In this document: positions 1 through 64,000 of the stretch, piece by piece
Layout: the number at the start of each line of letters is the position of its first letter
How positions within the stretch are numbered: the first letter of the stretch is position 1
Assembly: GCA_024653945.1 (NCBI GenBank)
Contig: JANLIT010000003.1
Location: forward strand, 98,936 to 162,935
Reading direction: 5' to 3'
From: Candidatus Campbellbacteria bacterium
Lineage (GTDB): Bacteria > Patescibacteriota > Minisyncoccia > Phycocordibacterales > EsbW-18
DNA length: 64,000 nt
Made by a program: the position numbers and the translations under genes
Notes under the pieces: model-generated
The model's database searches: none
Seen by the model: only the letters and a program-made list of their open reading frames with translations
What the model was told of the DNA's origin: nothing

Positions 1-195
1 GTCTGTTTCATTTTCTCCGACGATAACATGCGGCGTTCCCGAAATGATACGCCAAAATTCACTACGTTTTATGTGACGCTGTAAGCTCAACTCTTCCCCC
101 CGACGAACAAACAACAATTTCACGGTGACTGGTTCACCTGTTGTAAATTCACGAAATGAGCCCCACGGACGTTGTGTGTCAAATGGTTTTTGCAT
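1..195 (-). CDS. Partial (C-terminus beyond window start) cupin-type mannose-6-phosphate isomerase-like protein
   Basis: Minus-strand translation MQKPFDTQRPWGSFREFTTGEPVTVKLLFVRRGEELSLQRHIKRSEFWRIISGTPHVIVGENETD..., which matches the cupin motif (LSLQ.H..R.E.W.V.SG) of type II PMI/ManC; ATG at 195-193; ORF runs off the window edge. Confidence 0.55.
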   Translation of the reverse strand, partial: MQKPFDTQRPWGSFREFTTGEPVTVKLLFVRRGEELSLQRHIKRSEFWRIISGTPHVIVGENETD

Positions 196-225
196 ACCAC
201 TAGTATACCCTGTTATTTTAGTATA

Positions 226-990
226 TTACACAAGGTCGGTAAACCAGCCCTTGAGAAGGGCCTTCGTGTCGTCAAGACCTGGAATTGCAACGGAGGCTGT
301 CCGGACACCGAGGGACGTGACCGAGGAATCATTACCGCCAGGAAAAAGAGCGTCGCCGACATATAAGACGTCTTGTAGGGATATGTGGAGGTGTGCTGCT
401 AAACGAGAAAGTCCCATTGCTTTTGTGATTCCTTTACGAGTGACGTCAATTGACGTCGCACCCCCCATACTGATTGAAAAACCCGAGAGAAGTGGAGTTA
501 TAACTGCAACCATTGCTTTTCGTTTTGAAAAATCAGGGTCCCACTTCATTTTGAGTTCAAGGGGGCCGTTGCTTCCAAGGGCTGAAAAAGTTATCTGTGA
601 CCCTCGATCTTCAATAATTGGTCCTCGTGCGTCTGGGTTTTCTTTTTCAAAATGAGTAGCAACAAATGCTTGCTCAAATGCATCGAGAATAGATTTTTTT
701 TCTTCGAGCGTTAGAAGCTCTTCATACACAGCGTGCCATCCGTCTGAGTATGTATAGAGCGCTGCACCATTCGTTGGAATAATAGAAACATTTTGTAACT
801 CTTCTGGTGTACATCCTATTTTATTCACTACTTGTTCAAGACATTGTGACAACGGAGCTCCAGATACAATCGCGATACGTTTTTCTTTCACAAGGCGCAG
901 TAAAAGCCCCGCCATTTCTGTATCAATGGTTGTTTTTGATTCTGTAAGTGTTTGGTCAATATCAAACGCGATGAGTTGTGCTGGGGGCAT
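226..990 (-). CDS. HAD-superfamily hydrolase (Cof/IIB-like)
   Basis: N-terminal FDIDQTLT (DxDxT motif I); 254-aa ORF; adjacent to PMI-like gene. Confidence 0.7.
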   Translation of the reverse strand: MPPAQLIAFDIDQTLTESKTTIDTEMAGLLLRLVKEKRIAIVSGAPLSQCLEQVVNKIGCTPEELQNVSIIPTNGAALYTYSDGWHAVYEELLTLEEKKSILDAFEQAFVATHFEKENPDARGPIIEDRGSQITFSALGSNGPLELKMKWDPDFSKRKAMVAVITPLLSGFSISMGGATSIDVTRKGITKAMGLSRLAAHLHISLQDVLYVGDALFPGGNDSSVTSLGVRTASVAIPGLDDTKALLKGWFTDLV

Positions 991-996
991 GGGTGT

Positions 997-1605
997 TTAT
1001 TCTTTTGGAAAACCAAAATATACCTTAATAGTTTTTTTACCGCTGATGGCCAATGCAATAGATCGCATACATCCATCATCAATATCTCCCTTCAGTCGTC
1101 TTTGTAATCCTTTCCGCCCTTTTGTACCTGTTCCATGTTTAAAAACAATTGGTAGTAAGTATTTTTCTTTTTGTAGAAGATGCGTATTTGTCTTTATCAT
1201 ATTTGGAATACTGTATCGCGACCTCTTTTTCAGAAGTTTTGGGTTATGATTCAGTGCGTACTTTACTTTTCGCGCAGTTTCGGCAAGAGAACCACTTGCC
1301 CACGATAATGGTAAGCCTCCAGCTTTTTTCCATACGCCCATTTCACTTGTTTTCATTTCAGCTAGACACCACGTGCTTGTGTCGTATGCGACAAGTCTTT
1401 TTTTATACTCATTTTTTATAATTCTATCAAGTTGAGCTTTTTTTAGTTTTAACGCTTTCTTTTTGGCATTTTTTAATTTCTCTAGAAAAATACTTTGTGG
1501 AACATGCGTAAGGTGTTTCCTCCTGTCCTTTTTTGCACTAATAAAATCGGAAACAACAAATGCCCGCTTAACCTCAATACCTTTAACGACTTTTTTTATT
1601 TTCAT
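997..1605 (-). CDS. Hypothetical basic protein
   Basis: 202-aa ORF, Lys-rich, no family recognised by eye. Confidence 0.4.
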   Translation of the reverse strand: MKIKKVVKGIEVKRAFVVSDFISAKKDRRKHLTHVPQSIFLEKLKNAKKKALKLKKAQLDRIIKNEYKKRLVAYDTSTWCLAEMKTSEMGVWKKAGGLPLSWASGSLAETARKVKYALNHNPKLLKKRSRYSIPNMIKTNTHLLQKEKYLLPIVFKHGTGTKGRKGLQRRLKGDIDDGCMRSIALAISGKKTIKVYFGFPKE

Positions 1606-1693
1606 ACACTAATTGTATCAAACAACTAAAATCCTACATACTTTTGACTTCGATGTACAAACATCTTGAAATATGTGTCATAATGGTATGACA

Positions 1694-2602
1694 ATGAAAG
1701 TATCAAACAAAGTATGGTTTAGTGCATTGCTCCTTTGTGTTTCTGTGATTGGAAGTAGTGCACATGGAGAAACTCTCTCGCCCGTCCTACCCACAGTAGG
1801 TGTTACCTTTGCACGTGACTTAACTGTCGGAGCATCTGGAACTGACGTATCTGCTCTACAACAATTTTTAATTACTGGAGGTTTTCTAAAAATTTCTACC
1901 CCGACCGATTACTTTGGTCCTCTGACAAGGACCGCCCTTAGTGCGTGGCAAGCATCATTAAACATTTATCCTTCAGTTGGTTATTTTGGTCCCCTCTCAC
2001 GAGAGAGTATGAATATAGCTCTACTACAAAATCTTATTGACAAACTGCGCTCACAAATCGCTCTTGGAACAACGACTAGAACAACGACTGCCCCAACACA
2101 AACACTAAACACACCAGCCAAAACAGCAACCACGAACAGAGAAAGTGGATTGCCGGTACGTCTCACCATTCCAAAACTCAATGTTGATGCTGGTTTTCAA
2201 TACAATGGTCTTACCCCCGATGGAGCAATGGAAATACCAAACAATGTTGTTGATATTGGGTGGTTTACGGGAAGTGTACGTCCTGGGGAAAGTGGTGTTG
2301 CTGTTGTTACTGGACATGTCGCCCAAATACGCGGAGGTGTGATGACAAAACCGGGTGTGTTTTATACGCTGAATGAGTTGCGTGTGGGAGACACGCTGTC
2401 TGTTCTAAACGACAAAGGAAAAACCACCACATTTGTTGTTCGCAAAATCCGCAATTATGATCCATCAGCGGACGCTACCGATGTTTTTACCGCGACCGAT
2501 AACGACGCTCACCTTAACCTCATTACCTGTGACGGCACATGGATTGCGGGCCAATTAAGTTTTAGCCAAAGGTTGGTGGTGTTCACTGATGCTGTGGAGT
2601 AG
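1694..2602 (+). CDS. Secreted sortase-family transpeptidase with two N-terminal peptidoglycan-binding repeats
   Basis: Signal peptide; two YFGPLTR..AL..WQ peptidoglycan-binding (PG_binding_1) repeats; Thr-rich linker; C-terminal HLNLITCDGTW (TLxTC sortase active-site cysteine). Confidence 0.75.
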   Translation: MKVSNKVWFSALLLCVSVIGSSAHGETLSPVLPTVGVTFARDLTVGASGTDVSALQQFLITGGFLKISTPTDYFGPLTRTALSAWQASLNIYPSVGYFGPLSRESMNIALLQNLIDKLRSQIALGTTTRTTTAPTQTLNTPAKTATTNRESGLPVRLTIPKLNVDAGFQYNGLTPDGAMEIPNNVVDIGWFTGSVRPGESGVAVVTGHVAQIRGGVMTKPGVFYTLNELRVGDTLSVLNDKGKTTTFVVRKIRNYDPSADATDVFTATDNDAHLNLITCDGTWIAGQLSFSQRLVVFTDAVE

Positions 2603-2604
2603 TA

Positions 2605-3096
2605 TCAACCGTGATGAGTTGAGTTGTGTGGATTAAACTCCATTTCGATGTGCGTTTCGGTTTCTCCGGTTTCTTTGAAACCCATACGACGATACAGATT
2701 CGCCGCCTTGTTTTTTTTCAAGACCTGAAGTCGGACGGGTTTATGTTTCGCCCTTACCTGTTCAAGAGATTCCTTCAGAATCTCACTCCCTATGCCTTGC
2801 CCCTGAAACTCTGGGAGTAGTACTAGCTCATGAAGTTGAATTGCATCATCGGTTTCGTGCATCGAAAAATATCCACAGGGCTCGCCGTTGCAATAAATGA
2901 GCTCATGAGGAGAACTTTCCCACGCTGACCGAAAGAATTTGTCCTGCTTTTGTTCATCCCAGCTGCCAAACTGCTTTTCTACAACATCGCGATAAGAGGC
3001 ATGGTGGACTTGACGGGCAAATTCATAATCTTGTTCTTCGGCAGGACGTCGTTTTAGCTGTTTTTGTTGTATCTCTTCTGGTGTAGAAAATTGCAT
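2605..3096 (-). CDS. GNAT family N-acetyltransferase
   Basis: QLHELVLLPEFQGQGIGSEIL acetyl-CoA binding motif; start moved to the internal Met so the CDS does not overlap tRNA-Gln. Confidence 0.75.
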   Translation of the reverse strand: MQFSTPEEIQQKQLKRRPAEEQDYEFARQVHHASYRDVVEKQFGSWDEQKQDKFFRSAWESSPHELIYCNGEPCGYFSMHETDDAIQLHELVLLPEFQGQGIGSEILKESLEQVRAKHKPVRLQVLKKNKAANLYRRMGFKETGETETHIEMEFNPHNSTHHG

Positions 3097-3126
3097 AAAA
3101 TTGGGGTCAGGCACCTTTAATATTTG

Positions 3127-3197
3127 TTCCGGGATAGGGACTCGAACCCCAATACTCAGGACCAAAACCTGATGTCCTACCATTAGACGATCCCGGA
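3127..3197 (-). tRNA. tRNA-Gln (anticodon UUG)
   Basis: Cloverleaf read by eye on the minus strand: acceptor UCCGGGA/UCCCGGA, anticodon stem UCAGG/CCUGA with loop UUUUGGU, T-arm GGGGUUCGAGUCCC. Confidence 0.85.
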
Positions 3198-3203
3198 GTT
3201 TTA

Positions 3204-3310
3204 TTCAGTTGTATCCTACTACGACTCGGCCAAAGGCCTCGCTTGCACTGCGATTTCAACAATCTCTCCGAGATTAAGAAATCGGGAGCATTAGCCCGAC
3301 CCAGCAATTG
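3204..3310 (-). other. Conserved structured leader immediately upstream of tRNA-Gln (copy A); homolog at 55371-55477
   Basis: 45-nt block AGTTGTATCCTACTACGACTCGGCCAAAGGCCTCGCTTGCACTGC is identical to the copy at 55371-55417 except for one mismatch; this copy carries hairpin GATTTC..AATCTC GGA GAGATT..GAAATC where the other copy carries a different perfect hairpin; conserved GGGAGC..GACCCAGCAA block follows. Confidence 0.45.
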
Positions 3311-3336
3311 AAGACACTATATCTTTTAAAACCTCT

Positions 3337-4386
3337 TTAGCCAAGTCTCTGTGCGTATGCACAACAACTTCGCTTCACCAATGATGGTCCTTCAAAAATA
3401 AGTCCTGTAATCATCTGGACCAAATCTGCACCAGCATCAAACTTTTCTAATGCCAACTCGGGAGACAAAACTCCTCCGCATCCAATGATGGTGAATCGAT
3501 TACCAAATCGCTCACGTGTTTTTTGAATCAGCTCTGTTGAGAGTTGTTGACACGGCTTCCCACTTAAACCGCCCACATATTTTTCTGGTGCCTCGTCCCT
3601 ATGTGTCAACGAAGTATAGTCTTTATTGACGTTTCCTATAACAACACCCGAAAGTCCAAATTCGTCAATAATAGTAAGGAGCTTTTCAAAAAGATGCCAC
3701 GGAATATTGATGGGCATTTTTATATACATTGGCTTTGAGTGTTGAATTGTTTTCAATTCCGACAGAAGTGCTCCAAGAAGTTCTGATGTGGTGAATGTTT
3801 CTCCACCAGATGCATTCGGACATGAAATATTAATTGTGTAATAATCACCAACGCCTGCGTGAACAAGTTGTTGTAAAGAATACACATAGTCAGCAATGCC
3901 GTCTTCAATACTTGCGGCCTGCTTGTCATTTGTTCGAGCAATACTTATACCAATCACGTACTCTTTTTCGCGTGGACAAGATTGTAGTCGTCTGATAATT
4001 GCATCAACACCATCATTGCGAAGTCCTTTGTTTACCAAAATACTTTGTGAACGAATAAGTCGTGTGAGTCTAGGTTTTGGATTTCCCTCGCATACTCGGG
4101 CAGTAACCGAACCCACCTCTTCCCCACCAAGTCCAATTGAGGGAAGAATGCGCGTGAGACGACCGTTGTAATCAAGGCCCGCAGATAAGAGGAATGGGGT
4201 TCTATATACGATGCCATCTACCGTCTTTGAGATATCCGGGCCCCTGTAGCCGTATATACCACGCACCAAGGCCCGAGATACGTCAAAACGACCAAACCAC
4301 TCACCGAAAGCAACCATGACATCGTGGGCCCTTTCAGGGTCAAGTTGAAAAAGTATTGGTTTTAAAAGTAATTTATAGAACGACAT
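3337..4386 (-). CDS. pyrD: Dihydroorotate dehydrogenase (quinone-type)
   Basis: N-terminus LLKPILFQLDPERAHD and overall DHODH class 2 architecture. Confidence 0.8.
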   Translation of the reverse strand: MSFYKLLLKPILFQLDPERAHDVMVAFGEWFGRFDVSRALVRGIYGYRGPDISKTVDGIVYRTPFLLSAGLDYNGRLTRILPSIGLGGEEVGSVTARVCEGNPKPRLTRLIRSQSILVNKGLRNDGVDAIIRRLQSCPREKEYVIGISIARTNDKQAASIEDGIADYVYSLQQLVHAGVGDYYTINISCPNASGGETFTTSELLGALLSELKTIQHSKPMYIKMPINIPWHLFEKLLTIIDEFGLSGVVIGNVNKDYTSLTHRDEAPEKYVGGLSGKPCQQLSTELIQKTRERFGNRFTIIGCGGVLSPELALEKFDAGADLVQMITGLIFEGPSLVKRSCCAYAQRLG

Positions 4387-4398
4387 ACACCAGCTAAA

Positions 4399-5442
4399 TT
4401 ATTTTTTTGTGGAATCAATAATCGCAAGTTCAAGTGGTAGGTGTGGAAGATACGCGCGGGAGATAGCCGTGTGTACATCAAGAAATCGCAAGAGTGTTGC
4501 TGATGTAATATGCGGAGGTTGTGCATTAGCACATTCTTCCAAAAGAGTGATGTCTTCCGCCAAAAATTCTTCACCAAACTGTTTTTTCATATCTGGGGCA
4601 TACCGCAACAATAAAACTGCACGTAATTTCTCTAGTAGAAGTTTGCTCAATACATTCATATCCACACCTTCATGTGATGCTTTCTGTAATGCATCAAGTC
4701 CTTTTTTGGGATCGCCCGTGTGAAGTGACAACACAATATCATTTACATACTCACCACGAGGAGCTGATGTAATGAGCGATACCTCTTTAACGCTCACTTT
4801 TTTGTCTTTGGAGGCGTACAAAATTTTCTGCAGAATGCCATTCGCGTCACGAAACGATCCTTCAGCAAGAAGTGCAATCAAATCCCCTGCTGCATGTTCA
4901 AGAGTAAAGCCTTCTTTTTTTGCAATGGTAGCAACATGATCTTTCAATATCTGACGCGTTGGTTGTTTGAAGGTGTGTACCTCACATCGAGAAACAATCG
5001 TATCAAGAATTTTATGGAGTTCCGTTGTTGCAAGAATAAAAATAACGTGTGCAGGTGGTTCCTCAAGAGTTTTAAGTAAGGCATTTGATGCTTCCTTCGT
5101 AAGCATGTGTGCTTCATCAATGATGTATACCTTGTAGGGAGAGTTGAATGGGAGTGTGGCAACCGCATCTCGAAGAGCTCGTGCATCATCAACACCGCGA
5201 TTACTTGCTGCATCAATTTCATAAAGATCTGTGTCCTGTGTCCCCACCGCACGAGCAAAAATACGCGCAACGGATGTTTTACCTGTTCCCCGTCCACCTG
5301 TAAAAAGATAGGCGTGTCCAATGTGTTTTTGTTCAAGGGCACCCTGAAGTGCCTTAACCACATGGTCTTGCCCGCGAACCTCCTCAAACTCTTGTGGGCG
5401 ATATTTTCTATACAGGGCTACATTGTTCATATATAGAGACAT
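4399..5442 (-). CDS. dnaX: DNA polymerase III subunit gamma/tau (short form)
   Basis: ALYRKYRPQEFEEVRGQ; Walker A GGRGTGKTS; IIDEAHML; SRC box. Confidence 0.85.
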   Translation of the reverse strand: MSLYMNNVALYRKYRPQEFEEVRGQDHVVKALQGALEQKHIGHAYLFTGGRGTGKTSVARIFARAVGTQDTDLYEIDAASNRGVDDARALRDAVATLPFNSPYKVYIIDEAHMLTKEASNALLKTLEEPPAHVIFILATTELHKILDTIVSRCEVHTFKQPTRQILKDHVATIAKKEGFTLEHAAGDLIALLAEGSFRDANGILQKILYASKDKKVSVKEVSLITSAPRGEYVNDIVLSLHTGDPKKGLDALQKASHEGVDMNVLSKLLLEKLRAVLLLRYAPDMKKQFGEEFLAEDITLLEECANAQPPHITSATLLRFLDVHTAISRAYLPHLPLELAIIDSTKK

Positions 5443-5521
5443 TATACCAGTGTTTTAAAACCGCACACCCCCGTACTTTTGTCGTCTATTTTAAGTACTA
5501 TATAAAAATCTTTTGTTCGAT

Positions 5522-5543
5522 AATTCTATAGATTTATAGAATT
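5522..5543. promoter_or_regulatory. Palindromic candidate operator upstream of the ArsR-family gene
   Basis: AATTCTATA-GATT-TATAGAATT perfect 9-bp inverted repeat ~50 bp upstream of the 5592 start; a related palindrome TTCTATAATT-CAATAG-AATTATAGAA lies at 5853-5878 overlapping the stop codon. Confidence 0.4.
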
Positions 5544-5591
5544 TTAGAATTTCTTTAACTCTGGCATAGTTAAATAGGCATCATCAAAAAT

Positions 5592-5876
5592 ATGATTGAG
5601 TACGAACAAAAAATAAAATATCTGGAGCTATTAACTCGTGGTCTTGCTCACCATCACCGCATTCGTACTCTTTTGCGATTAGATAGCATAACTGACCAGA
5701 CACTTGAAGAAATTGCTGAGTATCTCAATACTGACTACAAAAATGCCAGCCAACATGTGCAAAAAATGCATCGTGCAGGGCTTGTCTCAAAAAAATATCA
5801 AGGACACACTATTATCCACTCCCTTACAAACAAGGGAAGGGAGTTTCTTTTGTTCTATAATTCAATAGAATTATAG
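5592..5876 (+). CDS. ArsR/SmtB-family winged-helix transcriptional regulator
   Basis: 94-aa helix-turn-helix protein (LEEIAEYLNTDYKNASQHVQKMHRAGLV). Confidence 0.55.
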   Translation: MIEYEQKIKYLELLTRGLAHHHRIRTLLRLDSITDQTLEEIAEYLNTDYKNASQHVQKMHRAGLVSKKYQGHTIIHSLTNKGREFLLFYNSIEL

Positions 5877-5897
5877 AACTTGTGTGGGAGGGTGGGC

Positions 5898-6854
5898 TTA
5901 TTTTAAAAACTTTTGTATTACATCAAGTGCCTCACCGGCAGTTCGAGCATCCATGAGTTTGAGAAGAATTTTTTTGTCATATCCGTCACCCTGAAGATAT
6001 GATTTGAAGTGTTTCTTCATCAACGCAAAGGATTTCCTCTTGCCACATAATTCATCAAAAAGTTTTGTATGCTCGGCAAGAACAGTGAGACGCTCAGACA
6101 ACCCTGGCCGAGGTGAGTCAGACCCAAGCCATGGATTTCCAAAAATAGCACGACCAAACATCACTCCGTCAGGGCCGTACGTAATTACTTTTTCTCGCGC
6201 ATCGTTCATATCAACCACATCTCCATTCCCAATAATAAGCGTCTCGTGTTTGCTTTCCTTTTCAAACTCATCTCGAATTGCAACTGCTTGTGCAATAGTG
6301 TCCCACCGTGCTGGTACTTTTGACATTTCCTTTTTTGTGCGGGCATGAATGGTAATTGCATCAATGTGTGTTTCAAGAAGTGTCGGCAACCATGTCTCCA
6401 ATTCATTGGTTGTGTATCCTATGCGTGTTTTTACCGACACAGGAATATCTTTTGCCCCTTGTTTGAGAGCAAGAATAAGTTCTTGGGCAAGTTGTGATTC
6501 CTTCATAAGTGCGGCACCTGCGCCTTGCTTACACACACCATCATCAGGACACCCCATGTTGATATCAACACCATCAAACCCGAGCTCGCGTGCAAGCGCT
6601 CCAGCCTTTTCCATATACTCAGGCGTTGAAGTGAAAAATTGTGCAACGATTGGTCGCTCACCTTCTGAGTACTCAAGATCATGTACCAGCGCATCATATC
6701 CTCCACGGAATAACCCGTCTGCAGAAACAAACTCGGTCCACAAGACATCAAGTTTTCCATACTTCCCAATAATCCGCCGGAACGCGGGGTCAGTTACATC
6801 CGCCATTGGGGCAAGACAAAAGAATGGTTGTGGGAGTTTTTTCCAAAAAGACAT
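5898..6854 (-). CDS. tRNA-dihydrouridine synthase (Dus family)
   Basis: FFCLAPMADVTDPAFRRI; TIM-barrel flavin motifs; start set at internal Met (MSFWKK...); the upstream ORF extension lacks homology. Confidence 0.8.
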   Translation of the reverse strand: MSFWKKLPQPFFCLAPMADVTDPAFRRIIGKYGKLDVLWTEFVSADGLFRGGYDALVHDLEYSEGERPIVAQFFTSTPEYMEKAGALARELGFDGVDINMGCPDDGVCKQGAGAALMKESQLAQELILALKQGAKDIPVSVKTRIGYTTNELETWLPTLLETHIDAITIHARTKKEMSKVPARWDTIAQAVAIRDEFEKESKHETLIIGNGDVVDMNDAREKVITYGPDGVMFGRAIFGNPWLGSDSPRPGLSERLTVLAEHTKLFDELCGKRKSFALMKKHFKSYLQGDGYDKKILLKLMDARTAGEALDVIQKFLK

Positions 6855-6931
6855 ATACAAGAAACCTATCACTTGCGAGCATGTCTCACAAGGAGTAGTA
6901 TTTCCAGCAGATTTATGGAGAGGAGATTCCG

Positions 6932-7141
6932 ATGGATTTATCCGAACTACCCTCTTGGGCAGTTGAGGCCGGTGACAAGCACTGGGCGAAGTATCACTCG
7001 GGCGATGGGCTTGCTCTTGCAATATTCAGAGCAATACCAAAAAGTGAGGCGTCAGGCCTTGATCCGAACATCTGTCAGTCTTACGCGGCCATCTACGCGC
7101 GGATGAAGCCGAAGGGTTGGGCTGAGCAAGAGCTCAAGTAA
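6932..7141 (+). CDS. Small hypothetical protein (69 aa), GC-rich gene with its own RBS and terminator
   Basis: GGAGAGGAGA 5 nt upstream of ATG; GC clearly above neighbours; intrinsic terminator directly downstream. Confidence 0.5.
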   Translation: MDLSELPSWAVEAGDKHWAKYHSGDGLALAIFRAIPKSEASGLDPNICQSYAAIYARMKPKGWAEQELK

Positions 7142-7152
7142 TGAGAGCTCTG

Positions 7153-7183
7153 CCGCCGGCACATACGTGTGCCGGTTTTTGTT
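7153..7183 (+). terminator. Rho-independent terminator
   Basis: CCGGCACA-TACG-TGTGCCGG stem followed by TTTTTGTTT. Confidence 0.7.
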
Positions 7184-7319
7184 TCCCAACCATGGCATTG
7201 CCTACAGATGCCTCAAATGGTACAGTTTTCAATTGCCGTTCTTTTTTGTTTCAAAGACGCTCGTTTGTGTACTACACACCCCAATAACGAGGTGTGAGAA
7301 CACGGGAGACAGTTGATAA

Positions 7320-7478
7320 TGGGTTTCAAAAAATCGGGGAGAGAGAGACGAAAGGAAATTGACGAGGCACGCACCAAGAAGGAGAAGAAGGCCGCAGCGA
7401 AGGCCAAGGCCGCAGAGGCGCTTCGGATAACCCTAGCCAGGTGCCGTCTCCATCAAGGAGTTCTCGGAACACGCTAAC
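7320..7478 (+). CDS. Small Lys/Ala-rich basic protein (52 aa; below the ORF-track cutoff)
   Basis: Manual translation MGFKKSGRERRKEIDEARTKKEKKAAAKAKAAEALRITLARCRLHQGVLGTR; GGGAGA 8 nt upstream of ATG; followed by a terminator hairpin; GC-rich. Confidence 0.35.
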
Positions 7479-7503
7479 CGACCCCACAACGCACACCAAA
7501 CCC

Positions 7504-7531
7504 AGAGGCCCTCGCAAGAGGGCCTTTCTCT
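7504..7531. terminator. Terminator hairpin, possibly bidirectional (also downstream of the ftsQ-like gene on the minus strand)
   Basis: GAGGCCCTC-GCAA-GAGGGCCTT followed by TCTCT. Confidence 0.55.
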
Positions 7532-7534
7532 ATG

Positions 7535-8425
7535 TTAGAGAGATTGCAACTCTGGAGTAACTTCTAACAGAGACGGAGCTTGTTCCTTGTGTTCTTTCTC
7601 TTTGTAAAAAACCTTGTTACCAAAACGAAGATCTATATATTCAACACCCATAATTCCACCTGCTTTTTTAAAATCATCTGATTCAATAATTGTTGTGAGA
7701 TTAGTGAGCACTTCGTCATATGAGTTACTTCTTTTTACCAACAATCGAAGGGTGTCTCGATGTGGCGTCGTAAGTGATACTTCAATATCGTTTCCTTCTA
7801 TACGAAGATGTGTAACACGCATAGATAGTTTTCCAAGAGCTGTAATGAGTGAGCGAAAGAGAGAAAATTCTTCAAGTGTAAGGGCATATGTTCCGAGTGG
7901 CACCGCCATCATGTTCAACTCGTAGGTAATATACGATGTGCCTGAAAAATGAGGGGCTGTGATAAACACAAACGCAGTGTCATCAATAAAATAACATTCT
8001 TCTGTTGTGGGTGTTGGTACATCACCCACTAATTGGCACACAACAGCAACTCCTTTCCGTTCTTCAAGGTGAATAGCGAGTTTGTGCCCATTCTCAACAC
8101 CAATAGACACCTTTTTTAGAATAGGAAACCTGGTAAGTATACTTTTTTGTATTTCTGCGCGTGGATACAAAAAAATATTTCGTTTTGAAAATATGTGTCC
8201 GTATGCGCCAGTCAAGGTATCACTCACCGCACCAAACACATCAGCACGTGCTACTGTTTTTGCTCCTTCAATGGATACATTGTTAATTTGGAGAAAGTTC
8301 GCGTATGACAGTTGCCAAAGAAATAAAAATAATGAAAACACCAGAAGTGTGTATATAACTGAAAACACAACAAAGCGTTTGCGCCGAAGCTTCCGAACAC
8401 GTTCTGATGTAAACCGCCGAAACAT
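7535..8425 (-). CDS. Cell division protein FtsQ/DivIB-like (POTRA domain)
   Basis: N-terminal transmembrane anchor; POTRA-like region (NVSIEGAKTVARADV); size and architecture. Confidence 0.55.
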   Translation of the reverse strand: MFRRFTSERVRKLRRKRFVVFSVIYTLLVFSLFLFLWQLSYANFLQINNVSIEGAKTVARADVFGAVSDTLTGAYGHIFSKRNIFLYPRAEIQKSILTRFPILKKVSIGVENGHKLAIHLEERKGVAVVCQLVGDVPTPTTEECYFIDDTAFVFITAPHFSGTSYITYELNMMAVPLGTYALTLEEFSLFRSLITALGKLSMRVTHLRIEGNDIEVSLTTPHRDTLRLLVKRSNSYDEVLTNLTTIIESDDFKKAGGIMGVEYIDLRFGNKVFYKEKEHKEQAPSLLEVTPELQSL

Positions 8426-8428
8426 ACA

Positions 8429-9700
8429 CTACGCTTTTGAGATTTTTTCCTTCCCGTTCATATACGGACGGAGTACTTCTGGAATAGTGATTGAACCGTC
8501 AGCGTTTTGGTAGTTTTCAACAAGAGGAACAAGAATGCGCGGAGTTGCAAGTGCGGTGTTATTGAGCGAGTGAGCATACTGCAATTTTCCATCAGCATCC
8601 CGATATTTGGTATTCAAACGACGTGTTTGAAAATCGTGGAAGTATGAAGATGAGTGTGTCTCACGATACTTCCCTTCACTTGGAACCCATGTTTCTATAT
8701 CATATTTTTTAACCTGCCCAAGACCGAGGTCACCACTGCAATTAATCACCACATGGTATGGCAATTGTAATGCCTGCAGGAGCTCTTCAGCGTTCGTGGT
8801 GAGTGCCTCGTGGTGTTTTACAGATTCCTCGTGACTTGCCTCGCACAACACCACCTGTTCAAATTTAAAGAACTCATGCACACGAACAATGCCGGTCGTA
8901 TCTTTTCCATAACTTCCCGCTTCTCGTCGAAAACACGGAGAAAAAGCAAAGAACTTAATTGGCAATTCTGATCGTTCAACAACTTCGTCCATGTAGTACG
9001 CCATTGTTGGAACTTCGGCTGTACCTGCCAAATACATTTCATCCTGTGCTTTGTATAAATCTTCTTCACTTTGAGGAAGATACCCCGTTCCTACAAATGG
9101 CTCACGCTTCACAAGAGATGGTGCGATGATTGGAGTAAACCCACCCTTATGCATGAAGTGGTTAAACACGAATTGCCAGAGTGCAAAAGATAATTCTGCT
9201 CCCGCATTTTTCAAAAAATATCCACGGAATCCCGCTGTTTTTGTTCCACGTTCAAAATCAACCATGTCCAGATTTTCCATGAGCTCAATGTGTCCTTTCG
9301 GTTCAAAATCGAATTTTGGTTTGTCACCCCACACACGAACCTCTTGGTTGTCAGCATCAGTATTCCCTTCTGGCACAGACATATCAGGAACATTGGGAAC
9401 TTGTAACATAAGAAGTCGCCACTGTTCAACAACAATTTTTATTTCTTCTTCTTTTTTTTGAAGTGTTTCTTTAAGAGGCTTCATTTGGGCAATGAGTTCT
9501 GCGCGCTCATCGACTGATGCGTTTGGCATTTTTTCACTCACTGCGTTTTGTTGCGCACGCATGTCATCAATCTCTTTGGTTAAGGCACGACGTGAATCAT
9601 CGAGAGCAAGAAGTACCTCAATATCCACCTTCACGTGCTTTTTTTGTGCCCCCGCAATAACGACGTCTTTGTTTTCCCTGATGAAGTTGATATCTAACAT
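8429..9700 (-). CDS. serS: Seryl-tRNA synthetase
   Basis: N-terminal coiled-coil arm; class II motifs (FRREAGS, GSALA-type). Confidence 0.9.
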   Translation of the reverse strand: MLDINFIRENKDVVIAGAQKKHVKVDIEVLLALDDSRRALTKEIDDMRAQQNAVSEKMPNASVDERAELIAQMKPLKETLQKKEEEIKIVVEQWRLLMLQVPNVPDMSVPEGNTDADNQEVRVWGDKPKFDFEPKGHIELMENLDMVDFERGTKTAGFRGYFLKNAGAELSFALWQFVFNHFMHKGGFTPIIAPSLVKREPFVGTGYLPQSEEDLYKAQDEMYLAGTAEVPTMAYYMDEVVERSELPIKFFAFSPCFRREAGSYGKDTTGIVRVHEFFKFEQVVLCEASHEESVKHHEALTTNAEELLQALQLPYHVVINCSGDLGLGQVKKYDIETWVPSEGKYRETHSSSYFHDFQTRRLNTKYRDADGKLQYAHSLNNTALATPRILVPLVENYQNADGSITIPEVLRPYMNGKEKISKA

Positions 9701-9782
9701 ATATAAAGAAAGCTACCTGATTAGTGTTCATATCGTACCACAATTTAGGTTTATTTTATGTCCATACTGTTAGGATTACCTG

Positions 9783-10658
9783 ATGGAAGGGACGGGGCAC
9801 TATCCTGCCATACAACTGAAAAAAAAGGTCTTTCCTGAGCTCTTGCAGGAGATAGCCGATCCGCCTAAGACACTTTTTATTCGTGGAACACTTCCGTCAC
9901 CAGAGTACAAAATGCTCTGTGTTGTCGGCTCGCGAAAATATTGCTCGTATAGCCAGACGGTCTGTCAAAACCTTATATCTTCCCTAGCAGGATATCCAGT
10001 TGTCGTTGTCTCTGGACTAGCCCTTGGTATTGATAGTGTGGCCCACGAAGAAGCACTTTTGGTTGGTCTACCCACAATTGCAGTTCCTGGTTCTGGAATA
10101 GATGATTCTGTTTTATACCCACGAATGCATGTTGGACTCGCTGGGCGTATTCTTAAAGCTGGTGGCGCACTTATATCGGAGCTCGAGCCCACGGAAAATG
10201 CAACCGTCTGGAGTTTTCCAAAACGAAACAGAATTATGGCCGGCATGTGCCACGCCACACTCATTATTGAGGCGCACGAAAAATCAGGAACGCTCATCAC
10301 TGCACGTCTCGCAATGGAATACAACCGTGATGTTCTCGTTGTACCGGGAGCAATTACCTCTCCACACCACATGGGTTCAAATAAACTCCTGCGAGAGGGG
10401 GCTCAAGCAATCACCTGTGCTGAAGATATTCTTCAAGCGCTTGGTATTCCTCTACGAGAAAATACACAAAGCAGAACATGTAATGATTTATTACCCGATG
10501 AACAAATAGTAATAGACTATCTCACCGAACCTCGCACCGTTGATGAAATTGCACAAGAAACACAGAGGCCCATTGCACACATTAACGTCATTATTTCTAC
10601 GCTCGAAATAAAAGGGTATATCACCACACGACTTGGCAAAATCGAACGAACAGTATAG
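9783..10658 (+). CDS. dprA: DNA-processing protein DprA (SMF)
   Basis: VVSGLALGIDSVAHEEAL, GSGID, Rossmann fold plus C-terminal winged helix. Confidence 0.85.
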   Translation: MEGTGHYPAIQLKKKVFPELLQEIADPPKTLFIRGTLPSPEYKMLCVVGSRKYCSYSQTVCQNLISSLAGYPVVVVSGLALGIDSVAHEEALLVGLPTIAVPGSGIDDSVLYPRMHVGLAGRILKAGGALISELEPTENATVWSFPKRNRIMAGMCHATLIIEAHEKSGTLITARLAMEYNRDVLVVPGAITSPHHMGSNKLLREGAQAITCAEDILQALGIPLRENTQSRTCNDLLPDEQIVIDYLTEPRTVDEIAQETQRPIAHINVIISTLEIKGYITTRLGKIERTV

Positions 10659-10727
10659 AGTCATACACATTTGTGCTACACACCATTTGCTTTTATATCA
10701 CATTTGTAGTATTTGTTGCACATATAT

Positions 10728-12974
10728 ATGAAACTCGTCATCGTTGAATCACCAGCAAAAGCAAAAACGATTGAAAAATATCTCGGCACTGGATACACAG
10801 TGAAAGCCAGTGTTGGACACGTGCGTGATTTACCAAAGAGTAACAAGAACGCCATTGATGTTCCCGGCGGTTTTATTCCGCACTATCAGATTGTTCCTGA
10901 AAAAAGGGAAATTATCGCCGACCTTAAAAAAGCGGTCAGCAAGGCAGATGAAGTATTACTTGCAACTGACCCCGACCGCGAAGGTGAAGCCATTGCATGG
11001 CACTTGGCACAAGCGCTCGATTTGGAGGGTACAAAGGCACCCTCCTCTGCTAAAGCTACGGCGGGCAAGAAAAATAAAAAAGTAAAGAGAATTGTATTCC
11101 ACGAAATCACCAAAGACGCTATTCTTGAAGCAGTTGCCCACCCACGAGACATTGATAACCACCTTCGCGAAGCACAGGAAGCACGACGCGTGTTGGACCG
11201 TCTTGTAGGATACGACCTTTCAGGACTTATTTGGAAAAAGGTTCGTTATGGTCTTTCTGCTGGACGCGTTCAGTCCCCTGCCCTTCGTATTGTTATGGAA
11301 CGAGAGCGAGAAATTCGTGCATTCATTCCAGAAAATTATTGGGTGATTACAGCCGACGTACAAACAAACCAGCCTGCCGGCAGGCAAGGAAAGAAAGAAA
11401 AATTAACGCTTACATGTGAAGAAGAACCGCGGGATGAGAAAAAAACCAATACAATTGTAGAAAAAGCACGTGCTGGAACTTGGAGCGTTGCTTCTGTAAA
11501 AGAAACAGAAAATCAACGCCAGCCACGCGCACCGTTTACCACATCAACAATTCAACAATCTGCTAGTACTCGGCTTGGATTTTCTCCTTCCCGAACCATG
11601 CGCGCTGCTCAAAAACTCTACGAAAAAGGTTTTATCACCTACATGAGAACAGACAGCACCAATCTTGCAGCACAAGCTCAAACACAAATTTTAGCGGTCG
11701 TCACAAAAGAATTTGGAAAAGAATTTGCACGACCAATGGTGTACGCAAGCAAAAGTAAAAACGCCCAAGAAGCACACGAGGCCATTCGTCCAACAAATGC
11801 CGAAACTCGTGTCGCAGGAAGTGATGATGACGAGAAAAAGCTCTATGAACTTATATGGGCTCGCGCAATCAGTAGCCAAATGGCACCTGCAAAACTTCTG
11901 CAAACAAAAATAACAACAACCATTGGGGACGAGTCCGTTCCTCCATTCTCAGCAACAGGTTCACGCGTATTGTTTCCTGGATGGCTTCTTGCAGATCCCG
12001 ATTCTCGAGGAGAAGATGTTGAGATGCCAAAAGTAATCGAAGGAGACTCATTAAACCTTCTTGATGTTACAGCGCTTGCAAAACAAACACAGCCACCATC
12101 GCGATATTCTGAGGCTGGACTTATTAAAGAACTTGAAAAACGTGGTATTGGTCGCCCATCAACATATGCCTCTATCATCAGAACGATTGAGGAGCGTGGA
12201 TATGTAACACGAGAAAATAGAACCCTCACACCAACAGACACCGGTGACGTGGTGAGTACTTTTTTGGAAAAACATTTTGCAACATACATTAGCGATTCAT
12301 TTACGTCAGAAATGGAAAATGAGTTGGATGAAATTGCTCTCGGCACGCGCGAGTATGAAAAAACACTCCGTGCCTTCTATATCCCCTTTGCAAAGGATGT
12401 TGCTAAAAAAACAAAGGAGGCTGAAAAAATAACCAACATGGGTGATGCACCAAAAGAGTTTGTATGCCCAAAGTGTGGAAGTGCAATGGTAATGAAACTT
12501 GCACGCAATGGAAAATTTATGAGCTGTGGACGATTTCCTGATTGTGATGGTGCACGCTCTGCTGATGGAAAAGAGGTAACCGACCCAGAAGAAATTGGAT
12601 TTCACCCTGAAACCAAAGAGCCCATCTTTGTTCTTGATGGGCCATATGGACCTTATGTTCAACTTGGACTCAAAACCACAAAGAATAAAAAACCTCGACG
12701 TTCAAGTATCCCAAAAGAAAAAGATCCTGTATCAGTGACCCTTGAAGAAGCAGTTATCTACTTGAGTTTGCCGAGAGTGCTTGGGCTACATCCTGAAACA
12801 AAAAAGGATGTTGTTGCCAATGTGGGTCGTTTTGGTCCATATATTGGACACGACGGAGATTTTCGTTCCCTCAAAACAGATGATGTGTACACAGTAACTC
12901 TTGAGCGTGCCCTTGCAATTCTCCAAGAGCCAAAAAAATTCCGCGGAAAGAGACGTTTTACAAAGAAAAAATAG
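10728..12974 (+). CDS. topA: DNA topoisomerase I
   Basis: TOPRIM start MKLVIVESPAKAKTIEKYLG; catalytic Tyr region; C-terminal Zn ribbon CPKCG...C..C. Confidence 0.9.
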   Translation: MKLVIVESPAKAKTIEKYLGTGYTVKASVGHVRDLPKSNKNAIDVPGGFIPHYQIVPEKREIIADLKKAVSKADEVLLATDPDREGEAIAWHLAQALDLEGTKAPSSAKATAGKKNKKVKRIVFHEITKDAILEAVAHPRDIDNHLREAQEARRVLDRLVGYDLSGLIWKKVRYGLSAGRVQSPALRIVMEREREIRAFIPENYWVITADVQTNQPAGRQGKKEKLTLTCEEEPRDEKKTNTIVEKARAGTWSVASVKETENQRQPRAPFTTSTIQQSASTRLGFSPSRTMRAAQKLYEKGFITYMRTDSTNLAAQAQTQILAVVTKEFGKEFARPMVYASKSKNAQEAHEAIRPTNAETRVAGSDDDEKKLYELIWARAISSQMAPAKLLQTKITTTIGDESVPPFSATGSRVLFPGWLLADPDSRGEDVEMPKVIEGDSLNLLDVTALAKQTQPPSRYSEAGLIKELEKRGIGRPSTYASIIRTIEERGYVTRENRTLTPTDTGDVVSTFLEKHFATYISDSFTSEMENELDEIALGTREYEKTLRAFYIPFAKDVAKKTKEAEKITNMGDAPKEFVCPKCGSAMVMKLARNGKFMSCGRFPDCDGARSADGKEVTDPEEIGFHPETKEPIFVLDGPYGPYVQLGLKTTKNKKPRRSSIPKEKDPVSVTLEEAVIYLSLPRVLGLHPETKKDVVANVGRFGPYIGHDGDFRSLKTDDVYTVTLERALAILQEPKKFRGKRRFTKKK

Positions 12975-12996
12975 TCCTGCCTCTTTCTACTGTACC

Positions 12997-13033
12997 ATAC
13001 TCAGCACTAAACAAAGGTCTTAGTGCTGAGTAT
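12997..13033 (+). terminator. Conserved terminator-like stem-loop after topA (family member 1)
   Basis: ATACTCAGCACTAA-ACAAAGGTC-TTAGTGCTGAGTAT, 14-bp stem with no U-tract; a homologous hairpin lies at 41875-41914. Confidence 0.45.
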
Positions 13034-13036
13034 ACT
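13031..13036 (+). promoter_or_regulatory. Putative -10 box (GTATACT family) for rel
   Basis: TGAGTATACT ~17 nt upstream of the 13053 ATG; the same GTATACT motif sits upstream of several other genes. Confidence 0.3.
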
Positions 13037-13052
13037 ACATACACCAAACCCC

Positions 13053-14549
13053 ATGAAAATACTTACCGCCCAAAACATTATTTCCGCATCGCATAAAAAG
13101 TTCACTGAAAAAGAACAACGAGGTATTGAAACTGCTTTTTCTTTTTCAGAAAATATACACAGAGACCAGAAACGTGAATCGGGAGAACCGTACTTTGTCC
13201 ATGTTGCAGAAACAGCACGCCACCTCGCACGTATCGGGGCAGATGCAACAACTATTATGGCCGGACTACTTCACGATAGTGTTGAAGATGTTGAACACAT
13301 CACCATTCAAGAAATTAGAACGCAATTTGGAGACGAGGTTGCCTTTCTTGTTGATGGTGTAACAAAACTTGGAAAGTTAAAATACCGCGGACTCAAACGC
13401 CATGTCGAAACACTTCGTAAACTGTTTCTTGCAACGGCGCGCGACCCTCGCGTTATTCTTATTAAGCTTGCCGACCGACTTCATAATCTAGAGACAATCT
13501 CCGCACTCCCTCAAGAAAAACAACAACGCATCGCGATGGAAACGCTTGAAATATATGCACCAATAGCACACCGACTTGGTATTGGAAACCTTAAAGGTGA
13601 GCTTGAAGACGTTGCGTTCAAAACTGCGTATCCAAAAGAGTATGCGGAAACGTATGCGCTCCGTGAAGAAAAAAGTAAAGAACATGTTGGACAATTAAAA
13701 AAACTCTCCCATGAAATACGAGCACTGCTCGCCCAATCAGATATCGTAGTACATGCAATGGATTATCGTATAAAACATATTTATAGTCTCAATAAAAAGT
13801 TGCAAGAAAAAGAAATGAATATTGATCGTGTCTACGATATTGAAGCGTTGCGTATTATTGTAGAAACCGTGGAGGAATGCTATCTCGCACTTGGACTCAC
13901 CCACAGTAAATGGAAACCGCTTCCTGGGCGCATTAAAGATTATATTGCAACGCCAAAACGTAACGGCTACCAAAGTCTCCACACAACCATTTTTACCGGC
14001 AATGGTGCAATTGTTGAAATTCAAATTAGAACACAGGCGATGCATGATGTTGCTGAGTACGGAATTGCATCCCATGTGGGGTATAAAGAGAAGACAGGTA
14101 TCACAACGGATTCAAGTGCACTGTTGGTTGAAAAATTATTTGGAAGAAGCACCCTCAACACAAACAATACAAGTCCAATGACACAATGGCTTCATGAACT
14201 GACCGAAACTCAAAATGATGTGGAGCACTCGCTTTCTTTTATTCGAAATCTTCGAAATGATTTCTTTAATGATCGTATTTTTGTATTTACACCAAATGGA
14301 GAGGTTGTTGATTTGCCTGTTGACGCCACACCGATTGATTTTGCATATTCAATTCACACCGACCTTGGAGACCATGCGTCAGGAGCTCGTATAAATGGAA
14401 AATTTGTCGCACTTTCAACAAAATTGAATCACGGCGACGTTGTGCTTATTGAAACACGAGACAACAGTAAACCTTCCCAGAAATGGCTCACATGGGCAAA
14501 AACAGGATTCGCAAAAAAGAAAATCCGAATAGCACTTGAAAAAAACTAA
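13053..14549 (+). CDS. rel: Bifunctional (p)ppGpp synthetase/hydrolase, RelA/SpoT family (HD + synthetase + TGS)
   Basis: HD motif HLARIGADATTIMAGLLHDSVED; synthetase motifs RIKHIYS, GYQSLHT; TGS domain. Confidence 0.85.
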   Translation: MKILTAQNIISASHKKFTEKEQRGIETAFSFSENIHRDQKRESGEPYFVHVAETARHLARIGADATTIMAGLLHDSVEDVEHITIQEIRTQFGDEVAFLVDGVTKLGKLKYRGLKRHVETLRKLFLATARDPRVILIKLADRLHNLETISALPQEKQQRIAMETLEIYAPIAHRLGIGNLKGELEDVAFKTAYPKEYAETYALREEKSKEHVGQLKKLSHEIRALLAQSDIVVHAMDYRIKHIYSLNKKLQEKEMNIDRVYDIEALRIIVETVEECYLALGLTHSKWKPLPGRIKDYIATPKRNGYQSLHTTIFTGNGAIVEIQIRTQAMHDVAEYGIASHVGYKEKTGITTDSSALLVEKLFGRSTLNTNNTSPMTQWLHELTETQNDVEHSLSFIRNLRNDFFNDRIFVFTPNGEVVDLPVDATPIDFAYSIHTDLGDHASGARINGKFVALSTKLNHGDVVLIETRDNSKPSQKWLTWAKTGFAKKKIRIALEKN

Positions 14550-15511
14550 ACGGAGAAATGAGTTACTGAATACAAATCGTCATCTTTTCCCTTTGTTTCA
14601 TTTTCTGTGGTAGCTATTTCTGGCACCACATCAGTTACTTCTTCTGGGGTCGTTGATGTATTTTGAGATAGTTCGTTGAATGATGCGACTTCACTGTTGA
14701 GAACTGCAAGAATTTTTCGTAAATCTTCCTCAGAACCAAAATCAATAAAAATACGCCCACCGACTTCTTTTGGTTCTACACGAACACGCGTCCCAAGTCG
14801 CTCTGATGCACGTGTTTCAAGTTCAATAATATCAGGGTCATATAAACGATCATGTCGTCGTACCTTCTCAACTGCAATACGACGAGAAATTTGTTCCGCA
14901 TCACGAACGGTGAGTTTATTTAAAATAATTTCCTTAAAGAGAACTAGTTGCTCTGCTGGCCTGTCTATAAGCATGAGAAGCGGTCGTGTGTGCCCCTCAC
15001 TAATTTTCCCTTCAGAGAGCGCTTGTTGCATTTCTACAGGCAAAAGGAGGAGGCGGATGGTATTTGAAACATACTCTCGACTTTTTCCAACCTTGTGTGC
15101 TATTTCTCCGTGCTTCAAACCAAAATGTTCGGCTAGTTGTGAGAATGCACGGGCACGTTCTATAGGATTAATATCTTCTCGCTGAAGATTTTCAATAATG
15201 GCGAGCTCAAGCTTCATCTGTTCACTTTCTTCATCATCTCGAATGATAACTGGTACAAGAGACAGACCTGCCATTTTGGATGCGCGCAGACGCCGTTCTC
15301 CAGCAATGAGTTCATACTGAACAGAGATGCCTCCGTCTTCTCGTTGGTGTTCTCGTTGGGTTACTACCAGTGGTTGCAATACGCCATACTGGCGGATTGA
15401 GTCGGAAAGGTCTTTGAGTTTTTGCTCATCAAAAAAACGTCTCGGCTGAAATGGGTTTGGAACAATTTTTTCCACCTCGACCCAAAAAATTGCATTATTG
15501 TGAAAGCTCAT
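14546..15511 (-). CDS. parB: Chromosome partitioning protein ParB/Spo0J
   Basis: GERRLRASKMAGL; IENLQREDINPIERA; helix-turn-helix; acidic C-terminal tail. Confidence 0.85.
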   Translation of the reverse strand: MSFHNNAIFWVEVEKIVPNPFQPRRFFDEQKLKDLSDSIRQYGVLQPLVVTQREHQREDGGISVQYELIAGERRLRASKMAGLSLVPVIIRDDEESEQMKLELAIIENLQREDINPIERARAFSQLAEHFGLKHGEIAHKVGKSREYVSNTIRLLLLPVEMQQALSEGKISEGHTRPLLMLIDRPAEQLVLFKEIILNKLTVRDAEQISRRIAVEKVRRHDRLYDPDIIELETRASERLGTRVRVEPKEVGGRIFIDFGSEEDLRKILAVLNSEVASFNELSQNTSTTPEEVTDVVPEIATTENETKGKDDDLYSVTHFSV

Positions 15512-15602
15512 AGTGAATAGAATATTGAATGTAGTATATGGAACGTAGGAAGACAGATATAGTTTAGCAAAAAAAGCGATACTTTGGTAGAATCACCTCA
15601 TT

Positions 15603-15684
15603 GCCGGGGTGGCGTAATTGGTAGCCGCGCACGACTCAAAATCGTGTGTCGTAAGACATGAGGGTTCGATTCCCTCCCCCGGCA
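15603..15684 (+). tRNA. tRNA-Leu (anticodon CAA), type II with long variable arm
   Basis: Acceptor GCCGGGG/CCCCGGC, anticodon stem CACGA/UCGUG with loop CUCAAAA, T-arm GAGGGUUCGAUUCCCUC. Confidence 0.85.
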
Positions 15685-15795
15685 CAGCGGAAAATGTGGA
15701 CATACTGGGTGTATGTTTATATTTTGCGCCTTTGGGGAATCGAAGGCCGGAGCACGACGGTGCGACCCAGTAGGTCAATGTACTCATTGAGACGG

Positions 15796-15825
15796 GGACA
15801 AAAGCAAACTGCTTTGCTTTTGTCC
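15796..15825. repeat. Perfect 13-bp stem hairpin with 4-nt loop
   Basis: GGACAAAAGCAAA-CTGC-TTTGCTTTTGTCC. Confidence 0.6.
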
Positions 15826-15870
15826 GAACGAAGTGAGGTGGACGCGGAACTTTTCACCAGAAAAGTATTC

Positions 15871-15893
15871 GTGACCGATTCCCTCCCCCGGCA
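15871..15893 (+). repeat. Direct repeat of the tRNA-Leu 3' end (T-arm half plus acceptor), att-like
   Basis: CGATTCCCTCCCCCGGCACA is identical to tRNA-Leu 15665-15686 and lies ~185 bp downstream. Confidence 0.6.
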
Positions 15894-15897
15894 CAAC

Positions 15898-16215
15898 ATG
15901 AAAAAACTACAAAATCTCGGATTAAGTGCTCAGTCGTGGCGATACCTCGTGAATATGTGGACTGTCTTTCTTTTTGTGATTATTATCTGGGATTTTGTGA
16001 CCAACAACGGACTTGGAAATATTATCGGGGCTGTTGCGGCAATTTATACAGGTGCACTTGTCATATACAGTGCAGAAAAAGAATTTGAACGGTGGAGTGA
16101 TAACCACGCAGGGCGCCACCCCGGCGAACTGTATGTCATCGCATGGACCTGTTCTTATGGTACTCATCTTCTCCGCAGAAGTTATTCTGCGAAAACCATA
16201 CACAGTACCACATGA
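15898..16215 (+). CDS. Small membrane protein, possibly frameshifted (C-terminus may continue in the frame of ORF 16013-16315)
   Basis: ATG right after the att-like repeat; two transmembrane helices; the adjacent frame ends with a natural-looking C-terminus (...IAVISILAITKKSKRYYFRKKKITPLE); a homopolymer CCCCGG sits near the frame switch. Confidence 0.3.
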   Translation: MKKLQNLGLSAQSWRYLVNMWTVFLFVIIIWDFVTNNGLGNIIGAVAAIYTGALVIYSAEKEFERWSDNHAGRHPGELYVIAWTCSYGTHLLRRSYSAKTIHSTT

Positions 16216-16366
16216 AATTATTGCAACATACATCGCAGTCATCAGCATTCTTGCTATTACCAAAAAATCGAAGCGGTACTACTTTCGAAAAAAGAAAATA
16301 ACCCCTTTGGAGTAGTTGTGTAATTTTCACAACATGCCAACAAGAATACGTGTCACAAGAACCCTG

Positions 16367-16522
16367 ATGACTAAGAAGTACTCTTTTTTTCCTCTTCAGC
16401 GGCCCTCTCCTCATGTTCTTGTGCGGCAACTCTATGGGCTTCGGCAGCCTCAGCTTCTTTTTCGCGCGCTAACCTGTCTTGTTTCTCCGCTTCTTCGTCT
16501 TTTTGTGTTATATCGTCTGTCA
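16367..16522 (-). CDS. Possible small acidic coiled-coil protein (51 aa), found manually
   Basis: MTDDITQKDEEAEKQDRLAREKEAEAAEAHRVAAQEHEERAAEEEKKSTS immediately downstream of the yggT-like gene; weak RBS. Confidence 0.2.
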
Positions 16523-16534
16523 TATTTTATGTTA

Positions 16535-16891
16535 CTACTCTTGGTTATTTAATTTGACCGCAGCTTCATGTGTGGAAACCGTTTTTCCCATAACAAACAT
16601 TTTGATAATACCTATAGCTATAACCCAGTAGACCAACATCGCAAGAAGGGTTGTCCATTCAAAAATACTTCCCTCAAGAAGATATGAGGCACGGAACACA
16701 CTGATAAACGGCGTTGCAAAGACATAGGTTATCCCGTACACAAAACTACTAAACCCAGCTTCTGGGTTCGCACCAAGTAATTTCAAAGCAAATCGAAACA
16801 ATAACAATATCTCAACAAAACCAAGAATGTACCAAACAATTTGTGTACCTCGGTACAGTGGTTTGGTTGTGGGAGAGTTAGATGAATCCAT
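16535..16891 (-). CDS. YggT-family membrane protein
   Basis: Two transmembrane segments with YggT-like pattern (GTQIVWYILGFVEILLLFRFALKLLGANP). Confidence 0.55.
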   Translation of the reverse strand: MDSSNSPTTKPLYRGTQIVWYILGFVEILLLFRFALKLLGANPEAGFSSFVYGITYVFATPFISVFRASYLLEGSIFEWTTLLAMLVYWVIAIGIIKMFVMGKTVSTHEAAVKLNNQE

Positions 16892-17227
16892 ATATTTTTG
16901 TCTGCAAAATGCAGAGATGTTACGCTTGTAATACAAGTACTAATAAAAATAAACCATAAGGTGTTGTTCGTGTCCAGTATACCACCTGATTTCACAAAAT
17001 CATATCGCGCAACTGTCGACTAGAGCGCGATAATACCTAGATTTTATCTCCAAAATGTATTGTAGGGGTTTCTTTTTGATATTTTGGTATTTGTTATGAA
17101 ACGACCCAACACACTTCTTGTTATTGCACGTAGTGTGGTTATTGTCCGACTTTTATCTTAATGAGTTTCCATAGAAAACCCTTGCTAAGATGGGCTTAGG
17201 TGTGGTTGTATACAGGTACAGCACACC

Positions 17228-18121
17228 ATGAAACCAAAACTCATCGTTATCCTCGGACCGACCGCCACTGGAAAAAGTGATGTGGCCGTTCGTCTTGCAC
17301 AAAAATATGGTGGTGAAGTGGTGTCGGCCGATTCACGGCAGGTATATAAAGGACTTAATCTCGGAACAGGAAAAGTGACCGAGAAAGAAATGCGGGGTAT
17401 TCCCCACCACCTACTTGATGTGGTCTCACCACAACAACAATATACCGTTACCGATTTTGTTCGCGATACAAAAAATGTGTTTGTACCGATATATCGGTAC
17501 AAACACATTCCAATACTTGTTGGTGGTACAGGACAATACATAGATACCCTTGTTTTTGGACTCCAAATTCCAAACGTTCCACCAAATAAAAAATTGCGCA
17601 TGCAACTTGAAAAACTGAGTGCAGAGAAACTTTTTTCTCTCCTGCACAAAAAAGATCTTGCTCGTGCAAAAACCATCGACAGACACAACAAACGACGACT
17701 TATTCGCGCACTTGAAATTGTTGATACTCTTGGAAAAGTGCCGAAAACAAAAAAGAAATCTCTCTATTCCCCGCTCTATATTGGCCTCACCCTTCCAAAA
17801 GAAAAGTTGCATGAAAATATTCACAAACGACTCATCAAACGGCTGAAATTGGGACTCGTTGCAGAAGTACAAGACCTACACAAACATGGACTCTCGTGGA
17901 AGCGAATGGAGGAGTTGGGGCTTGAATATCGTTATATCTCACGTTTTTTGCAAAAGAAAATTACAAAAAAAGAAATGCTCACACAGCTTGAGCTCGAAAT
18001 TCAACACTATGCAAAACGACAAATAACATGGTTTAAACGAAACAAAAATATACTCTGGTTTGACCCAAAGAAAGACGTGCAAAACATCGAAGATACGGTG
18101 AAACGGTTCCTAACCACATAA
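17228..18121 (+). CDS. miaA: tRNA dimethylallyltransferase
   Basis: P-loop GPTATGKS; SADSRQVYKGLNLGTGK. Confidence 0.9.
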   Translation: MKPKLIVILGPTATGKSDVAVRLAQKYGGEVVSADSRQVYKGLNLGTGKVTEKEMRGIPHHLLDVVSPQQQYTVTDFVRDTKNVFVPIYRYKHIPILVGGTGQYIDTLVFGLQIPNVPPNKKLRMQLEKLSAEKLFSLLHKKDLARAKTIDRHNKRRLIRALEIVDTLGKVPKTKKKSLYSPLYIGLTLPKEKLHENIHKRLIKRLKLGLVAEVQDLHKHGLSWKRMEELGLEYRYISRFLQKKITKKEMLTQLELEIQHYAKRQITWFKRNKNILWFDPKKDVQNIEDTVKRFLTT

Positions 18122-18122
18122 T

Positions 18123-18767
18123 ATGAATGCTTTGTTTCATAAAAAAGTGAAAACCCTCTCGGAAATAACCCCCAGTTTTTTCTTTATACAAATCGGCGCG
18201 AAAGGTGGGGGGTGGCCCGACCCTATTCGACGGTATGTTTTAAAATATAACTGGCAGGGGATTTTCGTGGAACCAATTCCCTATTGGTTTAAAAAACTCA
18301 AAAAAACCTATACCAATGCGCTGAATGTTTCTTTTGAAAATGTTGCAATCGCGGAAGAAAATACAAAACGTGTTTTTTACCATGTGCGAGAAAGTAATTG
18401 GTATCTCCGCCTTATTGGCGGATCTTTAAGCTCGTTCTCTAAAGAAAATATTCTGAAGCATGTGCGGTGGTGGCGCCCGCCAGGACTACGTTCAAATATT
18501 ATTGAAAGCACACTCAACTGTTTGTCTTTCAATACTCTCCTACAAAAGTATGGTGTTCAAAAAATAGATCTTCTTGTTATTGATACCGAAGGATATGATT
18601 TTAAAATACTCGCACAGGTACCTTTCAATAGAATTAGACCGTCTATGATTTACTACGAGCACAAACATCTAAGTGCCGAAGAAAAAACGGCTGGTGAAAT
18701 ACTTTTGAAATCAAACGGCTACCAATTTAAAAACGGGGTTCGAAACACGTTCGCTTGGACTAACTAA
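18123..18767 (+). CDS. FkbM-family methyltransferase
   Basis: IDLLVIDTEGYDFKIL (FkbM Methyltransf_21 signature). Confidence 0.65.
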   Translation: MNALFHKKVKTLSEITPSFFFIQIGAKGGGWPDPIRRYVLKYNWQGIFVEPIPYWFKKLKKTYTNALNVSFENVAIAEENTKRVFYHVRESNWYLRLIGGSLSSFSKENILKHVRWWRPPGLRSNIIESTLNCLSFNTLLQKYGVQKIDLLVIDTEGYDFKILAQVPFNRIRPSMIYYEHKHLSAEEKTAGEILLKSNGYQFKNGVRNTFAWTN

Positions 18768-18811
18768 TCACACTCTTTTCTTATCTTGGTGTGTGTTAAA
18801 CTCGTGTTTAC

Positions 18812-18850
18812 GGAGGCGTCGCATGGCGTCTTAGTGTGCAACGATTGTTC
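18812..18850 (+). pseudogene. Degenerate 5' half of a second tRNA-Ser (acceptor through anticodon stem)
   Basis: GGAGGCGTCGCATGGCGTCTTAGTGTGCAACG aligns 26/34 with the 5' half of tRNA-Ser(GGA); its acceptor 5' strand GGAGGCG is exactly complementary to the 3' fragment at 19045-19051. Confidence 0.5.
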
Positions 18851-18905
18851 CCGATTTACACACGAGTAAACCGAGCGTATTGTAAATCACAATCCCAGAT
18901 AAAGC

Positions 18906-18990
18906 GGAGGGTTCGCATAGTGGTCTAGTGCGCACGCTTGGAAAGCGTGTGTGCCGCAAGGCACCATGAGTTCGAATCTCATACCCTCCG
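18906..18990 (+). tRNA. tRNA-Ser (anticodon GGA), type II
   Basis: Acceptor GGAGGGU/ACCCUCC, anticodon stem CACGC/GCGUG with loop UUGGAAA, long variable arm, T-arm AUGAGUUCGAAUCUCAU. Confidence 0.8.
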
Positions 18991-18997
18991 CTTTGTG

Positions 18998-19052
18998 TGG
19001 GAGAAAGCGTGTGTGGGTCACACCACCGAGAGTTCGAATCTCTCCGCCTCCG
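18998..19052 (+). pseudogene. 3' half of a tRNA-Ser paralog (anticodon loop through acceptor); partner of the 5' fragment at 18812
   Basis: GGGAGAAAGCGTG-TGTGGGTCACACCACC-GAGAGTTCGAATCTCTC-CGCCTCC-G parallels the tRNA-Ser 3' half; the core TGTGGGAGAAAGCG recurs at 19133-19148. Confidence 0.5.
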
Positions 19053-19088
19053 CACCTGATGCAAAAATACCCCGCGAGGGGTATTCTT
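19046..19088 (+). other. Stable hairpin with GNRA tetraloop downstream of the tRNA-Ser fragment
   Basis: CCTGATGCAA-AATACCCC-GCGA-GGGGTATT-CTTTGTGTCAGG. Confidence 0.45.
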
Positions 19089-19241
19089 TGTGTCAGGAGG
19101 ACGAGATTCGAAAGGCGGAACATACACCTGCCGAGTGTGGGAGAAAGCGGCACAGTTAATAAACCAAGTGTTCAAACAATCCAAAAAATCGCCAGGTCGT
19201 TAGGCGTTCCAATGGAGGAATTATAAAATAATTTTTATTAT

Positions 19242-19703
19242 ATGTTGGTAAAAATTCACGTAGAGATAATTATTAATAATACGGCAAAAAATATAGCCGA
19301 CTACGCCTCTGATCCAGTTAACTGGACTGCCTCTAATCCAAAAGAGCACTTGGGATTGAAGTTTTATAATGACCAGAATCGTCCGGAGACAGGTGTAGAA
19401 TTTTATCAGAAAGAAATGGTTGCTGGACTCTACAATGATTTGAAGGGCCACATACAGTATGCGGATTTCCCTTCAATAACAGTTTGGCGGGGGCTCGCCA
19501 AATATAAGCTACTCGGTTCTTTTATAACCTTTCACTTAGCAGAGGGCGGCTTAGTAAGAATCGAAGAGAATGGTGGCGTCTCAAAAATGAGCCATGATTA
19601 TTACATTGATTTCCCTGATTCAATAATGGGCAAAATCCTTCACTGGTACTTTAATAAAAAAATGCGAAAGAGAAGCTATTTACCCATGGTGATAATGAAT
19701 TAA
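19242..19703 (+). CDS. SRPBCC-superfamily (polyketide cyclase/AHSA1-like) protein
   Basis: 153 aa; N-terminal pattern MLVKIHVEIIINNTAKNIADYASDPVNWTA is typical of SRPBCC ligand-binding folds; AT-rich codon usage. Confidence 0.4.
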   Translation: MLVKIHVEIIINNTAKNIADYASDPVNWTASNPKEHLGLKFYNDQNRPETGVEFYQKEMVAGLYNDLKGHIQYADFPSITVWRGLAKYKLLGSFITFHLAEGGLVRIEENGGVSKMSHDYYIDFPDSIMGKILHWYFNKKMRKRSYLPMVIMN

Positions 19704-19764
19704 AGTTTTTCAAAAAAGTATTAGACAGAAAATGATAGAATTTTTGAAATAATCTAAATATTTT

Positions 19765-21189
19765 ATGGATAATGCATGGCTTTCAATCTTACCCCCGATA
19801 ATCACCCTTGTTGCTGCGATTTGGTCAAAAAGAATTTTACCTTCGCTTCTGCTGGGCTTGTTGGTTGGCGGCTACCTGTTAAATCCTTCGATCGTAGGAG
19901 GACTGGAAACTGCCTTAGAAAAGGTAGTAGAGATATTATCTGATAAAGATAATTTGCAGGTGATATTGTTTCTATATCTGTTCAGCGGATTGATTGCTCT
20001 TATTAGAAAAGCGGGGGGCATCAATGCATTTTCTATTTGGGTCAGTAAATATGTAAAAAGTGAAACGGGAGTCTTTTACACTTTGTGGGCTTTGATCCCA
20101 GCTACTTTTATTGACTGTGCATTTAGGATTATAGGCACAGGTTCGATTATACGTTCGCTTGCCGAAAAAAATAAAGTCGTCAAAGAACGGTTGGCTTTTA
20201 TGATTAACAATACTGCTAGTCCGGTTATTGAGCTTATTCCAATCGCCACCACTTATGTAGGGTTTAACATAGCCAACATCGGTCAGGGACTAAAAGCTGC
20301 GGGAGTCTTTGAAGAACAATCCGCATACAAAATTTTACTTCAAGCCATACCTTTTGAGTTTTTTAGTATTGTGGTTCTGGTCATAACTTTTCTTACCATA
20401 TATTTTCAGTGGAAAAAGCCTTCTACCGAAAGACAAACAGACCACGCAAAAAAAGAAACCTCTGACGGAATGAATATGAATATGGAAGACGTCATGCCGG
20501 AAATAAAGCCACGGATAATTAACCTTGCAATTCCAATGCTAACAGTAATCTTTTTTAGTTTCTTTTTCTTCTGGTACTTTGGAAAAGCAGGGGGCGGAAC
20601 AGTCTCATCTATCATTGCCACCACGGAACCCAACAAGGCAATGTTAGTGGCTTTGTCTATCTCAGTAATCATTACCGGCATTATTTACTTTTTCCAAAAA
20701 TATTCCGTAAAAAAAATGACAACTGACATAATCTCGGGAGGGAATGAACTTATGAATATATTGGCTATCCTTATTGTGGCATGGTCTTTAGGAATGATTT
20801 CACAGGAATTAGGTTTGAGTAATTTCATTCAAGGGCAACTGGGGGGTTCCCTGCCCGCGTGGAGTATTCCTGTATCGCTCTTTGTTGTGGCCTCTGCCGT
20901 TACATACTTTATCGGCGAGGGCTGGGCTGCAGCTTCTTTAATTATGCCTTTTGCAATTTCTCTTGCCGTAACCGCTGGAGTAGGAATTCCAATTTGCGTA
21001 GCGGCGGTTATCACTGGGGGGACATTTGGAGATGTTACTTCACCTGTTGCTGGAATGACTAATATGTCATCCGATATAACTCGTGCCGATCATATTAAAT
21101 ATTTAAAATATGCCAGCCCGTATAATTTTACATCCGCAGGAATCGCCGCAGTTCTATTTTTAATAGCGGGGTTTTTTATTACCCAATAA
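19765..21189 (+). CDS. Na+/H+ antiporter NhaC-family membrane transporter
   Basis: 474 aa with ~11-12 transmembrane helices; NhaC-like N-terminus MDNAWLSILPPIITLVAAIW. Confidence 0.7.
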   Translation: MDNAWLSILPPIITLVAAIWSKRILPSLLLGLLVGGYLLNPSIVGGLETALEKVVEILSDKDNLQVILFLYLFSGLIALIRKAGGINAFSIWVSKYVKSETGVFYTLWALIPATFIDCAFRIIGTGSIIRSLAEKNKVVKERLAFMINNTASPVIELIPIATTYVGFNIANIGQGLKAAGVFEEQSAYKILLQAIPFEFFSIVVLVITFLTIYFQWKKPSTERQTDHAKKETSDGMNMNMEDVMPEIKPRIINLAIPMLTVIFFSFFFFWYFGKAGGGTVSSIIATTEPNKAMLVALSISVIITGIIYFFQKYSVKKMTTDIISGGNELMNILAILIVAWSLGMISQELGLSNFIQGQLGGSLPAWSIPVSLFVVASAVTYFIGEGWAAASLIMPFAISLAVTAGVGIPICVAAVITGGTFGDVTSPVAGMTNMSSDITRADHIKYLKYASPYNFTSAGIAAVLFLIAGFFITQ

Positions 21190-21296
21190 GTCGGATGTTT
21201 CCTTCTGGCAATAGAGAATAGTGGCTTTTAAAAACATAGTTAGATAAAATTACAAAAGATCGAAATAAATTTATCAAAATTAAAAAAATAAGAAAT

Positions 21297-21497
21297 ATGA
21301 ATTGTTGTGGAAATTTAAATAAATCAAATAGTGTGGAAAATCAGGTAGTCTGTCCGATAATGGGAAGTCCGGTTGATAAAGCAGAGGCGGAAAAAAGAGG
21401 GCTTGTTCGTGAATACAAAGGTGAAAAATACTATTTCTGTTGTAATGGTTGCCCGGAGAAGTTTGAGAAGAATCCAGAAAATTATACTAAAAATTAA
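21297..21497 (+). CDS. YHS/TRASH-domain metal-binding protein
   Basis: CPIMG...YKGEKYYFCCNGCPEKFEKNPENY matches the YHS motif. Confidence 0.75.
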   Translation: MNCCGNLNKSNSVENQVVCPIMGSPVDKAEAEKRGLVREYKGEKYYFCCNGCPEKFEKNPENYTKN

Positions 21498-21529
21498 TTT
21501 ATTAACTTCAAAAGAATGTTAAAATAAAA

Positions 21530-21960
21530 ACCCCAGTCCGAATCCCGCCCGCATTCCTCCTTACAGGAGCAGTACACCTTTTGGATATTTTGTCTCACTT
21601 CGTTCACAAAATCTCTCAAAAGGTCTTGCAAAAGTGTCCCACACTTTCTCACCCCAGACCAAAAGTATTTTTCTACTGAAAAATCTTTCAGTCCTGCCTC
21701 GCCCCGTCGGGCTCCGGCCTTGCGAAGCTACGCTTCTCACCCTCCTGCGGGCGGAAAATCAGCCGAGGCAGGGCGAATCCATTCCCCCAGACAAATTGTT
21801 TCGCCCCGCCGAGTCCGCTTTAATCGTTTGGATTTTGCTCGAAATAGTTTCGAACTTTGTCCAACAAACACCGCACTTGACTTAAAAAGGTGGTGTACTA
21901 ACATTGGGTTATGTCTTGTGGCTCGTTTTCATTTATTAGTATTTTTTAAACCCCTCTACT
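21530..21960 (+). other. GC-rich ORF-free structured region (candidate cis-regulatory RNA or ncRNA) upstream of the lmo0937-family gene
   Basis: About 60% GC against an AT-rich background; nested complementary segments CCUGCCUCG..CGAGGCAGG, GCCC-CGUC-GGGC, GAAGC-UAC-GCUUC, GGGCGAA..UUCGCCC; the ORFs called here have no credible starts. Confidence 0.35.
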
Positions 21961-21962
21961 AT

Positions 21963-22115
21963 ATGCTTACGACAATTGCAATAATTTTAGTGGCCCTATG
22001 GTTACTTGGCTTTCTTGGTTTCCCTGCTCTTGGAGGTTTTATTCACATACTTCTCGTGATAGCAATTATTCTGTTTTTGATTCGTGTTATCCGCGGAGAA
22101 AATCCTCTTAAGTAA
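21963..22115 (+). CDS. lmo0937-family small membrane protein (50 aa)
   Basis: MLTTIAIILVALWLLGFLGFPALGGFIHILLVIAIILFLIRVIRG closely fits the conserved ~47-aa family pattern. Confidence 0.7.
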   Translation: MLTTIAIILVALWLLGFLGFPALGGFIHILLVIAIILFLIRVIRGENPLK

Positions 22116-22167
22116 TCGGTCGATAGTCACTCATTACTATTTACTATACTAATTAAAAAAACAATGT

Positions 22168-22377
22168 ATGGAAAATCAAACTAATTATCCACCTGTGCAA
22201 CAAGAAAACAGCTCTGGAGCAAACACGGTATTGATTGTTGTTGTTATCCTTATTCTCGCAGGTTTTGGTTTCTGGTGGTACAAAAATCAAAATAGCCCAA
22301 CACCTCCTGCTGATCCAGGTGTTACTATTATCGACGTGAATCTTCCCCCTACTACTCCAGATACCACAACACCCTAA
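22168..22377 (+). CDS. Small single-transmembrane protein with Pro/Thr-rich tail
   Basis: 69-aa ORF with one transmembrane helix (VLIVVVILILAGFGFWWY). Confidence 0.35.
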   Translation: MENQTNYPPVQQENSSGANTVLIVVVILILAGFGFWWYKNQNSPTPPADPGVTIIDVNLPPTTPDTTTP

Positions 22378-22457
22378 ACAAAGCAGCACTTTGAGTTTAT
22401 AAAATGCACTATTTAAAGTAGTGCATTTTGTATTTTATGGAGCCGTGTTTCAAAAAT

Positions 22458-22841
22458 CTACAAATCCGCAACTCGTTTTTGGTATGCACGCCAACCTAGA
22501 TAACATCCGAACGTAAGAATAAGTGCACTTATATAAAACGCGATATGTTGTTGTGGTTCTAAAAAGTACCGAGAAAATTGCACTGCACCAAAAAGACCAA
22601 TCAATCCAAGAAGAATATCAAGAATGCGATTTTCATCCATTTCGTGCACACCGTTAAAAATTTCCACAATTTCCCAAATAATCATTCCAGTGAGTGTGAC
22701 AAAAAAGAGAACTGGGGTTGAAAGCCCTAGAAACGAATTGGCAAAACCAATCGTGACACCGGAGAAAAGGTGTACCACCATCCATAAATCCCATACCCTA
22801 CCCTCGCGCCATGTTTTTGAAATAAAAGGAATTCGTGACAT
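22458..22841 (-). CDS. Hypothetical integral membrane protein
   Basis: 127 aa, 4 predicted transmembrane segments; ends 4 nt from the htpX stop. Confidence 0.5.
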   Translation of the reverse strand: MSRIPFISKTWREGRVWDLWMVVHLFSGVTIGFANSFLGLSTPVLFFVTLTGMIIWEIVEIFNGVHEMDENRILDILLGLIGLFGAVQFSRYFLEPQQHIAFYISALILTFGCYLGWRAYQKRVADL

Positions 22842-22844
22842 ATG

Positions 22845-23741
22845 CTAGTTTTTTCCAAGAAGTGCTCCGATTCTTTCGGAAACTGGCGGGTGAGTCAAAA
22901 ACAACTTTCTCCAGAAACCAATTTTTTTCTCGTGTCCTCCACCAAGCGGACTACTAATAAAAAGATGTGCTGTAGCTTTGTGTACTCGCTTCATGGGTTG
23001 TGTATATGAGGATATCTTCGAGAGCGCTCCTGCAAGCCCTTCTGGATAGCGCGTAAGCAATGCCCCCGATGCATCTGCTAGAAACTCACGTTTGCGTGAA
23101 ATAGCGAGCTGTATGCACAGACCTGCAATTGGCGTCAGAATAGCAAGTACAATGCCGGCAATAACAAAAAGTGCGTTTCCTCGATTGTCATCACCCCCTC
23201 GAATATGACGCGACGTACGCAAGAAAAAATCAGAGAGCAGACTTAAAAAACCAACAATAATCACAACAACTGTCGACAAAAGGATGTCCCAATTGCGTAT
23301 GTGTGAGAGTTCGTGGGCAATGACACCCTCAAGCTCTGATCTATCTAACATATGTAGCAACCCTGTTGTTACGGCAATTGTTGCATGCTCTGGATTTCGC
23401 CCAGTCGCAAATGCATTCGGAGCATCATCAGTAATCACGTAGATTTTTGGCATCGGAATACCTGCAGTAATGGAGAGATTTTCTGTAACGGTGTATAAAT
23501 CAAAAAACTCTTCACGTACTGCGGGGCGTGCACCAGACAGAGAAAGTGCCAATTTGTCGGAGTACCAATAGCTTCCTATATTCATCACCAAACTAAAAAT
23601 AACAGCCGCATACACAATTTCTGGTGCGCCATATACTTGTCCGAAAAACCAACCAACAACTACAATAATGCACAAAAAACCAACCATAAGAAGCCATGTT
23701 TTGGTAATATTATTTTCTTTATTGGAGTATAAGGAGCTCAT
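22845..23741 (-). CDS. htpX: Zinc metalloprotease HtpX (M48)
   Basis: HELSHIRNWD (HExxH); transmembrane topology; M48 length. Confidence 0.85.
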   Translation of the reverse strand: MSSLYSNKENNITKTWLLMVGFLCIIVVVGWFFGQVYGAPEIVYAAVIFSLVMNIGSYWYSDKLALSLSGARPAVREEFFDLYTVTENLSITAGIPMPKIYVITDDAPNAFATGRNPEHATIAVTTGLLHMLDRSELEGVIAHELSHIRNWDILLSTVVVIIVGFLSLLSDFFLRTSRHIRGGDDNRGNALFVIAGIVLAILTPIAGLCIQLAISRKREFLADASGALLTRYPEGLAGALSKISSYTQPMKRVHKATAHLFISSPLGGGHEKKIGFWRKLFLTHPPVSERIGALLGKN

Positions 23742-23748
23742 GTAAAGT

Positions 23749-23860
23749 ACGAAATCCGAATATCGAAACCCGAAATAATGTTTAATTCTCTAAATTCAAA
23801 AACTTTAAACATAAGAATTTGTTGATTTTTTCGAATTTCGTATTTCGAGTTTCGGATTTT
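23749..23860. repeat. Inverted-repeat element built from TTTCGR heptads, copy 1 (family with 62348-62469)
   Basis: Left arm GTACGAAATCCGAATATCGAAACCCGAAATAATG, AT-rich spacer, right arm TTTTCGAATTTCGTATTTCGAGTTTCGGATTTT (imperfect reverse complement); the left arm is ~88% identical to the ftsX-upstream copy; it fills the gap 8 nt upstream of the htpX ATG. Confidence 0.6.
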
Positions 23861-23863
23861 ATC

Positions 23864-24049
23864 TTAGCGTGGTTGATTTTCTGCCATGAGGTCACCCATT
23901 TGCGCAACCATTTCTTGATTTCTCATTTCAATTCTTTGTATCAATAAATATGCACGCCATGTCACAATCACCATCAACACAACAACAATAACCACAATAT
24001 ACCAAACCGAACTGACGTTTCGATTAAAATGTGAATAGACTGATTGCAT
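23864..24049 (-). CDS. Small single-transmembrane protein
   Basis: 61-aa ORF downstream of the NUDIX gene; stop codon embedded in the right arm of the repeat. Confidence 0.35.
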   Translation of the reverse strand: MQSVYSHFNRNVSSVWYIVVIVVVLMVIVTWRAYLLIQRIEMRNQEMVAQMGDLMAENQPR

Positions 24050-24057
24050 AGATAAAC

Positions 24058-24540
24058 CTACTTTGTACGCGTTTTTAAGATTGCATCAACCTCTTGTATT
24101 TCTTCAAAAATACCCGCAATAAGGTCAAGCTCACGCGCTTCAGTAAGATTCACCCATTTATACTCTACGGCATCTTCGTCAAGCTCAACATCTCCAGAAA
24201 GATAGGGTGCGTAGTAACTCAAGACCAACACAGGTATCCCATCGGGACGAATAAACGTCATATCAAGTAAATACTCAACTTTACCAACTTCCACACATAC
24301 TTCTTCTTGTAGTTCTCTTCTGAGAGCTTTTTCTACTGCTCCGTACCAACCCGCATTTCCGTGTGTCTGTGGCGTATGTATATAATCGTCTGTTTCCAGA
24401 CCACCCCCAGGAACGGTCCATTTGTTTGGATGCACCTTTTTAGTTGGACTTCGTTTTGTAACAAGATATTTTCTCTCAGTGTTATAGATAATACACGTAA
24501 TCGCAACACGGTGGAGTTCCTTATTGTGTATCTCAACCAT
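24058..24540 (-). CDS. NUDIX hydrolase
   Basis: Nudix box G..x5E..RELQEEVCVEV. Confidence 0.8.
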   Translation of the reverse strand: MVEIHNKELHRVAITCIIYNTERKYLVTKRSPTKKVHPNKWTVPGGGLETDDYIHTPQTHGNAGWYGAVEKALRRELQEEVCVEVGKVEYLLDMTFIRPDGIPVLVLSYYAPYLSGDVELDEDAVEYKWVNLTEARELDLIAGIFEEIQEVDAILKTRTK

Positions 24541-24545
24541 AGCGG

Positions 24546-25097
24546 TTAAAACTGCACTTTTACTGGTTCGCGCTCACTTTCGTCGGCGTCAAAGAATGCA
24601 CGTTTTACAAAGTTAAATGCACGAGCAATAACATTACTTGGAAATGAATCCACTGCGGTATTGAGGTCGCGAACATTTGTGTTGTAGAAGCGTCGTGCTG
24701 CTTGAATTTTGTTTTCAGTGTCGGACAGTTCCCGTTGAAGTTCAAGGAAATTCTGGTTTGCTTTGAGCTCTGGGTATGCTTCTGCGATAGCAAAGAGTGA
24801 TTTCAAAGTTCCTGCTAGAGCATTCTCTGCTTCTGCGTGTTGTTCAACTGTTTGTGCGCCCATAGCAGCGGCACGCGCCTTGGTAACGTTTTCAAACGCC
24901 TCTCGCTCATGAGTTGCATATCCCTTCACCGCCTCAACGAGGTTTGGAATGAGGTCATACCGACGTTTGAGTTGTACATCAATATCTGACCACGCCTCAT
25001 CGGTTCGATTATTAAATCGAATAAAACGGTTGTACATAAAAATCGCCCAAACAACAACGAGTGCAATAACTATAAGAAGCAGTGTAAGTGGTGACAT
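24546..25097 (-). CDS. lemA: LemA family protein
   Basis: N-terminal transmembrane segment then NRF...DEAWSDIDVQLKRRYDLIPNLVE. Confidence 0.85.
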   Translation of the reverse strand: MSPLTLLLIVIALVVVWAIFMYNRFIRFNNRTDEAWSDIDVQLKRRYDLIPNLVEAVKGYATHEREAFENVTKARAAAMGAQTVEQHAEAENALAGTLKSLFAIAEAYPELKANQNFLELQRELSDTENKIQAARRFYNTNVRDLNTAVDSFPSNVIARAFNFVKRAFFDADESEREPVKVQF

Positions 25098-25169
25098 AGA
25101 GAATAAAAATAAAGCTTATATATCAAAAAGTATATCACTTTTTGATGCTAAACACCTCAAAATTCCTTC

Positions 25170-26801
25170 CTAGTACTCCATTCCGCCCCCGTGTTCATGA
25201 GGTACTGGTTTTTCTTCCTTTGGCTCTTCAGCAATCGCCACCTCGGTTGTAATGAGCATAGCAGCCGCAGAAACTGCGTTTTGAAGGGCCGTACGTGTTA
25301 CTTTCACTGGATCAACGATTCCTGCTTCCAACATATCATTCACAAGTGTGTCATCTGTCGCATTATATCCAGAGTTCTTTCCACTTTGTTTTACTTTTTC
25401 AACAATAACGAGTCCGTCTTCTTTTCCAGCGTTAATGGCAATTTGTTGAAGTGGGGCGCTCAGTGCCTTCACCACAATGGCGTATCCGATACTTTCTGCG
25501 TCTGTTCCCTCTTTTCCAGTTGATAGTTTTTTAGCAACTTTGACCAATGCACTACCGCCTCCAGGAACAATTCCCTCCTCGATGGCAGCTTTTGTCGCAT
25601 TTACCGCATCTTCAATTTTGAGTTTCAAGTACTTCATTTCGGTTTCCGTTGCAGCACCTACACGAATCACCGCAACACCGCCCGAGAGTTTTCCAATGCG
25701 TTCTTGAAGTTTTTCTTTATCGTATTTTGAATCTGTGTTTTTGAGCTGTGTCTGAAGTTGGGCAACGCGAGCATCAATATCTGCCTTCTTTCCTTTTCCT
25801 CCAACAATCACTGTTGAATCCTTTGTAGACACAACGCGTCGTGCTTTTCCAAACATTTCTACCGTTGCTTTTTCCAACTTTATTCCCGTTTCTTCTGAAA
25901 TAACTTTTGCACCAACAGTAATGGCAATATCGGCAAGTACTTCTTTCTTCCTATCACCAAATCCTGGAGCCTTAATTGCCAACACATTAAACCCACCACG
26001 CAGTTTGTTAACCACAAACGTCGCGAGTGCTTCCCCATCAATATCATCTGCAATAATCACCAATTCTTTTGTTCCACTCTGAGCAAGCCCTTCAAGAAGT
26101 GGGAGAACCTCTTTGATGACCGAGATTTTTTTGTCCGTTACCATGATAAACACATCACGATACTCTGCTTCCATACGCTCACTGTTGGTAACCATGTACG
26201 GCGAAATATATCCCTTATCAAACGCAAGACCCTCAACCACCTCAGAATCAACACCGAGCGTTTGTGATTCTTCAACAGTTACCACCCCGTCTTTACCAAC
26301 AGTATCAATTGTTTCGGCGATAATTTTTCCTAACTCTTTTGATTCTGAAGAAATCATTGCAACCTGTTGTATCTCTTCTTTATTTTTTATTGGTTTTGCA
26401 AGAGTATGCAGGGCCTTCACCACATCCTCACCTGCGCGCTCCATACCATGACGAATGGCCATAGAATTCACACCAAGTGTTGTGTGTCGCAGTCCCTCAT
26501 TCACAAGTGCCTGTAAAAGAACGATGGCGGTTGTTGTGCCATCTCCGGCAATATCATTGGTTTTTCCAGCAACCTCCTTTACAATTTCCGCGCCCATGTT
26601 TTCAAATCGATCAGAGAGTTCAATCTCTTTTGCAATTGACACGCCGTCATTGGTTATCATCGGTGCACCATATCCTTTTTCCAAAACAGCATTGCGTCCG
26701 CGCGGACCAAGGGTGACGCGCACTGCGTGTGCAACCTTATCAATACCACATTTCAATGCTTCTCGCGCCTCTGTATCAAAAAGAATTTTTTTACTGGTCA
26801 T
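25170..26801 (-). CDS. groL: Chaperonin GroEL
   Basis: MTSKKILFDTEAR...; ATP site motifs; C-terminal GGM tail. Confidence 0.95.
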   Translation of the reverse strand: MTSKKILFDTEAREALKCGIDKVAHAVRVTLGPRGRNAVLEKGYGAPMITNDGVSIAKEIELSDRFENMGAEIVKEVAGKTNDIAGDGTTTAIVLLQALVNEGLRHTTLGVNSMAIRHGMERAGEDVVKALHTLAKPIKNKEEIQQVAMISSESKELGKIIAETIDTVGKDGVVTVEESQTLGVDSEVVEGLAFDKGYISPYMVTNSERMEAEYRDVFIMVTDKKISVIKEVLPLLEGLAQSGTKELVIIADDIDGEALATFVVNKLRGGFNVLAIKAPGFGDRKKEVLADIAITVGAKVISEETGIKLEKATVEMFGKARRVVSTKDSTVIVGGKGKKADIDARVAQLQTQLKNTDSKYDKEKLQERIGKLSGGVAVIRVGAATETEMKYLKLKIEDAVNATKAAIEEGIVPGGGSALVKVAKKLSTGKEGTDAESIGYAIVVKALSAPLQQIAINAGKEDGLVIVEKVKQSGKNSGYNATDDTLVNDMLEAGIVDPVKVTRTALQNAVSAAAMLITTEVAIAEEPKEEKPVPHEHGGGMEY

Positions 26802-26825
26802 GGTATTGGGAAGCTCAAAATTCAA

Positions 26826-26897
26826 AGTCCAAAGCTCAAAAGTTTTTGAAGTTTAAAATTTTAGTTTTTTTTGGATTTTGTGCTTTGAGCTTTGTGT
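26826..26897 (-). other. groES-groEL intergenic inverted repeat (mRNA structure)
   Basis: Minus sense CAAAGCTCAAAG..CTTTTGAGCTTTGG complementary segments. Confidence 0.3.
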
Positions 26898-27236
26898 TTA
26901 TTTTATCACTGCTAATATAGAATCTTCTTTTAAAATAAAGTATTCAACACCGTCTATTTTAATCTCATCATATCCATATTTTGAAAATACAACCGTGTCG
27001 CCAACCTTTACCCGGACAGGTACTAGCTTTCCGTCACCATACCGCCCCGGACCAACGGCAATAATTTTTCCCTGCTCTGGTCGTTCTTTGTCAACGGTTT
27101 CTGGAATGATGATGCCCGAAGCGCGTTTTGTTCCATACTCATCTGTTGAGAGAGGTTTGAGAAGTACGCGGTCACCAAGAGGTATGACGCTTGATTTTTT
27201 TTCAGTTTTTTTACTTTGTTTTTTCTTCATATCCAA
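26898..27236 (-). CDS. groS: Co-chaperonin GroES
   Basis: VIPLGDRVLLKP...GKIIAVGPG; short Lys-rich N-terminal extension. Confidence 0.9.
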   Translation of the reverse strand: MDMKKKQSKKTEKKSSVIPLGDRVLLKPLSTDEYGTKRASGIIIPETVDKERPEQGKIIAVGPGRYGDGKLVPVRVKVGDTVVFSKYGYDEIKIDGVEYFILKEDSILAVIK

Positions 27237-27256
27237 AAACTATTAGGGGCTTATAA

Positions 27257-27263
27257 AGCGCCC
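27257..27263 (-). promoter_or_regulatory. Putative -10 (GTATACT) for the groES-groEL operon
   Basis: Minus sense AAAGCGTATACTACGG ~35 nt upstream of the groES ATG. Confidence 0.3.
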
Positions 27264-27301
27264 GTAGTATACGCTTTAAAAAGGTGTTGACACAAGGGTC
27301 A

Positions 27302-28987
27302 CTACCCTTTCTTGATATGAGTCATTGCGTATCCAAGTGTGCCGGTCGGCTGTCCAGCGCGCGTTGAAGGAACTTTTTTTCCGGGATTAAAAATTCCCTT
27401 TGGATCAAAGATTTTTTTGGTTTTTTCAAATAGTGCGTACATATCATCACCAAATTGTTGTTTAAGAAATGGTGTACGGATAATACCGTCATTATGTTCT
27501 CCTGTAATTGAACCTCCATAGGAAAGTACGAGGTCATACACACGACGAGACAGCTCGGGAATTATTGCACGCGCTTTTTCATTGGTAAGGTCCATAAGTG
27601 GAATGATGTGGAAATTGCCGTTACCAATATGACCAGCTATGTTGTGAATCATGTACTGCTTGTATTCCTCAAGAATGGCATATAGTTTCGGGAAAAAATC
27701 AGTCAGCACATCTGGTGGAACAACAATGTCGTCAATAAACGGCGCCGTTTTCATTCCTTGTACTTTGTGGCGCAATAAGTTAAAGCTCTCTCGGCGAATT
27801 AACCAATATTCGGCCATTTCTTTTGAACTACTCACTACTTCACTGTACCGTGGTGAAAGTGGTGAAATGTCGTGCACTAATTGTTGTGCCTGGGAAAGCA
27901 ATACCGATTCATCATCCCCATCAAAGGTTACTTGTAATACAAGCTTTGGAATACCGTGACAAATCATTGACCACCCCTCACCAAGAGAATTAAACAGCAG
28001 AATAAAAATATTTCGTACACCGAGGCGTTTTATAAACTCCCAGAAAAATCGCAATGCAAGTTTGAGCGTTTTATCGTCATACGACTCAAATGTTGTAGGT
28101 TTATGTGTAAGCGTCGTTGCCACATAGGTCCCAATAGTTTCAAGAGAGTCAAGGAACATAATGACCATGACTGAGTGCTTTGACGGGCGAATCAGCCGAA
28201 ATGTTGTTTCTGTAATAAGTCCTAGTGTTCCTTGAGACCCAACAAAAAGCTTTGAGAGATCAAATGTGTCATGTTCACGGTTGTACACATTCCAAAGGCA
28301 GTATCCTGCGGAGTTTTTTGACACTTTTGGACGCGCTTTTTGAATGATGTCTTGTGAACCAGTGACAAGCGCGTACATTTGTCTATAGATGTCACCTTCA
28401 AAATCTCTCTGAAGTAGTTTTTTTTGGAGTGCGTCATGAGAAAGTGGCGCTAGTGTGTATTCGTGCCCGTCAGAAAGAACAACTTTTACTTGCTCAACAT
28501 AGTTTTCAACTTTTCCATATCGCAATGTTAGTTCTCCCCCTGCGTTGTTCGCCGTCATACCACCAACCATACATAGTTCACGAGATGCTGGATACGACGG
28601 CATGAGAAAATTTCGTTTTAGTGTCTCTTTTTCAAAATCACGATAGAAAACTCCTGGTTGTACAGATACATGTCCCGTTGTTCCATCTGCATCCGCAGTA
28701 ATCGTCCCAATAGTTTTAAAGTATGTCCCAAAATCAACAACAACACCCTCTGAAAGTGCGCCACCATCCATACCAGTCCCCGCAGAACGCCCCGTCAATG
28801 TTGTTCCGTGAGTATCGGCATATGAAACAAGAGTACACACGTCCCGCACTGTGCGTGGCGATACTACTACTTGCGGTTGAACAGTAAAAAGAGACGTATC
28901 GGTACTATACGTCTGCAAGGTTTCATCATCCGTATGCACATCTCCTGAGAGTATACGTGCCAGTTCTCCATATAAACCTTCTGTCAT
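27302..28987 (-). CDS. FAD-linked oxidase (PCMH-type FAD-binding; GlcD/D-lactate dehydrogenase-like)
   Basis: FAD-binding domain motifs (RSAGTGMDGGAL, VVVDF); C-terminal cap domain; 561 aa. Confidence 0.7.
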   Translation of the reverse strand: MTEGLYGELARILSGDVHTDDETLQTYSTDTSLFTVQPQVVVSPRTVRDVCTLVSYADTHGTTLTGRSAGTGMDGGALSEGVVVDFGTYFKTIGTITADADGTTGHVSVQPGVFYRDFEKETLKRNFLMPSYPASRELCMVGGMTANNAGGELTLRYGKVENYVEQVKVVLSDGHEYTLAPLSHDALQKKLLQRDFEGDIYRQMYALVTGSQDIIQKARPKVSKNSAGYCLWNVYNREHDTFDLSKLFVGSQGTLGLITETTFRLIRPSKHSVMVIMFLDSLETIGTYVATTLTHKPTTFESYDDKTLKLALRFFWEFIKRLGVRNIFILLFNSLGEGWSMICHGIPKLVLQVTFDGDDESVLLSQAQQLVHDISPLSPRYSEVVSSSKEMAEYWLIRRESFNLLRHKVQGMKTAPFIDDIVVPPDVLTDFFPKLYAILEEYKQYMIHNIAGHIGNGNFHIIPLMDLTNEKARAIIPELSRRVYDLVLSYGGSITGEHNDGIIRTPFLKQQFGDDMYALFEKTKKIFDPKGIFNPGKKVPSTRAGQPTGTLGYAMTHIKKG

Positions 28988-29096
28988 ATATATAGAGAAC
29001 AGTGTACGTCAAGTATTCATAAAAAAACAGATATCTGTGTACACTTCACCTGCACACAATGATATGCTATAGTGGGTTTTCTAAAATAACGACACC

Positions 29097-29318
29097 ATGG
29101 CGACATTCATTCCCTTCATTCAAATTGGCCTCGCACTACTTTTAATTGTGTTTATACTTATACAGCAATCAGATGCTGGTCTAGGAAGTGCGTTTGGAAG
29201 TGATGACGGAGGCATGCGACGAACACGGCGCGGAGCGGAGAAAATGCTTTTTACAACAACTATTGTGATAACTGTGCTTTTTGTAGTTTCAGCCATCGTA
29301 GCACTGCTTCTTCAATAG
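29097..29318 (+). CDS. secG: Preprotein translocase subunit SecG
   Basis: LLIVFILIQQSDAGLGSAFGSDDGG...RTRRGAEKML. Confidence 0.85.
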   Translation: MATFIPFIQIGLALLLIVFILIQQSDAGLGSAFGSDDGGMRRTRRGAEKMLFTTTIVITVLFVVSAIVALLLQ

Positions 29319-29325
29319 ATATTTT

Positions 29326-31077
29326 TTGTCTCTCATTTCACCATACTTATCTCTATACGACATGGATCGAGAATTCCATATACCCGGAACGGGACACATT
29401 CATAGGGCTATATCGTCGTTTTCGTTTCTCGAAAAGGCGCTTGTTTCAGTTCTGTTTACCATTTTCATAGTAAGTGCGGTATGGATACTTGTGCGTGTCC
29501 ACAACAACATCACCGTTACTATTCCAGCACCAGGGGGAACGCTTTCTGAAGGCATTGTTGGCACACCACGATTCATTAACCCACTCCTCGCTCAAACTGA
29601 AGCGGATAAGGATTTAACAATTCTTGTGTATTCGGGACTTATGCGCGCACAAAGTGGCGGAGAACTTATTAAAGATCTTGCCGAGTCCTACTCTATCTCT
29701 GATGATGGAACGGAATATATATTTAGTATCCGCAAAGACGCACGTTTTCATGACGCGACTCCGCTGACCGCCTATGATGTAGTATTTACCGTCATGAGTG
29801 CTCAAGACCCCCGCATTCAAAGTCCAAAACAAAATATGTGGGAGGGAATTACAGTGGAAGCACTTGATGAGTATACCGTTCGTTTTACTCTCTCTAAGGG
29901 ATACGCTGGATTTCTTGGTAATACAACCCTAGGTATTCTTCCTCAACACATATGGGGGGAAGTTGCTGCTGAAGATTTTCACGGTTCTTCATACAATGTT
30001 CATCCTATTGGATCTGGACCATACGGCGTGGAAACTGTGGACATCAACAATGACGACTCTGTTCAGACATACACTCTTCGCTCTTTTGCGTACAACACTC
30101 TCGGTGCGCCGTACATTTCACGTCTCGTTATGCGCATTTTTGGAAATGAAAAAGATTTACTTGATGCATATGAGCAAGGAAAAATAGAAGCGTTCCATGG
30201 TATAGACGCCTTTGTTACACAGCGCGTTCTCAAAACAAACGACTCTCTCCTTCCGTACCCACTCCCTCGTACATTTGGCGTCTTTCTCAATCATAATAAG
30301 AAAGAAATTTTTACAAATGTTGCTGTACGTAAGGCGCTGTCGCATGCACTCGACAGACAAGAAATACTCAAAACAGTACTCGACGGTTTTGGAACTCCTT
30401 TATACGATCCATTACCACCGTACATTACCAACTCAATAGGTTCTTCAAAGACACACACTGTGGAAGAGGCGCGTGCCTTACTTGAGGCGGATGGATGGAA
30501 ACGAGATGCTGAGTCTGGTGTGTATATGAAAAAAGATACATCTTTGTCGTTTACCATCAAAACCGTCAATAGTCCTGAACTCAAACTTGTTGCTGAATTC
30601 ATACAAAGCCAGTGGAACGCTCTCGGCGCCTCTGTATCAGTTGAGCTGTTCGATCTCGGACAACTCGACCAAATGATTATCCAACCACGAGATTATGATG
30701 CACTTTTGTTCGGTCAAGCGTTGGGCCGAGACGCGGACCCATACCCATTCTGGCACTCTTCACAACGTAATGCTCCGGGACTCAATATTGCCCTCTATAC
30801 AAACGCAGATGTTGATGCTACACTTGATGAACTACGAGGAACCCTTGATGTAAAAGAGCGCTCTGCCTTATACACATCATTTCTTGATGAATGGCGTTCT
30901 GATGTCCCAGCTATCTTCGTCTATATTCCTGATTTTTTGTATGTTCTTCCTGAACACATCCGTGGTGTTACTTCCGGACCAGTACAAGAAGGGGCCGAGA
31001 GATTCTTGGATGTCAACACGTGGTATATAAACTCACAAAACGTATTTTCTTTTCTTATTACAGGAAACACCTATTAG
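29326..31077 (+). CDS. ABC-transporter family-5 substrate-binding protein (Opp/Dpp-like), membrane-anchored
   Basis: N-terminal transmembrane anchor; SBP_bac_5 pattern; no permease or ATPase partner nearby. Confidence 0.7.
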   Translation: MSLISPYLSLYDMDREFHIPGTGHIHRAISSFSFLEKALVSVLFTIFIVSAVWILVRVHNNITVTIPAPGGTLSEGIVGTPRFINPLLAQTEADKDLTILVYSGLMRAQSGGELIKDLAESYSISDDGTEYIFSIRKDARFHDATPLTAYDVVFTVMSAQDPRIQSPKQNMWEGITVEALDEYTVRFTLSKGYAGFLGNTTLGILPQHIWGEVAAEDFHGSSYNVHPIGSGPYGVETVDINNDDSVQTYTLRSFAYNTLGAPYISRLVMRIFGNEKDLLDAYEQGKIEAFHGIDAFVTQRVLKTNDSLLPYPLPRTFGVFLNHNKKEIFTNVAVRKALSHALDRQEILKTVLDGFGTPLYDPLPPYITNSIGSSKTHTVEEARALLEADGWKRDAESGVYMKKDTSLSFTIKTVNSPELKLVAEFIQSQWNALGASVSVELFDLGQLDQMIIQPRDYDALLFGQALGRDADPYPFWHSSQRNAPGLNIALYTNADVDATLDELRGTLDVKERSALYTSFLDEWRSDVPAIFVYIPDFLYVLPEHIRGVTSGPVQEGAERFLDVNTWYINSQNVFSFLITGNTY

Positions 31078-31112
31078 CATTTCATTAATCACAAAACTCA
31101 TAACATATTCGT

Positions 31113-33137
31113 ATGGAACGGCACCAAGGTCACAGACCTAGTCGGTCTCGCATTCGCGTCATGCATTCAACAACAACTGTTGGCGCATCAGCACCCCAGC
31201 AACGCGTGAGCACCGCACAAAAACAAAACCCAGCACAGCCACGACAACGTCGCGTGTACAGCCCGCTCATGAATACCGCACATCCCCAACACCCGCAACG
31301 AAGCGGAGTAGCTTTTACCTCTTCAACACAGAAAAAAAGCCCATCACCACACAAGAGACGTGAGAGCGGTCATGGAGGAGGACACCGTGGCCGAAAACCA
31401 ATGCAGACAAGAATTAACCGTCAGCCCGAGAACACCGAGAAAAAAGGTCCTGTTATTCCACCACCAGCACTTGGTGTATTGCGTGTTATTCCCCTCGGTG
31501 GTACAGAGGAAATTGGAAAGAATATGACTGTTTTAGAGTATGGTGATGAAATAATTGTTGTTGATGCTGGATTTCAATTTAGCGAGGCTGAAACTCCGGG
31601 TATTGATTTTATCCTTCCAGATGTCACCTATCTCAAAGAACGCCAAGAGAAGGTAAAGGCTCTTTTTATCACACATGGTCATTATGATCACATTGGCGCT
31701 ATTCCCTATCTCATTGAAGAGATGGGGAACCCGCCGATTTATTCACGTGAATTCGGCTCGCTCATCATTCAAAAACGGCAGGTTGAATTTCCTGATGTGC
31801 CACCGCTCACCATTCGCACCGTCCGCGGGACCGAGACCATCAAGATCGGCAATAATTTTTCCGTGAGTTTCTTCCCTATTTCACACACCATTCCCGACGC
31901 CATGGGATTACTTATTGATACCCCCGTCGGCACGGTAGCATTTGTTGAAGACGTACGCGTTGACCACGTTGACGGCGTACCAACGGAAAAAGAAAAGGAG
32001 CACTGGAAAGCATTCAAAGACAAAAACATTGTGCTCTTTACATTGGACTCCACAAGCGTTGAGAAACCGGGGTTCTCACTCCCTGAATCACACGCCATTC
32101 AAACAACCGACCAAATTATGAAGGAGGTCGCGGGTCGTCTTATCATTGGAACATTCGCATCAAACGTTGAACGAATCATTCAGTTTATTCAAATCGCGCA
32201 CAAGTACAACAAAATGATTGCCGTTGACGGTCGTTCTATGAAATCAAATGTTGAAATCGTAAAACAATTACAATTAGTAAAATTTGATAATGTCATTCCT
32301 ATAGAAGAGATTGATAACTACCCTGCAAATAAAATTGTTATTCTCGCAACTGGAGCACAGGGTGAGGAGTACTCGGTCTTTGATCGTATTGCGAACAAAA
32401 CGCACAAGTACATCACACTCTCTCGTGCGGATACCGTCGTATTTTCATCATCGGTCATTCCGGGAAATGAAAACTCCATCACAAAACTCAAAGACAATCT
32501 CTATCGCCAGGAAGCGCGTATCATTACGTATCAAGATTCCGCAGTGCACGCATCAGGACACGGCAACCGCGATGAACTCGGCTGGATTCACCAACAAATT
32601 AAGTACAAATTCTTTATACCACTTCACGGACACCACTATATGCTCCGTATTCATGCGGAACTCGCTGAAAGTCTGGGTACACCGAGAGAAAACATTGTCA
32701 TACCGGATAACGGGTCAATTATTGAAATCAGTGAAAATGGAACAAAAATTGACGTCCGAAAAGAGAAAGCGCCGTCTGGTGCAATTATGGTTGATGGATT
32801 TTCTGTCGGAGAACACCAAAAGGTGGTTATTCGTGATAGACAAACACTTGCTGAAGATGGTATTTTTGTCATCGTTGTTTCAGTCAATCCGCGCACAGGA
32901 AAACTTCGTAAATCTCCCGATATTATTTCCCGTGGATTTGTGTACCTCAAAGAACAACAAGAACTTATCTCTGGCGCACGAACCCTTGTAACTAAAACGG
33001 TTGAGAAAACAACGCATGGTATGCAACCCATCAACTTTGATATTGTTAAAACTGTTTTAACCGATGACGTGCGACGATTTCTCTTCCAAAAAACAGGTAA
33101 ATCACCTATAGTTATTCCTGTAGTTATTGGAGTCTAA
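31113..33137 (+). CDS. rnj: Ribonuclease J (metallo-beta-lactamase/beta-CASP) with ~120-aa basic low-complexity N-terminal extension
   Basis: VIPLGGTEEIGKNMTVLEY; HGHYDHIGAIPYL; beta-CASP and C-terminal domain; the N-terminal His/Gln/Pro/Arg-rich extension is GC-rich and could reflect a mis-set start (alternative start near MQTRINRQ). Confidence 0.85.
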   Translation: MERHQGHRPSRSRIRVMHSTTTVGASAPQQRVSTAQKQNPAQPRQRRVYSPLMNTAHPQHPQRSGVAFTSSTQKKSPSPHKRRESGHGGGHRGRKPMQTRINRQPENTEKKGPVIPPPALGVLRVIPLGGTEEIGKNMTVLEYGDEIIVVDAGFQFSEAETPGIDFILPDVTYLKERQEKVKALFITHGHYDHIGAIPYLIEEMGNPPIYSREFGSLIIQKRQVEFPDVPPLTIRTVRGTETIKIGNNFSVSFFPISHTIPDAMGLLIDTPVGTVAFVEDVRVDHVDGVPTEKEKEHWKAFKDKNIVLFTLDSTSVEKPGFSLPESHAIQTTDQIMKEVAGRLIIGTFASNVERIIQFIQIAHKYNKMIAVDGRSMKSNVEIVKQLQLVKFDNVIPIEEIDNYPANKIVILATGAQGEEYSVFDRIANKTHKYITLSRADTVVFSSSVIPGNENSITKLKDNLYRQEARIITYQDSAVHASGHGNRDELGWIHQQIKYKFFIPLHGHHYMLRIHAELAESLGTPRENIVIPDNGSIIEISENGTKIDVRKEKAPSGAIMVDGFSVGEHQKVVIRDRQTLAEDGIFVIVVSVNPRTGKLRKSPDIISRGFVYLKEQQELISGARTLVTKTVEKTTHGMQPINFDIVKTVLTDDVRRFLFQKTGKSPIVIPVVIGV

Positions 33138-33149
33138 TACACACCGTCA

Positions 33150-34307
33150 ATGAAACGCCAGACACTCTTGAAGAACACCTACCTCTTCACTTTTTTTCTT
33201 GGACTCCACGGGTTTCTCTTCTTGTACATCAATTCAAGTATTCTTGAGCAATTTGTTTCTCAAAAACAAGTTGGTTTGTTGTTTGCCTTAGGTTCTCTCC
33301 TCACCATTCCCGTACTCCTTTTCCTTCCGCACGTACTGAAAAAATTTGGAGATGTACGGATTACCCTTGCGACACTCGCTCTTGAAGGTGCGGCTCTTTT
33401 TTATTTTGTCAGTAGCACAAACATTTTTGTGGTTGTGGGTGCTTTTTTTGCACACACCATTCTTTTACGTATTCTACTACTTGACGCTGACGTGTTGATT
33501 GAGAGTGCTTCGCATGATGCAACAACGGGGAGCACCCGGGGGATTTTTTTAACTGTCATTAACACATCACTTGTTCTTTCTCCCCTTCTGGTCGGCTTTC
33601 TTTTACAAGACGGTAACGCATATATGCGCGTTTTTGTTATAGCACTATGTGCTATTATCTTTGCATTTTTTATACTCCTACACTCCTTTAAGCACTTCAC
33701 AGACCCCCACTACACCCACATCACTCTCGCACCAACACTACAAAAAATGTGGAAAACCCTGGCCCTTCGTCGGATATTTATATTAAACATGGTACTTCGT
33801 ATGTTTTATGCGGTTATGGTGGTCTATGTGGGAATATATTTACACACAACACTTTCCCTACCATGGGGTAGCATCGGCATTATTTTTACCATTATGCTTA
33901 TCCCCTTTGTCCTTTTTGAGTTCCCTCTTGGCTACCTTGCAGATAAACATTTTGGTGAAAAGGAAATGCTTATTGTCGGCCTTATTATCACCGGCACTGC
34001 AACAGCGCTACTTCCCTGGATAACAACCATCAGTATTGTCGTCTGGAGTGTGGCTCTTCTTGTGACACGAATAGGGGCAAGTACTGTGGAAATAATGACC
34101 GAAACATACTTTTTCAAGCATATTCAAGGGAAAGACCTTGAAATGATGAGTTTATATCGCATTGTTGAACCAGTTGCGTATGTAGTGGCTCCAATACTTG
34201 CCTCTGTGTTCCTACTCTTTTACGATATTCAATACATATTTCTTATGCTTGGTGTCGTGGTCCTTTGTGGTCTTATTCCAGCATTCTCACTTCAAGATAC
34301 AAAATAG
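33150..34307 (+). CDS. MFS transporter
   Basis: 12 transmembrane helices, MFS topology. Confidence 0.7.
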   Translation: MKRQTLLKNTYLFTFFLGLHGFLFLYINSSILEQFVSQKQVGLLFALGSLLTIPVLLFLPHVLKKFGDVRITLATLALEGAALFYFVSSTNIFVVVGAFFAHTILLRILLLDADVLIESASHDATTGSTRGIFLTVINTSLVLSPLLVGFLLQDGNAYMRVFVIALCAIIFAFFILLHSFKHFTDPHYTHITLAPTLQKMWKTLALRRIFILNMVLRMFYAVMVVYVGIYLHTTLSLPWGSIGIIFTIMLIPFVLFEFPLGYLADKHFGEKEMLIVGLIITGTATALLPWITTISIVVWSVALLVTRIGASTVEIMTETYFFKHIQGKDLEMMSLYRIVEPVAYVVAPILASVFLLFYDIQYIFLMLGVVVLCGLIPAFSLQDTK

Positions 34308-34343
34308 TTAGAGATTTTTGACAAGGTGCGTGGTGTGGTATAC

Positions 34344-34352
34344 TTTTAACCC
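34344..34352 (+). promoter_or_regulatory. Putative extended -10 (TGGTATACT) for the glutaredoxin gene
   Basis: GTGGTATACT ~25 nt upstream of the 34377 ATG. Confidence 0.3.
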
Positions 34353-34376
34353 TACTATTAAAAATCGACTATCCAT

Positions 34377-34655
34377 ATGGAGCAAACAAAAACTGTATCT
34401 ATTTATTCAACTCCAACGTGTCACTTTTGTCACATGGCAAAAGAGTTCTTCGGTGAAAAAGGAATTTTGTTTACAGATTACAATGTTGCCGAAGATGCAC
34501 AGAAACGTAGTGAAATGGTTACTAAAACTGGCCAGCTTGGAGTTCCTGTCATTTCTATTGTCAATCCATCTGTTCCTGAAGGAGAACAAGGTCATGAGGA
34601 ATTGGTTATTGGTTTTGACGAGGGCCATATTCGACAACTTCTCAACATTGCATAA
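34377..34655 (+). CDS. Glutaredoxin/NrdH-like redoxin
   Basis: CHFC active site (CxxC) in a thioredoxin fold. Confidence 0.8.
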   Translation: MEQTKTVSIYSTPTCHFCHMAKEFFGEKGILFTDYNVAEDAQKRSEMVTKTGQLGVPVISIVNPSVPEGEQGHEELVIGFDEGHIRQLLNIA

Positions 34656-34685
34656 TTAAGAGGTCGGACCTCTGTAAACAAAAAA

Positions 34686-34714
34686 TGGCTTAGTTGAGCC
34701 ATTTTTTGTATCTT
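34686..34714. terminator. Bidirectional rho-independent terminator
   Basis: AAAAAATGGCT-TAGTTG-AGCCATTTTTTG; T-tract on both strands; between convergent genes. Confidence 0.7.
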
Positions 34715-34730
34715 TGGTTTTGTTGTCTTT

Positions 34731-35126
34731 TTATTCTCCAACGGTACTGGACGCTGGCCCTTCTTCTGGGTTTTCAAAAACAACCGGTCCCACGTTAATA
34801 ATGACATCTTGTTGCGGATCAAAGAGAATGGCGCGTGAAATACTTGGATAAATAAGCAGCACGTCACCATTTTTTGCTCCTTGATAAAAAGGTTCATTCT
34901 GCAAAAGTGATGCGATGTCTGTCACTACTCCAATATTCGGTTTTTCTTCTGGAATCCGGATGTGTCTGCCTACCATTTGTATAATATTTTCCATATCTTT
35001 GGCAGATAAGGCTACTGCTGGATCATCCGAAGAAAGGTTTGTCGCGCCGTCATTCACTTTAAAAAAGAAAATGGTAATGAGAACAATGACGACAACAACA
35101 AGAAGTATGAATATTTTTTTTCTCAT
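34731..35126 (-). CDS. Hypothetical membrane-anchored protein
   Basis: N-terminal transmembrane anchor; 131 aa. Confidence 0.45.
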   Translation of the reverse strand: MRKKIFILLVVVVIVLITIFFFKVNDGATNLSSDDPAVALSAKDMENIIQMVGRHIRIPEEKPNIGVVTDIASLLQNEPFYQGAKNGDVLLIYPSISRAILFDPQQDVIINVGPVVFENPEEGPASSTVGE

Positions 35127-35135
35127 GTGGAACAG

Positions 35136-35411
35136 TTAACTAACAATTATTTTTTTAGGAAGCTTTCCTGTTTTTTTAATAGTATCAGTGGTGGACACCG
35201 TAACACTTATTACTCCCTCACGAGAATGTACTGTAGAGTTCTCTGTAGATGTAAAAACCTCTGCGTTTTTTGTTGGTATATTTTGAATGTTCCTCTTTGT
35301 ACGAGTACTGTGCCATCCAATTAAGCACCCAATCATCACTGACAGTGAAATGAGAGCAACCTTAACAATAAGGTGAATATCCGCTGTGTACAATAGTTCT
35401 TGTATATACAT
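35136..35411 (-). CDS. Hypothetical small membrane protein
   Basis: 91-aa ORF with a transmembrane segment. Confidence 0.3.
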   Translation of the reverse strand: MYIQELLYTADIHLIVKVALISLSVMIGCLIGWHSTRTKRNIQNIPTKNAEVFTSTENSTVHSREGVISVTVSTTDTIKKTGKLPKKIIVS

Positions 35412-35443
35412 ATGTAGATACAGTATATCAAACTGGTCTCATT

Positions 35444-36406
35444 CTAAAAAGAGGTGGCTGGTAATATTCTTGCAAGAGATTCTATCTTTCCTGAAAATAC
35501 GAGGGTTGGCAGACCTAAAAAACAGTTATGTTTGACATCTATTGCTGCACCACCAGAATTTCCTTTCTCTATCTTTGCAGAAGTCGTATAGTATTCCTCA
35601 TCAAATCCAGAAATAATACCCTCTGTTGCGGTCACAGACTCTTTTGCACCAATAACGGGATACCCAAGAATAAGAACGGTATCACCAATACTTGGTTTTT
35701 CTGCACACTGTTGTAAAGAAAGCATGGCAGGAAAACTTTCTTTGATATACCCATATCCAAAATCAATATCTTCCGAAACCACAACCTCTGAATCATCAAT
35801 AACAATTTCCACATCACCCTCCAGGGTTGAGAGCGTGCACTTTGTAAGACGAGCGGAATCCATCTGCAATACGTGTTTGTTGGTAATAAATCGTATGCCC
35901 GTTGACATTTGTTCAAGTACTGCGGAACCTTTAGAGGTTTGTGTCTCTCTAGTATCTATATTTTTGAAGGAACATGTCATACGGTATACAAACATCCCCC
36001 ACTGTGTCACCAAACCACTCACGTCTGTTGTTTCAACAATCTCCTTGATTTGTGTTCCTTGAACATCAAGATTTCCAGAAAGTGTTCCCAGCTTTTCTTG
36101 AAGAAGTATTTGTTCTTTTGCTCGATCTTCGTCGCCCTGTGCGACATTTGTACGAAGTAATTCAGCATCCCCAGTTAAAAATATAAGTCGCTCTTCGAGG
36201 GTGGCAACTCGTGAGGACACATTTGAAAGTTTTTCAGTGGTGGTGATAAGGGTGGGGCGCATCACATACATACCAACAAGAAACCCAATGCCCAACACAG
36301 TGACCGCAACCGCTGGCAAGATGATTTCTATAATATGTTTTTTTGTAACACGAAATCTCACAACAAGATTATTTAAAGATGACTGGAATTTCAAGCGCCG
36401 CATCAT
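35444..36406 (-). CDS. Membrane-anchored trypsin-like serine protease (coiled-coil plus S1-like domain)
   Basis: GNSGGAA serine motif; transmembrane anchor then coiled-coil; start uncertain (ORF extends to 36505, overlapping the upstream gene). Confidence 0.6.
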   Translation of the reverse strand: MMRRLKFQSSLNNLVVRFRVTKKHIIEIILPAVAVTVLGIGFLVGMYVMRPTLITTTEKLSNVSSRVATLEERLIFLTGDAELLRTNVAQGDEDRAKEQILLQEKLGTLSGNLDVQGTQIKEIVETTDVSGLVTQWGMFVYRMTCSFKNIDTRETQTSKGSAVLEQMSTGIRFITNKHVLQMDSARLTKCTLSTLEGDVEIVIDDSEVVVSEDIDFGYGYIKESFPAMLSLQQCAEKPSIGDTVLILGYPVIGAKESVTATEGIISGFDEEYYTTSAKIEKGNSGGAAIDVKHNCFLGLPTLVFSGKIESLARILPATSF

Positions 36407-36794
36407 TCTCAGAAAGTCCTGATGGATTATCTTTCTGTAAAATAAGCCAGCCGTTTTTTCCATAGACGGGCTTGATAAATTCCAGCGTGCCCGCAAACGG
36501 AACAAACTCCTCCGTCATCCACTCGCTTTGCGCGGTCGCAAAACCCTCGGCAATAATAAGTCCATCCCAATCTACCAACACCAGTGGAAATGACCCCTCA
36601 AAAAACCATGTTCCACGTGCCCGCCCAGAAACAATCAGTGGGGAGAAAACTTCTGTATTAATACGCGGAGATTGAACCTCAATCATATTAGGGATACTTG
36701 CAACAAGTGAACCACCCACACCCCTATCAAAAATAAACCAAGCAGCAAAGAGCGAGAAAAAGAGTATGATGCCAAAAAGAAGTACTTTTTTCAT
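36369..36794 (-). CDS. Gmad2/GerM-like immunoglobulin-like domain protein
   Basis: Signal anchor; conserved W..F..EGSFPL..LD..G pattern. Confidence 0.5.
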   Translation of the reverse strand: MKKVLLFGIILFFSLFAAWFIFDRGVGGSLVASIPNMIEVQSPRINTEVFSPLIVSGRARGTWFFEGSFPLVLVDWDGLIIAEGFATAQSEWMTEEFVPFAGTLEFIKPVYGKNGWLILQKDNPSGLSENDAALEIPVIFK

Positions 36795-36815
36795 ATAGTT
36801 ATATGGATTCTTACG

Positions 36816-37316
36816 TTATACGTTTAAAAACGACCCGACAGCAACACCGATGATAATAGCAAGGCCACCAATAAGTGCTACTGATAAACCTTTTTTAATG
36901 AGTGAAATCTTTGCATAGTGTCCGATAATTGCACCTACACCAAAAAGAAGAATGAGGGCGACGGTGACTGAAACCCAGAATGCTGAAGAAACTGGGAGAA
37001 GTCCGTATGGGGCAATCACAAATGCCCCAGCAACAATATATGAAAGAAACATAATGAATGCCCACGCACGCGACGCTGCGTATGGAAGTTCTTTATGTTC
37101 AGATACTTCAGCGACAGAATTTTCTGAGATAAGAGCGCCGACCCCCATAGAAAACCCTTCTACAAGAATAAGAATAAACCCAGAGACTAAAATTTCACGT
37201 CGTGGTAAACCAGCACTCACAATGCCGGAGATAAATCCAACCGTAGAAACAAGGCTGTCTTCAACTCCGAACACAAAGTTGCGAACGTTTTCTGAACTTT
37301 TAAAAAAATTGAACAT
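36816..37316 (-). CDS. VIT1/CCC1-family iron/manganese transporter
   Basis: FGVEDSLVSTVGFISGIV and C-terminal transmembrane helices; start set at Met10 of the ORF to avoid overlap. Confidence 0.65.
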   Translation of the reverse strand: MFNFFKSSENVRNFVFGVEDSLVSTVGFISGIVSAGLPRREILVSGFILILVEGFSMGVGALISENSVAEVSEHKELPYAASRAWAFIMFLSYIVAGAFVIAPYGLLPVSSAFWVSVTVALILLFGVGAIIGHYAKISLIKKGLSVALIGGLAIIIGVAVGSFLNV

Positions 37317-37326
37317 AAGGTATTGG

Positions 37327-37869
37327 TTAGAAAATAAGAGCAATAACAGCGTATCCAGTAATTGCTATACCGAGGCTATTCATTATAAACAAAATACAAA
37401 AAAGTTGTGTCTTTGAGATGTGATTCACTCCGATAAGTGCCAATCCTAATTCATCGGGTAAGGGCGAGGCGATAATAAGAGCGCCGACAAAAAACGACAA
37501 ACGATGGAAAAGTCTCGTTTCAAAAATTTTTTTAAAACGGCCAAACCGTGGTTGACCAAGAAGGTATTTTGTTTCTGCATCAACACTTTTATGAATAATG
37601 ACTAAAAGTAAAATATCTCCCAGGGCAGCGCCAAATCCTCCTATAAGTGCCACTTGCCACACGGCGGTTTCTCGCATAATTTCTGCAAGAACAGCTACTG
37701 CCGGTGCTGCAGTAAATACTGATGTAAAGAAGAATCCTGCCACAAAGCTTCCAAGTAATTCAAAATTTTGGAGATACAGAAAGAAAACATCCGTGGCATC
37801 TGTTTTGAGAATATACACAGCTACCGCAATACTTATACAAATTCCAATGAACTTTAGAGATGCTCGCAT
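37327..37869 (-). CDS. DedA/YqaA-like (VTT domain) membrane protein
   Basis: GALIIASPLPDELGLALIG pattern. Confidence 0.5.
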   Translation of the reverse strand: MRASLKFIGICISIAVAVYILKTDATDVFFLYLQNFELLGSFVAGFFFTSVFTAAPAVAVLAEIMRETAVWQVALIGGFGAALGDILLLVIIHKSVDAETKYLLGQPRFGRFKKIFETRLFHRLSFFVGALIIASPLPDELGLALIGVNHISKTQLFCILFIMNSLGIAITGYAVIALIF

Positions 37870-37872
37870 ATC

Positions 37873-39297
37873 CTATTTTCTTACAAAGAGATTTTCTGGT
37901 TTTTTGTTTGTCTTTACTGCTTCCTTAATAATACGAGATGTTGTGGGCATCAAGGGGTTGAGCATTCGACCGATACGATAGAGTTTCACTATAAGTTCTG
38001 CAATAAGCGCCCTTCCTTTTTCTGGGTCTATTTTAATTACCTTGAATGGCTGCGTTTCTTGTATAGATAAATCACACTCCGCAATCTCAGCCCATACCAT
38101 ATCGCACGCATCACTAAATTGATATACATCAAGTAGTTTAAAATACGCACCAAAATCTTCCCATTCTGGAACCTGGACAGGTGTGTCAAGGTGGTCTTCG
38201 GCCATCTTCATAACACGCGAGACAAGATTGCCAAGTCCATTAGCAAGACCAGCATTATAACTTTCAACAAAACGTTCTCGAGTAAAATCAGAATCTTCAA
38301 AAGGGTGAACGTGTCGTAGTAAAAAATAACGCACGGCATCTATACCAAATTCCTGCACTAATTCCGCTGGGCTTATCACATTTCCCACTGACTTACTCAT
38401 TTTTTGTCCCCCACTCGTCATGAAACCGTGATACATAACGAGGTCAGTTGGTTTAATGTTTGCAGAAAACAGCATCGCCTGCCACATGAGTGACTGGAAC
38501 CGCACTTGGTCCTTCCCTGCCATTTGTATGGTGGTACTATCAACCCAAAACTTCTTAAATGTTCCCTCTACATCCTCGGGCCAACCGAGTGTAGAAATAT
38601 AGTTTGTAAGGGCATCAAACCACACATACATCACATGCTCATCATCACCAGGAACTGATACACCCCAGGACATGCGGTCCTTCTTTCGAGAAATTGAAAA
38701 ATCTTCCAATCCTTGTTCAATAAACTGTAATGCTTCAATCTTGCGTGTATCTGGAACAATGTGAGTACCTAATGTATACGCATGAAGTTGGTCAGTATAT
38801 TTTGAGAATCTGAAAAAATAGTTTTCTTCTCGCACTGTTTCTGGTTTTAAATTTGGATGAATGGGGCATTTTTCATCAACTAAGTCGCGTTCGACAAGAA
38901 AACGTTCACACCCAACACAATACAATCCTTCAAAATCTTTTTTGTAAATATCACCAGAAGCCTCACACCGTTTCCAGAGTTCCTGTGCCGCAGCCATGTG
39001 GTGCGTGTCAGTTGTACGAATAAAATGCAGCGTGTCCATGAGACCTAGTGTGTCTTTCAGTGTTTTGAAATGCTCTGCCCACTCATCTACATATACCTGT
39101 GGCTCTTTGGCCTCTGCACGTGCCTTTTCAAAAATTTTCTGACCATGTTCATCTGTGCCTGTATTGAAAAACACTTCATCACCCTGAAGTGTTCGAGAGC
39201 GGGCATATGTATCCGCCTGCACAATTTCAAGTGCAAAACCAATGTGTGGTTCAGCATTCACATATGGCAAAGTTGTCGTAATGTACGTATTTCTCAT
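37873..39297 (-). CDS. metG: Methionyl-tRNA synthetase
   Basis: HIGFALEIVQAD (HIGH region); KMSKS. Confidence 0.9.
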   Translation of the reverse strand: MRNTYITTTLPYVNAEPHIGFALEIVQADTYARSRTLQGDEVFFNTGTDEHGQKIFEKARAEAKEPQVYVDEWAEHFKTLKDTLGLMDTLHFIRTTDTHHMAAAQELWKRCEASGDIYKKDFEGLYCVGCERFLVERDLVDEKCPIHPNLKPETVREENYFFRFSKYTDQLHAYTLGTHIVPDTRKIEALQFIEQGLEDFSISRKKDRMSWGVSVPGDDEHVMYVWFDALTNYISTLGWPEDVEGTFKKFWVDSTTIQMAGKDQVRFQSLMWQAMLFSANIKPTDLVMYHGFMTSGGQKMSKSVGNVISPAELVQEFGIDAVRYFLLRHVHPFEDSDFTRERFVESYNAGLANGLGNLVSRVMKMAEDHLDTPVQVPEWEDFGAYFKLLDVYQFSDACDMVWAEIAECDLSIQETQPFKVIKIDPEKGRALIAELIVKLYRIGRMLNPLMPTTSRIIKEAVKTNKKPENLFVRK

Positions 39298-39366
39298 ACC
39301 TCTCCAGTATAGCAAAATAAAGGCCCTTTTGGGGCCGTGGTATCTTACTAAAAAAGAGATTGTGGC

Positions 39367-39771
39367 TTACGCTTCGGTTGTAGTACCGTCAAACTCTGGA
39401 CCATCAGCAACCGCCTCCGTTTTTGTAGCTCGCTCAATACCGTCTTTGTGATGAGTGGGTGCATAAATGGTATACAGCTTAAGAGTGTCTGTTGCAGATG
39501 TGTTGAATACATTGTGTTGTGCTCCTGCGGGAACAATAACCGCATCACCATCACTAACATTGTATTCTGTTTCATTAATCACCACCTTCCCTTCCCCTCT
39601 TTCAAATCGAAAAAACTGATCCCCGTCTTCGTGTACTTCCGAACCAATCTCTTCACCAGGAAGAAGCGACATGAGAACTAATTGGCAGTGTTGTGCGGTA
39701 TAGAGCACTTTTCTAAAAGAGTTATTTTCAACAGTGAGTTTTTCAATATTTTCCTTGTATCCTTTTTTCAT
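39367..39771 (-). CDS. Cupin-domain protein
   Basis: G.E.G.EVH.....F.....G.....N......GDAVIVPAG.QH. Confidence 0.75.
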   Translation of the reverse strand: MKKGYKENIEKLTVENNSFRKVLYTAQHCQLVLMSLLPGEEIGSEVHEDGDQFFRFERGEGKVVINETEYNVSDGDAVIVPAGAQHNVFNTSATDTLKLYTIYAPTHHKDGIERATKTEAVADGPEFDGTTTEA

Positions 39772-39804
39772 GGTTATATATTTAGATATGTAATAGTATC
39801 TTAA

Positions 39805-40560
39805 TTATACCCCCATTAAACGAATAACACCGTACATCACACCAATACCGAGGATGGTTGCAAATGTTGTCCATTTCACAGGATGTGCGTGGTGACTCTC
39901 GGGCAGTAAATCACTTGCACCGATGTACAAGAAAAATCCAGAGAAAAGAGCAAGAAGAAGTGCAAGTGTTGCATCCTGAACCGAAAAGAAGAGGGTTGAA
40001 AGAACACCGAGAACGGGCGCGCATGCATCAACGAGGAGCCATCGCAGTGCTTGTTTTCTATTTCCACCATTTTTGAGAATAAAACCAACGGTGTTGATAC
40101 CGTCTGAAAAATCATGCGTCAAAACCGCAACAGCAACAATCGCACCAACTGCAGGAGAAACTTGAAATGCTAAACCAATTCCAACACCATCAAGAAAACT
40201 GTGCAATGACAAACTTCCTGCACCAACCCTCCCCCTCCCTTCATGTGCACAATGCTCGTCGTGTCCGTGCATCAAAAATAATCTATCGAGCAACAAATAC
40301 AACACAAAACCAACCGCCATTATAGTGGTGATAAAAGATGCAGAGTATGTCATGCCACCCAATGAAATCGCTTCTGGAATTAAATCAAAAAACGCTACAC
40401 CAATAACCGCACCGGCACTAAATCCTAATATCAAATGAAGACGATCTTTGAGGTGTAGTGCAAACAATCCACCTAAAAGTGTTGCTAAAAATGTTGCAAT
40501 AGTAATTATGACAATAATCATGTACCAAAGTATATAACCTATAGGAAAGCAAGGGAACAC
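39805..40560 (-). CDS. ZIP-family metal transporter (ZupT-like)
   Basis: HSFLDGVGIG and LTHDFSDGINTV motifs; 8 transmembrane helices. Confidence 0.8.
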   Translation of the reverse strand: MFPCFPIGYILWYMIIVIITIATFLATLLGGLFALHLKDRLHLILGFSAGAVIGVAFFDLIPEAISLGGMTYSASFITTIMAVGFVLYLLLDRLFLMHGHDEHCAHEGRGRVGAGSLSLHSFLDGVGIGLAFQVSPAVGAIVAVAVLTHDFSDGINTVGFILKNGGNRKQALRWLLVDACAPVLGVLSTLFFSVQDATLALLLALFSGFFLYIGASDLLPESHHAHPVKWTTFATILGIGVMYGVIRLMGV

Positions 40561-40596
40561 TGGGATTCATGGAGTCTACTGAACTTTTCTGCTAGG

Positions 40597-41868
40597 ATGG
40601 CATTAATGGACGCAAAAACCCCATGGGATGTAATTGTAATCGGTGGAGGGCCCTCTGGCATGATGGCAGCGGGTACCGCAGCACAAAATAGTGCTAAGGT
40701 TCTTCTCATTGAAAAGAACGGTAAGCTTGGAGAAAAACTTCTCATTACGGGTGGTGGTCGGTGCAATGTCACCAACTCAGAATTTGATACTAGAAAATTT
40801 CTTGAAAAATTTAAAGAAAATGGCAAGTTTCTTTTTTCTGCGTTTGCACAGTGGGGCGTAAAGGAAACATTGGACTTTTTTCACACCCGAGGTATGCCGA
40901 CGAAGGTAGAAGCAGAATTGCGTACATTTCCTACATCAAATTCCGCACAGTCTGTGTGGGGTGTCCTCGTTAAAAATATACAAAAACACAACGTAGAAAT
41001 ACTCTCCAATTCGCCAGTCACCGATATTGTTCGTGAAGATGGAAATATTGTCGGTGTCCAATTACAAAGTAAAAAAATAGTCCGTGGAAAATCTATCATC
41101 ATTGCAACAGGAGGAACGTCTCGACCAGAAACAGGTTCTACGGGGGACGCATATGCGTGGCTTCAAAAAATTGGGCATACTGTGGTATTGCCTACTCCAT
41201 CGCTCGTCCCTGTGGCGCTTAAAGATGTATGGGTAAAAAAACTTGCTGGAATTACATTGTCTGATATCAAAATAACGGTGTTTCAAAATGAAAAAAAATA
41301 TTTTATAGCAAAAGGTAAAATTTTGTTTACCCATGTAGGTATCAGTGGACCAACGGTACTCAATATGAGTAAAGATATTGGTGAACTTTTGAAATATGGA
41401 GATGGTGAAGTTGTGTGTGCTCTAGATTTGCTCCCTACACACGATTACGGAAAACTAAATACTGCTCTCCAAGAACTCTTCAAAGAACACGATAAGAAAA
41501 AATTTCAAAATGCTCTTTCAAATCTCATCCCCAAAGCACTGGTTCCTATAATTATAGAACTCGGGGGTTTTAATGGAGAAACACACTGCAATAGCATCAC
41601 ACGAGAAGAGCGTCTTAAGCTTGTGAAGACACTTAAACACATTCCACTACACGTGAAGAAGTTACTAGGCACTGAAAAAGCAATTATCACGAGCGGAGGA
41701 GTTGTTCTGGATGAAATAGATTTCAAAACAATGCGCTCTCGTCTCTTTCCAAATCTTTATATTATCGGTGACATGTTGGATGTTGATAGACCTTCTGGTG
41801 GATACAGTTTACAGCTTTGTTGGACGACTGGGTTTGTTGCTGGACTGTCAGCATCAAAACAGGCATAA
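40597..41868 (+). CDS. HI0933-like/BaiN-like NAD(P)/FAD-dependent flavoprotein
   Basis: WDVIVIGGGPSGMMAAGTAA (GxGxxG) and family-wide conservation. Confidence 0.8.
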   Translation: MALMDAKTPWDVIVIGGGPSGMMAAGTAAQNSAKVLLIEKNGKLGEKLLITGGGRCNVTNSEFDTRKFLEKFKENGKFLFSAFAQWGVKETLDFFHTRGMPTKVEAELRTFPTSNSAQSVWGVLVKNIQKHNVEILSNSPVTDIVREDGNIVGVQLQSKKIVRGKSIIIATGGTSRPETGSTGDAYAWLQKIGHTVVLPTPSLVPVALKDVWVKKLAGITLSDIKITVFQNEKKYFIAKGKILFTHVGISGPTVLNMSKDIGELLKYGDGEVVCALDLLPTHDYGKLNTALQELFKEHDKKKFQNALSNLIPKALVPIIIELGGFNGETHCNSITREERLKLVKTLKHIPLHVKKLLGTEKAIITSGGVVLDEIDFKTMRSRLFPNLYIIGDMLDVDRPSGGYSLQLCWTTGFVAGLSASKQA

Positions 41869-41874
41869 AAGTAC

Positions 41875-41914
41875 ACCCAGCACTCAATCTTTGCTTAAAA
41901 GTTGAGTGCTGGGT
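41875..41914 (+). terminator. Conserved terminator-like stem-loop (family member 2)
   Basis: ACCCAGCACTCAA-(14-nt loop)-TTGAGTGCTGGGT; stem homologous to 12997-13033; followed by the GTATACT box. Confidence 0.45.
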
Positions 41915-41919
41915 ATACT
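41914..41919 (+). promoter_or_regulatory. Putative -10 (GTATACT) for the rluB-like gene
   Basis: GCTGGGTATACTG ~40 nt upstream of the 41960 ATG. Confidence 0.3.
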
Positions 41920-41959
41920 GCCTTATTACCTACTCTATATGGAAAAACCTCTATTCCCC

Positions 41960-42646
41960 ATGCGGATTAACAAGTATTTGGCGCTGAAGAAGCACTCTAC
42001 ACGACGTGGTGCCGATGAACTCATCAAAAAGAAGCAGGTTTTTATTAATGGAAAATTGGCTGTTCTTGGCGACAAAGTAAACGAAAAAGATGAGGTGGAT
42101 GTACGCTACCGTGGAAAACAAAAACCATACCTCTATATCGCCTACAATAAACCACGAGGTATCATCACACACTCTGCACAAGAGGGTGAGCAAGAGATTA
42201 AACAAGTTGTGGCTGTCAAAGACGTGTTCCCTGTTGGACGTTTGGATAAAGATTCACATGGTCTTATTATCCTCACGAATGACGGACGTATTACTGAACG
42301 ACTTCTTGGTCCTACCTATGCGCACGAAAAAGAGTACCTCGTCAAAACAAAAAATAAACTACGACCAAATTTCAAAGAAAAAATGGAGGCGGGAGTACAA
42401 ATCGAAAAAGAACACACCGGAAAGTGTAAGGTTCGTATTCTTAACGATCATACATTTAAAGTAATACTCACCGAGGGAAAGAAACATCAGATTCGACGCA
42501 TGTGTGTTGCTCTTTTTCAAGAAGTACAAGACCTCAAGCGTGTACGCATTATGAATGTTGAGCTTGACGACCTCACCGAAGGAGAACACCGCGAACTGAA
42601 AGGTGAAGAACTCCGCACCTTTTTACACACACTGGAGTTGGCGTAG
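41960..42646 (+). CDS. Pseudouridine synthase, RsuA/RluB family (S4 + catalytic domain)
   Basis: MRINKYLAL S4 domain; GRLDKDSHGLIILTNDG catalytic Asp motif. Confidence 0.85.
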   Translation: MRINKYLALKKHSTRRGADELIKKKQVFINGKLAVLGDKVNEKDEVDVRYRGKQKPYLYIAYNKPRGIITHSAQEGEQEIKQVVAVKDVFPVGRLDKDSHGLIILTNDGRITERLLGPTYAHEKEYLVKTKNKLRPNFKEKMEAGVQIEKEHTGKCKVRILNDHTFKVILTEGKKHQIRRMCVALFQEVQDLKRVRIMNVELDDLTEGEHRELKGEELRTFLHTLELA

Positions 42647-42657
42647 TTTTGAGAAAT

Positions 42658-44157
42658 CTATTTTTCCAAATCAAGAATATCGTCAATACGAATTTTCTCC
42701 ACAAATTCGGGTACGTGAGACACTAACACCATCGCTCCTTCATACTTGTTGAGCGCTTCAGCAATAACAGGAATGTGACGGAAGTTGATATGGTTTGTGG
42801 GCTCGTCAAGAATGAGAAGTCCTGGTTTTTGAAGTACGAGTCGTGCAAATGCAACAAGTCCCTTCTGCCCCTCTGAAAGACTACCGATTTTACTTTGAAT
42901 AAGTTCTGCATTAATAAGAAATCCCGCAGCGGTTGCACGCATAGTTTCTTCTACACGTTCCTTCATCACGCTTCCAAGGGACTCATAGACAGTGTCTTCA
43001 AAATTGAGTGTTGAGAAATCCTGTCGATAGTATCCGACGGTTGCACCTTCTAAAATTTTTGAACCGTCCGCTGTCCCCTTGGCAATTGCTTCCAAAAGCG
43101 TGCTTTTACCAATACCATTCGGTCCTTTTAAGAGAAGGTGCCAATTTTTGCGCACGGTGACATTCGCCTTTCGTTCTACAAACTTGTGTGTTTTTGGACT
43201 CATCGTCTTAAACTTGGTAATCGTGAGGATATCTCCAACCAGCCCTTTTTGAAACGGAATAATAAACGGACGAATAGTTTTATCGTCTTTCCGTGTGTCC
43301 ACCTTACTTTCCTCAAGTTCTTCGGCTTCTTCACGCATACGCCTTGCAACTAAACGCATTTTTCCTCCTTTGTGTGCAAAAAAGTTTGCCTTGTCTTTGT
43401 TGTCTTGAATTTTTTTAGCAAGTTGTGCATTTTTTCGATTCTCTCGCTCCACTTGAGCAGCAATCTGCTCAACCACATCAAAATAGTTTCCAACGTACTG
43501 TTGCACTTTTTGAGTATAGATATCCAAGTACAACACAGCATCAGTAAATGCATTTAAAAATTCCGAGTCATGCGAAATAACCATCAGTGTTTTTTTATAC
43601 GCTCTCAAAAAATCAGTGAGGTGTTCAATACCCGCTTTATCCAAATTATTTGTCGGCTCATCAAGAAGAAGTAAATCTGGGTCTTGAATTAATGCAGACG
43701 CAAGAAGGAGCCGTGCCTGCTGACCTCCAGAAAAAGAACGTATGATTCGTTCGTGCATTTTTTCGTGCCCTTTCAAGTTCACCACCTCAAGCACATCATC
43801 AATCTTGGGATCAATGTTGTGAATTTTCCCAATATCTTTTCGCAAACCTGCTTGTACGGAATCTTCAAATGCTTTTACAAAAAAATCTCGCACCGTCAAA
43901 CTAAGTTCATCACGAGGAATAACTTGTCGAGCAATCGCAATTGTAAGTCCATTCACTCGAGACACCTCACCGTCTTCTGGCTCCACTATTCCTGTAATAA
44001 GCTTAAAAATAGTACTTTTTCCACCACCATTTTGTCCCATGATGGTCAATTTTGAATTTCGACGTATAGAGAAAGAAACCTCATCAAGTATGGGTTTTGT
44101 GGGCTCGTACGCAAAACTGAGCTCTTCGAAACGCAGTATTATTTCATCTCGGGACAC
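42658..44157 (-). CDS. ABC-F family ATPase (two ABC domains, no transmembrane domain)
   Basis: Two Walker A (GQNGGGKST, GPNGIGKST) and two signatures (LSGGQQ, LSEGQK) with an inter-domain linker; start uncertain (GTG assumed; the longest ORF reaches 44226). Confidence 0.8.
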   Translation of the reverse strand: MSRDEIILRFEELSFAYEPTKPILDEVSFSIRRNSKLTIMGQNGGGKSTIFKLITGIVEPEDGEVSRVNGLTIAIARQVIPRDELSLTVRDFFVKAFEDSVQAGLRKDIGKIHNIDPKIDDVLEVVNLKGHEKMHERIIRSFSGGQQARLLLASALIQDPDLLLLDEPTNNLDKAGIEHLTDFLRAYKKTLMVISHDSEFLNAFTDAVLYLDIYTQKVQQYVGNYFDVVEQIAAQVERENRKNAQLAKKIQDNKDKANFFAHKGGKMRLVARRMREEAEELEESKVDTRKDDKTIRPFIIPFQKGLVGDILTITKFKTMSPKTHKFVERKANVTVRKNWHLLLKGPNGIGKSTLLEAIAKGTADGSKILEGATVGYYRQDFSTLNFEDTVYESLGSVMKERVEETMRATAAGFLINAELIQSKIGSLSEGQKGLVAFARLVLQKPGLLILDEPTNHINFRHIPVIAEALNKYEGAMVLVSHVPEFVEKIRIDDILDLEK

Positions 44158-44203
44158 GGGACATGCACAATAGCACAAAAAGGCCCTATTCGGATACCTC
44201 GGG

Positions 44204-44851
44204 CTACAGAAGAATGAAATTCCCAATCACCTTATCATCTAAAGATTCAGCAAGTAGAGATGCTATAGAAAAATCATCGTGATGTGTATATTCCGACGGT
44301 ATTGCACAGACCTTACACCCTGCAGAAACACCAGCCTTCACACCATTAAGAGAGTCCTCAAAAACTAAACACTCTTCGGGAGAAACACCGAGTTGTGCAA
44401 TGCATTTCAAATAAATTTCAGGATCTGGCTTACCCCTTTCAACCATATCTCCAGAAACAATAAACTCAAACTCACTTTCAAGATTAAACTTTTTAAGAAG
44501 CACGCCCACCAAAAAACGTCGTGAGGATGTTCCGATACACTTTCGAATACTGTGTTCATTCAAAAAAGTAAGTAGACTATCGAGACCTTTAAGTTTTTCC
44601 ACTGACTCACTATATATTCTCACAAGCTCAGCATCTTGTTCTTTAAAAAGATCTTTAACGTTTTCATTTTTCCCCCAATATATATTGAGCCCCTCTATAA
44701 CCTCGGAAGCACGTTTCCCCATGAAACTATTTTTCAATTCTAGCGTGTACTCTTTTCCACGCTTCTTTGACATAGCACCGTGCACAACAGAATATGCCGA
44801 TTCTGTATCAAACATCAGCCCGTCCATATCAAAGATAGCTACTTTAATCAT
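44204..44851 (-). CDS. HAD-IA hydrolase (beta-phosphoglucomutase-like)
   Basis: VAIFDMDGLMFDTE motif I; C-terminal GD..D. Confidence 0.8.
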   Translation of the reverse strand: MIKVAIFDMDGLMFDTESAYSVVHGAMSKKRGKEYTLELKNSFMGKRASEVIEGLNIYWGKNENVKDLFKEQDAELVRIYSESVEKLKGLDSLLTFLNEHSIRKCIGTSSRRFLVGVLLKKFNLESEFEFIVSGDMVERGKPDPEIYLKCIAQLGVSPEECLVFEDSLNGVKAGVSAGCKVCAIPSEYTHHDDFSIASLLAESLDDKVIGNFILL

Positions 44852-44856
44852 GATAA

Positions 44857-45840
44857 TTACTCATTAGCCAGAATATACGCGCGGGTTTTTGGACCAAAAT
44901 ATCCTGTCGCAGGTGAAATGTTGTGTGCCACTTGGTACTCAATAAGGGAGCGTTGTGTGATAGGGCCAAAGTAGCCCGTTGCTCCCGCAGATGCCAATGC
45001 AACGGCGGATGGTCCGGTATTTTTTGCAATAAGAAATCCTTGAAGTGTAGCAACAGGAGGTCCTTGTGAATCAAGTGTGAGGTCTCCTACTGCCGTTGCT
45101 CCCACAGGAGTAGATGTCGGAATAGCCTTGAGTTCCTTTTCTATATCACTAGGAAGTTCAATACCTGCACCCTTTGCTTGCCACAGCTCACTTTGATAGT
45201 GTTCTACAACAAATGAAATAAATTCGTCTTCATCATCTACATCATTCAAAGCATCTGTAAGGAACTCTATTTTATCTTTGAGTGAAAACTCGCGAGTCAA
45301 GCGTGGAAATGGGTCAGTCGCCTCTCGACCGTCACGAATTTCAAGATGAAGGTGTGCTGCCCCACCAGATGCGTTACCGGTATTGCCAACAAGCCCAACG
45401 AGCTCACCTTCATCAAGCTCGTCGCCGTTTGAAACCGAAATTTCACTCAAGTGCATATACACGAATGTTTCGCCTCCCGGATTCGCGGTAGTGACATATT
45501 TACCTGAGCTTGAACCTGTACCAGTACGGGTAACAACGGCCTCCGTAGGAGATACAACAGGTGCTCCTTTTGGTGCCATAATATCCTCTCCTTCGTGCTC
45601 TCTCGTCCCCTCTCCACGCGGATCGCCGAAGTTGGGCCATAGCATGCCGGGTGTCACACCAAAAAGAACTGGAATAGGAAGATGCTCAACCGCATCGTCG
45701 TCCAATTTATTGATTTTGGTACGATAGGAACTTGACATGCGTCTACTATATTGAGCATCCACAGACAGCGGTATGCATACACTTAAAATAAAAATAAAGA
45801 AACCGAGGAAAAGAGCGATGCGAGGAGGTAATTTATTCAT
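44857..45840 (-). CDS. M23-family peptidase with C-terminal peptidoglycan-binding repeats
   Basis: GEDIMAPKGAPV...HLHLEI (HxH); two GYFGP...R peptidoglycan-binding repeats. Confidence 0.85.
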   Translation of the reverse strand: MNKLPPRIALFLGFFIFILSVCIPLSVDAQYSRRMSSSYRTKINKLDDDAVEHLPIPVLFGVTPGMLWPNFGDPRGEGTREHEGEDIMAPKGAPVVSPTEAVVTRTGTGSSSGKYVTTANPGGETFVYMHLSEISVSNGDELDEGELVGLVGNTGNASGGAAHLHLEIRDGREATDPFPRLTREFSLKDKIEFLTDALNDVDDEDEFISFVVEHYQSELWQAKGAGIELPSDIEKELKAIPTSTPVGATAVGDLTLDSQGPPVATLQGFLIAKNTGPSAVALASAGATGYFGPITQRSLIEYQVAHNISPATGYFGPKTRAYILANE

Positions 45841-45865
45841 ATCTTAGTATAGCAAATAGACATGG

Positions 45866-45907
45866 CACAAAAAACATCCCCGCCGGCGCTAGTGTGCGCG
45901 GGCGGGG
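45866..45907 (-). terminator. Rho-independent terminator of the secreted-protein gene
   Basis: Minus sense CCCCGCCCGCGCACACTAGCGCCGGCGGGG followed by ATGTTTTTTGTG. Confidence 0.65.
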
Positions 45908-45924
45908 TACGGTGTTGCTCCCCT

Positions 45925-46308
45925 TCATGGGGAAAGAAGAACTGTGGCGGGTGGTGGAAAACACTTTTTAGCCTCCCCCATCTGCTCATTTGACATCTGA
46001 AAATTGGCGGATGACACCTCGTTATCGACGGATGCCATCACCACCAACGGGATTGTGGCGGTCGCGTCGACCGTCAGCGTCACGTGCGAGAGCGCAACAA
46101 CCTTCAGAAAGACACGTCCGCCTGCAGAATACCGAAACATGACACTTGGCCCTTGCGGAGTACTCCTTGTAAAGACGAAGAAGTCTCCACAGCGAACTTC
46201 TCCGGTCGATGTCACAACGTCTGCAACCGACACCAGTGGGTACTTTGGCTGTGCTTGTGCTGCACCGGTAATGCATAGCGCAACGAGAAACATCCCTAGC
46301 TTTTTCAT
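45925..46308 (-). CDS. Secreted hypothetical protein (signal peptide), GC-rich gene
   Basis: MKKLGMFLVALCITGAAQA signal; very GC-rich relative to neighbours; own terminator. Confidence 0.5.
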   Translation of the reverse strand: MKKLGMFLVALCITGAAQAQPKYPLVSVADVVTSTGEVRCGDFFVFTRSTPQGPSVMFRYSAGGRVFLKVVALSHVTLTVDATATIPLVVMASVDNEVSSANFQMSNEQMGEAKKCFPPPATVLLSP

Positions 46309-46383
46309 GTTCTACCCCCCTTTTCGTTTGGCCACTCTGACCGTATTGTGCACCTCGTAGTTTTGGAATGCAACTGTGTTGCT

Positions 46384-47244
46384 TTAAGGTGTTCCTGTAG
46401 TTGAAGAAGTGCTACTTGTCGCATCTGCTGGTGGCACTCCAGTAGACGAGGTTGTGGTAGAAGAAGTGGTAACTACGGTAGTGGTCGCACTTCCCGCAGA
46501 AGATGTTGCTACTACTGCCGACGTGGAGGCGACGGGTGTCGTCCCCACCACCGTTGATACTGTTCCCATTCCCCGGGGTGTTCCTGTTGTTACGGTTACC
46601 TCTGTCGTTGTTGTTACTTCTGTTGTTGATGTCGCCGTTGGTTCAATAAGACTCGGTATTCCATTCTGACATACATACGAACCATACCCCGCTCCCGCTA
46701 CACCACCGATAAGAAGTGCTGCAAAAAGCAGGAGTATGTTTTGAATGGATGGGCTCAAAACACCGCTTGTTGTTTTTGAAGATAGTTCCTTTTTTTGTGA
46801 TTCAGATGTATTTTTTTCATCCTCTGCGTCTTTGTCTCCATCATCCGTGTTTATCTCCGGCAACTTTAAAAAGTTAAGCGATGCGGAATTGATAACATAC
46901 CGCATTTCTTTTGTATCGTCATGTATTTTTTCTATTGTGTATCCCAAATGACCACTACACTCTTTGCATGTTACTTCGCTCTTTCCGGCCGTTGTGCCAT
47001 CAGGGATGAGAACTACGTCTTTTATGTTGATTGGACCAGTAAATGTCGGCCATCCATTTTCTGCCTCACATTTTGAAAGCGATGCAAATAAAGCAGTGCC
47101 ACAGAAGGCACATGTGTAGACACCGTGCTCATCATGGTCCCAAAATTTGCCAGAAAAAGGACGCTCGGTGTCCTTCTGTCGCATGACGCGATACTGCTCT
47201 GGATTTAATTTCTTTTTGAAAGCTTCTTCGTCCATATCCACCAT
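46384..47244 (-). CDS. MsrB (SelR)-domain protein with catalytic Cys replaced by Val, fused to a transmembrane segment and Thr/Ser/Val-rich tail
   Basis: RPFSG...CAFCG...GWP(T)F...EVTCKECSGHLGY keeps both Zn CxxC pairs, but the catalytic motif reads RYVINSASL instead of RYCxNSA; followed by acidic linker, transmembrane helix ILLLFAALLIGGVAGAGYG and a ~90-aa T/S/V-rich region. Confidence 0.7.
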   Translation of the reverse strand: MVDMDEEAFKKKLNPEQYRVMRQKDTERPFSGKFWDHDEHGVYTCAFCGTALFASLSKCEAENGWPTFTGPINIKDVVLIPDGTTAGKSEVTCKECSGHLGYTIEKIHDDTKEMRYVINSASLNFLKLPEINTDDGDKDAEDEKNTSESQKKELSSKTTSGVLSPSIQNILLLFAALLIGGVAGAGYGSYVCQNGIPSLIEPTATSTTEVTTTTEVTVTTGTPRGMGTVSTVVGTTPVASTSAVVATSSAGSATTTVVTTSSTTTSSTGVPPADATSSTSSTTGTP

Positions 47245-47254
47245 ATCACTCACA

Positions 47255-48145
47255 CTATTGTACCGCGGGGTACAAAGTAAATAGTGCCTTAATGCCCGCA
47301 AGGTTTCGTTCCCACTCGATTGTCTCGTGTGTTTGAAGTTCCACAGTAACAGCAGGAATGTTGATAGATGCAAGCCATCCTTCGGCGTCACCAGTAATCG
47401 GATATGCGTCAAATATTGTAACAGCGGGATATCCTGAAGCACCAGCATAGGCATTCATCACAGAAAGTGTCTCGGGAAGAATCCCCTTCTCACACTCTGA
47501 TGCATAGACCGCATTTGACTGACTGTGCCAAAAAACAACTGCAGACGGTGTATCTTTCAAGATAAAATCACGGAGAGCGGTGGTTTCTGGTTCAGAAAAT
47601 GCTGATGTTCCTGCAGAAACTATTTGTGAACGCCACGTACTTTCGCTCTTCCATTTACAATCAAAATTACGATTCAAATCAACACCGTGCGCATTGAATC
47701 GCCCCGATGCGGCAACCTCTTGAGACGAGGAAACATCTGCACTGGTAAAACGTCCATCTTTACCAACTACCTTAAAGACACCGTCGGGATTGGCGGATGG
47801 AATAACGGTAATGGTTAGGTTGGTAGGAATAATTGTGGGGTTTGCCGTGAGAAAATCCATGAATTGATATGCAAGAAGTACACTATTCCATTCATATCCG
47901 CCATGTATTCCGCCCACAAATAATAGGTGTATCGCTCCTGTCCCGTATGTGTACGCATCAATAGTACGGCCTTGCACAGACGTACCAATCACCTCATGTG
48001 TACCTACATTCTCTGTCTTCTCATCTGGTATTGGTAGTGGTTCGAGTGTCTTTCCACGCAGACTGAAAAAGACAAATACACCTATACCAAGTACAGCGAG
48101 AATACCAATAACTGTGACGATTCGCCTCAAAGAGAAAGATCGCAT
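47255..48145 (-). CDS. M14-family zinc carboxypeptidase-like protein (paralog 1), membrane-anchored
   Basis: VDLNRNF, FSEPET, HS..N M14 signatures; N-terminal transmembrane segment. Confidence 0.7.
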   Translation of the reverse strand: MRSFSLRRIVTVIGILAVLGIGVFVFFSLRGKTLEPLPIPDEKTENVGTHEVIGTSVQGRTIDAYTYGTGAIHLLFVGGIHGGYEWNSVLLAYQFMDFLTANPTIIPTNLTITVIPSANPDGVFKVVGKDGRFTSADVSSSQEVAASGRFNAHGVDLNRNFDCKWKSESTWRSQIVSAGTSAFSEPETTALRDFILKDTPSAVVFWHSQSNAVYASECEKGILPETLSVMNAYAGASGYPAVTIFDAYPITGDAEGWLASINIPAVTVELQTHETIEWERNLAGIKALFTLYPAVQ

Positions 48146-48164
48146 TACTCCAAATTAGTCAGTT

Positions 48165-49067
48165 TTATTTAGTGTAGGCCTTAAAGAGTGCCTCGATACC
48201 AGCCTTGTTTTTTGCCCACTCAGTGTCGGTGTGGTTAGTGAGAAGAACGCTGATTGCAGGAATGTTGTTCTTGGCCAACCAATTCACCATGTCACCTGTT
48301 GTCTCGTAGAAATCAAAGCTTTCGTATGCAGGATATCCAGAAGCTTTTGCATATGCGTTTGTCACCGCGAGTGTCTCTGGAGGAACGGGGCCATTACAAC
48401 TTGATGCATAGACACCACCAGCGGCGCTGTACCACACAACAACTGCAGTAGGATCAAGTGCGTTTACATAATCACGGACAGCTTTACTTTCTGGTTCAGA
48501 AAATACGCTCGTTCCACCGGAAACCGATTTGTTCTGCCATGTACCTGTTGCTTGCCAGTCACAATCAAAGTTTCGATTGAGGTCAACATTGTTTGCATTG
48601 AAACGACCAGACACAGCAACTGCTTGTGATGGTGAAACATCTGCTGATGTAAAACGTCCATCAGTACCCACAACTTTAGTAAGACCGTCTGGGTTCACTA
48701 CTGGAATAACACTAACCTGTATGTTTGCGGGGATAGCAGAAGGATTTGCTTTCAAATAGTCCATCAATTCATATGCAACCTGAACCGTGTTCCATTCATA
48801 TCCGCCGTGTATACCTCCAACAAAGAGAAGTTTTGTACTACCTTTGCCGTAGTTGTAGGCAAGAATGTCGCGCCCTTGCACAGACGTACCAATAACAACT
48901 TGGGCCTTATCACCCTGGTCTTCACCAGGAGGTACAACCACCGTGGTTGTAGTCGTAGTTGTTGTTGCAACTGGATTAGGCACATCTACTGTCTTTTGTT
49001 TCATCAAAAAATAACCACCAACAATAATGAGAATAATGACGACGAGTGCAATGATTGTTTTTTTCAT
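48165..49067 (-). CDS. M14-family zinc carboxypeptidase-like protein (paralog 2), membrane-anchored
   Basis: Same motifs (VDLNRNF, FSEPES); ~55% identity to the neighbouring paralog by eye; Thr-rich linker. Confidence 0.7.
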   Translation of the reverse strand: MKKTIIALVVIILIIVGGYFLMKQKTVDVPNPVATTTTTTTTVVVPPGEDQGDKAQVVIGTSVQGRDILAYNYGKGSTKLLFVGGIHGGYEWNTVQVAYELMDYLKANPSAIPANIQVSVIPVVNPDGLTKVVGTDGRFTSADVSPSQAVAVSGRFNANNVDLNRNFDCDWQATGTWQNKSVSGGTSVFSEPESKAVRDYVNALDPTAVVVWYSAAGGVYASSCNGPVPPETLAVTNAYAKASGYPAYESFDFYETTGDMVNWLAKNNIPAISVLLTNHTDTEWAKNKAGIEALFKAYTK

Positions 49068-49266
49068 CTTATGAGAGACCTAGCGTCTAATTATATTTTT
49101 TATAAATACCACCTAAATTCTATAGGGCACCGCCCATTTCATCACTTCCCGTCAATCTCTAACGGGATTCATATGCCATATAGTATACGGCAAAAACTAC
49201 CTACTAGCCAACACCCCAAAATCCCCTTATGTTGTAAGGCTTTCTTGGTTCCATTGACCCAACAAT

Positions 49267-49851
49267 TTATACAAAAAAGAAAAAAATGCTGTGACTATAC
49301 TTCAAGAGATATTCTCCAAAGAATACGTATGTAGCGACAATTATGGACTCTCCTATACAAATACCGAGAATAAACTTGTGTACATTAACCCGTAGTGTCC
49401 CACACACGTAACAAATAATATCCGTTGGTAAAAATGGTGACACCGCCCAAAAAATAATAATCGGCAGCTCGTTCTTTTCAAGCGCACTTTTTATTTGCGC
49501 AACCCGTTCATGGTGGTGTTTTTCAAAAAACAAATCAAGGTGCAGGAACTCTGAAAAATAATACACACTCAGAGAGGAAACAATAATACCTGCCATTATA
49601 AGTATGAAGAGTGGAAGTGGCTCAAAAAATAAGAGTCCAGCAATAATGAGATATGTTGATGGGATGAGCGTAAAACCGCGTAGTGATCCTACAACCAAAA
49701 GTATCGCATACCCGAGATAGACTGATACCCCCATCACACGAGCAAGCTGCCCTTGAAAAAAGGTTGGATGAAAAAAATACATATACAGCCCCCCGAGAAG
49801 CAAGGTAAGCCAGAGAAGAACAAAATATGCTTTTGAACGAAGAAAAGACAT
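49267..49851 (-). CDS. TVP38/TMEM64 (DedA-superfamily) membrane protein
   Basis: Transmembrane topology and PFLPTDIICYVCG motif. Confidence 0.55.
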   Translation of the reverse strand: MSFLRSKAYFVLLWLTLLLGGLYMYFFHPTFFQGQLARVMGVSVYLGYAILLVVGSLRGFTLIPSTYLIIAGLLFFEPLPLFILIMAGIIVSSLSVYYFSEFLHLDLFFEKHHHERVAQIKSALEKNELPIIIFWAVSPFLPTDIICYVCGTLRVNVHKFILGICIGESIIVATYVFFGEYLLKYSHSIFFFFV

Positions 49852-49866
49852 TGGTATGTTTAAAAA

Positions 49867-50511
49867 TTATGGGTAGTTTCTACCGTCTCCGGTTATTGGG
49901 ATTTCCTCCCCCAGATATTTTGGCTCTGTATGAAACATGAGATCAAGTACTGCCTTCTCATTGGCAAAAACCTCGCGAATAGTGTTGCGGAAAAGAATAT
50001 TTCCAACATCCGCATTTACCCCATACGCTTGTATTCCGAGTCGGCGTGCAATAAAAACAGAACGAGGTAAATGGAACGACTGTGTGGTAATGAGCACGGA
50101 AGAAACCCCAAAAATGTCACGCGCACGATACATGGTGCTATAGGTATCAAAACCTGCGTGGTCAAGAAAAATATCCTGGTCGGGAACACCCCTATGTATA
50201 AGATAAAGGCGAACTGGATTCACCTCATTGTGACTCACGGTGCTGTTGTCGCCAGAAACAAGAATTTTTGACACCTTTCTTGCTTCATACAATCTAATGG
50301 CCATTTCAACACGGTCTACAAAAATAGGTGAGAGTGTACCATCTCCTAAAACAGCCGCCCCAGGAATAAGTGCCGCCTCGGCATCTGGAGCAGATGTAAC
50401 GTCACTATATATGTATGGTTTAGTCCCTACATAGATAACACTATTGGTGACAAAAATAAAAGCAATTAAAAAACACAAGCTCACCAGAACATACAGTTTG
50501 AAACGCTTCAT
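49867..50511 (-). CDS. SanA/YdcF (DUF218) family protein
   Basis: ILVSGDNSTVSHNEVNPV...LDHAGFDTYSTMYRA...TQSFHLPRSVFIARRLG. Confidence 0.7.
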   Translation of the reverse strand: MKRFKLYVLVSLCFLIAFIFVTNSVIYVGTKPYIYSDVTSAPDAEAALIPGAAVLGDGTLSPIFVDRVEMAIRLYEARKVSKILVSGDNSTVSHNEVNPVRLYLIHRGVPDQDIFLDHAGFDTYSTMYRARDIFGVSSVLITTQSFHLPRSVFIARRLGIQAYGVNADVGNILFRNTIREVFANEKAVLDLMFHTEPKYLGEEIPITGDGRNYP

Positions 50512-50707
50512 TCCCTAAGTATACGCTACTTTGAAATCTTCCTATCAAGACTTTTTTAAACCAGCTAGGAGAAATACGAGACCGATTGCAACCCAGAAGG
50601 AAACCATAGGCCAATTGCGGGTCTGAATTGCTTGGATGACTGCAACTCCAAAAAATAAAATAAATATCGTAATGTTTGTACCTACTGTATTCATGTGTGG
50701 GTGTATT

Positions 50708-51241
50708 TCAGAGTGCCCTTCCCCACGGAGTACCCAGTTTCGGCAAAAGATAACGGTCTATGCCAATGTAGCCAGCAACTTTCCATGCAAGAATCAATCC
50801 GATTGAAAGGGTGAAGAGTACGGGGTTTGAGCTCACCGTGCCTGCGAGCAGATAGTTCAAATTCATAAAGAGACCAAAGAATGCCGCAATGCCCGTGAAA
50901 AGACCAAGAATAAGTGCTATGCCGACCACCAATTCTCCCCACGCAACGAGGTGTGACCAGAAGACCGGGTATGCGAGCACAACATTTTGTAGAAAGTCTG
51001 CATACCATCCCTGTACGTCAGGATGTGCGCCAGCCGTTTTAGTTAGAGCCTTGGTAAGAAAACCGGTAATAGCACCTCCGGCGCCAGACCCAACCCACGC
51101 ATCGCTGGTAACTTTGGCCCAACCAGCTACAAGCCATTCGTATCCGACATAGAGTCGTACAAAAAGCCAGAACCAAGCAACTTTCGTGTTGTTAAATAAA
51201 AAATGAGAAATCGGTGACTCCTCAATGTGGTAATGTTGCAT
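50708..51241 (-). CDS. DoxX-family membrane protein
   Basis: 4 transmembrane segments with a DoxX-like conserved pattern; GC-rich. Confidence 0.6.
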   Translation of the reverse strand: MQHYHIEESPISHFLFNNTKVAWFWLFVRLYVGYEWLVAGWAKVTSDAWVGSGAGGAITGFLTKALTKTAGAHPDVQGWYADFLQNVVLAYPVFWSHLVAWGELVVGIALILGLFTGIAAFFGLFMNLNYLLAGTVSSNPVLFTLSIGLILAWKVAGYIGIDRYLLPKLGTPWGRAL

Positions 51242-51359
51242 AAAAATGAATGTGGCTAGTAATAAGATAATTGTACCTCAAAATATGGTTGCTGGCTGTG
51301 TGCCTCGCCCATAGGCTACGGCCGGGGGGGGACGATGTTGGAACCATAATAACACCGAA

Positions 51360-52610
51360 TTAACCTTGCTCCGCTAGTCCAGCGAGTGCTTTTAATTTAC
51401 TCCTCTCTATCTTATTTAAGAAAAATAGACTTACTACCAGAAGCAGAGCAAGCGAGGCAAGTCCTGTTTGATATCCTCGAACATTCTCTCCGACAACAAC
51501 AAGAACAATGCTCCATATAGCGGGACCAACAAATGTTGCAAACCTCTCTGCAACGACATAATAACTAAAAGAAGAAGCTACGAGGTTTGGTGGAGCAAGT
51601 TCCCCTACAAGGGCTCTGCTTATCCCCCACACTGGACCAAATAATATCCCAGCAAATAGAAAGATTGGGACGAGTATCTTAAAATCTGTGACCAACACCA
51701 TCGCCAGAAAAATGAAACACCACGTTATAAGAATCATTTTCAAAACCTTTAGATTTCCTTTTTTGTCAGCAATTTTACCAAAGAGAACTGCTCCTGCGGC
51801 CGCAAGAACAAGAATGCCTGCGGTAAGAATAGATTTTACAGTGTCAGTTGTCTGATGCACGGTTTCTAAGTAAAGCGGAAAATTATTGGCAAATGTAAGC
51901 ATCACATCACTGAATAAAAAGTAGGCAATCAAAAGAAGCGCCAAGGGTTTATATGCAAAAACTTCTTTGAACAAAGACACGAGGGTTGGTCGAGGTTCAA
52001 TACTATTCTTAATCAAAACTATATTTTGATCCTCTCGATAAAAAAGAAGCATGGGCAATGCAAGTAATCCAAAAAGGATTGTGGCGGGCAACAAAGCCTG
52101 TGCCCTTCCCGGATCACCAAATAACGTAATTCCATTTACAAAAGGAAGAGTAATCAAAACTCCTACCACCTGACCAAGTGAGTTTGCACCTTGCCCTATT
52201 CCTGATTTCCATGAACGATCAGTACCATTCGACAAATCATTTAACATCGGAGTAAAGTACAAGAAACAGGTAAGGTACGTATACGTTGAAAGTGCATATA
52301 CCACTGTAACCAAAGCCTCTGCGCCATCCGAAAGCATCGTGAGTAGAGCCACTACTAAATATCCGATGAAAGTAAGAGCGGTCCAGAAGCGAAGCCCTAT
52401 AATTTTTACTTTTAGGGTATCAATTTTCTTACTTATGATAGGTGCCGTAAAAATAAAAAGAACAGAGGCAACAACGAGCGCAATGTTATACCACCAAGCG
52501 GGCTTCCCCTGATCGATAACAAGCCATTGTGAAAAATAAAATAGAAATCCCATTAAAACTATGGAATTTGCAAAATCGTAGAGGGACCACAAAAACAATT
52601 TTTTATTCAT
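51360..52610 (-). CDS. MFS transporter (UMF1-like)
   Basis: LWSLYDFANSIV N-terminal signature; 12 transmembrane helices. Confidence 0.7.
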   Translation of the reverse strand: MNKKLFLWSLYDFANSIVLMGFLFYFSQWLVIDQGKPAWWYNIALVVASVLFIFTAPIISKKIDTLKVKIIGLRFWTALTFIGYLVVALLTMLSDGAEALVTVVYALSTYTYLTCFLYFTPMLNDLSNGTDRSWKSGIGQGANSLGQVVGVLITLPFVNGITLFGDPGRAQALLPATILFGLLALPMLLFYREDQNIVLIKNSIEPRPTLVSLFKEVFAYKPLALLLIAYFLFSDVMLTFANNFPLYLETVHQTTDTVKSILTAGILVLAAAGAVLFGKIADKKGNLKVLKMILITWCFIFLAMVLVTDFKILVPIFLFAGILFGPVWGISRALVGELAPPNLVASSFSYYVVAERFATFVGPAIWSIVLVVVGENVRGYQTGLASLALLLVVSLFFLNKIERSKLKALAGLAEQG

Positions 52611-52666
52611 TTTCAGTTGTTGACCCTGTGGGATGATGGTGGAACCTTTTTTATAAACTCAGACTG

Positions 52667-53092
52667 CTAATTATTTTCTTGAAAAATTTGCACTAGGGTT
52701 TTGTAAAAAAGAGACAAAACCACTGTTACTACAGTAATCACTATTTTTGTTAAAACACTAAAGTCCGTATAAATAGATACTGATAGGGCAAGGATAAGTC
52801 CCACAAGAACCGCAGAATAGTTTATTTCCTCTCTAAAATACTTAAATATATAAACACTCCAATCAAACCTTATTATATTGTGTTTTCCACATCTATTACA
52901 GATAAGGACTATATTACGAATTTGTTGATGGAAAACATTCGTAGCCAACACCTCATTGCAATTTCCACACTCAAAGTCGTACCCATCTTCATCACCACCT
53001 CTCATTATGACAGAACCTTCTTGCACTTTTAAAATTGCATGACTTTGGGCGTCAACCTCAGAAATAACGGATAGCTTAATGATATTCTTCAT
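52667..53092 (-). CDS. Hypothetical Zn-ribbon (CGNC...CNRC) protein with C-terminal transmembrane segment
   Basis: Two CxxC pairs 20 aa apart; C-terminal hydrophobic helix. Confidence 0.4.
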   Translation of the reverse strand: MKNIIKLSVISEVDAQSHAILKVQEGSVIMRGGDEDGYDFECGNCNEVLATNVFHQQIRNIVLICNRCGKHNIIRFDWSVYIFKYFREEINYSAVLVGLILALSVSIYTDFSVLTKIVITVVTVVLSLFYKTLVQIFQENN

Positions 53093-53214
53093 CTTGATTA
53101 TTTATTCTTTAGTTGCTCCTTTTGCGTACTACTAACTATAAATATCGTGTTGCTGGACTAGAACTCGGTCACGAGTTACTAAGTACCCCCAACCCATCTC
53201 GATCTAGCCTTGTT

Positions 53215-53781
53215 TTATTCCATTCTGTCGAAAGTAAACCATCGCAACTTCCTTACCGGAATCCCATACTTCTCCTCAATAACCCAAGCGGCATTGTTGA
53301 AAATCGCATCTTTCCAGTCATACCCAATTTTTAAAACCACCTTCTTTAAATCACCCTCATTTTCAGCTTCGAGTTCGACATAGGTCGGAATACGGGGCCA
53401 TGTGTCAATGTCGAACGTAACCCCATCCAACTCAAGTGTGTGGCGCTTTTTCTGCTGATGACGGTACGGTACAAGTCCCACCTTCTCAAAGAGTAACTCA
53501 GCCTTTTTATAGTCACTTACATCAAACTCTATTTCATACGCACCATCTACCGCATGAGCATTATGTTCTTTATATGAAAGCTTTACCCTCTCTCCCGTTT
53601 TCCTTATCCGAACAAAACGATTTGCTTCCTTCCACTTAAGAGCTTGATCGTAAATAATTGTTTCTTCGAGCATCACTTCACCTAAATCTTTTGCGCCAAG
53701 ACCAAGCAGGATTTTAACCAACTTATCTTTATCTATCTCCAAAAATCTGCATTCTATTTCTTTGTGTTCCATGTTTTTCAA
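53215..53781 (-). CDS. CYTH-domain protein (CyaB/triphosphate tunnel metalloenzyme family)
   Basis: N-terminal EIECRFL (ExExK-type) signature and size. Confidence 0.7.
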   Translation of the reverse strand: MKNMEHKEIECRFLEIDKDKLVKILLGLGAKDLGEVMLEETIIYDQALKWKEANRFVRIRKTGERVKLSYKEHNAHAVDGAYEIEFDVSDYKKAELLFEKVGLVPYRHQQKKRHTLELDGVTFDIDTWPRIPTYVELEAENEGDLKKVVLKIGYDWKDAIFNNAAWVIEEKYGIPVRKLRWFTFDRME

Positions 53782-53835
53782 TTTTAACTTAAGTATTCAT
53801 TTTTCAATAAGCAAGTACCTTCTTTTGAGGCATTT

Positions 53836-53869
53836 CAATCACCTGACTTAGCATAAGCGTGTTGGCTGA
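53836..53869. repeat. 34-nt conserved upstream element, copy 1 (upstream of the CYTH gene)
   Basis: TCAATCACCTGACTTAGCATAAGCGTGTTGGCTG; 32/34 identical to 54659-54692. Confidence 0.6.
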
Positions 53870-54002
53870 GTCAGTCTGAAACCTTGCCCAACAAGACCGT
53901 TGAGGGGTTTCTGAGACGATTTCAGTATAGCAGAACGAGGCCTCTCAGTCGGGTCTCGATAGATACGATAGACAGTAAAAAGACTGGTGGGGTGTCTATG
54001 TT

Positions 54003-54611
54003 TTAGTCCTGATGAAACATCCCCTTGGACACCCCTTCGTTTCGGATTAGTTCATAAAACATCGTTAAAACTTTTGAAAAAGAGTGTCGAGGAAGCTGGC
54101 GTGCATCAAGTGCAGAGACGGTGGCATGTTCCTCTTCCATTTTTCCTTTCCATCCAATTTCAAATGTCGTTCGGTGAACAACGGAATCAAACCGATCAAT
54201 TGACTTCACAGCTTTTGCTTCTGGTGTTTCTTTTGCTTCACACTCTTCCCACAGTTTTAATACTTCATCTCGAAGATCGTCTGGAAGTTTTGTTGTCATG
54301 CTATGTATCGCCGCTCGTTCTTTTTCCTCTTTATTCACTCTCGAATCGGTATCCCACGTTTTTGTGTCACCGGTCTGTATCTCTGCAAGGTCGTGTATGA
54401 GTGCCATCTTGAGCATCTTTTCACCGTCTAGTTTTGTTTCAAACTCCTTTTCAAGACGAGGTTTCAGGAGCATGCAAGTTACTGCAACAGACCATGAGTG
54501 TTCTGCGTCGTTTTCGTATCCACCGTTCGGTTGGGGTGTGAAACGATAGGTATGATGAAGTTTCCTTATCTCCTTAAGAAAGTCCAGTATCTGTCCTATA
54601 TCTTTTTCCAT
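54003..54611 (-). CDS. HD-domain phosphohydrolase (YfbR-like 5'-deoxynucleotidase)
   Basis: H..HD...E..GD metal-binding pattern (AEHSWSV...LIHDLAEIQTGD). Confidence 0.8.
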   Translation of the reverse strand: MEKDIGQILDFLKEIRKLHHTYRFTPQPNGGYENDAEHSWSVAVTCMLLKPRLEKEFETKLDGEKMLKMALIHDLAEIQTGDTKTWDTDSRVNKEEKERAAIHSMTTKLPDDLRDEVLKLWEECEAKETPEAKAVKSIDRFDSVVHRTTFEIGWKGKMEEEHATVSALDARQLPRHSFSKVLTMFYELIRNEGVSKGMFHQD

Positions 54612-54658
54612 ATTTTTATTCTATCACACGCCATATTCGAGATAGTGAGCTATACCTC

Positions 54659-54692
54659 TCAATCACCTAACGTAGCATAAGCGTGTTGGCTG
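54659..54692. repeat. 34-nt conserved upstream element, copy 2 (upstream of the HD gene)
   Basis: TCAATCACCTAACGTAGCATAAGCGTGTTGGCTG. Confidence 0.6.
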
Positions 54693-54713
54693 TATGGGAC
54701 GATGGTAGAATAC

Positions 54714-55283
54714 TTATTTTGAGGTCAGGATACCAAGATCTTTAAAAATTTGAGGCAATTCCTTAAAGCCATCATCCTCTGTTATGTGACCAGCATTATG
54801 AAGGACAACGACCTCCGTTCCCAATTGTTTGAATCCAGCAACGTTTTCTTTAAAAAATCCATAAGGATCATTGTCCGAGATAAGAAGGGCTGAGCGAGAT
54901 ATTACTCCCTTTATCTTTTCTTTACTAATTGGGGTCTCTATCCATGGTCTCGCAATTTCTTTTACCTCATCGCCTTCTAGGTTTGCTAGATTAAACCAAC
55001 CAGCAACAAACACTGCACCACCAATCGGAGTATTGATTGACTCTAAATAACGGAGAATCGTCTGACACCCAATCGAGTGACCAATGAAATATGTATTTTC
55101 GTCCGGTGTTCCAACTGCAGATGCCAAATGATTTACCCAGCTCTCGATAACGGGGGTATCTGTACTTGGCATTTCAAGAACAAAAACCTCGTAACTCTTG
55201 TTTTCTAATTCTTTTTTAAGCCACGGTCGCCAATCATCACTTGCGCCCCCCGACCATCGATGAACAATAAATGCGCGTTTCAT
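54714..55283 (-). CDS. YdeN/RBBP9-like alpha/beta serine hydrolase
   Basis: GHSIGC (GxSxG) and ~190-aa size; start set at MKRAF, because the longer ORF reads through tRNA-Gln and the leader. Confidence 0.7.
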   Translation of the reverse strand: MKRAFIVHRWSGGASDDWRPWLKKELENKSYEVFVLEMPSTDTPVIESWVNHLASAVGTPDENTYFIGHSIGCQTILRYLESINTPIGGAVFVAGWFNLANLEGDEVKEIARPWIETPISKEKIKGVISRSALLISDNDPYGFFKENVAGFKQLGTEVVVLHNAGHITEDDGFKELPQIFKDLGILTSK

Positions 55284-55295
55284 AAAAGTGTTTGT

Positions 55296-55365
55296 TGCTG
55301 GGCTTGGATTCGAACCAAGGTGACGACTTTCAGAGAGTCGCATCCTACCGCTAGATGACCCAGCA
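55296..55365 (-). tRNA. tRNA-Gln (anticodon CUG)
   Basis: Acceptor GCUGGGU/GCCCAGC, anticodon stem CGACU/AGUCG with loop CUCUGAA, T-arm UUGGUUCGAAUCCAA. Confidence 0.85.
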
Positions 55366-55370
55366 ATACA

Positions 55371-55477
55371 TAGTTGTGTCCTACTACGACTCGGCCAAAG
55401 GCCTCGCTTGCACTGCTGTTTGTATTCAATCGCTTTGCTCTTGAACAAACAGGGAGCGTTAGATGACCCAGCAAAGT
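55371..55477 (-). other. Conserved structured leader upstream of tRNA-Gln (copy B)
   Basis: Same 45-nt block as 3206-3250; this copy's hairpin is CUGUUUGU..ACAAACAG (8 bp perfect) at the position of the other copy's different perfect hairpin; its 5' block TGCTGGGTCATCTAACG mimics the 5' end of tRNA-Gln(CUG). Confidence 0.45.
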
Positions 55478-55552
55478 AGCTACACAATGCCCTATTTTGG
55501 GGCTTTTTTCAATCCCCTTTCGTTAGCACGGCAGTGAGCGTACACTTTATGT

Positions 55553-55867
55553 ATGATAGTACAAAAATACATTGAGTATCTTAAAGATAATCCTGAAAAA
55601 TACTGGTTCAAACGAAAAATATTTGGGTGGGGTTGGACTCCTGCAACGTGGCAGGGTTGGCTGATACTTCTGCTCTTTATCGCTTTGATAGTTGGCAATG
55701 CGTACCGAACAGATACCCAATCACTCTCTGGTGATGTACCCGTCGCATTTCTTGTGCAAACATTCATCCTTGTGATTGTTCTTATTGCAATCTGTTACAA
55801 AACTGGAGAAAAACCACGATGGCAGTGGGGCTTTCCTAAAAAAGACAATGACATCCCACGCACTTAG
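55553..55867 (+). CDS. Hypothetical small membrane protein
   Basis: Two transmembrane helices; Trp-rich N-terminus. Confidence 0.45.
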   Translation: MIVQKYIEYLKDNPEKYWFKRKIFGWGWTPATWQGWLILLLFIALIVGNAYRTDTQSLSGDVPVAFLVQTFILVIVLIAICYKTGEKPRWQWGFPKKDNDIPRT

Positions 55868-56189
55868 GCTTAGACAAACTGATACAGGTATTTTTGAAGA
55901 AGTGCGTAGTGGTCTAAAAAGTATTGAAACGCGCGCGGGTACACCTCGACATCAGAATATCAAAGTTGGAGACGAGTTGATTTTTGTGTGCGGAAAAAAT
56001 CGGTTCTCAAAGAAAGTTACCAAAATATATCATTGGCCGAGCGTTGATGGTATGGTCAAGGAAATTCCTTTCAAGAAAGTGATGCCGAGTATTTCTTCGA
56101 TTGAGGAAATGAAAAAAATCTACAACTCCTATCCGAACTACACCGAAAAAATAAAAGAGTTTGGTCTTCTTGGTTTTGTGCTTGTATAG
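55848..56189 (+). CDS. ASCH-domain protein
   Basis: ASCH-like ...ETR......I..GD.LIFV pattern; start chosen at MTSHALRL. Confidence 0.5.
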   Translation: MTSHALRLRQTDTGIFEEVRSGLKSIETRAGTPRHQNIKVGDELIFVCGKNRFSKKVTKIYHWPSVDGMVKEIPFKKVMPSISSIEEMKKIYNSYPNYTEKIKEFGLLGFVLV

Positions 56190-56636
56190 ATATTAACTTG
56201 CGCGAGTTGTTCGTACCTATATCTAGACTCAACATCGCGGATAAGATGTGTCATAAAAAAAATATTTTTATTTGGTTTTGGTATTGGCGTTTCGGTTATC
56301 AAAGCACTTACACACCATCTAGCAAAAGACTCTCCTCTGCGTGAAATTGTTATTGTGACAGGTTCAAGAGATGAAAATGACGTTCTGTACAAAGAGTTTT
56401 TTGAAGATGTGGCACAAAAGAACACGAACGTCTCATATACATACACCATATCTCGTCCATCTGAACACACACCTTTAAAACACACAGGGCACATTCAAGA
56501 CCATATTAAAAACCTACAATTTGATATCAGTGATGTCTATGTGTGTGGTCAAGAGAAGGCATGCAACGATCTTGTGGAAAAAATCCAAATGACAAAACCA
56601 GAGGACTGTGTCTTTTTCGTGGAGGCCTTCCATTAA
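56190..56636 (+). pseudogene. Remnant of an FNR-like oxidoreductase (NAD(P)-binding domain only; no start, FAD domain missing)
   Basis: The in-frame read from the ASCH stop gives ...FGFGIGVSVIKALTHHL...DVYVCGQEKACNDLV...VFFVEAF, typical of the C-terminal NAD-binding half of FNR-family reductases; no ATG and no FAD-binding RxYS region. Confidence 0.45.
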
Positions 56637-56853
56637 CACCCCTCGGACACCAAATGACGTGTTTTATGTTTTTCTTTTTGTCTCTTTTTTAAAAGAGTGT
56701 CTTTTTTGGTCAATGTAAGAAACCTTTTTTGAAGTACCTTCTGGACCTACCTCCCATTTCGTGTCCGTGCACTTTTTCCACAGTTTTTTATACCCGTTCG
56801 TGGGTAGACACGAGTATAATGCATACACCTTTATAAAGTAATTCTTTTATCCT

Positions 56854-59181
56854 ATGTCCCGAACGAAAAGCGCCCTGCTCACTACCATTCTTAAACGAAA
56901 TGGTTCTCAAAAACCTTTTGATTCTACAAAAATTGCTCTTGCGGTTGAAAAGGCAATGAAAGCAGCTGGAGAATTTCGTGACGGAGCACCGCAAACGATA
57001 GCTGAGGGTGTTACCAAAAGACTTCTTGAGCGAAAAATGCTCAACAAAATATATACACCAACCGTTGAGAACGTGCAGGATGCTGTTGAAACAGAGTTGA
57101 TGTTCCACAAATTTGGCGCAACAGCAAAAGCGTATATTTTATACCGAGCGGAACGTGCTCGTGTACGCGCTGAGCAAGGAGATGTGCCAGAACATGTGCG
57201 CGCACTTGCCTCTGAGAGTAAAAAATATTTCCATAACAACGCACTTGGTGAGTTTGTATACTTGCGCACCTATGCACGATGGATTGAATCAGAAAATAGA
57301 CGCGAGACGTGGGTAGAAACAGTGGACCGCTATGTATCGTTCATGAAAGAAAATCTTGGCGAAAAACTTTCCGCTAAAGAATATGCTGAACTACGAGAAG
57401 CAATACTCAAACAAGAAATTATGCCGTCCATGCGACTCATGCAATTTGCGGGAGAAGCAGCTCGTCGATGTAACACGTGCGCATACAACTGCACATTTAC
57501 CGCACCAACAAAACTGGAGGATTTCGCTGAAATTATGTACCTCTCTATGCAGGGATGTGGGGTTGGGTTTGCAGTTGAAAGTCAAAACATTGAACAACTT
57601 CCCCAGATACAAAAGCAAGGTAGAAAAAAATTGCCATCCCACGTCATTGTTGACTCAAAAGAGGGTTGGTGTGACGCCTTGACGTTGGGATTACAGACAT
57701 GGTACTCCGGTCGCGATATTGAATTTGATTTCTCACAAATCCGTCCAGCCGGTTCGCGTCTTAAGGTTATGGGTGGCAAAGCATCCGGTCCAGAACCACT
57801 TCGTTCTCTTCTTGCATTTGCACGCGAAAGAATATTTAAACGACAAGGTCGTCGCCTGCGACCAATTGATGCACACGATATCATCTGTAAAATCGGTGAA
57901 TGTGTTGTTTCAGGAGGTGTACGCCGAACAGCAATGATTAGCTTATCTGACCTTGATGACTCTGACTTGCGTGATGCTAAAAAGGGGCAGTTTTTCAATA
58001 CAGAGCCGTACCGTTCAGTGGCAAACAACTCCGCTGTGTACGAAACAAAACCGTCCAATACAGAGCTCATGGAGGAGTGGGTGGCACTCATGAAAAGTAA
58101 CTCTGGAGAGCGCGGAATATTTAACCGCGGTGCACTTGCAAATACAATGCCAAAACGACGAGTTGCATATTTTCAGAAGGTTGGTTTTATTAATGACGAT
58201 GGTGTAGTGCAGGGACCGATTGGACCCAATCCATGCGGAGAAATTATTCTCCAATCAAAACAGTTCTGTAACTTGTCGGAAGTAATTGCTCGTGCGGATG
58301 ACACACCCGAAAGCCTAGTTCGCAAGGCACGCTTGGCTTCCATTCTCGGTACGTATCAAGCATCACTCACCAACTTCAAATATATTTCAAAGGACTGGAC
58401 CAAACATTGTAGGGATGAGGCATTGTTGGGCGTTTCTGTAACTGGTCAATGGGACTGTGAGGCATCACGTCAACCGGAAACACTGCGTGCTATGCGAGAC
58501 ACGGCAGTTAAAACAAATGCAGTGTATGCAAAACGCTTTGGTATTAAGCCATCAATGTCAGTTACGGCAGTCAAACCATCAGGAAACGTTTCACAAACAT
58601 TTAACTGCTCATCGGGTATTCATCCTCGCCATTCAAAGTACTACATTCGCCGTGTACGAATTTCCATAGCAGACTCACTCTTCAAAATGCTACGTGACCA
58701 AGGAGTACCTTATTACCCGGAAGTTGGTCAAACACTTGAGAATGCAACAACGTATGTACTTGAGTTTCCTGTTGAATCACCTGAAAGTTCCAAATTCAAA
58801 GACGACTTTACGGCATTGGAACAACTTGAGTATTGGAAAAATGTAAAACTCAATTACACGGAACATAACCCGTCTGCAACCATTTCTGTTGGTGAAGATG
58901 AGTGGATTAGTGTTGTAGATTGGATTCAAAAAAACTGGGAGATTATTGGCGGACTTTCCTTTCTTCCACGATTTGATCATGTGTACCAACTTGCACCATA
59001 TGAAGAAATAAACAAGAAGCGATATGAAGAGCTTGTTGCTGCCTTTCCTGATGTTGATTACTCCAAACTACTTACCTATGAACTCACCGACGGAACGGAG
59101 CAGAAAAAAGAACTTGCGTGCGTCGGTGGTCTCTGTGAAATTGACATGCCAACTGAGACGACAAAATCAGTAAGCGCGTAA
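56854..59181 (+). CDS. nrdJ: Ribonucleotide reductase, class II (adenosylcobalamin-dependent) with N-terminal ATP cone
   Basis: ATP cone (KRNGSQKPFDSTKIALAVEKA); NPCGEI motif characteristic of class II RNRs; C-terminal CVGGLC redox pair. Confidence 0.8.
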   Translation: MSRTKSALLTTILKRNGSQKPFDSTKIALAVEKAMKAAGEFRDGAPQTIAEGVTKRLLERKMLNKIYTPTVENVQDAVETELMFHKFGATAKAYILYRAERARVRAEQGDVPEHVRALASESKKYFHNNALGEFVYLRTYARWIESENRRETWVETVDRYVSFMKENLGEKLSAKEYAELREAILKQEIMPSMRLMQFAGEAARRCNTCAYNCTFTAPTKLEDFAEIMYLSMQGCGVGFAVESQNIEQLPQIQKQGRKKLPSHVIVDSKEGWCDALTLGLQTWYSGRDIEFDFSQIRPAGSRLKVMGGKASGPEPLRSLLAFARERIFKRQGRRLRPIDAHDIICKIGECVVSGGVRRTAMISLSDLDDSDLRDAKKGQFFNTEPYRSVANNSAVYETKPSNTELMEEWVALMKSNSGERGIFNRGALANTMPKRRVAYFQKVGFINDDGVVQGPIGPNPCGEIILQSKQFCNLSEVIARADDTPESLVRKARLASILGTYQASLTNFKYISKDWTKHCRDEALLGVSVTGQWDCEASRQPETLRAMRDTAVKTNAVYAKRFGIKPSMSVTAVKPSGNVSQTFNCSSGIHPRHSKYYIRRVRISIADSLFKMLRDQGVPYYPEVGQTLENATTYVLEFPVESPESSKFKDDFTALEQLEYWKNVKLNYTEHNPSATISVGEDEWISVVDWIQKNWEIIGGLSFLPRFDHVYQLAPYEEINKKRYEELVAAFPDVDYSKLLTYELTDGTEQKKELACVGGLCEIDMPTETTKSVSA

Positions 59182-59191
59182 CACAACTCAG

Positions 59192-59728
59192 TTAATATGA
59201 AGGTGCTTGTTCGTGTGCGCCAGCCCTCCATGCTGCATATCGTGCGAGTGCGTAGAGCACGCTTGAGAGTCGGTTGAGATAGATACTTGTCTCTGAAGAT
59301 ATGAGTTTTTGGTGGTGTGCAGAAATAACGCGTCGCTCTGCTCTGCGTGACACCGCACGAGTAAAATCAAGAAGACCTGAGAGTTCTGTCCCCCCAGCAA
59401 TGAGAAAGGTTTTTGGACTCCCAATAAGTGCCTCAATGTCCCCTGATACACCCTCCAGCCACACCACGTGCTCGTGAGAGATGGTTTTATCTGCCCCAGC
59501 AAGTTCTGCTTGTACGATAAAGAGGTGCTCCTGAATCTGATGGAGTATGGATGCAAGGGAAATTGTGCCAGTGTCTTGTGTGTGTGCTATCGCAAAACAA
59601 ACACCGAGCAATGAGTTAAGTTCATCAACTGTGCCAAGCGCCTCAAAAAGAGGGCTATCTTTAGAGAGACGATCTTTTGTTCCAAATAATCCCGATGTAC
59701 CATCATCACCTTTTCTTGTAAATAACAT
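59192..59728 (-). CDS. PduO-type ATP:cob(I)alamin adenosyltransferase
   Basis: MLFTRKGDDGTSGLFGTKDRLSKDSPLFEALGTVDELNSLLG is the canonical PduO/MMAB N-terminus. Confidence 0.85.
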   Translation of the reverse strand: MLFTRKGDDGTSGLFGTKDRLSKDSPLFEALGTVDELNSLLGVCFAIAHTQDTGTISLASILHQIQEHLFIVQAELAGADKTISHEHVVWLEGVSGDIEALIGSPKTFLIAGGTELSGLLDFTRAVSRRAERRVISAHHQKLISSETSIYLNRLSSVLYALARYAAWRAGAHEQAPSY

Positions 59729-59735
59729 ATGTGTA

Positions 59736-61400
59736 TTAGACGCTCTTAGTTTTTTTCAAGCGTCTTTTTGTTGCAGCTATAATAAAAGCACTGAATAGCG
59801 GGTGTGGGGACGTCGGCCGTGCTTTAAATTCTGGATGAAATTGTGTACCAAGAAAAAAAGGATGGACTGATTTTGGTAGTTCAACAATTTCCATGAGTTT
59901 TCCATCGGGGGAACGTCCAGAAAAAACAAGTCCCGCCCTCTCAAGTTCTGATATGTAGTCTAGGTTTACTTCATAGCGATGACGGTGTCGTTCAGAAATT
60001 TTTAATGTGGTATATGCACGAGCAGCAATACTTCCTTTTTGCAAATTCGCTTGATACGCACCCAATCGCATTGTTGCACCATAGTGCCCTGCTTTCAAAA
60101 GCTCCTTCTGCTCTGGCAAAATATCAATAACGGGATGTGTGGTGTTTTTAGCAATTTCTGTTGTGTGTGCGTCGTTCCATTTGAGAATATGTCTTGCTGA
60201 TTCTACAACAGCCAACTGCATTCCATAACATAAACCAAAAAACGGAATGTGGTGTTCCCGTACATACTTGATAACAGCGATTTTTCCCTCAACACCAGAG
60301 GAACCAAAACCTCCAGGTACGATAACACCGTCAAAAGAGCCCACTTTTCTTAATAATGAAACATCTTGTTCAAAATGTTTTGCATTTAACCACGTGAGCT
60401 TTGGTGTATATCCAAGCGTCCACGCCGATATTTTGATTGCCTCAATAACTGATATGTACGAATCAGCAAGAGTGAAGTCACCTGTATCAAAATACTTTCC
60501 AACAATAGCAATAGAAATTTCTTTTTTTGCGCGATTTTTTTTGTGCACGAACGTCTGCCAATCACGCAAGTCATTTTTCTTGTGGGACAACCCGAGATGT
60601 TTTAAGAGTAGATTGCCAATATGGTCCTTATCAAAATTCAAAGGAACATCATAAATACTTTTAACATCTGGTGCTGAAATAACGTGCGCCGGAGGAATCA
60701 TACATCCCGCAGCAAGCTTCTCTCGTCGCTTGGTGTCCATAACAACATCACTTCGCGCAATAATAAAATCTGCCTGTACACCGTATGAATTTAATGCCTG
60801 TGCAGCGATACGAGTAGGGCGTGTCTTCATTTCACCAATACTTTTTGGCATTGGTACGTAACTAACAAGAACAAAGACGACATCGTTGGGATGCTCAATT
60901 TTCATGACTCGGGCAGCTTCAATAAAAAGTGTATTTTGATAGTCACCGATTGTTCCACCAATCTCAACCACAGTGACATCAGACCGCCCATGCCGCTTTG
61001 CGTGGGTAATTTTGTCTGTTATTTCATTCACGATATCAGGCATTGCTTCAACACACTTCCCCCCATATCCAAGAGCACGTTCACGTGTTAATACGTTGTA
61101 GTACACCATACCACTCGTTACGTAATCCTCCGTGACAGCGTCAACTCCTAAAAAGCGTTCGTAGTTCCCCATGTCTTGGTCCGTTTCAAGTCCAGAATTA
61201 AGTACAAATGTTTCACCGTGTTCTGTTGGATTCATGGTGCCAGCATCAACGTTAAGATACGGGTCAACTTTCATAAGATTAACCCTATACCCTTTTCCTT
61301 GAAGGATTTTACCAATGGAGGCAGTGGTGATTCCTTTACCGATACCCGACATGACACCCCCGATAACAAAAATATATTTGTGTCGGTGACGGAGGGTCAT
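59736..61400 (-). CDS. pyrG: CTP synthase
   Basis: IFVIGGVMSGIGKG N-terminus; C-terminal GATase (GLCYGMQ). Confidence 0.95.
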   Translation of the reverse strand: MTLRHRHKYIFVIGGVMSGIGKGITTASIGKILQGKGYRVNLMKVDPYLNVDAGTMNPTEHGETFVLNSGLETDQDMGNYERFLGVDAVTEDYVTSGMVYYNVLTRERALGYGGKCVEAMPDIVNEITDKITHAKRHGRSDVTVVEIGGTIGDYQNTLFIEAARVMKIEHPNDVVFVLVSYVPMPKSIGEMKTRPTRIAAQALNSYGVQADFIIARSDVVMDTKRREKLAAGCMIPPAHVISAPDVKSIYDVPLNFDKDHIGNLLLKHLGLSHKKNDLRDWQTFVHKKNRAKKEISIAIVGKYFDTGDFTLADSYISVIEAIKISAWTLGYTPKLTWLNAKHFEQDVSLLRKVGSFDGVIVPGGFGSSGVEGKIAVIKYVREHHIPFFGLCYGMQLAVVESARHILKWNDAHTTEIAKNTTHPVIDILPEQKELLKAGHYGATMRLGAYQANLQKGSIAARAYTTLKISERHRHRYEVNLDYISELERAGLVFSGRSPDGKLMEIVELPKSVHPFFLGTQFHPEFKARPTSPHPLFSAFIIAATKRRLKKTKSV

Positions 61401-61406
61401 GGTGTG

Positions 61407-62333
61407 TTATGCACGAAGATACCGACGAACAGCGAGATAACTTGAGATTGCACCAAGAAAAATTCCAGCAGCAAGAATAATGAGAAACATCTCTCCAAAA
61501 TTGCTTACGTAATATTCAAACAAGTTCATTGCACCAAAAAATTCTTTGGTAAATGGCCCAATCCAGTACGTCAGAGGGTAAAAGAGTGCAAGGACAAGTA
61601 TTCCAGACACAATACCATACATAACACCCTCAACAACAAATGGTCCACGCACATACATATTTCCAGCACCGACAAGGCGCATAACTGAAATCTCTTCGCG
61701 TGCAGTGTAAATCGCAAGCCGAATAGTATTGAATGTAATAATGAGGGAGAGAACAATAAGAATCACACTGAGAGCAAGTCCGAGTCGTTCTGCTGAATTA
61801 ATGATATTACTTAATTTTTCTATAACCACCTTATTATCGTTATAGTTTACTTTTTGAATGATAACATTATTACTACTTCCGAGAGATGCTGGACTATCTA
61901 AGAACGCCGCGACAGCCTCATATTGAGATGTCTCCTTTGCGCGAATATTAAATACCGCACCAAGTGGGTTATCATCCAACTCTTGAAGTGCGCCGAGAAT
62001 TGTTTGGTCGTCTTTGTGTCGCTCCTGAAATGCTACAAGAGCTTGTTCGCGTGTAACATACCCAACGGTTGCCACCTCAGGAAGTGCTTCAAGAGCTCCT
62101 TTAAGCTTTAAAATATCGGTCTCTGTGGCGTCCGTCAAAAAGTACACATTCACATCAACTTTTTCTTTCAATTGCAGCAGTGATGCATTCAATATTGCTC
62201 CAGAAAAAATAACTGCTCCGAGAGTAAACAGTGTTACCACCATAATCAGGACAGAGGCGAGCGACACAAAACCGTTGCGCCAAAAATTCACAAATCCCGC
62301 TTTCAGTATTCTTTTTGTGTTAATCCAAAACAT
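61407..62333 (-). CDS. ftsX: Cell division permease FtsX
   Basis: 4-transmembrane FtsX topology with periplasmic loop; downstream of ftsE; start set at ATG 62333. Confidence 0.8.
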   Translation of the reverse strand: MFWINTKRILKAGFVNFWRNGFVSLASVLIMVVTLFTLGAVIFSGAILNASLLQLKEKVDVNVYFLTDATETDILKLKGALEALPEVATVGYVTREQALVAFQERHKDDQTILGALQELDDNPLGAVFNIRAKETSQYEAVAAFLDSPASLGSSNNVIIQKVNYNDNKVVIEKLSNIINSAERLGLALSVILIVLSLIITFNTIRLAIYTAREEISVMRLVGAGNMYVRGPFVVEGVMYGIVSGILVLALFYPLTYWIGPFTKEFFGAMNLFEYYVSNFGEMFLIILAAGIFLGAISSYLAVRRYLRA

Positions 62334-62347
62334 AATAGTTACATTAA

Positions 62348-62469
62348 GCACGAAATCCGAATGTCGAAATCCGAAATAATATCTAATTTTTAAATTTAAA
62401 ATTTTTAAACATTTGGATATTCATACATTTTTATTTGTTTCGATTTTCGTGCTTCGATATTCGAATTTT
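62348..62469. repeat. Inverted-repeat element built from TTTCGR heptads, copy 2 (between ftsE and ftsX)
   Basis: Left arm GCACGAAATCCGAATGTCGAAATCCGAAATAATA, right arm TTTCGATTTTCGTGCTTCGATATTCGAATTTT; the right arm overlaps the ftsE stop; the left arm ends 15 nt before the ftsX ATG. Confidence 0.6.
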
Positions 62470-63157
62470 ATAAGACGTACCTTCCCTCCTTATCATCACG
62501 TACCACACGCCCTTTCTCCATTGTAATAACGCGCTTACCCAAACTATCAATAATGCCTTTGTTGTGTGTCGTCAAAAGAACTGTCGTTCCTAAATCATTA
62601 ATCTTTTTCAAAATCTGAACAACTTCATACGAGTTGAGCGGGTCGAGGTTTCCTGTTGGTTCATCTGCCACAAGCACGTCTGGTTGATTCACAATTGCCC
62701 GTGCAATGGCAAGGCGTTGTTTTTCTCCTCCGGACATTTGATTAGGAAATTTCCATGCTTTATCAAGAAGTCCAACGAGTTCAAGTGCGTACGGCACATC
62801 GCTCTCAATATCTACATCATTACGTCCTGCAGCTTCCATTGCAAATGCAATATTTTCAAATGCTGTTTTGTACGGAAGGAGACGAAAATCCTGAAAAATC
62901 ATTCCTATTTTACGTCGTAGGGCACTAATCTCACGACGAGACAACGAATGAATATCAACGTTTCCGAAGGAAACTGATCCCCCTGTTGGACGTTCTTCGG
63001 CAAGCAAAAGTTTGAGAAGCGTCGTCTTTCCCGCCCCCGAGTGTCCCACAATAGAAACAAATTCGCTTGGCTCTATGGTAAAAGTTACCTCTTGGAGTGC
63101 CTTTGAGTCATCCGAGTATATTTTACTAACATTATCAAATGAAATCATGTGCATCAT
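62468..63157 (-). CDS. ftsE: Cell division ATP-binding protein FtsE
   Basis: Walker A GHSGAGKTT; signature LSGGEKQR; Walker B. Confidence 0.9.
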   Translation of the reverse strand: MMHMISFDNVSKIYSDDSKALQEVTFTIEPSEFVSIVGHSGAGKTTLLKLLLAEERPTGGSVSFGNVDIHSLSRREISALRRKIGMIFQDFRLLPYKTAFENIAFAMEAAGRNDVDIESDVPYALELVGLLDKAWKFPNQMSGGEKQRLAIARAIVNQPDVLVADEPTGNLDPLNSYEVVQILKKINDLGTTVLLTTHNKGIIDSLGKRVITMEKGRVVRDDKEGRYVL

Positions 63158-63169
63158 ATATGGGTGAAA

Positions 63170-64000
63170 TTAAGCAACCTGAGAATTCGTTTGCATCTTT
63201 TTATGAGCATCAATGAACTCATCGATATCTCCGTCTTGAAGCACTTTGTCGGTATTGTTGACTTCAACGCCCGTTCGGTGGTCTTTTACCATTTTGTAAG
63301 GATGCAATACATACGAACGTATTTGATTTCCCCACTCAGCGTCCGTTGTTGCTGAAATTGAAAGTCCGCGCGCGCGCAACAACTTCTCTTCCTGCTCCTT
63401 ATGATACAACTTTCCACGCAAAATTTCTAGTGCATAAGCACGATTTTGCGCTTGACTACGTTGTGTAGCGACATGTACTGCTATTCCTGTTGGCCTGTGA
63501 ACGATACGCACAGCGGTTTCCCGTTTGTTGACATTTTGTCCACCCGGTCCTCCAGCACGTGTAAATTGAATATCAATATCTGTCTCTGGAATTTCCAGTT
63601 CGTGCTCATCTTCAAGCCTCGGCAATACTTCAACCATCACAAATGATGTGTGTCGTTGTTGTTTTGCATTAAAGGGCGAGATACGCACCAAACGGTGCAC
63701 ACCTTCTTCGTGTTTGAGTTCACCATATGCTCCCTTTCCCTGCACTTCAAACGTGATATTTCGGATACCCCCGTGGTCATTTTCATTTTGGTGCATCACG
63801 ACATGGTCCCACCCATTACGCCCCAGATAGGCAAGATACATACCTGTGAGCATTCGGGCAAAATCTTCCGCATCAAGGCCTCCGGCACCAGAAAAAATCG
63901 TTACAATAGCGTTTCCGTTGTCGTGTCTTTCCTTTCCCTCGACTTGAAGTTTTAATTCTTGATACTCCTTGAGCACGGCTTGGGCGCTTTCTTTGTCATT
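63170..64000 (-). CDS. prfB: Peptide chain release factor 2 (5' end and expected programmed-frameshift site beyond the window)
   Basis: SPF tripeptide (RF2-specific), GGQ, and the [13 protein letters not shown]-domain motif; the frame stays open to the window edge. Confidence 0.85.

Follow-up and report, generated by a model that had tools for sequence, protein, structure and literature searches.

A membrane-tethered MsrB homologue without the catalytic cysteine in Candidatus Campbellbacteria, a member of a predicted pseudoenzyme family of Patescibacteria

A gene in the analysed 64,000-nucleotide stretch of Candidatus Campbellbacteria DNA (hereafter the window; contig JANLIT010000003.1) codes for a SelR/MsrB-fold domain attached to a transmembrane helix, with valine in place of the catalytic cysteine. 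It is one of about 60 sequence clusters, all from Patescibacteria (CPR), which share an MsrB-like domain, an acidic linker, a Gly-rich transmembrane helix, a juxtamembrane Cys and a T/S/P/A-rich tail. Judging by sequence, they form a previously undescribed, Patescibacteria-restricted family of MsrB pseudoenzymes; no account of a catalytically dead, membrane-anchored MsrB branch was found in the searchable literature. We regard the window protein as an MsrB-fold pseudoenzyme which, tethered to the membrane, serves for binding or as a scaffold and not for catalysis, a reading that we hold with somewhat better than even confidence. MsrB is among the most universal repair enzymes. That very small genomes keep a pseudoenzyme family of this size, with strong purifying selection acting on it, suggests a cellular role of some value, and the family would represent a young, sequence-traceable case of the beta-tent fold moving from catalysis to non-catalytic use.

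The reading frame is unbroken up to its stop codon (46384-46386, minus strand). The first-pass annotation had placed the start at 47244 (MVDMDEE...), which is a genuine ATG, but the second ATG at 47235 (MDEEAFKKKLNPEQY...) is the start in the NCBI record and corresponds to the position used in all homologues. The protein is 100% identical to P0001, a record from a Candidatus Campbellbacteria MAG. A scan for promoters and terminators was uninformative, as matches were fewer than expected from shuffled sequence (3 vs 6.6 expected; 1 vs 3.3). The features of the locus are collected in Table 1.

Table 1. Features of the MsrB-like gene, its product and the neighbouring peptidase genes (positions in the window)
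Feature	Position	Strand	Basis
CDS of MsrB-like membrane protein	46384..47235	-	283 aa + stop; ORF and translation
SelR/MsrB-fold (beta-tent) domain, aa 1-125, predicted cytoplasmic	46861..47235	-	Pfam, AF2, Foldseek
First Zn-binding CxxC (C42-A-F-C45)	47101..47112	-	aligned to MsrB Zn cysteines; 60/60 family members
GWPTF loop (aa 61-65), substrate-pocket Trp kept	47041..47055	-	Trp in 45/60 family members
Second Zn-binding CxxC (C90-K-E-C93)	46957..46968	-	aligned to MsrB Zn cysteines; 60/60 family members
HLGY (aa 96-99), first His kept, second His replaced by Tyr99	46939..46950	-	alignment to MsrBs
RYVINS (aa 112-117), Val114 in catalytic Cys position	46885..46902	-	codon GTT 46894-46896; HMMER alignment
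Acidic disordered linker (aa ~126-166)	46738..46860	-	net charge -5 over aa 125-160; pLDDT <50 at aa 146-159
Gly-rich transmembrane helix (aa 167-188, ILLLFAALLIGGVAGAGYGSYV)	46672..46737	-	Kyte-Doolittle 19-mer mean 2.05
Juxtamembrane Cys189, outer helix end	46669..46671	-	invariant in 10-member alignment; 54/60 family members
Thr/Ser/Val-rich disordered tail (aa 190-283), predicted extracytoplasmic, end ...TTGTP	46387..46668	-	composition; pLDDT ~50
Membrane-anchored M14 peptidase, 5' neighbour	47255..48145	-	Pfam PF00246, E 2.6e-23
Second M14 peptidase paralogue, N-terminal anchor and poly-Thr linker	48165..49067	-	Pfam PF00246, E 1.3e-19; translation

The domain is a confident SelR/MsrB fold. 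It matches Pfam SelR (PF01641) with E 9.9e-34 and 116 bits (cutoff 24.9), its AF2 model has pLDDT above 90 over aa 1-130, and the top 30 Foldseek matches of the predicted domain are all MsrB, with 3cxk the best (TM-score 0.88, rmsd 2.5 Å). Its score on TIGR00357, the MsrB equivalog model, is 107.6 bits, under the curated cutoff of 113.05; a canonical Patescibacterial MsrB (P0141) reaches 183.3 bits and P0136, discussed below, 174.2. Identity to canonical zinc-containing MsrB/SelR proteins (N. meningitidis PilB-MsrB, E. coli MsrB, B. pseudomallei MsrB 3cez/3cxk) is 35-48%, and the window protein shares with them both CxxC zinc sites, the GWP(S/T)F loop, the first His of HLG and the xNSxxLxF strand. 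The SelR/MsrB signatures, earlier described as intact, are thus present as far as RPFSG, both CxxC pairs, GWPTF and this first His are concerned, but HLGH has become HLGY. The window protein also differs from canonical MsrBs in lacking the catalytic Cys, the acid-catalyst His, the resolving Cys and the DGP loop, which is replaced, and these soluble enzymes are without its C-terminal linker, transmembrane helix and tail.

HMMER alignment to MsrBs of solved structure (3cez, 6q9v, 6qa0) sets mRYvINSAsLnF opposite lRYcINSAaLnF and places Val114 exactly on the catalytic Cys, as the first-pass annotation had proposed. The GTT codon is two substitutions away from TGT/TGC and is also found at this position in the homologues P0002 and P0003 from other samples, which excludes a sequencing error at Val114 and bears out the earlier view that no single-base error can account for it. 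Arg116 and Asp107 are the Cys-activating residues of N. meningitidis MsrB. The equivalent of Arg116 is kept in the window protein as Arg112 (RYV), and the Asp107 column is filled by an Asp of the re-modelled HDDTKE loop, where the alignment is uncertain. The change of HLGH to HLGY means that the acid catalyst, His103 in N. meningitidis numbering (PMC6210582), is lost.

The resolving-Cys position (SGCGWP, two residues before the Trp) is occupied by Asn60; a resolving Cys for thioredoxin recycling is not universal among MsrBs. The sole other Cys of the domain, C56 (SKCEAENGWP), is not at the resolving position and its counterpart in close homologues is Phe. Inspection of the alignment for a true catalytic or alternative resolving Cys elsewhere in the domain found none. 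As alternative catalytic residues, C56 was rejected for being restricted to the window protein and C189 for sitting beyond the membrane. No in-frame TGA, a possible selenocysteine codon, occurs in the ORF.

The losses extend to the family. The catalytic Cys is absent in 58 out of 60 members, compared with 4 out of 275 canonical MsrBs, its place being taken by Arg (37), Gln (12), Val (4), Ser (2), Glu (2) or Thr (1); the two members with Cys are P0004 and P0249. Arg codons (CGY) are one transition away from Cys codons (TGY), so the predominance of Arg may reflect mutational accessibility and not function, while the R/Q/V/S/E/T variation speaks against a single new ligand site with exact conservation. 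At the His103 column, Tyr is found in 34 and His in 3 of the 60 members, as against His in 273 out of 275 canonical proteins. Arg116 is kept in 3/60 and Asp107 in 12/60, whereas all four catalytic positions are at least 98% conserved in the 275 canonical MsrBs. The resolving-Cys column has no Cys among the 60 members, and all of them retain the four zinc cysteines. With Cys, His and supporting residues lost, thiol-based methionine-R-sulfoxide reduction would not be possible. The earlier description of a membrane-tethered, probably redox-inactive MsrB-like module is supported by these losses and can be extended to the whole family, inactivity being judged from sequence.

The family forms one clade in the NJ tree, also when the active-site columns are removed, with moderate bootstrap support for its monophyly, and its domain is descended from Patescibacterial MsrB. 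Two independent close pairs give dN/dS values of 0.108 and 0.021 for the MsrB-like domain, which shows that purifying selection preserves it in its dead state; for the tail, dN/dS is 0.16-0.22. These values, well under 1 in both parts, together with the frame intact to the stop codon, the GTT codon common to P0002 and P0003 and an architecture repeated in about 60 clusters, which stem from independent samples and assemblers, effectively refute the idea that the ORF is chimeric, the product of faulty sequencing or assembly, or a pseudogene drifting neutrally towards decay, even though the source is a MAG and low-complexity tails are prone to assembly problems.

Reductase activity by way of another nucleophile (C56, or a thiol supplied by a partner or by a low-molecular-weight compound) seems very improbable to us. 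C56 lies in the loop ahead of GWPTF, near the resolving-cysteine sites of other MsrBs, but is Phe in all close homologues; P0004 and P0249 retain Cys at the catalytic position. His103 has been lost, as have Arg116 and Asp107 at the level of the family, and the ORF offers no selenocysteine codon. A protein of the same architecture with a fully canonical active site does exist: P0136, also Patescibacterial, has an acidic linker, a transmembrane helix and an S/T/P tail ending in GTTP, but keeps HLGH...RYCINS and falls outside the family clade in 99/100 bootstraps. It may represent the ancestral state, or else an independent fusion or a recombinant. Proteins of this type are very rare: P0136 comes from one 4-kb contig, and a search seeded with it added only the fragment P0138. 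P0363, considered as another active membrane-tethered MsrB, was rejected because it is a tandem MsrB and is not tethered.

The first-pass annotation had offered binding of methionine sulfoxide or a scaffold role as possible functions, of which the latter, or a binding module more generally, is now favoured. A methionine-sulfoxide reader or substrate trap would bind Met-R-SO, in proteins or as the free amino acid, without reducing it, and would sense or sequester oxidised proteins close to the membrane. The sulfoxide pocket is largely retained: the methyl-pocket Trp62 in 45/60 members, His96 (His100) in 48/60 and Asn116 (Asn119) in 55/60, and with 75-92% conservation of these residues some binding of MetSO-like ligands is still conceivable. 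Tyr in place of His103 could still hydrogen-bond the sulfoxide oxygen, and the Val subclade including the window protein keeps Arg112 and has an unobstructed site. However, the Arg or Gln found at the Cys position in 82% of the members would point into the sulfoxide site, and the DGP loop, a wall of the cradle, differs across the family in length as well as in sequence. Conservation is also missing at the cradle residues RTEV Arg and HVF Phe. Of the four MsrB substrate contacts listed by Lupas et al. (2015, PMC4287342), two, the equivalents of R97 and F113, are not conserved family-wide, and that of H111 is replaced. All in all, we consider the binding of methionine sulfoxide unlikely. Also unlikely is a cradle re-lined with Tyr/Arg/Trp/His/Asn which reads a specific ligand or modified protein side chain, perhaps coupled to the outer thiol (Cys or C-x3-C) and the tail for one-pass signalling of oxidative or envelope stress. 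If such a reader were real, it would be a bacterial counterpart of the MsrB-to-CULT/Yippee transition.

The remaining part of the protein accounts for the tethering. There is no N-terminal hydrophobic segment or signal sequence, and the single hydrophobic segment covers about aa 164-188, with an AF2 helix at aa 162-176. Linkers in the family are rich in charged residues (E 19.5%, D 11%, K 11%). Across the family, 185 K/R residues are found on the N-terminal flank of the transmembrane helix and 27 on the C-terminal flank; this bias predicts an N-in/C-out orientation, with the domain in the cytoplasm and the tail outside. The layout given by the first-pass annotation, namely an acidic linker, one helix and an extracytoplasmic GC-rich tail of about 90 residues in a protein without signal peptide, is upheld, the location of the tail as a prediction. 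The 93-residue tail contains 32 Thr, 16 Ser and 12 Val, and its GC content is 52% as compared to 42% in the whole window. Tails in the family average 80 aa, are rich in T/P/A/S and in many cases have a GTI/GTP/TTP terminus. No Pfam match was found for the tail even at E 10, and the combination of a transmembrane helix, Cys and S/T tail was absent from other ORFs in about 200 kb of CPR sequence, so the idea of a portable module was rejected. The juxtamembrane Cys takes the form of C-x3-C in one subclade. A lipobox was considered for it and rejected, because the preceding residue is bulky and hydrophobic (V/L/I/M/F) and not G/A/S.

In the arrangement we favour, a zinc-stabilised N-terminal MsrB-fold domain would lie in the cytoplasm on an acidic leash of about 35 residues, and the Gly-rich helix would span the membrane once, leaving the conserved Cys and the disordered Thr/Ser-rich tail of about 90 residues outside. 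With the nucleophilic Cys changed to Val (Arg/Gln in most relatives), the acid-catalyst His to Tyr, and the Cys-activating residues and part of the cradle not conserved family-wide, the domain would serve as a binding or scaffold module on the cytoplasmic side of the membrane, with its beta-tent fold put to non-enzymatic use as in CULT, Yippee and Mss4. The helix, as a Gly-zipper, and the outside Cys possibly drive self-association, and the tail is probably a wall-spanning spacer, likely glycosylated.

Two M14 peptidase genes adjoin the MsrB-like gene, the nearer one ending 19 nt ahead of its start, and this gene pair is probably co-transcribed. The first-pass annotation correctly noted both paralogues but had the order reversed, as the MsrB-like gene is downstream and the M14 genes lie on its 5' side. 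A functional link to the M14 peptidases was rejected, as no M14 gene was found near any of seven independent homologue loci and the M14 genes are outside the conserved unit. Small ORFs beside the homologues are unrelated among themselves, and the homologue loci have no consistent neighbour, the loose recurrences (Pirin, TspO, PhnB-like, MFS, CSD, HI0933-like) being in no case adjacent.

Single-pass anti-sigma factors have an architecture which can be likened to the pseudo-MsrB layout. In a tether of this kind, the cytoplasmic Zn(Cys)4 domain would sequester a regulator at the membrane until a signal released it. The resemblance lies in the cytoplasmic zinc domain, the single helix-destabilised transmembrane segment and the unstructured part outside; zinc cysteines are invariant, the outside Cys (54/60) or C-x3-C is conserved, and the window gene comes after the genes of two exported carboxypeptidases, the gaps being 19 nt long. 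The M14 adjacency is, however, unique to the window, the window and the seven homologue loci show no sigma factor or regulator gene as a consistent neighbour, and the zinc site is the plain structural site of MsrB. There is no zf-HC2/ZAS Pfam match; in place of H-x3-C-x2-C the protein has H37-x4-C42-x2-C45, with H37 13% conserved. We therefore find such a tether improbable, and equally so its supposed release, be it through proteolysis of the tail and subsequent cutting of the Gly-rich helix within the membrane, or because the zinc thiolates, the outer Cys or C-x3-C become oxidised.

Public records name the family proteins "peptide-methionine (R)-S-oxide reductase MsrB". Since the catalytic residues are gone, metabolic reconstructions of CPR bacteria which credit them with methionine sulfoxide repair via this gene are probably wrong. 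A tblastn search of the 64-kb window and of 135 kb of homologue loci detected no canonical msrA or second msrB. A scan of a genome collection returned canonical MsrBs at 79 out of 80 loci and a sole family member, in Saccharibacteria (L008), so the family is almost absent from GTDB species representatives.

Active Msr systems of the cell envelope, such as Neisseria PilB, S. pneumoniae MsrAB2 and MsrPQ, operate outside the cytoplasm and are fed by dedicated electron-transfer partners. The window protein is likewise Msr-related and envelope-associated, but its domain is predicted to be cytoplasmic and inactive, with only the disordered tail outside. Non-catalytic relatives of the beta-tent fold, namely cereblon CULT, Yippee/Mis18, Mss4 and the RIG-I CTD, use the MsrB-type cradle for non-catalytic binding (Lupas et al., 2015, PMC4287342). 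They share with the window domain the fold class and the apical Zn(Cys)4 site and appear among weaker Foldseek matches (E ~1e-4), but at 12-20% identity they are far more distant in sequence, and bacterial single-pass membrane proteins are not among them. The CULT fold match in particular is weak (E ~1e-4, 12-15% identity), neither CULT nor Yippee gives a Pfam match in the window protein, and the tri-Trp cage of CULT is missing, the cradle consisting of one Trp plus Tyr/His. The window protein branched off recently from MsrB proper and does not belong to these families. Another relative found by both sequence and fold search, in a partial alignment (aa 12-70), is the "SelR domain protein" of the Tetrahymena mitoribosome (PDB 6z1p chain BL). 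It is eukaryotic, organellar and not membrane-anchored, unlike the window protein, but its place as a SelR-fold part of a large complex suggests a structural rather than an enzymatic role.

The MsrB-like ORF is read from the minus strand. Its start had been placed by the first-pass annotation at 47244, which is a real ATG, but all homologs and the NCBI record P0001 (a 100% identical protein from a 228-kb contig of a Candidatus Campbellbacteria MAG) start at the next ATG, giving 283 aa with the N-terminus MDEEAFKKKLNPEQY. A mechanically listed longer ORF of 356 aa runs into the upstream gene and is without support. Pfam finds a single SelR domain (PF01641, E 9.9e-34, 116 bits) and no other match in the protein. 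With the TIGR/NCBI MsrB equivalog model it scores 107.6 bits, below the cutoff of 113.05, while a canonical Patescibacterial MsrB reaches 183 bits. The SelR/MsrB signatures RPFSG, GWPTF and both CxxC pairs are present as described earlier. HLG is also kept, but HLGH is changed to HLGY, which had been overlooked.

Features of the window and of homolog loci
Feature	Sequence	Position	Strand	Remarks
M14 peptidase, distal	window	48165-49067	-	N-terminal membrane anchor, poly-Thr linker ATTTTTTTTVVVPPG
M14 peptidase, proximal	window	47255-48145	-	N-terminal membrane anchor; paralog of the distal copy
MsrB-like gene	window	46384-47235	-	
Val114 codon	window	46894-46896	-	GTT
C-terminal motif	window	46387-46398	-	
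Stop codon	window	46384-46386	-	
127-aa secreted orphan ORF	window	45925-46308	-	signal-peptide-like N-terminus MKKLGMFLVALCITGAAQAQP...
M23 peptidase	window	44857-45840	-	C-terminal PG_binding_1 domain
Redox-/stress-linked genes	window	39367-41868		
Family member	L008 (CAZHOB010000032.1)	8001-8780		Saccharibacteria MAG
Free-standing GIY-YIG gene	L006	7807-8100		adjoining pseudo-msrB
Free-standing GIY-YIG gene	L002	4115-4366		near pseudo-msrB

MsrB uses Cys117 as nucleophile, and acid catalysis falls to His103 (PMC6210582). HMMER alignments to solved MsrBs set 'RYvINSAsLnF' of the window protein opposite 'RYcINSAaLnF', so Val114 does occupy the position of the catalytic Cys. Its codon is two changes away from TGT/TGC and the same GTT occurs in homologs from other samples, which bears out the view that a single-base error is not involved. 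Two more changes had likewise been overlooked: the resolving Cys of SGCGWP is replaced by Asn, and the DGP loop is exchanged for a longer one, EKIHDDTKE. The sole extra Cys of the domain, C56, is replaced by Phe in every homolog. We are highly confident that the window protein does not reduce MetSO by a thiol-based mechanism; one rival reading is some residual catalysis.

A first homology search returned nine more proteins (229-287 aa) with an identical layout. With a profile search covering 5.8 billion proteins and an exhaustive HMMER scan over 1.84 billion cluster representatives, the family grew to about 60 clusters (212-299 aa). Where a source is named, it is Candidatus Campbellbacteria, Candidatus Paceibacterota, "Patescibacteria group" or, once, a Saccharibacteria MAG (locus L008). 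The family is rare, since its clusters hold one or two members each and only L008 carries a member among 80 loci from 185,579 species-representative genomes. This sole member among GTDB species representatives, which widens the family past Paceibacteria-type lineages, carries Arg (CGT) in place of the catalytic Cys, HLGW instead of HLGH, and a linker with a poly-Pro stretch.

Residues were counted in 60 family members and in 275 canonical MsrBs from the same searches, with columns mapped through E. coli MsrB. The four Zn cysteines are kept in 60/60 family members (at least 274/275 canonical MsrBs at each position). The earlier suggestion of probable redox inactivity is supported for the family as a whole: the catalytic Cys is present in 2/60 (canonical 271/275) and His103 in 3/60, with Tyr in 34 (canonical 273/275). 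Arg116 (3/60 vs 269/275) and Asp107 (12/60 vs 269/275) are mostly lost, while Trp65 (45/60 vs 275/275), His100 (48/60 vs 275/275) and Asn119 (55/60 vs 274/275) are largely retained. Column-by-column comparison adds losses of the RTEV Arg, HVF Phe, DGP loop, TExPF Phe and GWPSF Ser. MetSO is bound by W73, R97, H111 and F113 (X. campestris numbering), and the beta-tent cradle is a generic binding site with the catalytic residues on strand beta-7 (PMC4287342). Read against these roles, the losses indicate that the family has given up the chemistry and keeps only part of the substrate cradle. Val itself is not conserved at the Cys position: it is found in 4/60 members, next to Arg (37), Gln (12), Ser (2), Glu (2) and Thr (1). 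Since the Arg codons (CGC, CGT or CGA) are one transition from TGY and the Gln codon (CAA) is one step from CGA, mutation may explain in part why Arg and Gln are the commonest residues there.

An AlphaFold2 model built from a 92-sequence alignment has pLDDT >90 across aa 1-130, a helix in the hydrophobic segment and a disordered linker and tail. The top Foldseek matches in PDB are MsrBs only (3cxk, TM-score 0.88, rmsd 2.5 A); CULT, Yippee, Mis18 and RIG-I-like proteins match far more weakly (E ~1e-4). The topology described at first agrees with our analysis: the N-terminus has no hydrophobic segment that could serve as a signal peptide, the linker has a net charge of -5, a single Gly-rich TM helix spans aa 167-188, and the tail comprises 93 aa (T32/S16/V12; 52% GC vs 42% in the window). 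No Pfam family matches the tail, even at E 10. Family linkers average about 30 aa (E 19.5%, D 11%, K 11%). Across the family, 185 K/R occur over the 20 residues that precede the helix vs 27 over the 25 that follow it, which by the positive-inside rule indicates a predicted N-in/C-out topology. A Cys marks the outer helix end in 54/60 members. In one subclade (P0009, P0010, P0123, P0134, P0237, P0242, P0248, P0253) it is a C-x3-C exactly at this end, e.g., YCKMTCG or VCQSMCH, and elsewhere a single Cys; this juxtamembrane thiol motif is predicted to face outwards. Family tails (mean about 80 aa) consist mainly of T, P, A and S and often end with GTI, GTP or TTP. Despite the low complexity of the tail, its extreme end is loosely kept as [D/G]-G-T-[I/P] or TTP. 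A 10-member alignment shows the C-terminal Gly without exception and the Thr at 90% conservation; they could be a signal for recognition or processing.

Nei-Gojobori dN/dS in two independent close pairs was 0.108 for the domain, 0.22 for TM and tail and 0.125 for the linker (P0002/P0003), and 0.021, 0.16 and 0.316, respectively (P0006/P0008). The proteins evolve under purifying selection, which is most stringent in the pseudo-enzyme domain. These values and the recurrence of the same protein type across samples exclude an artefact or decaying gene. A neighbour-joining tree of 338 domains places all 59 scored members in a single clade, together with P0127 and a fragment; this clade survives removal of 13 active-site columns (58/59), with moderate bootstrap support (mean best-split F 0.86). 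P0136, known from a 4-kb Logan contig and one fragment (P0138), has a family-type acidic linker, TM helix and S/T/P tail ending with GTTP but a fully canonical active site, and falls outside the clade in 99/100 bootstraps. It may preserve the ancestral state or be the product of recombination or of a convergent fusion. With good confidence, we assign the window protein to a pseudo-MsrB family that is confined to Patescibacteria and under selection, with its domain in the cytoplasm and its tail outside.

Most likely, the domain tethered to the inner membrane face would serve for binding or as a scaffold without catalysis, a use of the beta-tent fold also made by its non-enzymatic relatives. Self-association may be aided by the Gly-zipper helix and the outer Cys, and a role as wall-spanning spacer is possible for the tail. 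A rival reading, recognition of methionine sulfoxide by the domain, fits the retained pocket Trp, His and Asn; against it, 82% of members have Arg/Gln in place of the nucleophile, and the walls of the cradle are missing. By analogy of architecture, an anti-sigma-like tether freed by proteolysis or redox change could also be imagined; neither a ZAS motif nor a regulator among the neighbours is found.

The MsrB-like gene had been placed directly upstream of two M14 paralogs. It is in fact third in a co-directional row, downstream of the M14 pair, and since both gaps are 19 nt, the three genes are likely co-transcribed in this genome. No M14 gene occurs near the homolog at any of seven independent loci, and the small ORFs that flank these homologs share no relationship. 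The 127-aa ORF lies 75 nt downstream of the MsrB-like gene, has no Pfam match and is unrelated to ORFs downstream of homologs. The M23 and two M14 genes make a local cluster of cell-wall peptidases. Farther downstream lie genes for a HAD hydrolase and an ABC-F protein, and upstream of the M14 pair those for VTT/DedA, DUF218, DoxX and MFS proteins. Pirin, TspO, PhnB-like, MFS, CSD and HI0933-like genes recur loosely around family genes. Redox-/stress-linked ones (Pirin, TspO, PhnB-like 3-dmu-9_3-mt/glyoxalase, cupin, HI0933-like flavoprotein) lie within a few kb in several lineages (L001/L092, L002, L004/L005, L006/L007, L089, L090 and the window), none adjacent or consistent enough for an operon call at those loci. 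Neither the window nor 135 kb of homolog loci contains a canonical msrA or msrB.

We found no account of such proteins in the literature searched on MsrB/SelR pseudoenzymes, the catalytic cysteine and CPR/Patescibacteria. Databases label family proteins as active MsrB, probably a systematic over-annotation of Cys-less members. The pseudoenzyme family is solid and an annotation trap, its function being putative. MDO8558125.1, HZS42786.1 and MEK7640654.1 lack the catalytic Cys, yet are called "peptide-methionine (R)-S-oxide reductase MsrB". Among canonical MsrBs, some of about 220 aa (P0373, P0372, P0375, P0381, P0383, P0386, P0395, P0396) carry a GIY-YIG nuclease domain inside SelR, immediately behind the GWPSF loop; GIY-YIG is also encoded by small free-standing genes beside or near pseudo-msrB at two loci.

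Follow-up and report, generated by a model that had tools for sequence, protein, structure and literature searches.

Direct repeats that border inserted DNA are a known feature, exemplified by the attL and attR sites that flank tRNA-integrated islands. Casposons, whose integrases are of the Cas1 type, generate a 15-bp target-site duplication beside the 3' end of tRNA-Pro (PMC5137440). Transposons and MITEs carry terminal inverted repeats within a short (2-15 bp) duplication and are present in multiple copies, and integron cassettes are single genes between repeat copies in a co-directional gene string. Sequences shared by the upstream regions of genes may also be regulon operators, such as NrdR boxes, or parts of riboswitches and leader RNAs.

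The pair of 34-nt sequences described here, R1 and R2, is best read as a further case of this kind. It lies in a 64-kb stretch (the window) of a 228-kb contig from the metagenome-assembled genome of an uncultured Candidatus Campbellbacteria bacterium, the contig that carries MCR4274917.1 and MCR4274916.1. The genes around it read, on the minus strand, tRNA-Gln(CTG), a serine hydrolase gene (SerHyd), R2, an HD-domain phosphohydrolase gene (HD), a 134-nt spacer, R1, a CYTH-domain gene (CYTH), a gene for a 141-aa protein and an MFS transporter gene (Table 1). As in tRNA-integrated islands, direct repeats flank the proposed insert, and the surrounding block sits between an intact tRNA-Gln and a partial 3' copy of it and is absent from the closest relative (L015). 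Unlike attL and attR, the 34-mer does not appear to be tRNA sequence, there is no integrase in the 64 kb, the unit consists of one 790-bp gene unit and its composition is native. Casposons share with this locus unusually long duplications at or near tRNA ends, here 18-19 nt at tRNA ends and 34 nt around HD, but Cas1, a polymerase and terminal inverted repeats are all lacking here and 34 bp exceeds 15 bp, so that the comparison is an analogy only. The arrangement also resembles an integron cassette in having a single gene between repeat copies in a co-directional string, although an attC-like imperfect palindrome and an integron integrase are both lacking, and HD is preceded by an extended -10 box of its own. 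In contrast to a transposon or MITE, the HD unit has no inverted repeats at its ends, a 34-bp rather than a short duplication and a single copy. Like regulon operators, the copies lie in intergenic DNA before a gene, in the same orientation and in front of two nucleotide phosphohydrolase genes; unlike them, the repeat is non-palindromic, far longer, far more identical between copies, not conserved and inconsistently placed relative to predicted promoters. It also has neither the conserved structure nor the match to a known family that would be expected of a riboswitch or leader RNA.

Table 1 The 34-nt repeat, neighbouring genes and predicted promoter elements (window coordinates)
Feature	Position	Strand	Sequence or remark
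R1, 34-nt repeat copy between HD and CYTH	53835-53868	-	CAGCCAACACGCTTATGCTAAGTCAGGTGATTGA
R2, 34-nt repeat copy between SerHyd and HD	54659-54692	-	CAGCCAACACGCTTATGCTACGTTAGGTGATTGA
HD, HD_3 / YfbR-like phosphohydrolase gene (202 aa; MCR4274917.1)	54003-54611	-	Sole gene between the copies
CYTH, CYTH-domain gene (185 aa; MCR4274916.1)	53215-53772	-	
SerHyd, serine hydrolase gene (PF06821)	54714-55283	-	Starts 10 nt past tRNA-Gln
tRNA-Gln(CTG)	55294-55365	-	Left border of the islet
Non-coding tail (134 nt) of the bracketed unit	53869-54002	-	No resemblance to the rest of the window
Right border of the SerHyd-HD-CYTH block	53148-53185	-	Arm TACTTAGTAACTCGTGACC, then degenerate (15/19) tRNA-Gln 3'-end copy
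Extended -10 box before HD	54618-54626	-	TGATAGAAT; 6 nt before the HD ATG, within the bracketed unit; predicted promoter
Extended -10 box upstream of R1	53924-53932	-	TGCTATACT; 55 nt upstream of R1, 152 nt upstream of the CYTH ATG; best candidate CYTH promoter
Extended -10 box beside R2	54703-54711	+	TGGTAGAAT; 10 nt from R2, antisense into the end of SerHyd

The two-copy repeat is real and beyond chance: 0 of 100 dinucleotide shuffles of the window gave two matches to it. This confirms the original prediction of a 34-nt sequence present in two minus-strand copies identical at 32 of 34 bases. R2 lies exactly where it had been placed, and R1, which had been set at 53836-53869, starts and ends one base to the left. 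On the coding (minus) strand the consensus is CAGCCAACACGCTTATGCTA[A/C]GT[C/T]AGGTGATTGA; the copies differ by A/C at position 21 and C/T at position 24, leaving a longest exact block of 20 nt, and both are in direct orientation, 824 bp apart. The next best match in the 64-kb window has 14 mismatches, which is background, and neither a third copy nor enrichment of any sub-motif (sub-windows of 14-20 nt) was found there. Identity between the copies is 94% within the repeat and, from the very next base on either side, 22-27%, the random level; a gapped alignment of the flanks scores no better than shuffles. Such sharp edges are the signature of a junction, not of a longer duplication in decay.

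The repeat has no dyad or internal direct-repeat symmetry, and two short palindromes of R1, CTTA..TAAG and TCA..TGA, are both disrupted by the substitutions in R2. RNA folds of each copy, with and without flanks and on both strands, were no better than those of shuffles (z-scores of -0.53 to +0.44), the fold of the HD-to-CYTH intergenic stretch was unremarkable, and Rfam gave no match at the repeat either at the gathering threshold or at E values up to 10. A sigma-70 two-hexamer scan returned nothing at the repeat, and the TTGA that ends it has no usable -10 box 16-18 nt downstream in R1. Two coding interpretations were tried and rejected. The frame SQHAYA(K/T)(S/L)GD-stop, which ends at the repeat edge, could have been a coding relic, but there is no upstream ORF and SerHyd is complete; a small upstream ORF would have 16 codons in R1 versus 3 codons in R2. 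No guide-like complement of the repeat turned up when the islet was searched for one.

The genes that flank the copies are intact and of full length. The original prediction was right about the HD and CYTH genes, the former being HD_3/YfbR-like, and both start positions agree with the lengths of homologues. The end of R2 is 47 nt from the HD ATG, close to the predicted spacing of about 50 nt; for CYTH, predicted at about 55 nt, the distance from the end of R1 is 62 nt to the ATG or 53 nt to an upstream in-frame TTG. We take the ATG as the start because nearly all of the listed CYTH homologues have 185 aa. The composition of HD is native to the genome (GC3 z of 0.34, codon-usage z of 1.19). A PADLOC run on the four proteins gave no defence-system match, and a literature search on linkage between CYTH and HD genes found nothing useful.

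Beyond the window, the repeat appears to be private to this lineage. Exact searches of 185,579 species-representative genomes, JGI metagenome contigs and IMG/VR retrieved neither the 20-nt invariant block nor the other half of the repeat, and blastn of the 941-bp region against a phage collection gave no match. In relatives, where a test set beforehand looked for conservation of the motif before CYTH or HD genes, the regulatory reading of the original prediction failed: the 34-mer was absent upstream of all HD and CYTH homologues examined, with 18 related loci lacking the repeat, including four syntenic Campbellbacteria loci (L015-L018). The nearest homologues share 79% identity with HD and 74% with CYTH. 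Homologues at 14 loci (L001-L014) have different neighbourhoods and usually start 5-30 nt from the preceding gene, with no space for the motif, and in the nearest relatives HD and CYTH belong to tightly packed operons elsewhere. In two other Patescibacteria the gene types come together. At one locus (L006, 5412-6558) a distant HD_3 gene runs 14 nt into the start of CYTH, and at another (L009, 6001-7124) a SerHyd homologue directly follows CYTH. These small hydrolase genes are thus in a loose association that recurs.

Syntenic Campbellbacteria were found by a search with the neighbouring ribonucleotide reductase (RNR), which is 90% identical in L015, 87% in L016 (complete genome CP064977.1) and 86% in L017 and L018. 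To the right of RNR the gene order of the relatives is that of the window. [quoted passage not shown] Because of this junction, positions 49855-55293 of the window, a 5.4-kb islet that encodes DUF218, DoxX, MFS, the 141-aa protein, CYTH, HD and SerHyd, can be recognised as missing in L015. Within the islet, SerHyd-R2-HD-R1-CYTH occupies exactly the interval between tRNA-Gln and the right end of an element, an arm and a tRNA copy that come just past the CYTH stop codon; the tRNA 3'-end copy itself spans 53148-53166. In L016 and L017 an identical arm and an exact 19-nt tRNA 3'-end copy follow only ~140-150 nt after tRNA-Gln. The SerHyd-HD-CYTH block therefore has the structure of a tRNA-linked island, with an intact tRNA, a partial copy and absence in L015. 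When the ~65 ORFs in the window were scanned with Pfam, only DprA, topoisomerase I and ParB came up, with no integrase, recombinase or transposase. The remaining islet genes (DUF218, DoxX, MFS and the 141-aa zinc-ribbon-like membrane protein) lie at 49867-53092, between the tRNA 3'-end copy and VTT, and no second tRNA fragment was found at the far border of that stretch.

Insertions have also occurred on the other side of the tRNA. The 5' side of tRNA-Gln in the window carries a ~108-nt insert flanked by a 17/18 duplication of the first 18 nt of the tRNA; neither L016 nor L017 has this insert, and in L015 its place is taken by another one. Further along, the interval between the 104-aa gene and RNR is a second site of replacement or deletion at the locus. 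In relatives it contains a 147-aa gene, rubredoxin, ApbE, a 221-aa gene and an FNR-like reductase (L015, 1515-4570); in the window the same interval (55776-56636) holds only an ASCH-domain gene and a 93-aa FNR-like remnant (56355-56636). The tRNA-Gln locus is an insertion hotspot, and its inserts typically come with long direct target duplications.

Small structured elements accompany tRNA genes in these genomes. The element of L016 and L017 is ~190 nt long and is found after tRNA-Gln in both (L016, 4405-4591; L017, 4756-4929) and after tRNA-Met in L016 (18290-18479). It ends in the arm TACTTAGTRAYTCGTGACC and an exact 19-nt copy of the 3' end of the resident tRNA, and an internal segment complementary to the tRNA copy varies along with the tRNA. 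RNAalifold predicts 40 pairs, 12 of them changed on both sides; Rfam gave no match to the element, which could be a mobile mini-element or a tRNA-linked structured RNA. The window retains only its last 38 nt (53148-53185). A different element, of ~105 nt, lies directly upstream of both tRNA-Gln genes of the window (55366-55475 and 3198-3312, both on the minus strand and 52 kb apart), and at the CTG locus it is the insert with the 17/18 duplication of the tRNA 5' end. Its copies share an identical 38-nt block, GCAGTGCAAGCGAGGCCTTTGGCCGAGTCGTAGTAGGA, and two hairpins that, by eye, seem to be kept by differing sequences; RNAalifold on the two sequences found one both-side-changed pair only, and Rfam again gave no match.

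Two further repeats lie elsewhere in the window. An element of ~125 nt occurs in two ~80% identical minus-strand copies (about 23745-23865 and 62346-62470), immediately upstream of two unrelated genes, an M48 peptidase gene (22845-23741) and an FtsX gene (61407-62351); around its AT-rich centre stand two arms of CGAAA/TTTCG-type short repeats, each the reverse complement of the other. The 3' part of tRNA-Ser(GGA) (18941-18991) is followed, 12 nt on, by a second, 76% similar tRNA-like 3' portion (19003-19053) that ARAGORN did not call.

The positions of the copies were also compared with predicted promoters. In this window the extended -10 motif TGnTA(T/G)A(A/C/T)T reaches 0.74 per kb per strand in intergenic DNA, against 0.06 in coding DNA, a 12-fold enrichment. 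It often stands 6-11 nt before an ATG that has no Shine-Dalgarno sequence, as at 54618-54626, 45846-45854 and 35422-35430, positions that suggest frequent leaderless mRNAs in this organism; a search of the literature on Patescibacteria promoters found nothing useful. Judged from the box before its ATG, HD would be transcribed into a leaderless mRNA without the repeat, with R2 lying ~48-81 bp upstream of the predicted start site at about 54611. R1, by contrast, would be at ~+48 to +81 of the best candidate CYTH promoter, whose predicted start site is at about 53916, inside the long predicted CYTH leader (5' UTR). On these predicted promoters no single operator, promoter-element, 5'-UTR or 3'-end model would fit both copies. 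A weaker CYTH -10 candidate (AATACT) would place the ends of the two copies 35 and 37 nt upstream of their respective -10 boxes. The plus-strand box beside R2 could be an antisense promoter or a chance match.

We propose that R1 and R2 are the border duplications of a ~790-bp insertion that carried HD, a reading whose chances of being right and wrong we judge to be about even. It recommends itself because the repeat is sharply bounded, private, two-copy and direct, and surrounds a self-contained gene unit at an insertion-prone locus. The unit that entered the SerHyd-CYTH spacer, duplicating one 34-bp intergenic stretch as it did so, would have comprised HD with a promoter of its own immediately ahead of the ATG, and the 134-nt tail with an outward-facing promoter-like box, and the event would have taken place inside the lineage-specific islet immediately downstream of tRNA-Gln(CTG). 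The duplication could have arisen by fill-in of widely staggered cuts, leaving a long target-site duplication, or by Campbell-type recombination in which a circular intermediate entered via a short stretch of identity. What is observed comprises the sharply bordered repeat, its lack of counterparts elsewhere, an L015 locus without the islet and the other inserts with long duplications; that an insertion happened, in which direction and by what mechanism, we infer.

The insertion reading draws support from the copies bracketing exactly one gene, which has its own extended -10 box, and from two other inserts at the same locus, with flanking duplications of 18-19 nt. It agrees with the second suggestion of the original prediction, that the copies bracket HD as a cassette, which the sharp edges, the self-contained unit with its own promoter and the lineage-specific islet with its duplicated inserts make the favoured though not a proven account. 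Against it stand the absence of integrase, transposase and recombinase genes from the ~65 ORFs, the lack of recombinase-type dyad symmetry in the repeat, the native composition of HD and the length of the duplication, since, to our knowledge, 34 bp exceeds any well-documented target-site duplication. An empty site (SerHyd and CYTH separated by a single repeat, with no HD) was not found among relatives at about 75-90% protein identity, and the retention of both copies in a streamlined genome might mean that the sequence is under selection. As a side effect, recombination between R1 and R2 might delete HD. A related origin, differential deletion after a tandem duplication of R-HD-CYTH, was rejected, as the 134-nt tail is unlike anything in the CYTH or SerHyd regions.

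The original prediction preferred a common operator, promoter or small-RNA target. In its general form, this holds that the repeat is a cis-regulatory element (a protein-binding site in DNA or an RNA recognition sequence) that co-regulates HD and CYTH and was copied between their upstream regions. We consider this unlikely. In its favour, the copies have the same orientation to the downstream gene at distances of 47 and 62 nt from the start codons; a functional link between HD and CYTH is plausible given that the former directly precedes the latter at L006; the genome retains other pairs of conserved upstream sequences; and a compact genome would tend to shed a useless repeat pair. Yet 94% identity over 34 asymmetric bases, with neither a dyad nor internal direct repeats, is atypical of operators. 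There are no further sites or half-sites in the 64 kb, no significant RNA fold and no Rfam family, and the element is conserved neither upstream of homologues nor in syntenic relatives. By the typical extended -10 motif, moreover, the copies would fall on opposite sides of their promoters and the HD mRNA would lack the repeat. Shared regulation is thereby made less probable, though the AATACT alternative would give both copies a like spacing.

More improbable, in our view, is that R1 and R2 belong to a low-copy dispersed family (REP- or MITE-like, or the end of an element) with more copies elsewhere in the ~1-Mb genome, and are neighbours by chance or through local spread. The sequence examined is 64 kb of a 228-kb contig, and other intergenic repeat pairs exist in it, with copies of the ~125-nt element 38.6 kb apart and those of the ~105-nt element 52 kb apart. 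The 34-nt copies are only 824 bp from each other, however, with none elsewhere in the 64 kb; they lack both terminal inverted repeats and a fold, and neither half has an exact match in the collections or in the related Patescibacteria loci that were fetched. A very unlikely origin is that each repeat is a decayed copy of the place where the tRNA-Gln 3' end meets the DNA downstream of it, left by successive insertions of CYTH, then HD, then SerHyd. The order tRNA-SerHyd-R2-HD-R1-CYTH-tRNA 3' copy would suit it, and 16 of the repeat's first 22 bases agree with the sequence running from the tRNA end into the start region of SerHyd; this similarity is weak (p of about 0.02 in one of 14 comparisons) and inside the background of a window scan, and the repeat is without the T-loop part that true tRNA copies carry. 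A chance match or an assembly artefact is hardly credible: the sequence does come from a metagenome-assembled genome, but the shuffles yielded no comparable pair, the copies are non-identical, with no exact block longer than 20 nt, and the neighbouring genes are intact and full length.

Border duplication by insertion, the reading we prefer, also admits a broader and quite improbable version. The tRNA-Gln locus of this Campbellbacteria lineage might bear the traces of an insertion process not yet recognised in Patescibacteria, one that makes duplications of 18-34 bp, moves small structured elements as well as promoter-plus-gene units and needs no recombinase encoded nearby. If so, R1 and R2 would be one footprint of that process, which might help to explain the fluid neighbourhoods of small accessory genes in Patescibacteria, a group with few recognisable mobile-element genes.

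By itself the repeat is a minor feature, a duplication private to this lineage at the borders of one gene, and it carries the lesson that upstream motifs, however long and nearly identical, are no evidence of co-regulation. What it marks is a tRNA-Gln hotspot at which a streamlined genome gained 5.4 kb of accessory genes, with several inserts that have unusually long flanking duplications. The locus is more interesting than the repeat because it brings together long duplications, turnover of gene units and small structured elements next to tRNAs. Should one mechanism underlie these duplications, the locus would offer a way into the question of how gene order is reshuffled in Patescibacteria.

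Follow-up and report, generated by a model that had tools for sequence, protein, structure and literature searches.

The window, meaning the whole 64-kb stretch of DNA that was analysed, belongs to a Candidatus Campbellbacteria (Patescibacteria/CPR) genome and contains four tRNA genes. Two of these four encode tRNA-Gln, both on the minus strand, and each is directly preceded by a copy of the same element, which we refer to as the leader. The copy that precedes tRNA-Gln(CUG) is called copy B and the copy that precedes tRNA-Gln(UUG) is called copy A. The features of the two loci are listed below.

54714..55283, minus strand: alpha/beta (Ser) hydrolase gene (PF06821), which starts 10 nt past tRNA-Gln(CUG)
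55294..55365, minus strand: intact tRNA-Gln(CUG) (ARAGORN, Infernal; Rfam tRNA 55.9 bits)
55477..55366, minus strand: leader copy B, directly upstream of tRNA-Gln(CUG)
55457..55473, minus strand: tRNA-Gln-like 5' block of copy B, TGCTGGGTCATCTAACG, corresponding to tRNA positions 1-17
55416..55452, minus strand: variable hairpin of copy B, CUGUUUGU (55452..55445) / ACAAACAG (55423..55416), with a 21-nt loop region
55372..55415, minus strand: conserved 44-nt block of copy B, 43/44 identical to copy A
55403..55393, minus strand: small hairpin GGCC-UUU-GGCC in the conserved block of copy B
55384..55372, minus strand: tRNA-like piece GTAGGACACAACT at the 3' end of the conserved block of copy B, which resembles tRNA positions 18-30
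55366..55371, minus strand: non-conserved tail of copy B, AUGUAU, which abuts the mature tRNA 5' end
55484..55512, minus strand: possible promoter of copy B (TTGAAA, 17 nt, CATTGT), weak, found by eye, failed the consensus scan
3126..3197, minus strand: intact tRNA-Gln(UUG) (ARAGORN, Infernal)
3198..3309, minus strand: leader copy A, directly upstream of tRNA-Gln(UUG)
3306..3289, minus strand: 5' block of copy A
3284..3251, minus strand: hairpin of copy A
3250..3207, minus strand: conserved block of copy A
3206..3198, minus strand: tail of copy A
3316..3344, minus strand: promoter-like site of copy A (TTGGCT, 17 nt, TATAGT), kept in relative L004

The original prediction had placed copy B at 55371..55477. 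This range is correct, and the leader extends five bases further, to 55366.

The genes around the two leaders include DHODH, a GNAT acetyltransferase, the Ser hydrolase, HD, CYTH and ASCH genes and a class II ribonucleotide reductase. The DHODH, hydrolase and ASCH proteins are each 100% identical to Candidatus Campbellbacteria entries at NCBI. These neighbours are housekeeping genes, and no integrase, transposase or other mobile-element gene was found near either leader. The start of the GNAT acetyltransferase gene (3096, minus strand) lies 30 nt past the 3' end of tRNA-Gln(UUG). At neither locus is there a terminator between the tRNA-Gln gene and the downstream protein gene. These terminator-free gaps of 10 and 30 nt suggest tRNA-mRNA co-transcripts at both loci, and the Ser hydrolase gene and tRNA-Gln(CUG) probably form one transcript. 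On the plus strand, a terminator-like hairpin (GCCCTATTTTGGGGC) followed by TTTTTT is found at 55489..55503 in the divergent intergenic region. A terminator at this site would block antisense transcripts into tRNA-Gln(CUG) and its leader, and there is no plus-strand gene upstream of it. A short ORF at 56355..56636 (plus strand), directly upstream of the class II ribonucleotide reductase gene, encodes just the C-terminal portion of an oxidoreductase NAD-binding domain (PF00175) and may be a gene fragment.

The -10 region of copy B (ATTGTGT) parallels that of copy A (ATAGTGT). The 5' end of the pseudo-tRNA lies 9-10 nt past the -10 box, the distance being 9 nt at copy A. A similar spacing is found for tRNA genes that have no leader. 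At tRNA-Leu in the window (region 15580..15603) and at tRNA-Gln(UUG) in the relatives L004 (region 4065..4085) and L005 (region 6070..6085), the tRNA gene starts 8-13 nt past a -10-like box (TAGAAT or TATAGT). Precursors of this kind are therefore almost leaderless, and the 110-nt leaders of the tRNA-Gln genes stand out against them. The pseudo-fragment is thus located where the 5' end of a tRNA usually lies, and the pre-tRNA transcript most likely includes the leader. An internal promoter inside the conserved block was also considered and is unsupported by a promoter scan.

Each leader is composed of a tRNA-Gln-like 5' block, CUCC, a strong hairpin, the 44-nt conserved block and a short tail, in this order. 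The claim that this is the second copy of one element found upstream of both tRNA-Gln genes holds: the window has two exact matches to the 38-mer GCAGTGCAAGCGAGGCCTTTGGCCGAGTCGTAGTAGGA, at 55379..55416 and 3214..3251, where no match is expected by chance, and a covariance model made from the two copies matches only those two (127 and 128 bits) in a search of the window and 13 loci of relatives. Copies A and B are derived from a common ancestral unit. Their similarity is unevenly distributed. In a hand alignment the two are identical at 19 of 23 positions in the 5' block, 12 of 39 in the hairpin, 43 of 44 in the conserved block and two of nine in the tail. A 44-column stretch with at most one difference was seen in none of 20,000 permutations of the differences (p < 5e-5). 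The hairpin sequences of the two copies are no more alike than shuffled sequences (similarity 0.57, shuffles 0.53, p = 0.34).

No further copy or partial copy of the leader is present in the 64-kb window beyond the two at the tRNA-Gln genes, and complementarity and partial matches elsewhere in the window are at chance level only. Inspection of the leader revealed no terminal inverted repeats. A MITE, REP or other dispersed repeat was rejected on these grounds, there being two copies only in 64 kb, both at tRNA-Gln, and no such repeats at their ends. A small protein was also rejected, as the conserved nucleotides lie in different reading frames in copies A and B; the leader is therefore non-coding.

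The leader is closely related to tRNA-Gln itself. The original prediction noted that its 5' block nearly repeats the start of tRNA-Gln(CUG) over 17 nt, and TGCTGGGTCATCTAACG does agree with the tRNA at all but one of these (16/17; local-alignment shuffle p = 0.001). Another piece with tRNA similarity, GTAGGAYACAACT, is found at the 3' end of the conserved block and resembles tRNA-Gln positions 18-30 (10-11 of 13). When the 69-72 nt between these pieces are removed, copy B agrees with positions 1-30 of tRNA-Gln(CUG) at 26/30 and copy A at 24/31; the match of the spliced leader exceeds all of 2,000 shuffles (p < 0.001). Judged from its sequence, the leader is a CUG-type tRNA-Gln fragment of ~30 nt from the 5' end, whose D-loop is interrupted between G18 and G19 by 69-72 nt of inserted sequence. 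Within this insert are CUCC, the long hairpin, the 12-nt CAGUGCAAGCGA, the GGCC-UUU-GGCC hairpin and GAGUCGUA. The D-stem pairing of the pseudo-fragment, as read from the two copies, has been lost in both. ARAGORN and the Rfam tRNA model make no call on the leader, in which tRNA positions 1-17 and 18-30 are the only recognisable ones, and a complete tRNA or a full tRNA pseudogene was rejected for lack of such a call.

The 5' block of copy A is of the CUG type and is unlike the start of its own UUG tRNA (TGCTGGGTC compared with TCCGGGATC). The sole stretch that the two have in common is CTAATG, and they have no significant similarity (p = 0.88). Both copies are of the CUG type, even the one before the UUG tRNA; the unit therefore had a single origin and came to the two loci intact. 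At copy B the block and the tRNA start form a direct repeat (16/17) with ~90 nt of non-coding DNA between the repeats. The suggestion that the leader arose by partial duplication of the tRNA 5' half is thus right about its tRNA derivation, whereas a simple local duplication at each locus does not fit the CUG-type block of copy A. It is reasonably clear that the leader originated as a tRNA-Gln fragment bearing an insert, and that each of the two tRNA-Gln genes is preceded by it as a single unit.

The hairpin reported for copy B is present. Folded alone it has a predicted energy of -12.3 kcal/mol, compared with a shuffle mean of -3.5 kcal/mol (z = -4.8), and none of 500 shuffles is as good. The copy A hairpin alone reaches -12.4 kcal/mol (z = -4.3). 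Both hairpins sit between the same junctions, GCUCC and CAGUGCAAG. Comparison of their base stems, CGAUUUC/GAAAUCG and CUGUUUGU/ACAAACAG, reveals three in-register double changes, which are compensatory (n = 2 sequences). In the full leader the pair probabilities of the variable hairpin are 0.92-0.99 for copy B and 0.92-1.0 across both copies, and this hairpin is the only robust part of the predicted leader fold. A rod-like fold is predicted in which GCUGGGUC(R) pairs with UGGCCGAGU and YGCU pairs with AGCG; its two variable positions remain able to pair, with A-U in place of G-U and C-G in place of U-G. The rod competes with a multi-hairpin fold that contains GGCC-UUU-GGCC, both being predictions from two sequences only. 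A three-way junction closing the insert through AYGCUC/GAGUCGU was 5-7 kcal/mol worse than the minimum free energy fold and was rejected. Duplexfold predictions of the leader against the tRNA gave full-length artificial duplexes, which are unrealistic, and were set aside.

The loci of relatives were reached through homologues of the DHODH, hydrolase and ASCH genes, and orthologous tRNA-Gln genes were obtained from L004 and L005 only. The nearest DHODH homologues are only ~80% identical, and the lineages of the window, L004 and L005 are about equidistant. In L004 the promoter region is near-identical to that of the window and is directly followed by tRNA-Gln(UUG), with no leader. In L005 tRNA-Gln(UUG) is located elsewhere, again directly after a TATAGT box and with no leader. 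A three-way alignment of the window, L004 and L005 gives a clean presence/absence of ~105 nt, and the leader covariance model has no match in L004 or L005. No tRNA-Gln(CUG) locus of a relative was recovered through the hydrolase and ASCH homologues, because synteny with these genes is not kept. The expectation that the leader would be conserved in relatives is contradicted at the tRNA-Gln(UUG) locus, where the whole leader, including its tRNA-like block, is absent from L004 and L005. This absence argues against a conserved leader family and not against a tRNA-derived origin. As the leader is absent from two of three lineages it is dispensable and probably young.

Database searches gave a similar picture. 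Exact-pattern scans for the conserved block in ~185,000 GTDB species genomes and in JGI metagenomes returned only chance matches in coding regions of unrelated bacteria, and the same type of scan in IMG/VR returned no match. A BLAST search of the leader against phage and plasmid collections found no match. In a covariance search with Rfam 15, at gathering thresholds and at a permissive setting (E <= 10), only the two true tRNAs score and nothing is found over the leader. The T-box, glutamine riboswitch and self-cleaving ribozyme families of Rfam were rejected as candidates, with no match even at E up to 10. A conserved cis-regulatory leader family was likewise rejected, given its absence at the orthologous loci of L004 and L005 and the absence of the block from the GTDB, JGI and IMG/VR scans. 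Nothing relevant was found in the literature on tRNA introns of CPR bacteria. Absence from the relatives and from these scans makes the leader lineage-specific, and by parsimony it was gained in the lineage of the window. As an orphan of one genome, the leader is most suitably classed as an unusual form of tRNA leader or as a partial tRNA duplication.

The leader shares properties with several known systems. External transcribed spacers of tRNAs can act as small RNAs, an example being the 3'ETS of leuZ in E. coli. Such RNAs are non-coding spacers that are co-transcribed with a tRNA and released by processing, and their conserved part binds a partner in trans, a likeness that we propose for the leader. 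Unlike them the leader is on the 5' side, is itself tRNA-derived, precedes both isoacceptors and is known from its sequence alone. Partial tRNA duplications at the att sites of integrative elements and prophages also resemble the leader in having a partial-tRNA direct repeat beside an intact tRNA and a lineage-specific presence or absence. In the classical cases the duplicated part is the 3' part of the tRNA, beginning at the anticodon loop or T-loop, and the repeats enclose a kilobase-scale element with an integrase. The leader instead duplicates the 5' 30 nt, with ~90 nt between the repeats and no integrase, and the repeat of copy A mismatches the resident tRNA.

Disrupted tRNAs (intron-containing, split or permuted, and mainly archaeal) have inserts at non-canonical positions, as the leader does in its D-loop. 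In contrast to these the tRNA copy in the leader is truncated at about position 30, has no 3' half nearby and is followed by a complete tRNA, in a bacterial host. T-box and other tRNA-related cis-regulatory RNAs are, like the leader, structured leader RNAs tied to one tRNA. The leader differs from T-boxes in having no Rfam match and no terminator/antiterminator pair, and it precedes a tRNA rather than a synthetase or biosynthesis gene.

The leader could be a neutral scar, that is, recombination debris in which a disrupted old tRNA-Gln was displaced by a new copy and remains as a passive leader that RNase P removes. The route to such a scar would perhaps be the activity of an integrative element or illegitimate recombination with incoming DNA. 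We consider a scar the main rival to the explanation preferred below, possible if somewhat doubtful. It is consistent with a leader that is made of tRNA pieces, has kept the D-stem pairing of the pseudo-fragment in neither copy and is absent from relatives and from all databases searched, and with the presence in the window of another nested tRNA locus, that of tRNA-Ser(GGA). A scar would be expected to diverge evenly, whereas the 43/44 block adjoins a saturated hairpin and tail. Both hairpins are still strong, with compensatory changes, and the unit is found at an equivalent position in two unlinked loci. The 16/17 direct repeat at copy B should moreover ease deletion, yet the leader persists. 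Its clean insertion relative to L004 and L005, its equivalent position in two different tRNA-Gln genes and the 16/17 direct repeat that flanks copy B would also suit a small non-autonomous mobile or site-specific element, with the 5' part of tRNA-Gln as its target and a tRNA-Gln-like attachment sequence. Mobilisation would then require the conserved end and leave the internal hairpin unconstrained; modular repeat elements are likewise built with conserved ends around a variable middle. An element of this kind is improbable given that there are two copies in 64 kb, both at tRNA-Gln, with no terminal inverted repeats and no integrase or transposase nearby, that the flanking repeat of copy A mismatches its own tRNA, and that exact-pattern scans found no copies in ~185,000 species genomes or in JGI metagenomes. 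A length of ~100 bp, as in the leader, is also too short for circularisation in tyrosine-recombinase chemistry.

The original prediction raised the possibility that the leader competes with folding of the tRNA. In this mechanism the 5' block would act as a decoy acceptor, pairing in cis with the 3' acceptor strand of the tRNA and so gating RNase P and the output of tRNA-Gln. Folding of whole precursors predicts such competition for copy B and not for copy A. The predicted decoy of copy B has seven of seven pairs, dominates the ensemble and is 6.8 kcal/mol below the native fold (-66.0 against -59.2 kcal/mol), although nearest-neighbour models ignore the tertiary stabilisation of tRNA and the order of co-transcriptional folding. 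For copy A only five of seven pairs form, the decoy is 3 kcal/mol worse than the native fold (-56.0 against -59.0 kcal/mol) and its probability is at most 0.03. The block of copy A has not co-varied with its own tRNA, and a decoy leaves the invariant 44-nt block unexplained. Since the copy A block has stayed CUG-type and does not track its own tRNA, folding competition is a by-product at one locus. A decoy that gates tRNA-Gln output is very improbable, and competing with tRNA folding is probably not the role of the leader.

The best explanation, which we put forward tentatively, is that the leader is a lineage-specific, tRNA-derived 5' external transcribed spacer of both tRNA-Gln genes with a function at the RNA level. 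The hairpin is saturated yet strong, with compensatory changes, and adjoins a block that is 43/44 identical; this suggests that the unit has been kept by RNA-level selection, on a comparison of two copies in one genome. Gene conversion limited to the block, or template-switch mutation in palindromes, could mimic the conservation pattern of the 44 nt. As a transcribed spacer, the leader would be made from the tRNA promoter as a part of the pre-tRNA, and RNase P would free it by cutting at the 5' end of the true tRNA. The hairpin would serve as a structural or stability module that is independent of sequence, and the 44-nt block as a putative site at which one factor, shared by the two loci, binds in a sequence-specific manner. 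The downstream tRNAs differ and the block does not, so the tRNA body is a less likely partner for the block than a shared trans factor. The most likely role would be as a stable leader-derived small RNA or as a cis-acting element for maturation or stability.

A more specific proposal is that the leader is an exapted tRNA-derived module for glutamine tRNAs, which places a 44-nt sequence-specific binding block and a structure-only hairpin on the precursors of both isoacceptors, and which acts as a leader small RNA that tracks tRNA-Gln transcription or as a recruiter of a maturation factor. We consider this rather unlikely. If the leader is functional, a tRNA fragment has been recruited into a new structured leader RNA for the tRNAs of one amino acid, and this in a reduced CPR genome, a setting in which few regulatory RNAs are known and the regulatory repertoire is minimal. 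If it is a scar, the leader and the nested tRNA-Ser locus are together a record of tRNA gene turnover and replacement in these genomes. In both cases the 110-nt leader stands out locally as a clear exception, and automated annotation would miss it.

The nested tRNA-Ser locus lies in the region 18812..19149, where tRNA-Ser(GGA) (18906..18991, plus strand) is found within a split tRNA-Ser pseudogene. Positions 1-35 are represented by the 5' fragment of the pseudogene (18812..18847) and positions 36-86 by its 3' fragment (19003..19053), and the acceptor strands of the two fragments, GGAGGCG and CGCCTCC, are a perfect complement. A 15-nt direct repeat, GTGTGGGAGAAAGCG, is present at 18995 and 19135, with a hairpin between the repeat copies. 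The locus looks like a tRNA gene that was replaced from within, or like att-site remnants.

Repeats of other kinds are also present in the window. A 34-nt repeat, 94% identical, occurs at 53835..53868 and 54659..54692, ~50-85 nt upstream of two adjacent minus-strand genes, one for a CYTH-domain protein and the other for an HD phosphohydrolase. The two genes may share it as a promoter, operator or 5'-UTR element. Another repeat, of 56 nt and 82% identity, contains GAAATCCGAA/GAAACCCGAAAT-like units and is found at 23745..23800 and 62346..62401. It lies directly upstream of an M48 peptidase gene (22845..23741, minus strand) in one case and overlaps the first codons of an ORF (61407..62351, minus strand) in the other, and may be a shared regulatory or 5'-UTR element.

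Follow-up and report, generated by a model that had tools for sequence, protein, structure and literature searches.

The question raised by this locus is why, in a stretch of 64,000 nt from a Candidatus Campbellbacteria genome (hereafter, the window), the cell division genes ftsE and ftsX are separated by a long inverted repeat, and whether this repeat is a regulatory coupling device of the operon or a miniature element inserted at the gene junction, both of which had been proposed in a sequence-only reading of the DNA. The final 4.5 kb of the window carry four minus-strand genes, prfB, ftsE, ftsX and pyrG, each with a Pfam match (ABC_tran for ftsE; FtsX_ECD and FtsX for ftsX). The upstream gene, ftsE (ABC ATPase; 62468–63157, minus strand), ends with the TAA codon at 62470–62468, and the downstream gene, ftsX (permease; 61407–62333, minus strand), starts with the ATG at 62333. 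This ATG was taken as the start, rather than the GTG at 62351, because the database protein that is 100% identical to the FtsX of the window and all 120 homologues listed are 308 aa long. The gap between the two genes accordingly comprises 134 nt (62334–62467), the length given previously, and about 124 of these 134 nt form a single inverted repeat that consists of four CGAANNN heptads, an AT-rich spacer and four NNNTTCG heptads; the description of the gap as almost entirely repeat is thus accurate.

The element, which we denote copy B, spans 62346–62470 (minus strand) and reads, in the transcribed sense, TAAAATT(CGAANNN)x4, AT-rich spacer, (NNNTTCG)x4, TGCTT. The 5′ arm (62436–62470, minus strand) contains the heptads CGAATAT, CGAAGCA, CGAAAAT and CGAAACA and overlaps the end of ftsE, its first TAA being the stop codon itself (sense strand TAAAATTCGAA...). 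The 3′ arm (ATTATTTCGGATTTCGACATTCGGATTTCGTGCTT; 62346–62380, minus strand) reads ATTATTTCG-GATTTCG-ACATTCG-GATTTCG-TGCTT in sense, carries the family signature TTTCGGNTTTCGANATTCG and ends 12–14 nt ahead of the ftsX ATG. Hence the overlap with the ftsE stop codon, as originally described, stands, whereas the distance of 15 nt reported for the other arm does not. On the plus strand, the CGAA cores start at 62351, 62358, 62365 and 62372, and the TTCG cores at 62439, 62446, 62453 and 62460; the four heptads of each arm are in phase, with the 4-nt core (CGAA or TTCG) invariant and the remaining three nucleotides variable. The AT-rich sequence between the arms, the predicted hairpin loop (62381–62435, minus strand; 55–63 nt), includes degenerate inner heptads of the CAAA/TTTG type and a vestigial ATG at the position occupied by the start codon of the IVP gene in full-length relatives, and was compared with the family consensus CGAAACAAAT-TCAAATGACCAAAAT. 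Copy B is the ORF-less form, like most family members, and no IVP-like (PF05635) ORF was detected in the window or in the flanks of the relatives.

When the window was searched with a degenerate three-heptad pattern (CGAAWNYCGAAWNYCGAA, at most two mismatches), 11 matches were obtained compared to 0.78 expected, a number that none of 100 shuffles reached. All 11 were confined to two loci, copy B and 23745–23862, and in-phase runs of four CGAA or four TTCG are found nowhere else in the 64 kb. Copy B is a real and non-random feature. The second locus (copy A; 23745–23862, minus strand), a paralogue of copy B, is located between a 61-aa ORF (stop codon 23866–23864) and a gene for an M48 peptidase (htpX-like; ATG at 23741), both on the minus strand, starting 2 nt past the upstream stop codon and ending 3 nt ahead of the downstream ATG. 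The two copies have the same orientation relative to transcription and are 82–84% identical over about 120 nt, arms and non-repetitive spacer included, in agreement with the earlier description of the same element at another place in the window. A third heptad array (26811–26897, minus strand) fills the groES-groEL spacer, bordered by the groES stop codon (26900–26898) and the groEL ATG (26801), and has the 4+4 architecture of copy B with both arms changed in a complementary manner, CAAA/TTTG for CGAA/TTCG. The assignment of this variant to the same family is tentative because the sequence similarity is weak (nhmmer E 9e-4, i.e. about 1e-3).

To place copy B in its evolutionary context, the ftsEX loci of seven relatives with a readable spacer (L001, L003, L004 and L210–L213) were compared, along with L002. 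The premise that ftsE and ftsX normally overlap or abut turned out to be weak, given that the spacers in this clade are 26, 70, 96, 112, 114 and 167 nt long. L001 (CP064977.1, a complete genome; FtsX 85% identical to that of the window) has the element in its 114-nt spacer, in the same position and orientation and with the same TAAAAT(C/T)CGAA start at the ftsE stop codon as copy B, one heptad in each arm having decayed. The 26-nt spacer of L003 and L004 (FtsX 86%) is non-repetitive and lacks the element. The 96-nt spacer of L210 (1837–1932; FtsX 84% identical to the window and 93% to L001) consists of a CAAA/TTTG heptad inverted repeat; that of L213 (3889–4000, 112 nt; FtsX 76%) contains eight direct CAACAAC/CTACGAC heptads, the inverted partner being absent; that of L212 (3834–4000, 167 nt; FtsX 77%) contains an unrelated long hairpin, AGACCCCGTGAGATAG...CTATCTCACGGGGT; and that of L211 (1807–1876, 70 nt; FtsX 80%) contains no recognised element of the copy B family and shows a faint 7-nt periodicity, as judged by eye. 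Given the contents of L210, L213, L211 and L212, the junction is, apparently, a hot spot for repeats. In the closest relative, L002 (1–36; FtsX 89%), the contig stops 36 nt upstream of ftsX; no arm is visible in these 36 nt, and an assembly break at this junction would fit the presence of a repeat there.

Thus, the presence of the element between ftsE and ftsX varies among relatives of similar distance and, being without conservation at this junction (L003/L004, L210–L213), the element does not belong to a conserved ftsEX arrangement; the junction is a variable zone where elements land or decay. The window, L003 and the L001–L210 pair are roughly equidistant, so that one ancestral insertion followed by loss is indistinguishable from independent insertions. 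These observations bear directly on the possibility that copy B is a dedicated cis-regulatory RNA of ftsEX, i.e. an intercistronic hairpin (an RNase III site, a thermosensor or a translational coupler) selected to set the FtsE:FtsX ratio. Such a role would be compatible with the way in which copy B exactly fills the spacer, from the stop codon to 12 nt ahead of the ATG, with its folding in the sense strand, which is better than that of shuffled sequences, and with the element at the orthologous site of L001. However, L003 and L004 do without it, L210–L213 have unrelated or variant sequences instead, the same element is found between the 61-aa ORF and htpX, with a variant between groES and groEL, and members of the family adjoin unrelated genes in many phyla. 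Furthermore, Rfam has no matching family: the spacer gave nothing at the gathering threshold (best E 2.9–6.6, which is the chance level), and the gathering scan of the window returned only four tRNAs and no rRNA. We therefore regard a dedicated ftsEX regulator as quite unlikely, and nothing pointing to a thermosensor role for copy B was found. In other words, of the two proposals made in the sequence-only reading, the coupling device is not upheld, the junction being variable in relatives and the same element adjoining unrelated genes, whereas the insertion of a miniature element at an operon junction is borne out by the presence-absence pattern (L003/L004 vs. L001), by copy A at another site and by a gene-bearing family that spans many phyla. 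The compared junctions differ in both spacer length and content and do not share a non-repetitive sequence of the same length.

To delineate this family, HMMs for the left and the right arm, made from 56 elements of other phyla with this genome excluded, were searched against about 150 kb with nhmmer. The only matches (overall E 1e-7 to 2e-11) were the two window copies and the L001 orthologue; in the window, they covered 62345–62402 (E 1.9e-11 and 5.4e-9) and 23743–23861 (E 7e-10 and 3e-8). Given that arm models derived from foreign phyla recover the window copies, the membership of copies A and B in a cross-phylum heptad-arm family is established at the level of sequence similarity. The 19-mer TTTCGGNTTTCGANATTCG of the 3′ arm is present in at least 120 stretches from more than 10 phyla (species-representative genomes), including Planctomycetota, Desulfobacterota, Verrucomicrobiota, Nitrospirota, Omnitrophota, Aminicenantes, WOR-3 and several lineages of Patescibacteria. 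The consensus of the elements oriented by the pattern is much longer than the pattern demands, (CGAANNN)n-CGAAACAAAT-TCAAATGACCAAAATTCAAA ... variable core ... GTTTTGGTCATTTGAATTTTGAATTTG-TTTCGGATTTCGATATTCGGATTTCGGATTT. The family as defined here has in-phase arms of three to five units each, compared to four and four in copy B. A loose two-arm pattern was found in 85 stretches of viral contigs, many of them multi-copy and with varied heptad types, and a related pattern in 111 metagenome stretches; the ATTATTTCGG... pattern, considered as a counter of Campbellbacteria copies in metagenomes, was rejected as not lineage-specific. Short copies occur in both orientations, some of them between divergent or convergent genes, with a weak excess of the sense orientation relative to flanking ORFs (18 vs. 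9, the ORF-based calls being noisy in GC-rich contigs).

The cores of the two arms change together: matched CGAA/TTCG cores were found in 85 stretches and matched CTAA/TTAG cores in 28, compared to 7 with the mixed CGAA/TTAG combination. These counts support the conclusion that the arms are kept complementary, matched cores being 4–12 times more common than mixed ones. Complementarity of arms within an element was the same as between elements (22.9 vs. 22.9 of 36 positions), pattern selection making the right arms alike.

Several members of the wider collection show peculiarities of their own. The left arms of L135, L258, L266, L327 and L333 contain a nested GC-rich palindrome (e.g. GCCTGCCTGCGGTAGGCAGGGCAGGCAGGC), which suggests a second small repeat that targets heptad elements. 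The short, element-bearing contigs L109 and L112 (JAUWXF01, Desulfobacterales) have reported coverage of 936x and 581x, respectively, which may mean that a high-copy repeat was collapsed or that the contigs are extrachromosomal or viral. In L123 (3200–3344; Moraniibacteriota), a minimal element with arms almost devoid of a spacer adjoins an apparent tRNA gene in reverse complement. L018 and L035 (IMGVR_UViG_3300035183_001479, viral, GC 0.38–0.39) contain nested arrays of GCGAATA/GCGAATG inverted pairs, several per kb, a density far above that of the window.

Could copy B be simply a heptameric simple-sequence repeat that arose locally through polymerase slippage and is palindromic by chance, without any insertion? 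Heptameric repeats are over-represented in intergenic regions, often with about four units (PMC4692102, PMC2700814), the number of heptads differs between Coxiella strains (PMC4990558), and other heptad arrays occupy the same junction in L213 (the eight direct CAACAAC-type units), L210 and, perhaps, L211, so that some repeats may have been generated locally. Nevertheless, copies A and B are 84% identical through the non-repetitive spacer, the arms, like the inner sequence, show conservation across phyla and correspond to the flanks of IVP genes, and the 5′ and 3′ cores covary, all of which makes slippage as the origin of the element very improbable. Slippage probably alters the number of heptads after insertion, leaving the origin unexplained.

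The nature of the family becomes apparent from its full-length members. In L138, L185, L195, L179 and L173, an ORF of 120–122 aa is located between the arms; the two of these ORFs scanned against Pfam, those of L185 and L195, matched PF05635 (23S_rRNA_IVP; E 7e-12 and 3e-14), and one of the two proteins also matches TIGR02436 ('four helix bundle protein') and PDB 2RLD. Several of the loci have an ORF ending ...ELMNIFGAILRKSE, with the right arm immediately after its stop codon and the left arm a short way ahead of its ATG. Among 231 pattern-selected loci, there were 15 PF05635-type ORFs, 10 of which had the right-arm pattern 19–46 nt past the stop codon on the same strand. The full-length cassettes are directly flanked on either side by host genes of the same strand. 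As a check for circularity, three IVP genes were picked by protein similarity alone: these are located at yebC|folA, between an unknown gene and an ABC ATPase gene, and at leuC|leuD, all co-directional with their neighbours, and the left heptad arm was present in all three and the right arm in two, with CTAA/TTAG cores on both arms in one case. Gene-bearing members of the family thus exist, and they are found in sense between host genes that run in the same direction.

The IVP start codon is the ATG within the inner heptads (T)CAAATGAC(C)AAAAT, the complement of which is carried by the 3′ arm, so that the stem would sequester the start codon. The vestige of this region persists in short elements, copy B having CGAAACAAAT-AAAA-ATG at the matching place. 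The PF05635 protein family itself is large, with at least 8000 close homologues.

Individual gene-bearing loci differ in layout. An IVP cassette in L217 (1455–1500 and 1861–1935) has CTAA/TTAG cores throughout both arms (CTAAATCCGAAATCCTAAATTCTAAAC ... TTTAGGATTTAGATATTAGAATTTAGGATTT), a transversion-type compensatory variant of the CGAA/TTCG arms. In L214 (1450–1500; Daviesbacteria), the stop codon and the last codons of yebC lie within the left heptad arm, the right arm is missing and the IVP stop codon is 2 nt from the folA ATG, so that a cassette can supply the C-terminus of a host gene and lose one arm. In L220 (1203–1500), leuC and the IVP gene are separated by a left arm, an additional stretch of about 250 nt that may hold a small ORF, and then another left arm, this one partial, an arrangement that looks like a nested or tandem insertion.

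An alternative source of such insertions is a classical MITE, that is, a DNA transposon shortened by deletion and mobilised in trans by a transposase specific for its terminal inverted repeats. Copy B resembles MITEs in its terminal inverted repeats, its length (about 120 nt), its position between genes, its occurrence in several copies per genome and its presence-absence polymorphism; moreover, as is usual for repeats, many family members come from very short contigs. However, the arms consist of heptads in tandem, not of a unique terminal inverted repeat, and the only gene found between them is that for the 120-aa four-helix-bundle PF05635 protein, with no transposase. Among about 50 oriented elements, the termini showed no consistent direct repeat: beyond AAAT(C/T)CGAA, the sequence is variable, and TA is not universal. 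Comparison of the filled site of the window with the empty site of L003 likewise showed no duplication. A TA target-site duplication in the style of IS630/mariner, which fits the AT-rich CPR copies (TAAAAT...ATTTTA), was rejected on account of the variable flanks in GC-rich hosts. BLAST searches of plasmid and phage collections returned no match, to which the low-complexity filter may contribute. A MITE origin is, on this evidence, unlikely. MITEs and REP, BIME and REPIN elements alike share with copy B a small size, intergenic location, palindromic structure, multiple copies and tolerance between co-transcribed genes, and can serve mRNA processing or stability. The copy B family differs from them in lacking a transposase-type partner (a RAYT or an IS transposase), the GTAG/CGTC tag and target-site duplications; its arms are heptad arrays, and its partner gene encodes a four-helix-bundle protein.

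We then considered what the element does in the transcript. No sigma-70 promoter-like site (−35/−10) and no terminator-like site (GC-rich hairpin with a U-tract) was found on the minus strand within 62334–62467; having neither a promoter nor a terminator of its own, copy B would be included in the prfB-ftsE-ftsX-pyrG transcript. In the sense strand, the window copies fold better than shuffled sequences (z = −2.7 and −4.0), and the mean folding z-score of 53 family members is −6.2. In the RNAalifold consensus structure, the three copies from Campbellbacteria share 22 pairs, arranged as helices of 10, 6 and 6 with small internal loops; no compensatory changes are present in this three-sequence alignment. 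In register, the variable triplets of the copy B arms are often non-complementary, yielding 3x3 internal loops, and the best fold is shifted by one heptad; with these mismatched triplets and the shifted register, the stem is expected to be weaker than that of Coxiella. Folding energy shows no strand asymmetry (the top strand is more stable in 22 of 53 elements, Wilcoxon p = 0.41), and neither this equal folding of the two strands nor the occurrence of copies in both orientations argues for selection at the RNA level. Cleavage of the copy B stem by RNase III is a reasonable inference by analogy with Coxiella; no RNase III signature motif was found in the roughly 150 kb of loci searched. Ideas invoking a T-loop, a tRNA-like structure, HutP/TRAP-type binding or omega-repressor heptads were dropped, there being no supporting feature.

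The strongly conserved feature of the arms, the periodic CGAA core, could equally reflect recognition by a protein. Under the explicit form of this idea, the heptad arrays are mainly a DNA or RNA platform for protein binding, e.g. with one heptad per subunit of an IVP/Avd-like pentamer, and the hairpin is secondary. Suggestive of such binding are the invariant 4-nt core that recurs every 7 nt in arms of four to five units, the frequent mismatches between the triplets of the two arms, and the position of the arrays on either side of a gene for a protein whose family includes Avd, a nucleic-acid-binding DGR protein (PMC10053308), and, according to Lin et al. 2006 as cited in PMC4990558, forms pentameric toroids. 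Against it, no IVP gene was found near the window copies, and the covariation of the cores together with the strong folding z-scores argue that pairing matters. Binding as the main role, with pairing as an accessory, is accordingly highly improbable, although recognition of the arrays by a protein is compatible with, rather than exclusive of, the explanation that we favour, namely an ORF-less miniature of the PF05635 cassettes.

The closest known counterparts of these cassettes are found in rRNA. PF05635 was named for ORFs inside the intervening sequences (IVS) of 23S rRNA, located in helix 9, 25 or 45; IVS that encode the S23p protein are present in Coxiella burnetii, Leptospira, Haemophilus, Brucella and Xanthomonas. 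The IVS and the S23p/PF05635 protein that they encode, familiar from the early 1990s onwards, have been treated as an rRNA curiosity; to our knowledge, neither the function nor the mode of spread of the IVS is understood. Another relative of the protein, Avd, is an essential DGR factor. The PF05635 proteins belong to the Avd-like superfamily, Avd itself being a pentameric, basic four-helix bundle (PMC10053308), and PF05635 is also present in rRNA insertions of CPR bacteria (bioRxiv 10.1101/2024.02.27.582315). [quoted passage not shown]

The similarity between the two systems extends to several features. Both have terminal inverted repeats built of heptamers, 28 bp being four heptads, the length of a copy B arm; the same protein family is encoded between the arms in the full-length members of the CGAA-heptad family; the ORF is in the sense orientation within the host transcript; the ORF decays and the number of heptads varies; the distribution is sporadic, consistent with horizontal transfer; and the termini are complementary, the copy B stem being imperfect and about 22 bp long. 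In contrast to the IVS, copy B resides at the junction of a protein-coding operon rather than in a 23S rRNA helix, lacks the ORF, consists of CGAANNN rather than GACAGAT heptads and has a stem broken by internal loops; cleavage by RNase III, shown for Coxiella, is attributed to copy B by analogy alone. The resemblance to DGRs is confined to the shared superfamily of Avd and the protein of the full-length CGAA-heptad members, whereas no reverse transcriptase and no template or variable repeats lie near copy B, which itself encodes no protein.

Heptameric simple-sequence repeats are likewise over-represented in bacterial intergenic DNA, typically with about four units and sometimes inverted (PMC4692102, PMC2700814), and share with the arms of copy B the 7-nt period, the unit number, the intergenic location, the occasional inverted pairs and the conservation of the first four positions with the last three variable. 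The unit sequences (GGGAATC in Xanthomonas, GGGGA(C/T)T in Nostoc, the Calothrix STRR and the fourfold heptanucleotide of Geobacter) differ from CGAANNN, and these repeats have been treated as G-quadruplex or regulatory repeats with no reported connection to PF05635 (PMC4692102, PMC2700814). In the literature, we found no description of CGAA heptad arrays or of IVS-type cassettes at mRNA junctions and no link between heptameric repeats and PF05635 genes.

Taken together, these observations appear indicative of the following scenario. We classify copy B as a relative of the S23p-type rRNA intervening sequences that resides in mRNA and lacks an ORF, and we consider it likely to be a miniature of the cassette family that is transcribed together with ftsEX and probably cleaved by RNase III. 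The family would be selfish, its complete cassettes consisting of three parts in order, a 5′ array of CGAANNN heptads, the PF05635 gene and a complementary 3′ array of NNNTTCG heptads, and copy B would be a decayed miniature that reached the short ftsE-ftsX spacer by insertion or by inheritance, at a position in which no gene is broken. Transcribed within the prfB-ftsE-ftsX-pyrG message, the arms would pair in RNA to form the imperfect stem of about 22 bp (10+6+6), closing the AT-rich loop. As in the Coxiella IVS, RNase III would most likely cut this stem, so that the message either is split between ftsE and ftsX or simply loses the insert. A change in FtsE:FtsX dosage, if any, would then be incidental rather than the outcome of a conserved regulatory arrangement. 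Neither a transposase nor a target-site duplication was found for the family. Recognition by a protein of the four to five heptads adjacent to the gene for a pentameric protein would be an attractive addition to this scheme.

In the widest reading, which as a whole is possible and rather doubtful, the 23S rRNA IVS may be only the rRNA-borne representatives of a very large class of mobile cassettes that spans phyla and has no canonical transposase, integrase or reverse transcriptase. Each cassette would consist of a gene for a small, pentameric, Avd-like protein between complementary arrays of four to five heptads, would insert in the sense orientation at gene junctions and in rRNA loops, and would leave behind thousands of ORF-less hairpin miniatures. 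Conceivably, the pentamer binds one heptad per subunit and thereby either drives mobility or controls the processing and translation of the cassette, the IVP start codon being within the stem. We found no earlier description of this wider pattern, in which heptad arms enclose IVP genes at ordinary junctions in diverse phyla and miniatures abound.

If heptad arms are indeed routine around PF05635 genes at operon junctions, the ligand of the protein and the movement of the cassette would become testable questions, as would the splitting of polycistronic mRNAs via RNase III, and the widespread excess of intergenic heptameric repeats could be tested as a footprint of such cassettes. For genome annotation, many of the 'long intergenic spacers' of the small CPR genomes may be the heptad-hairpin element.
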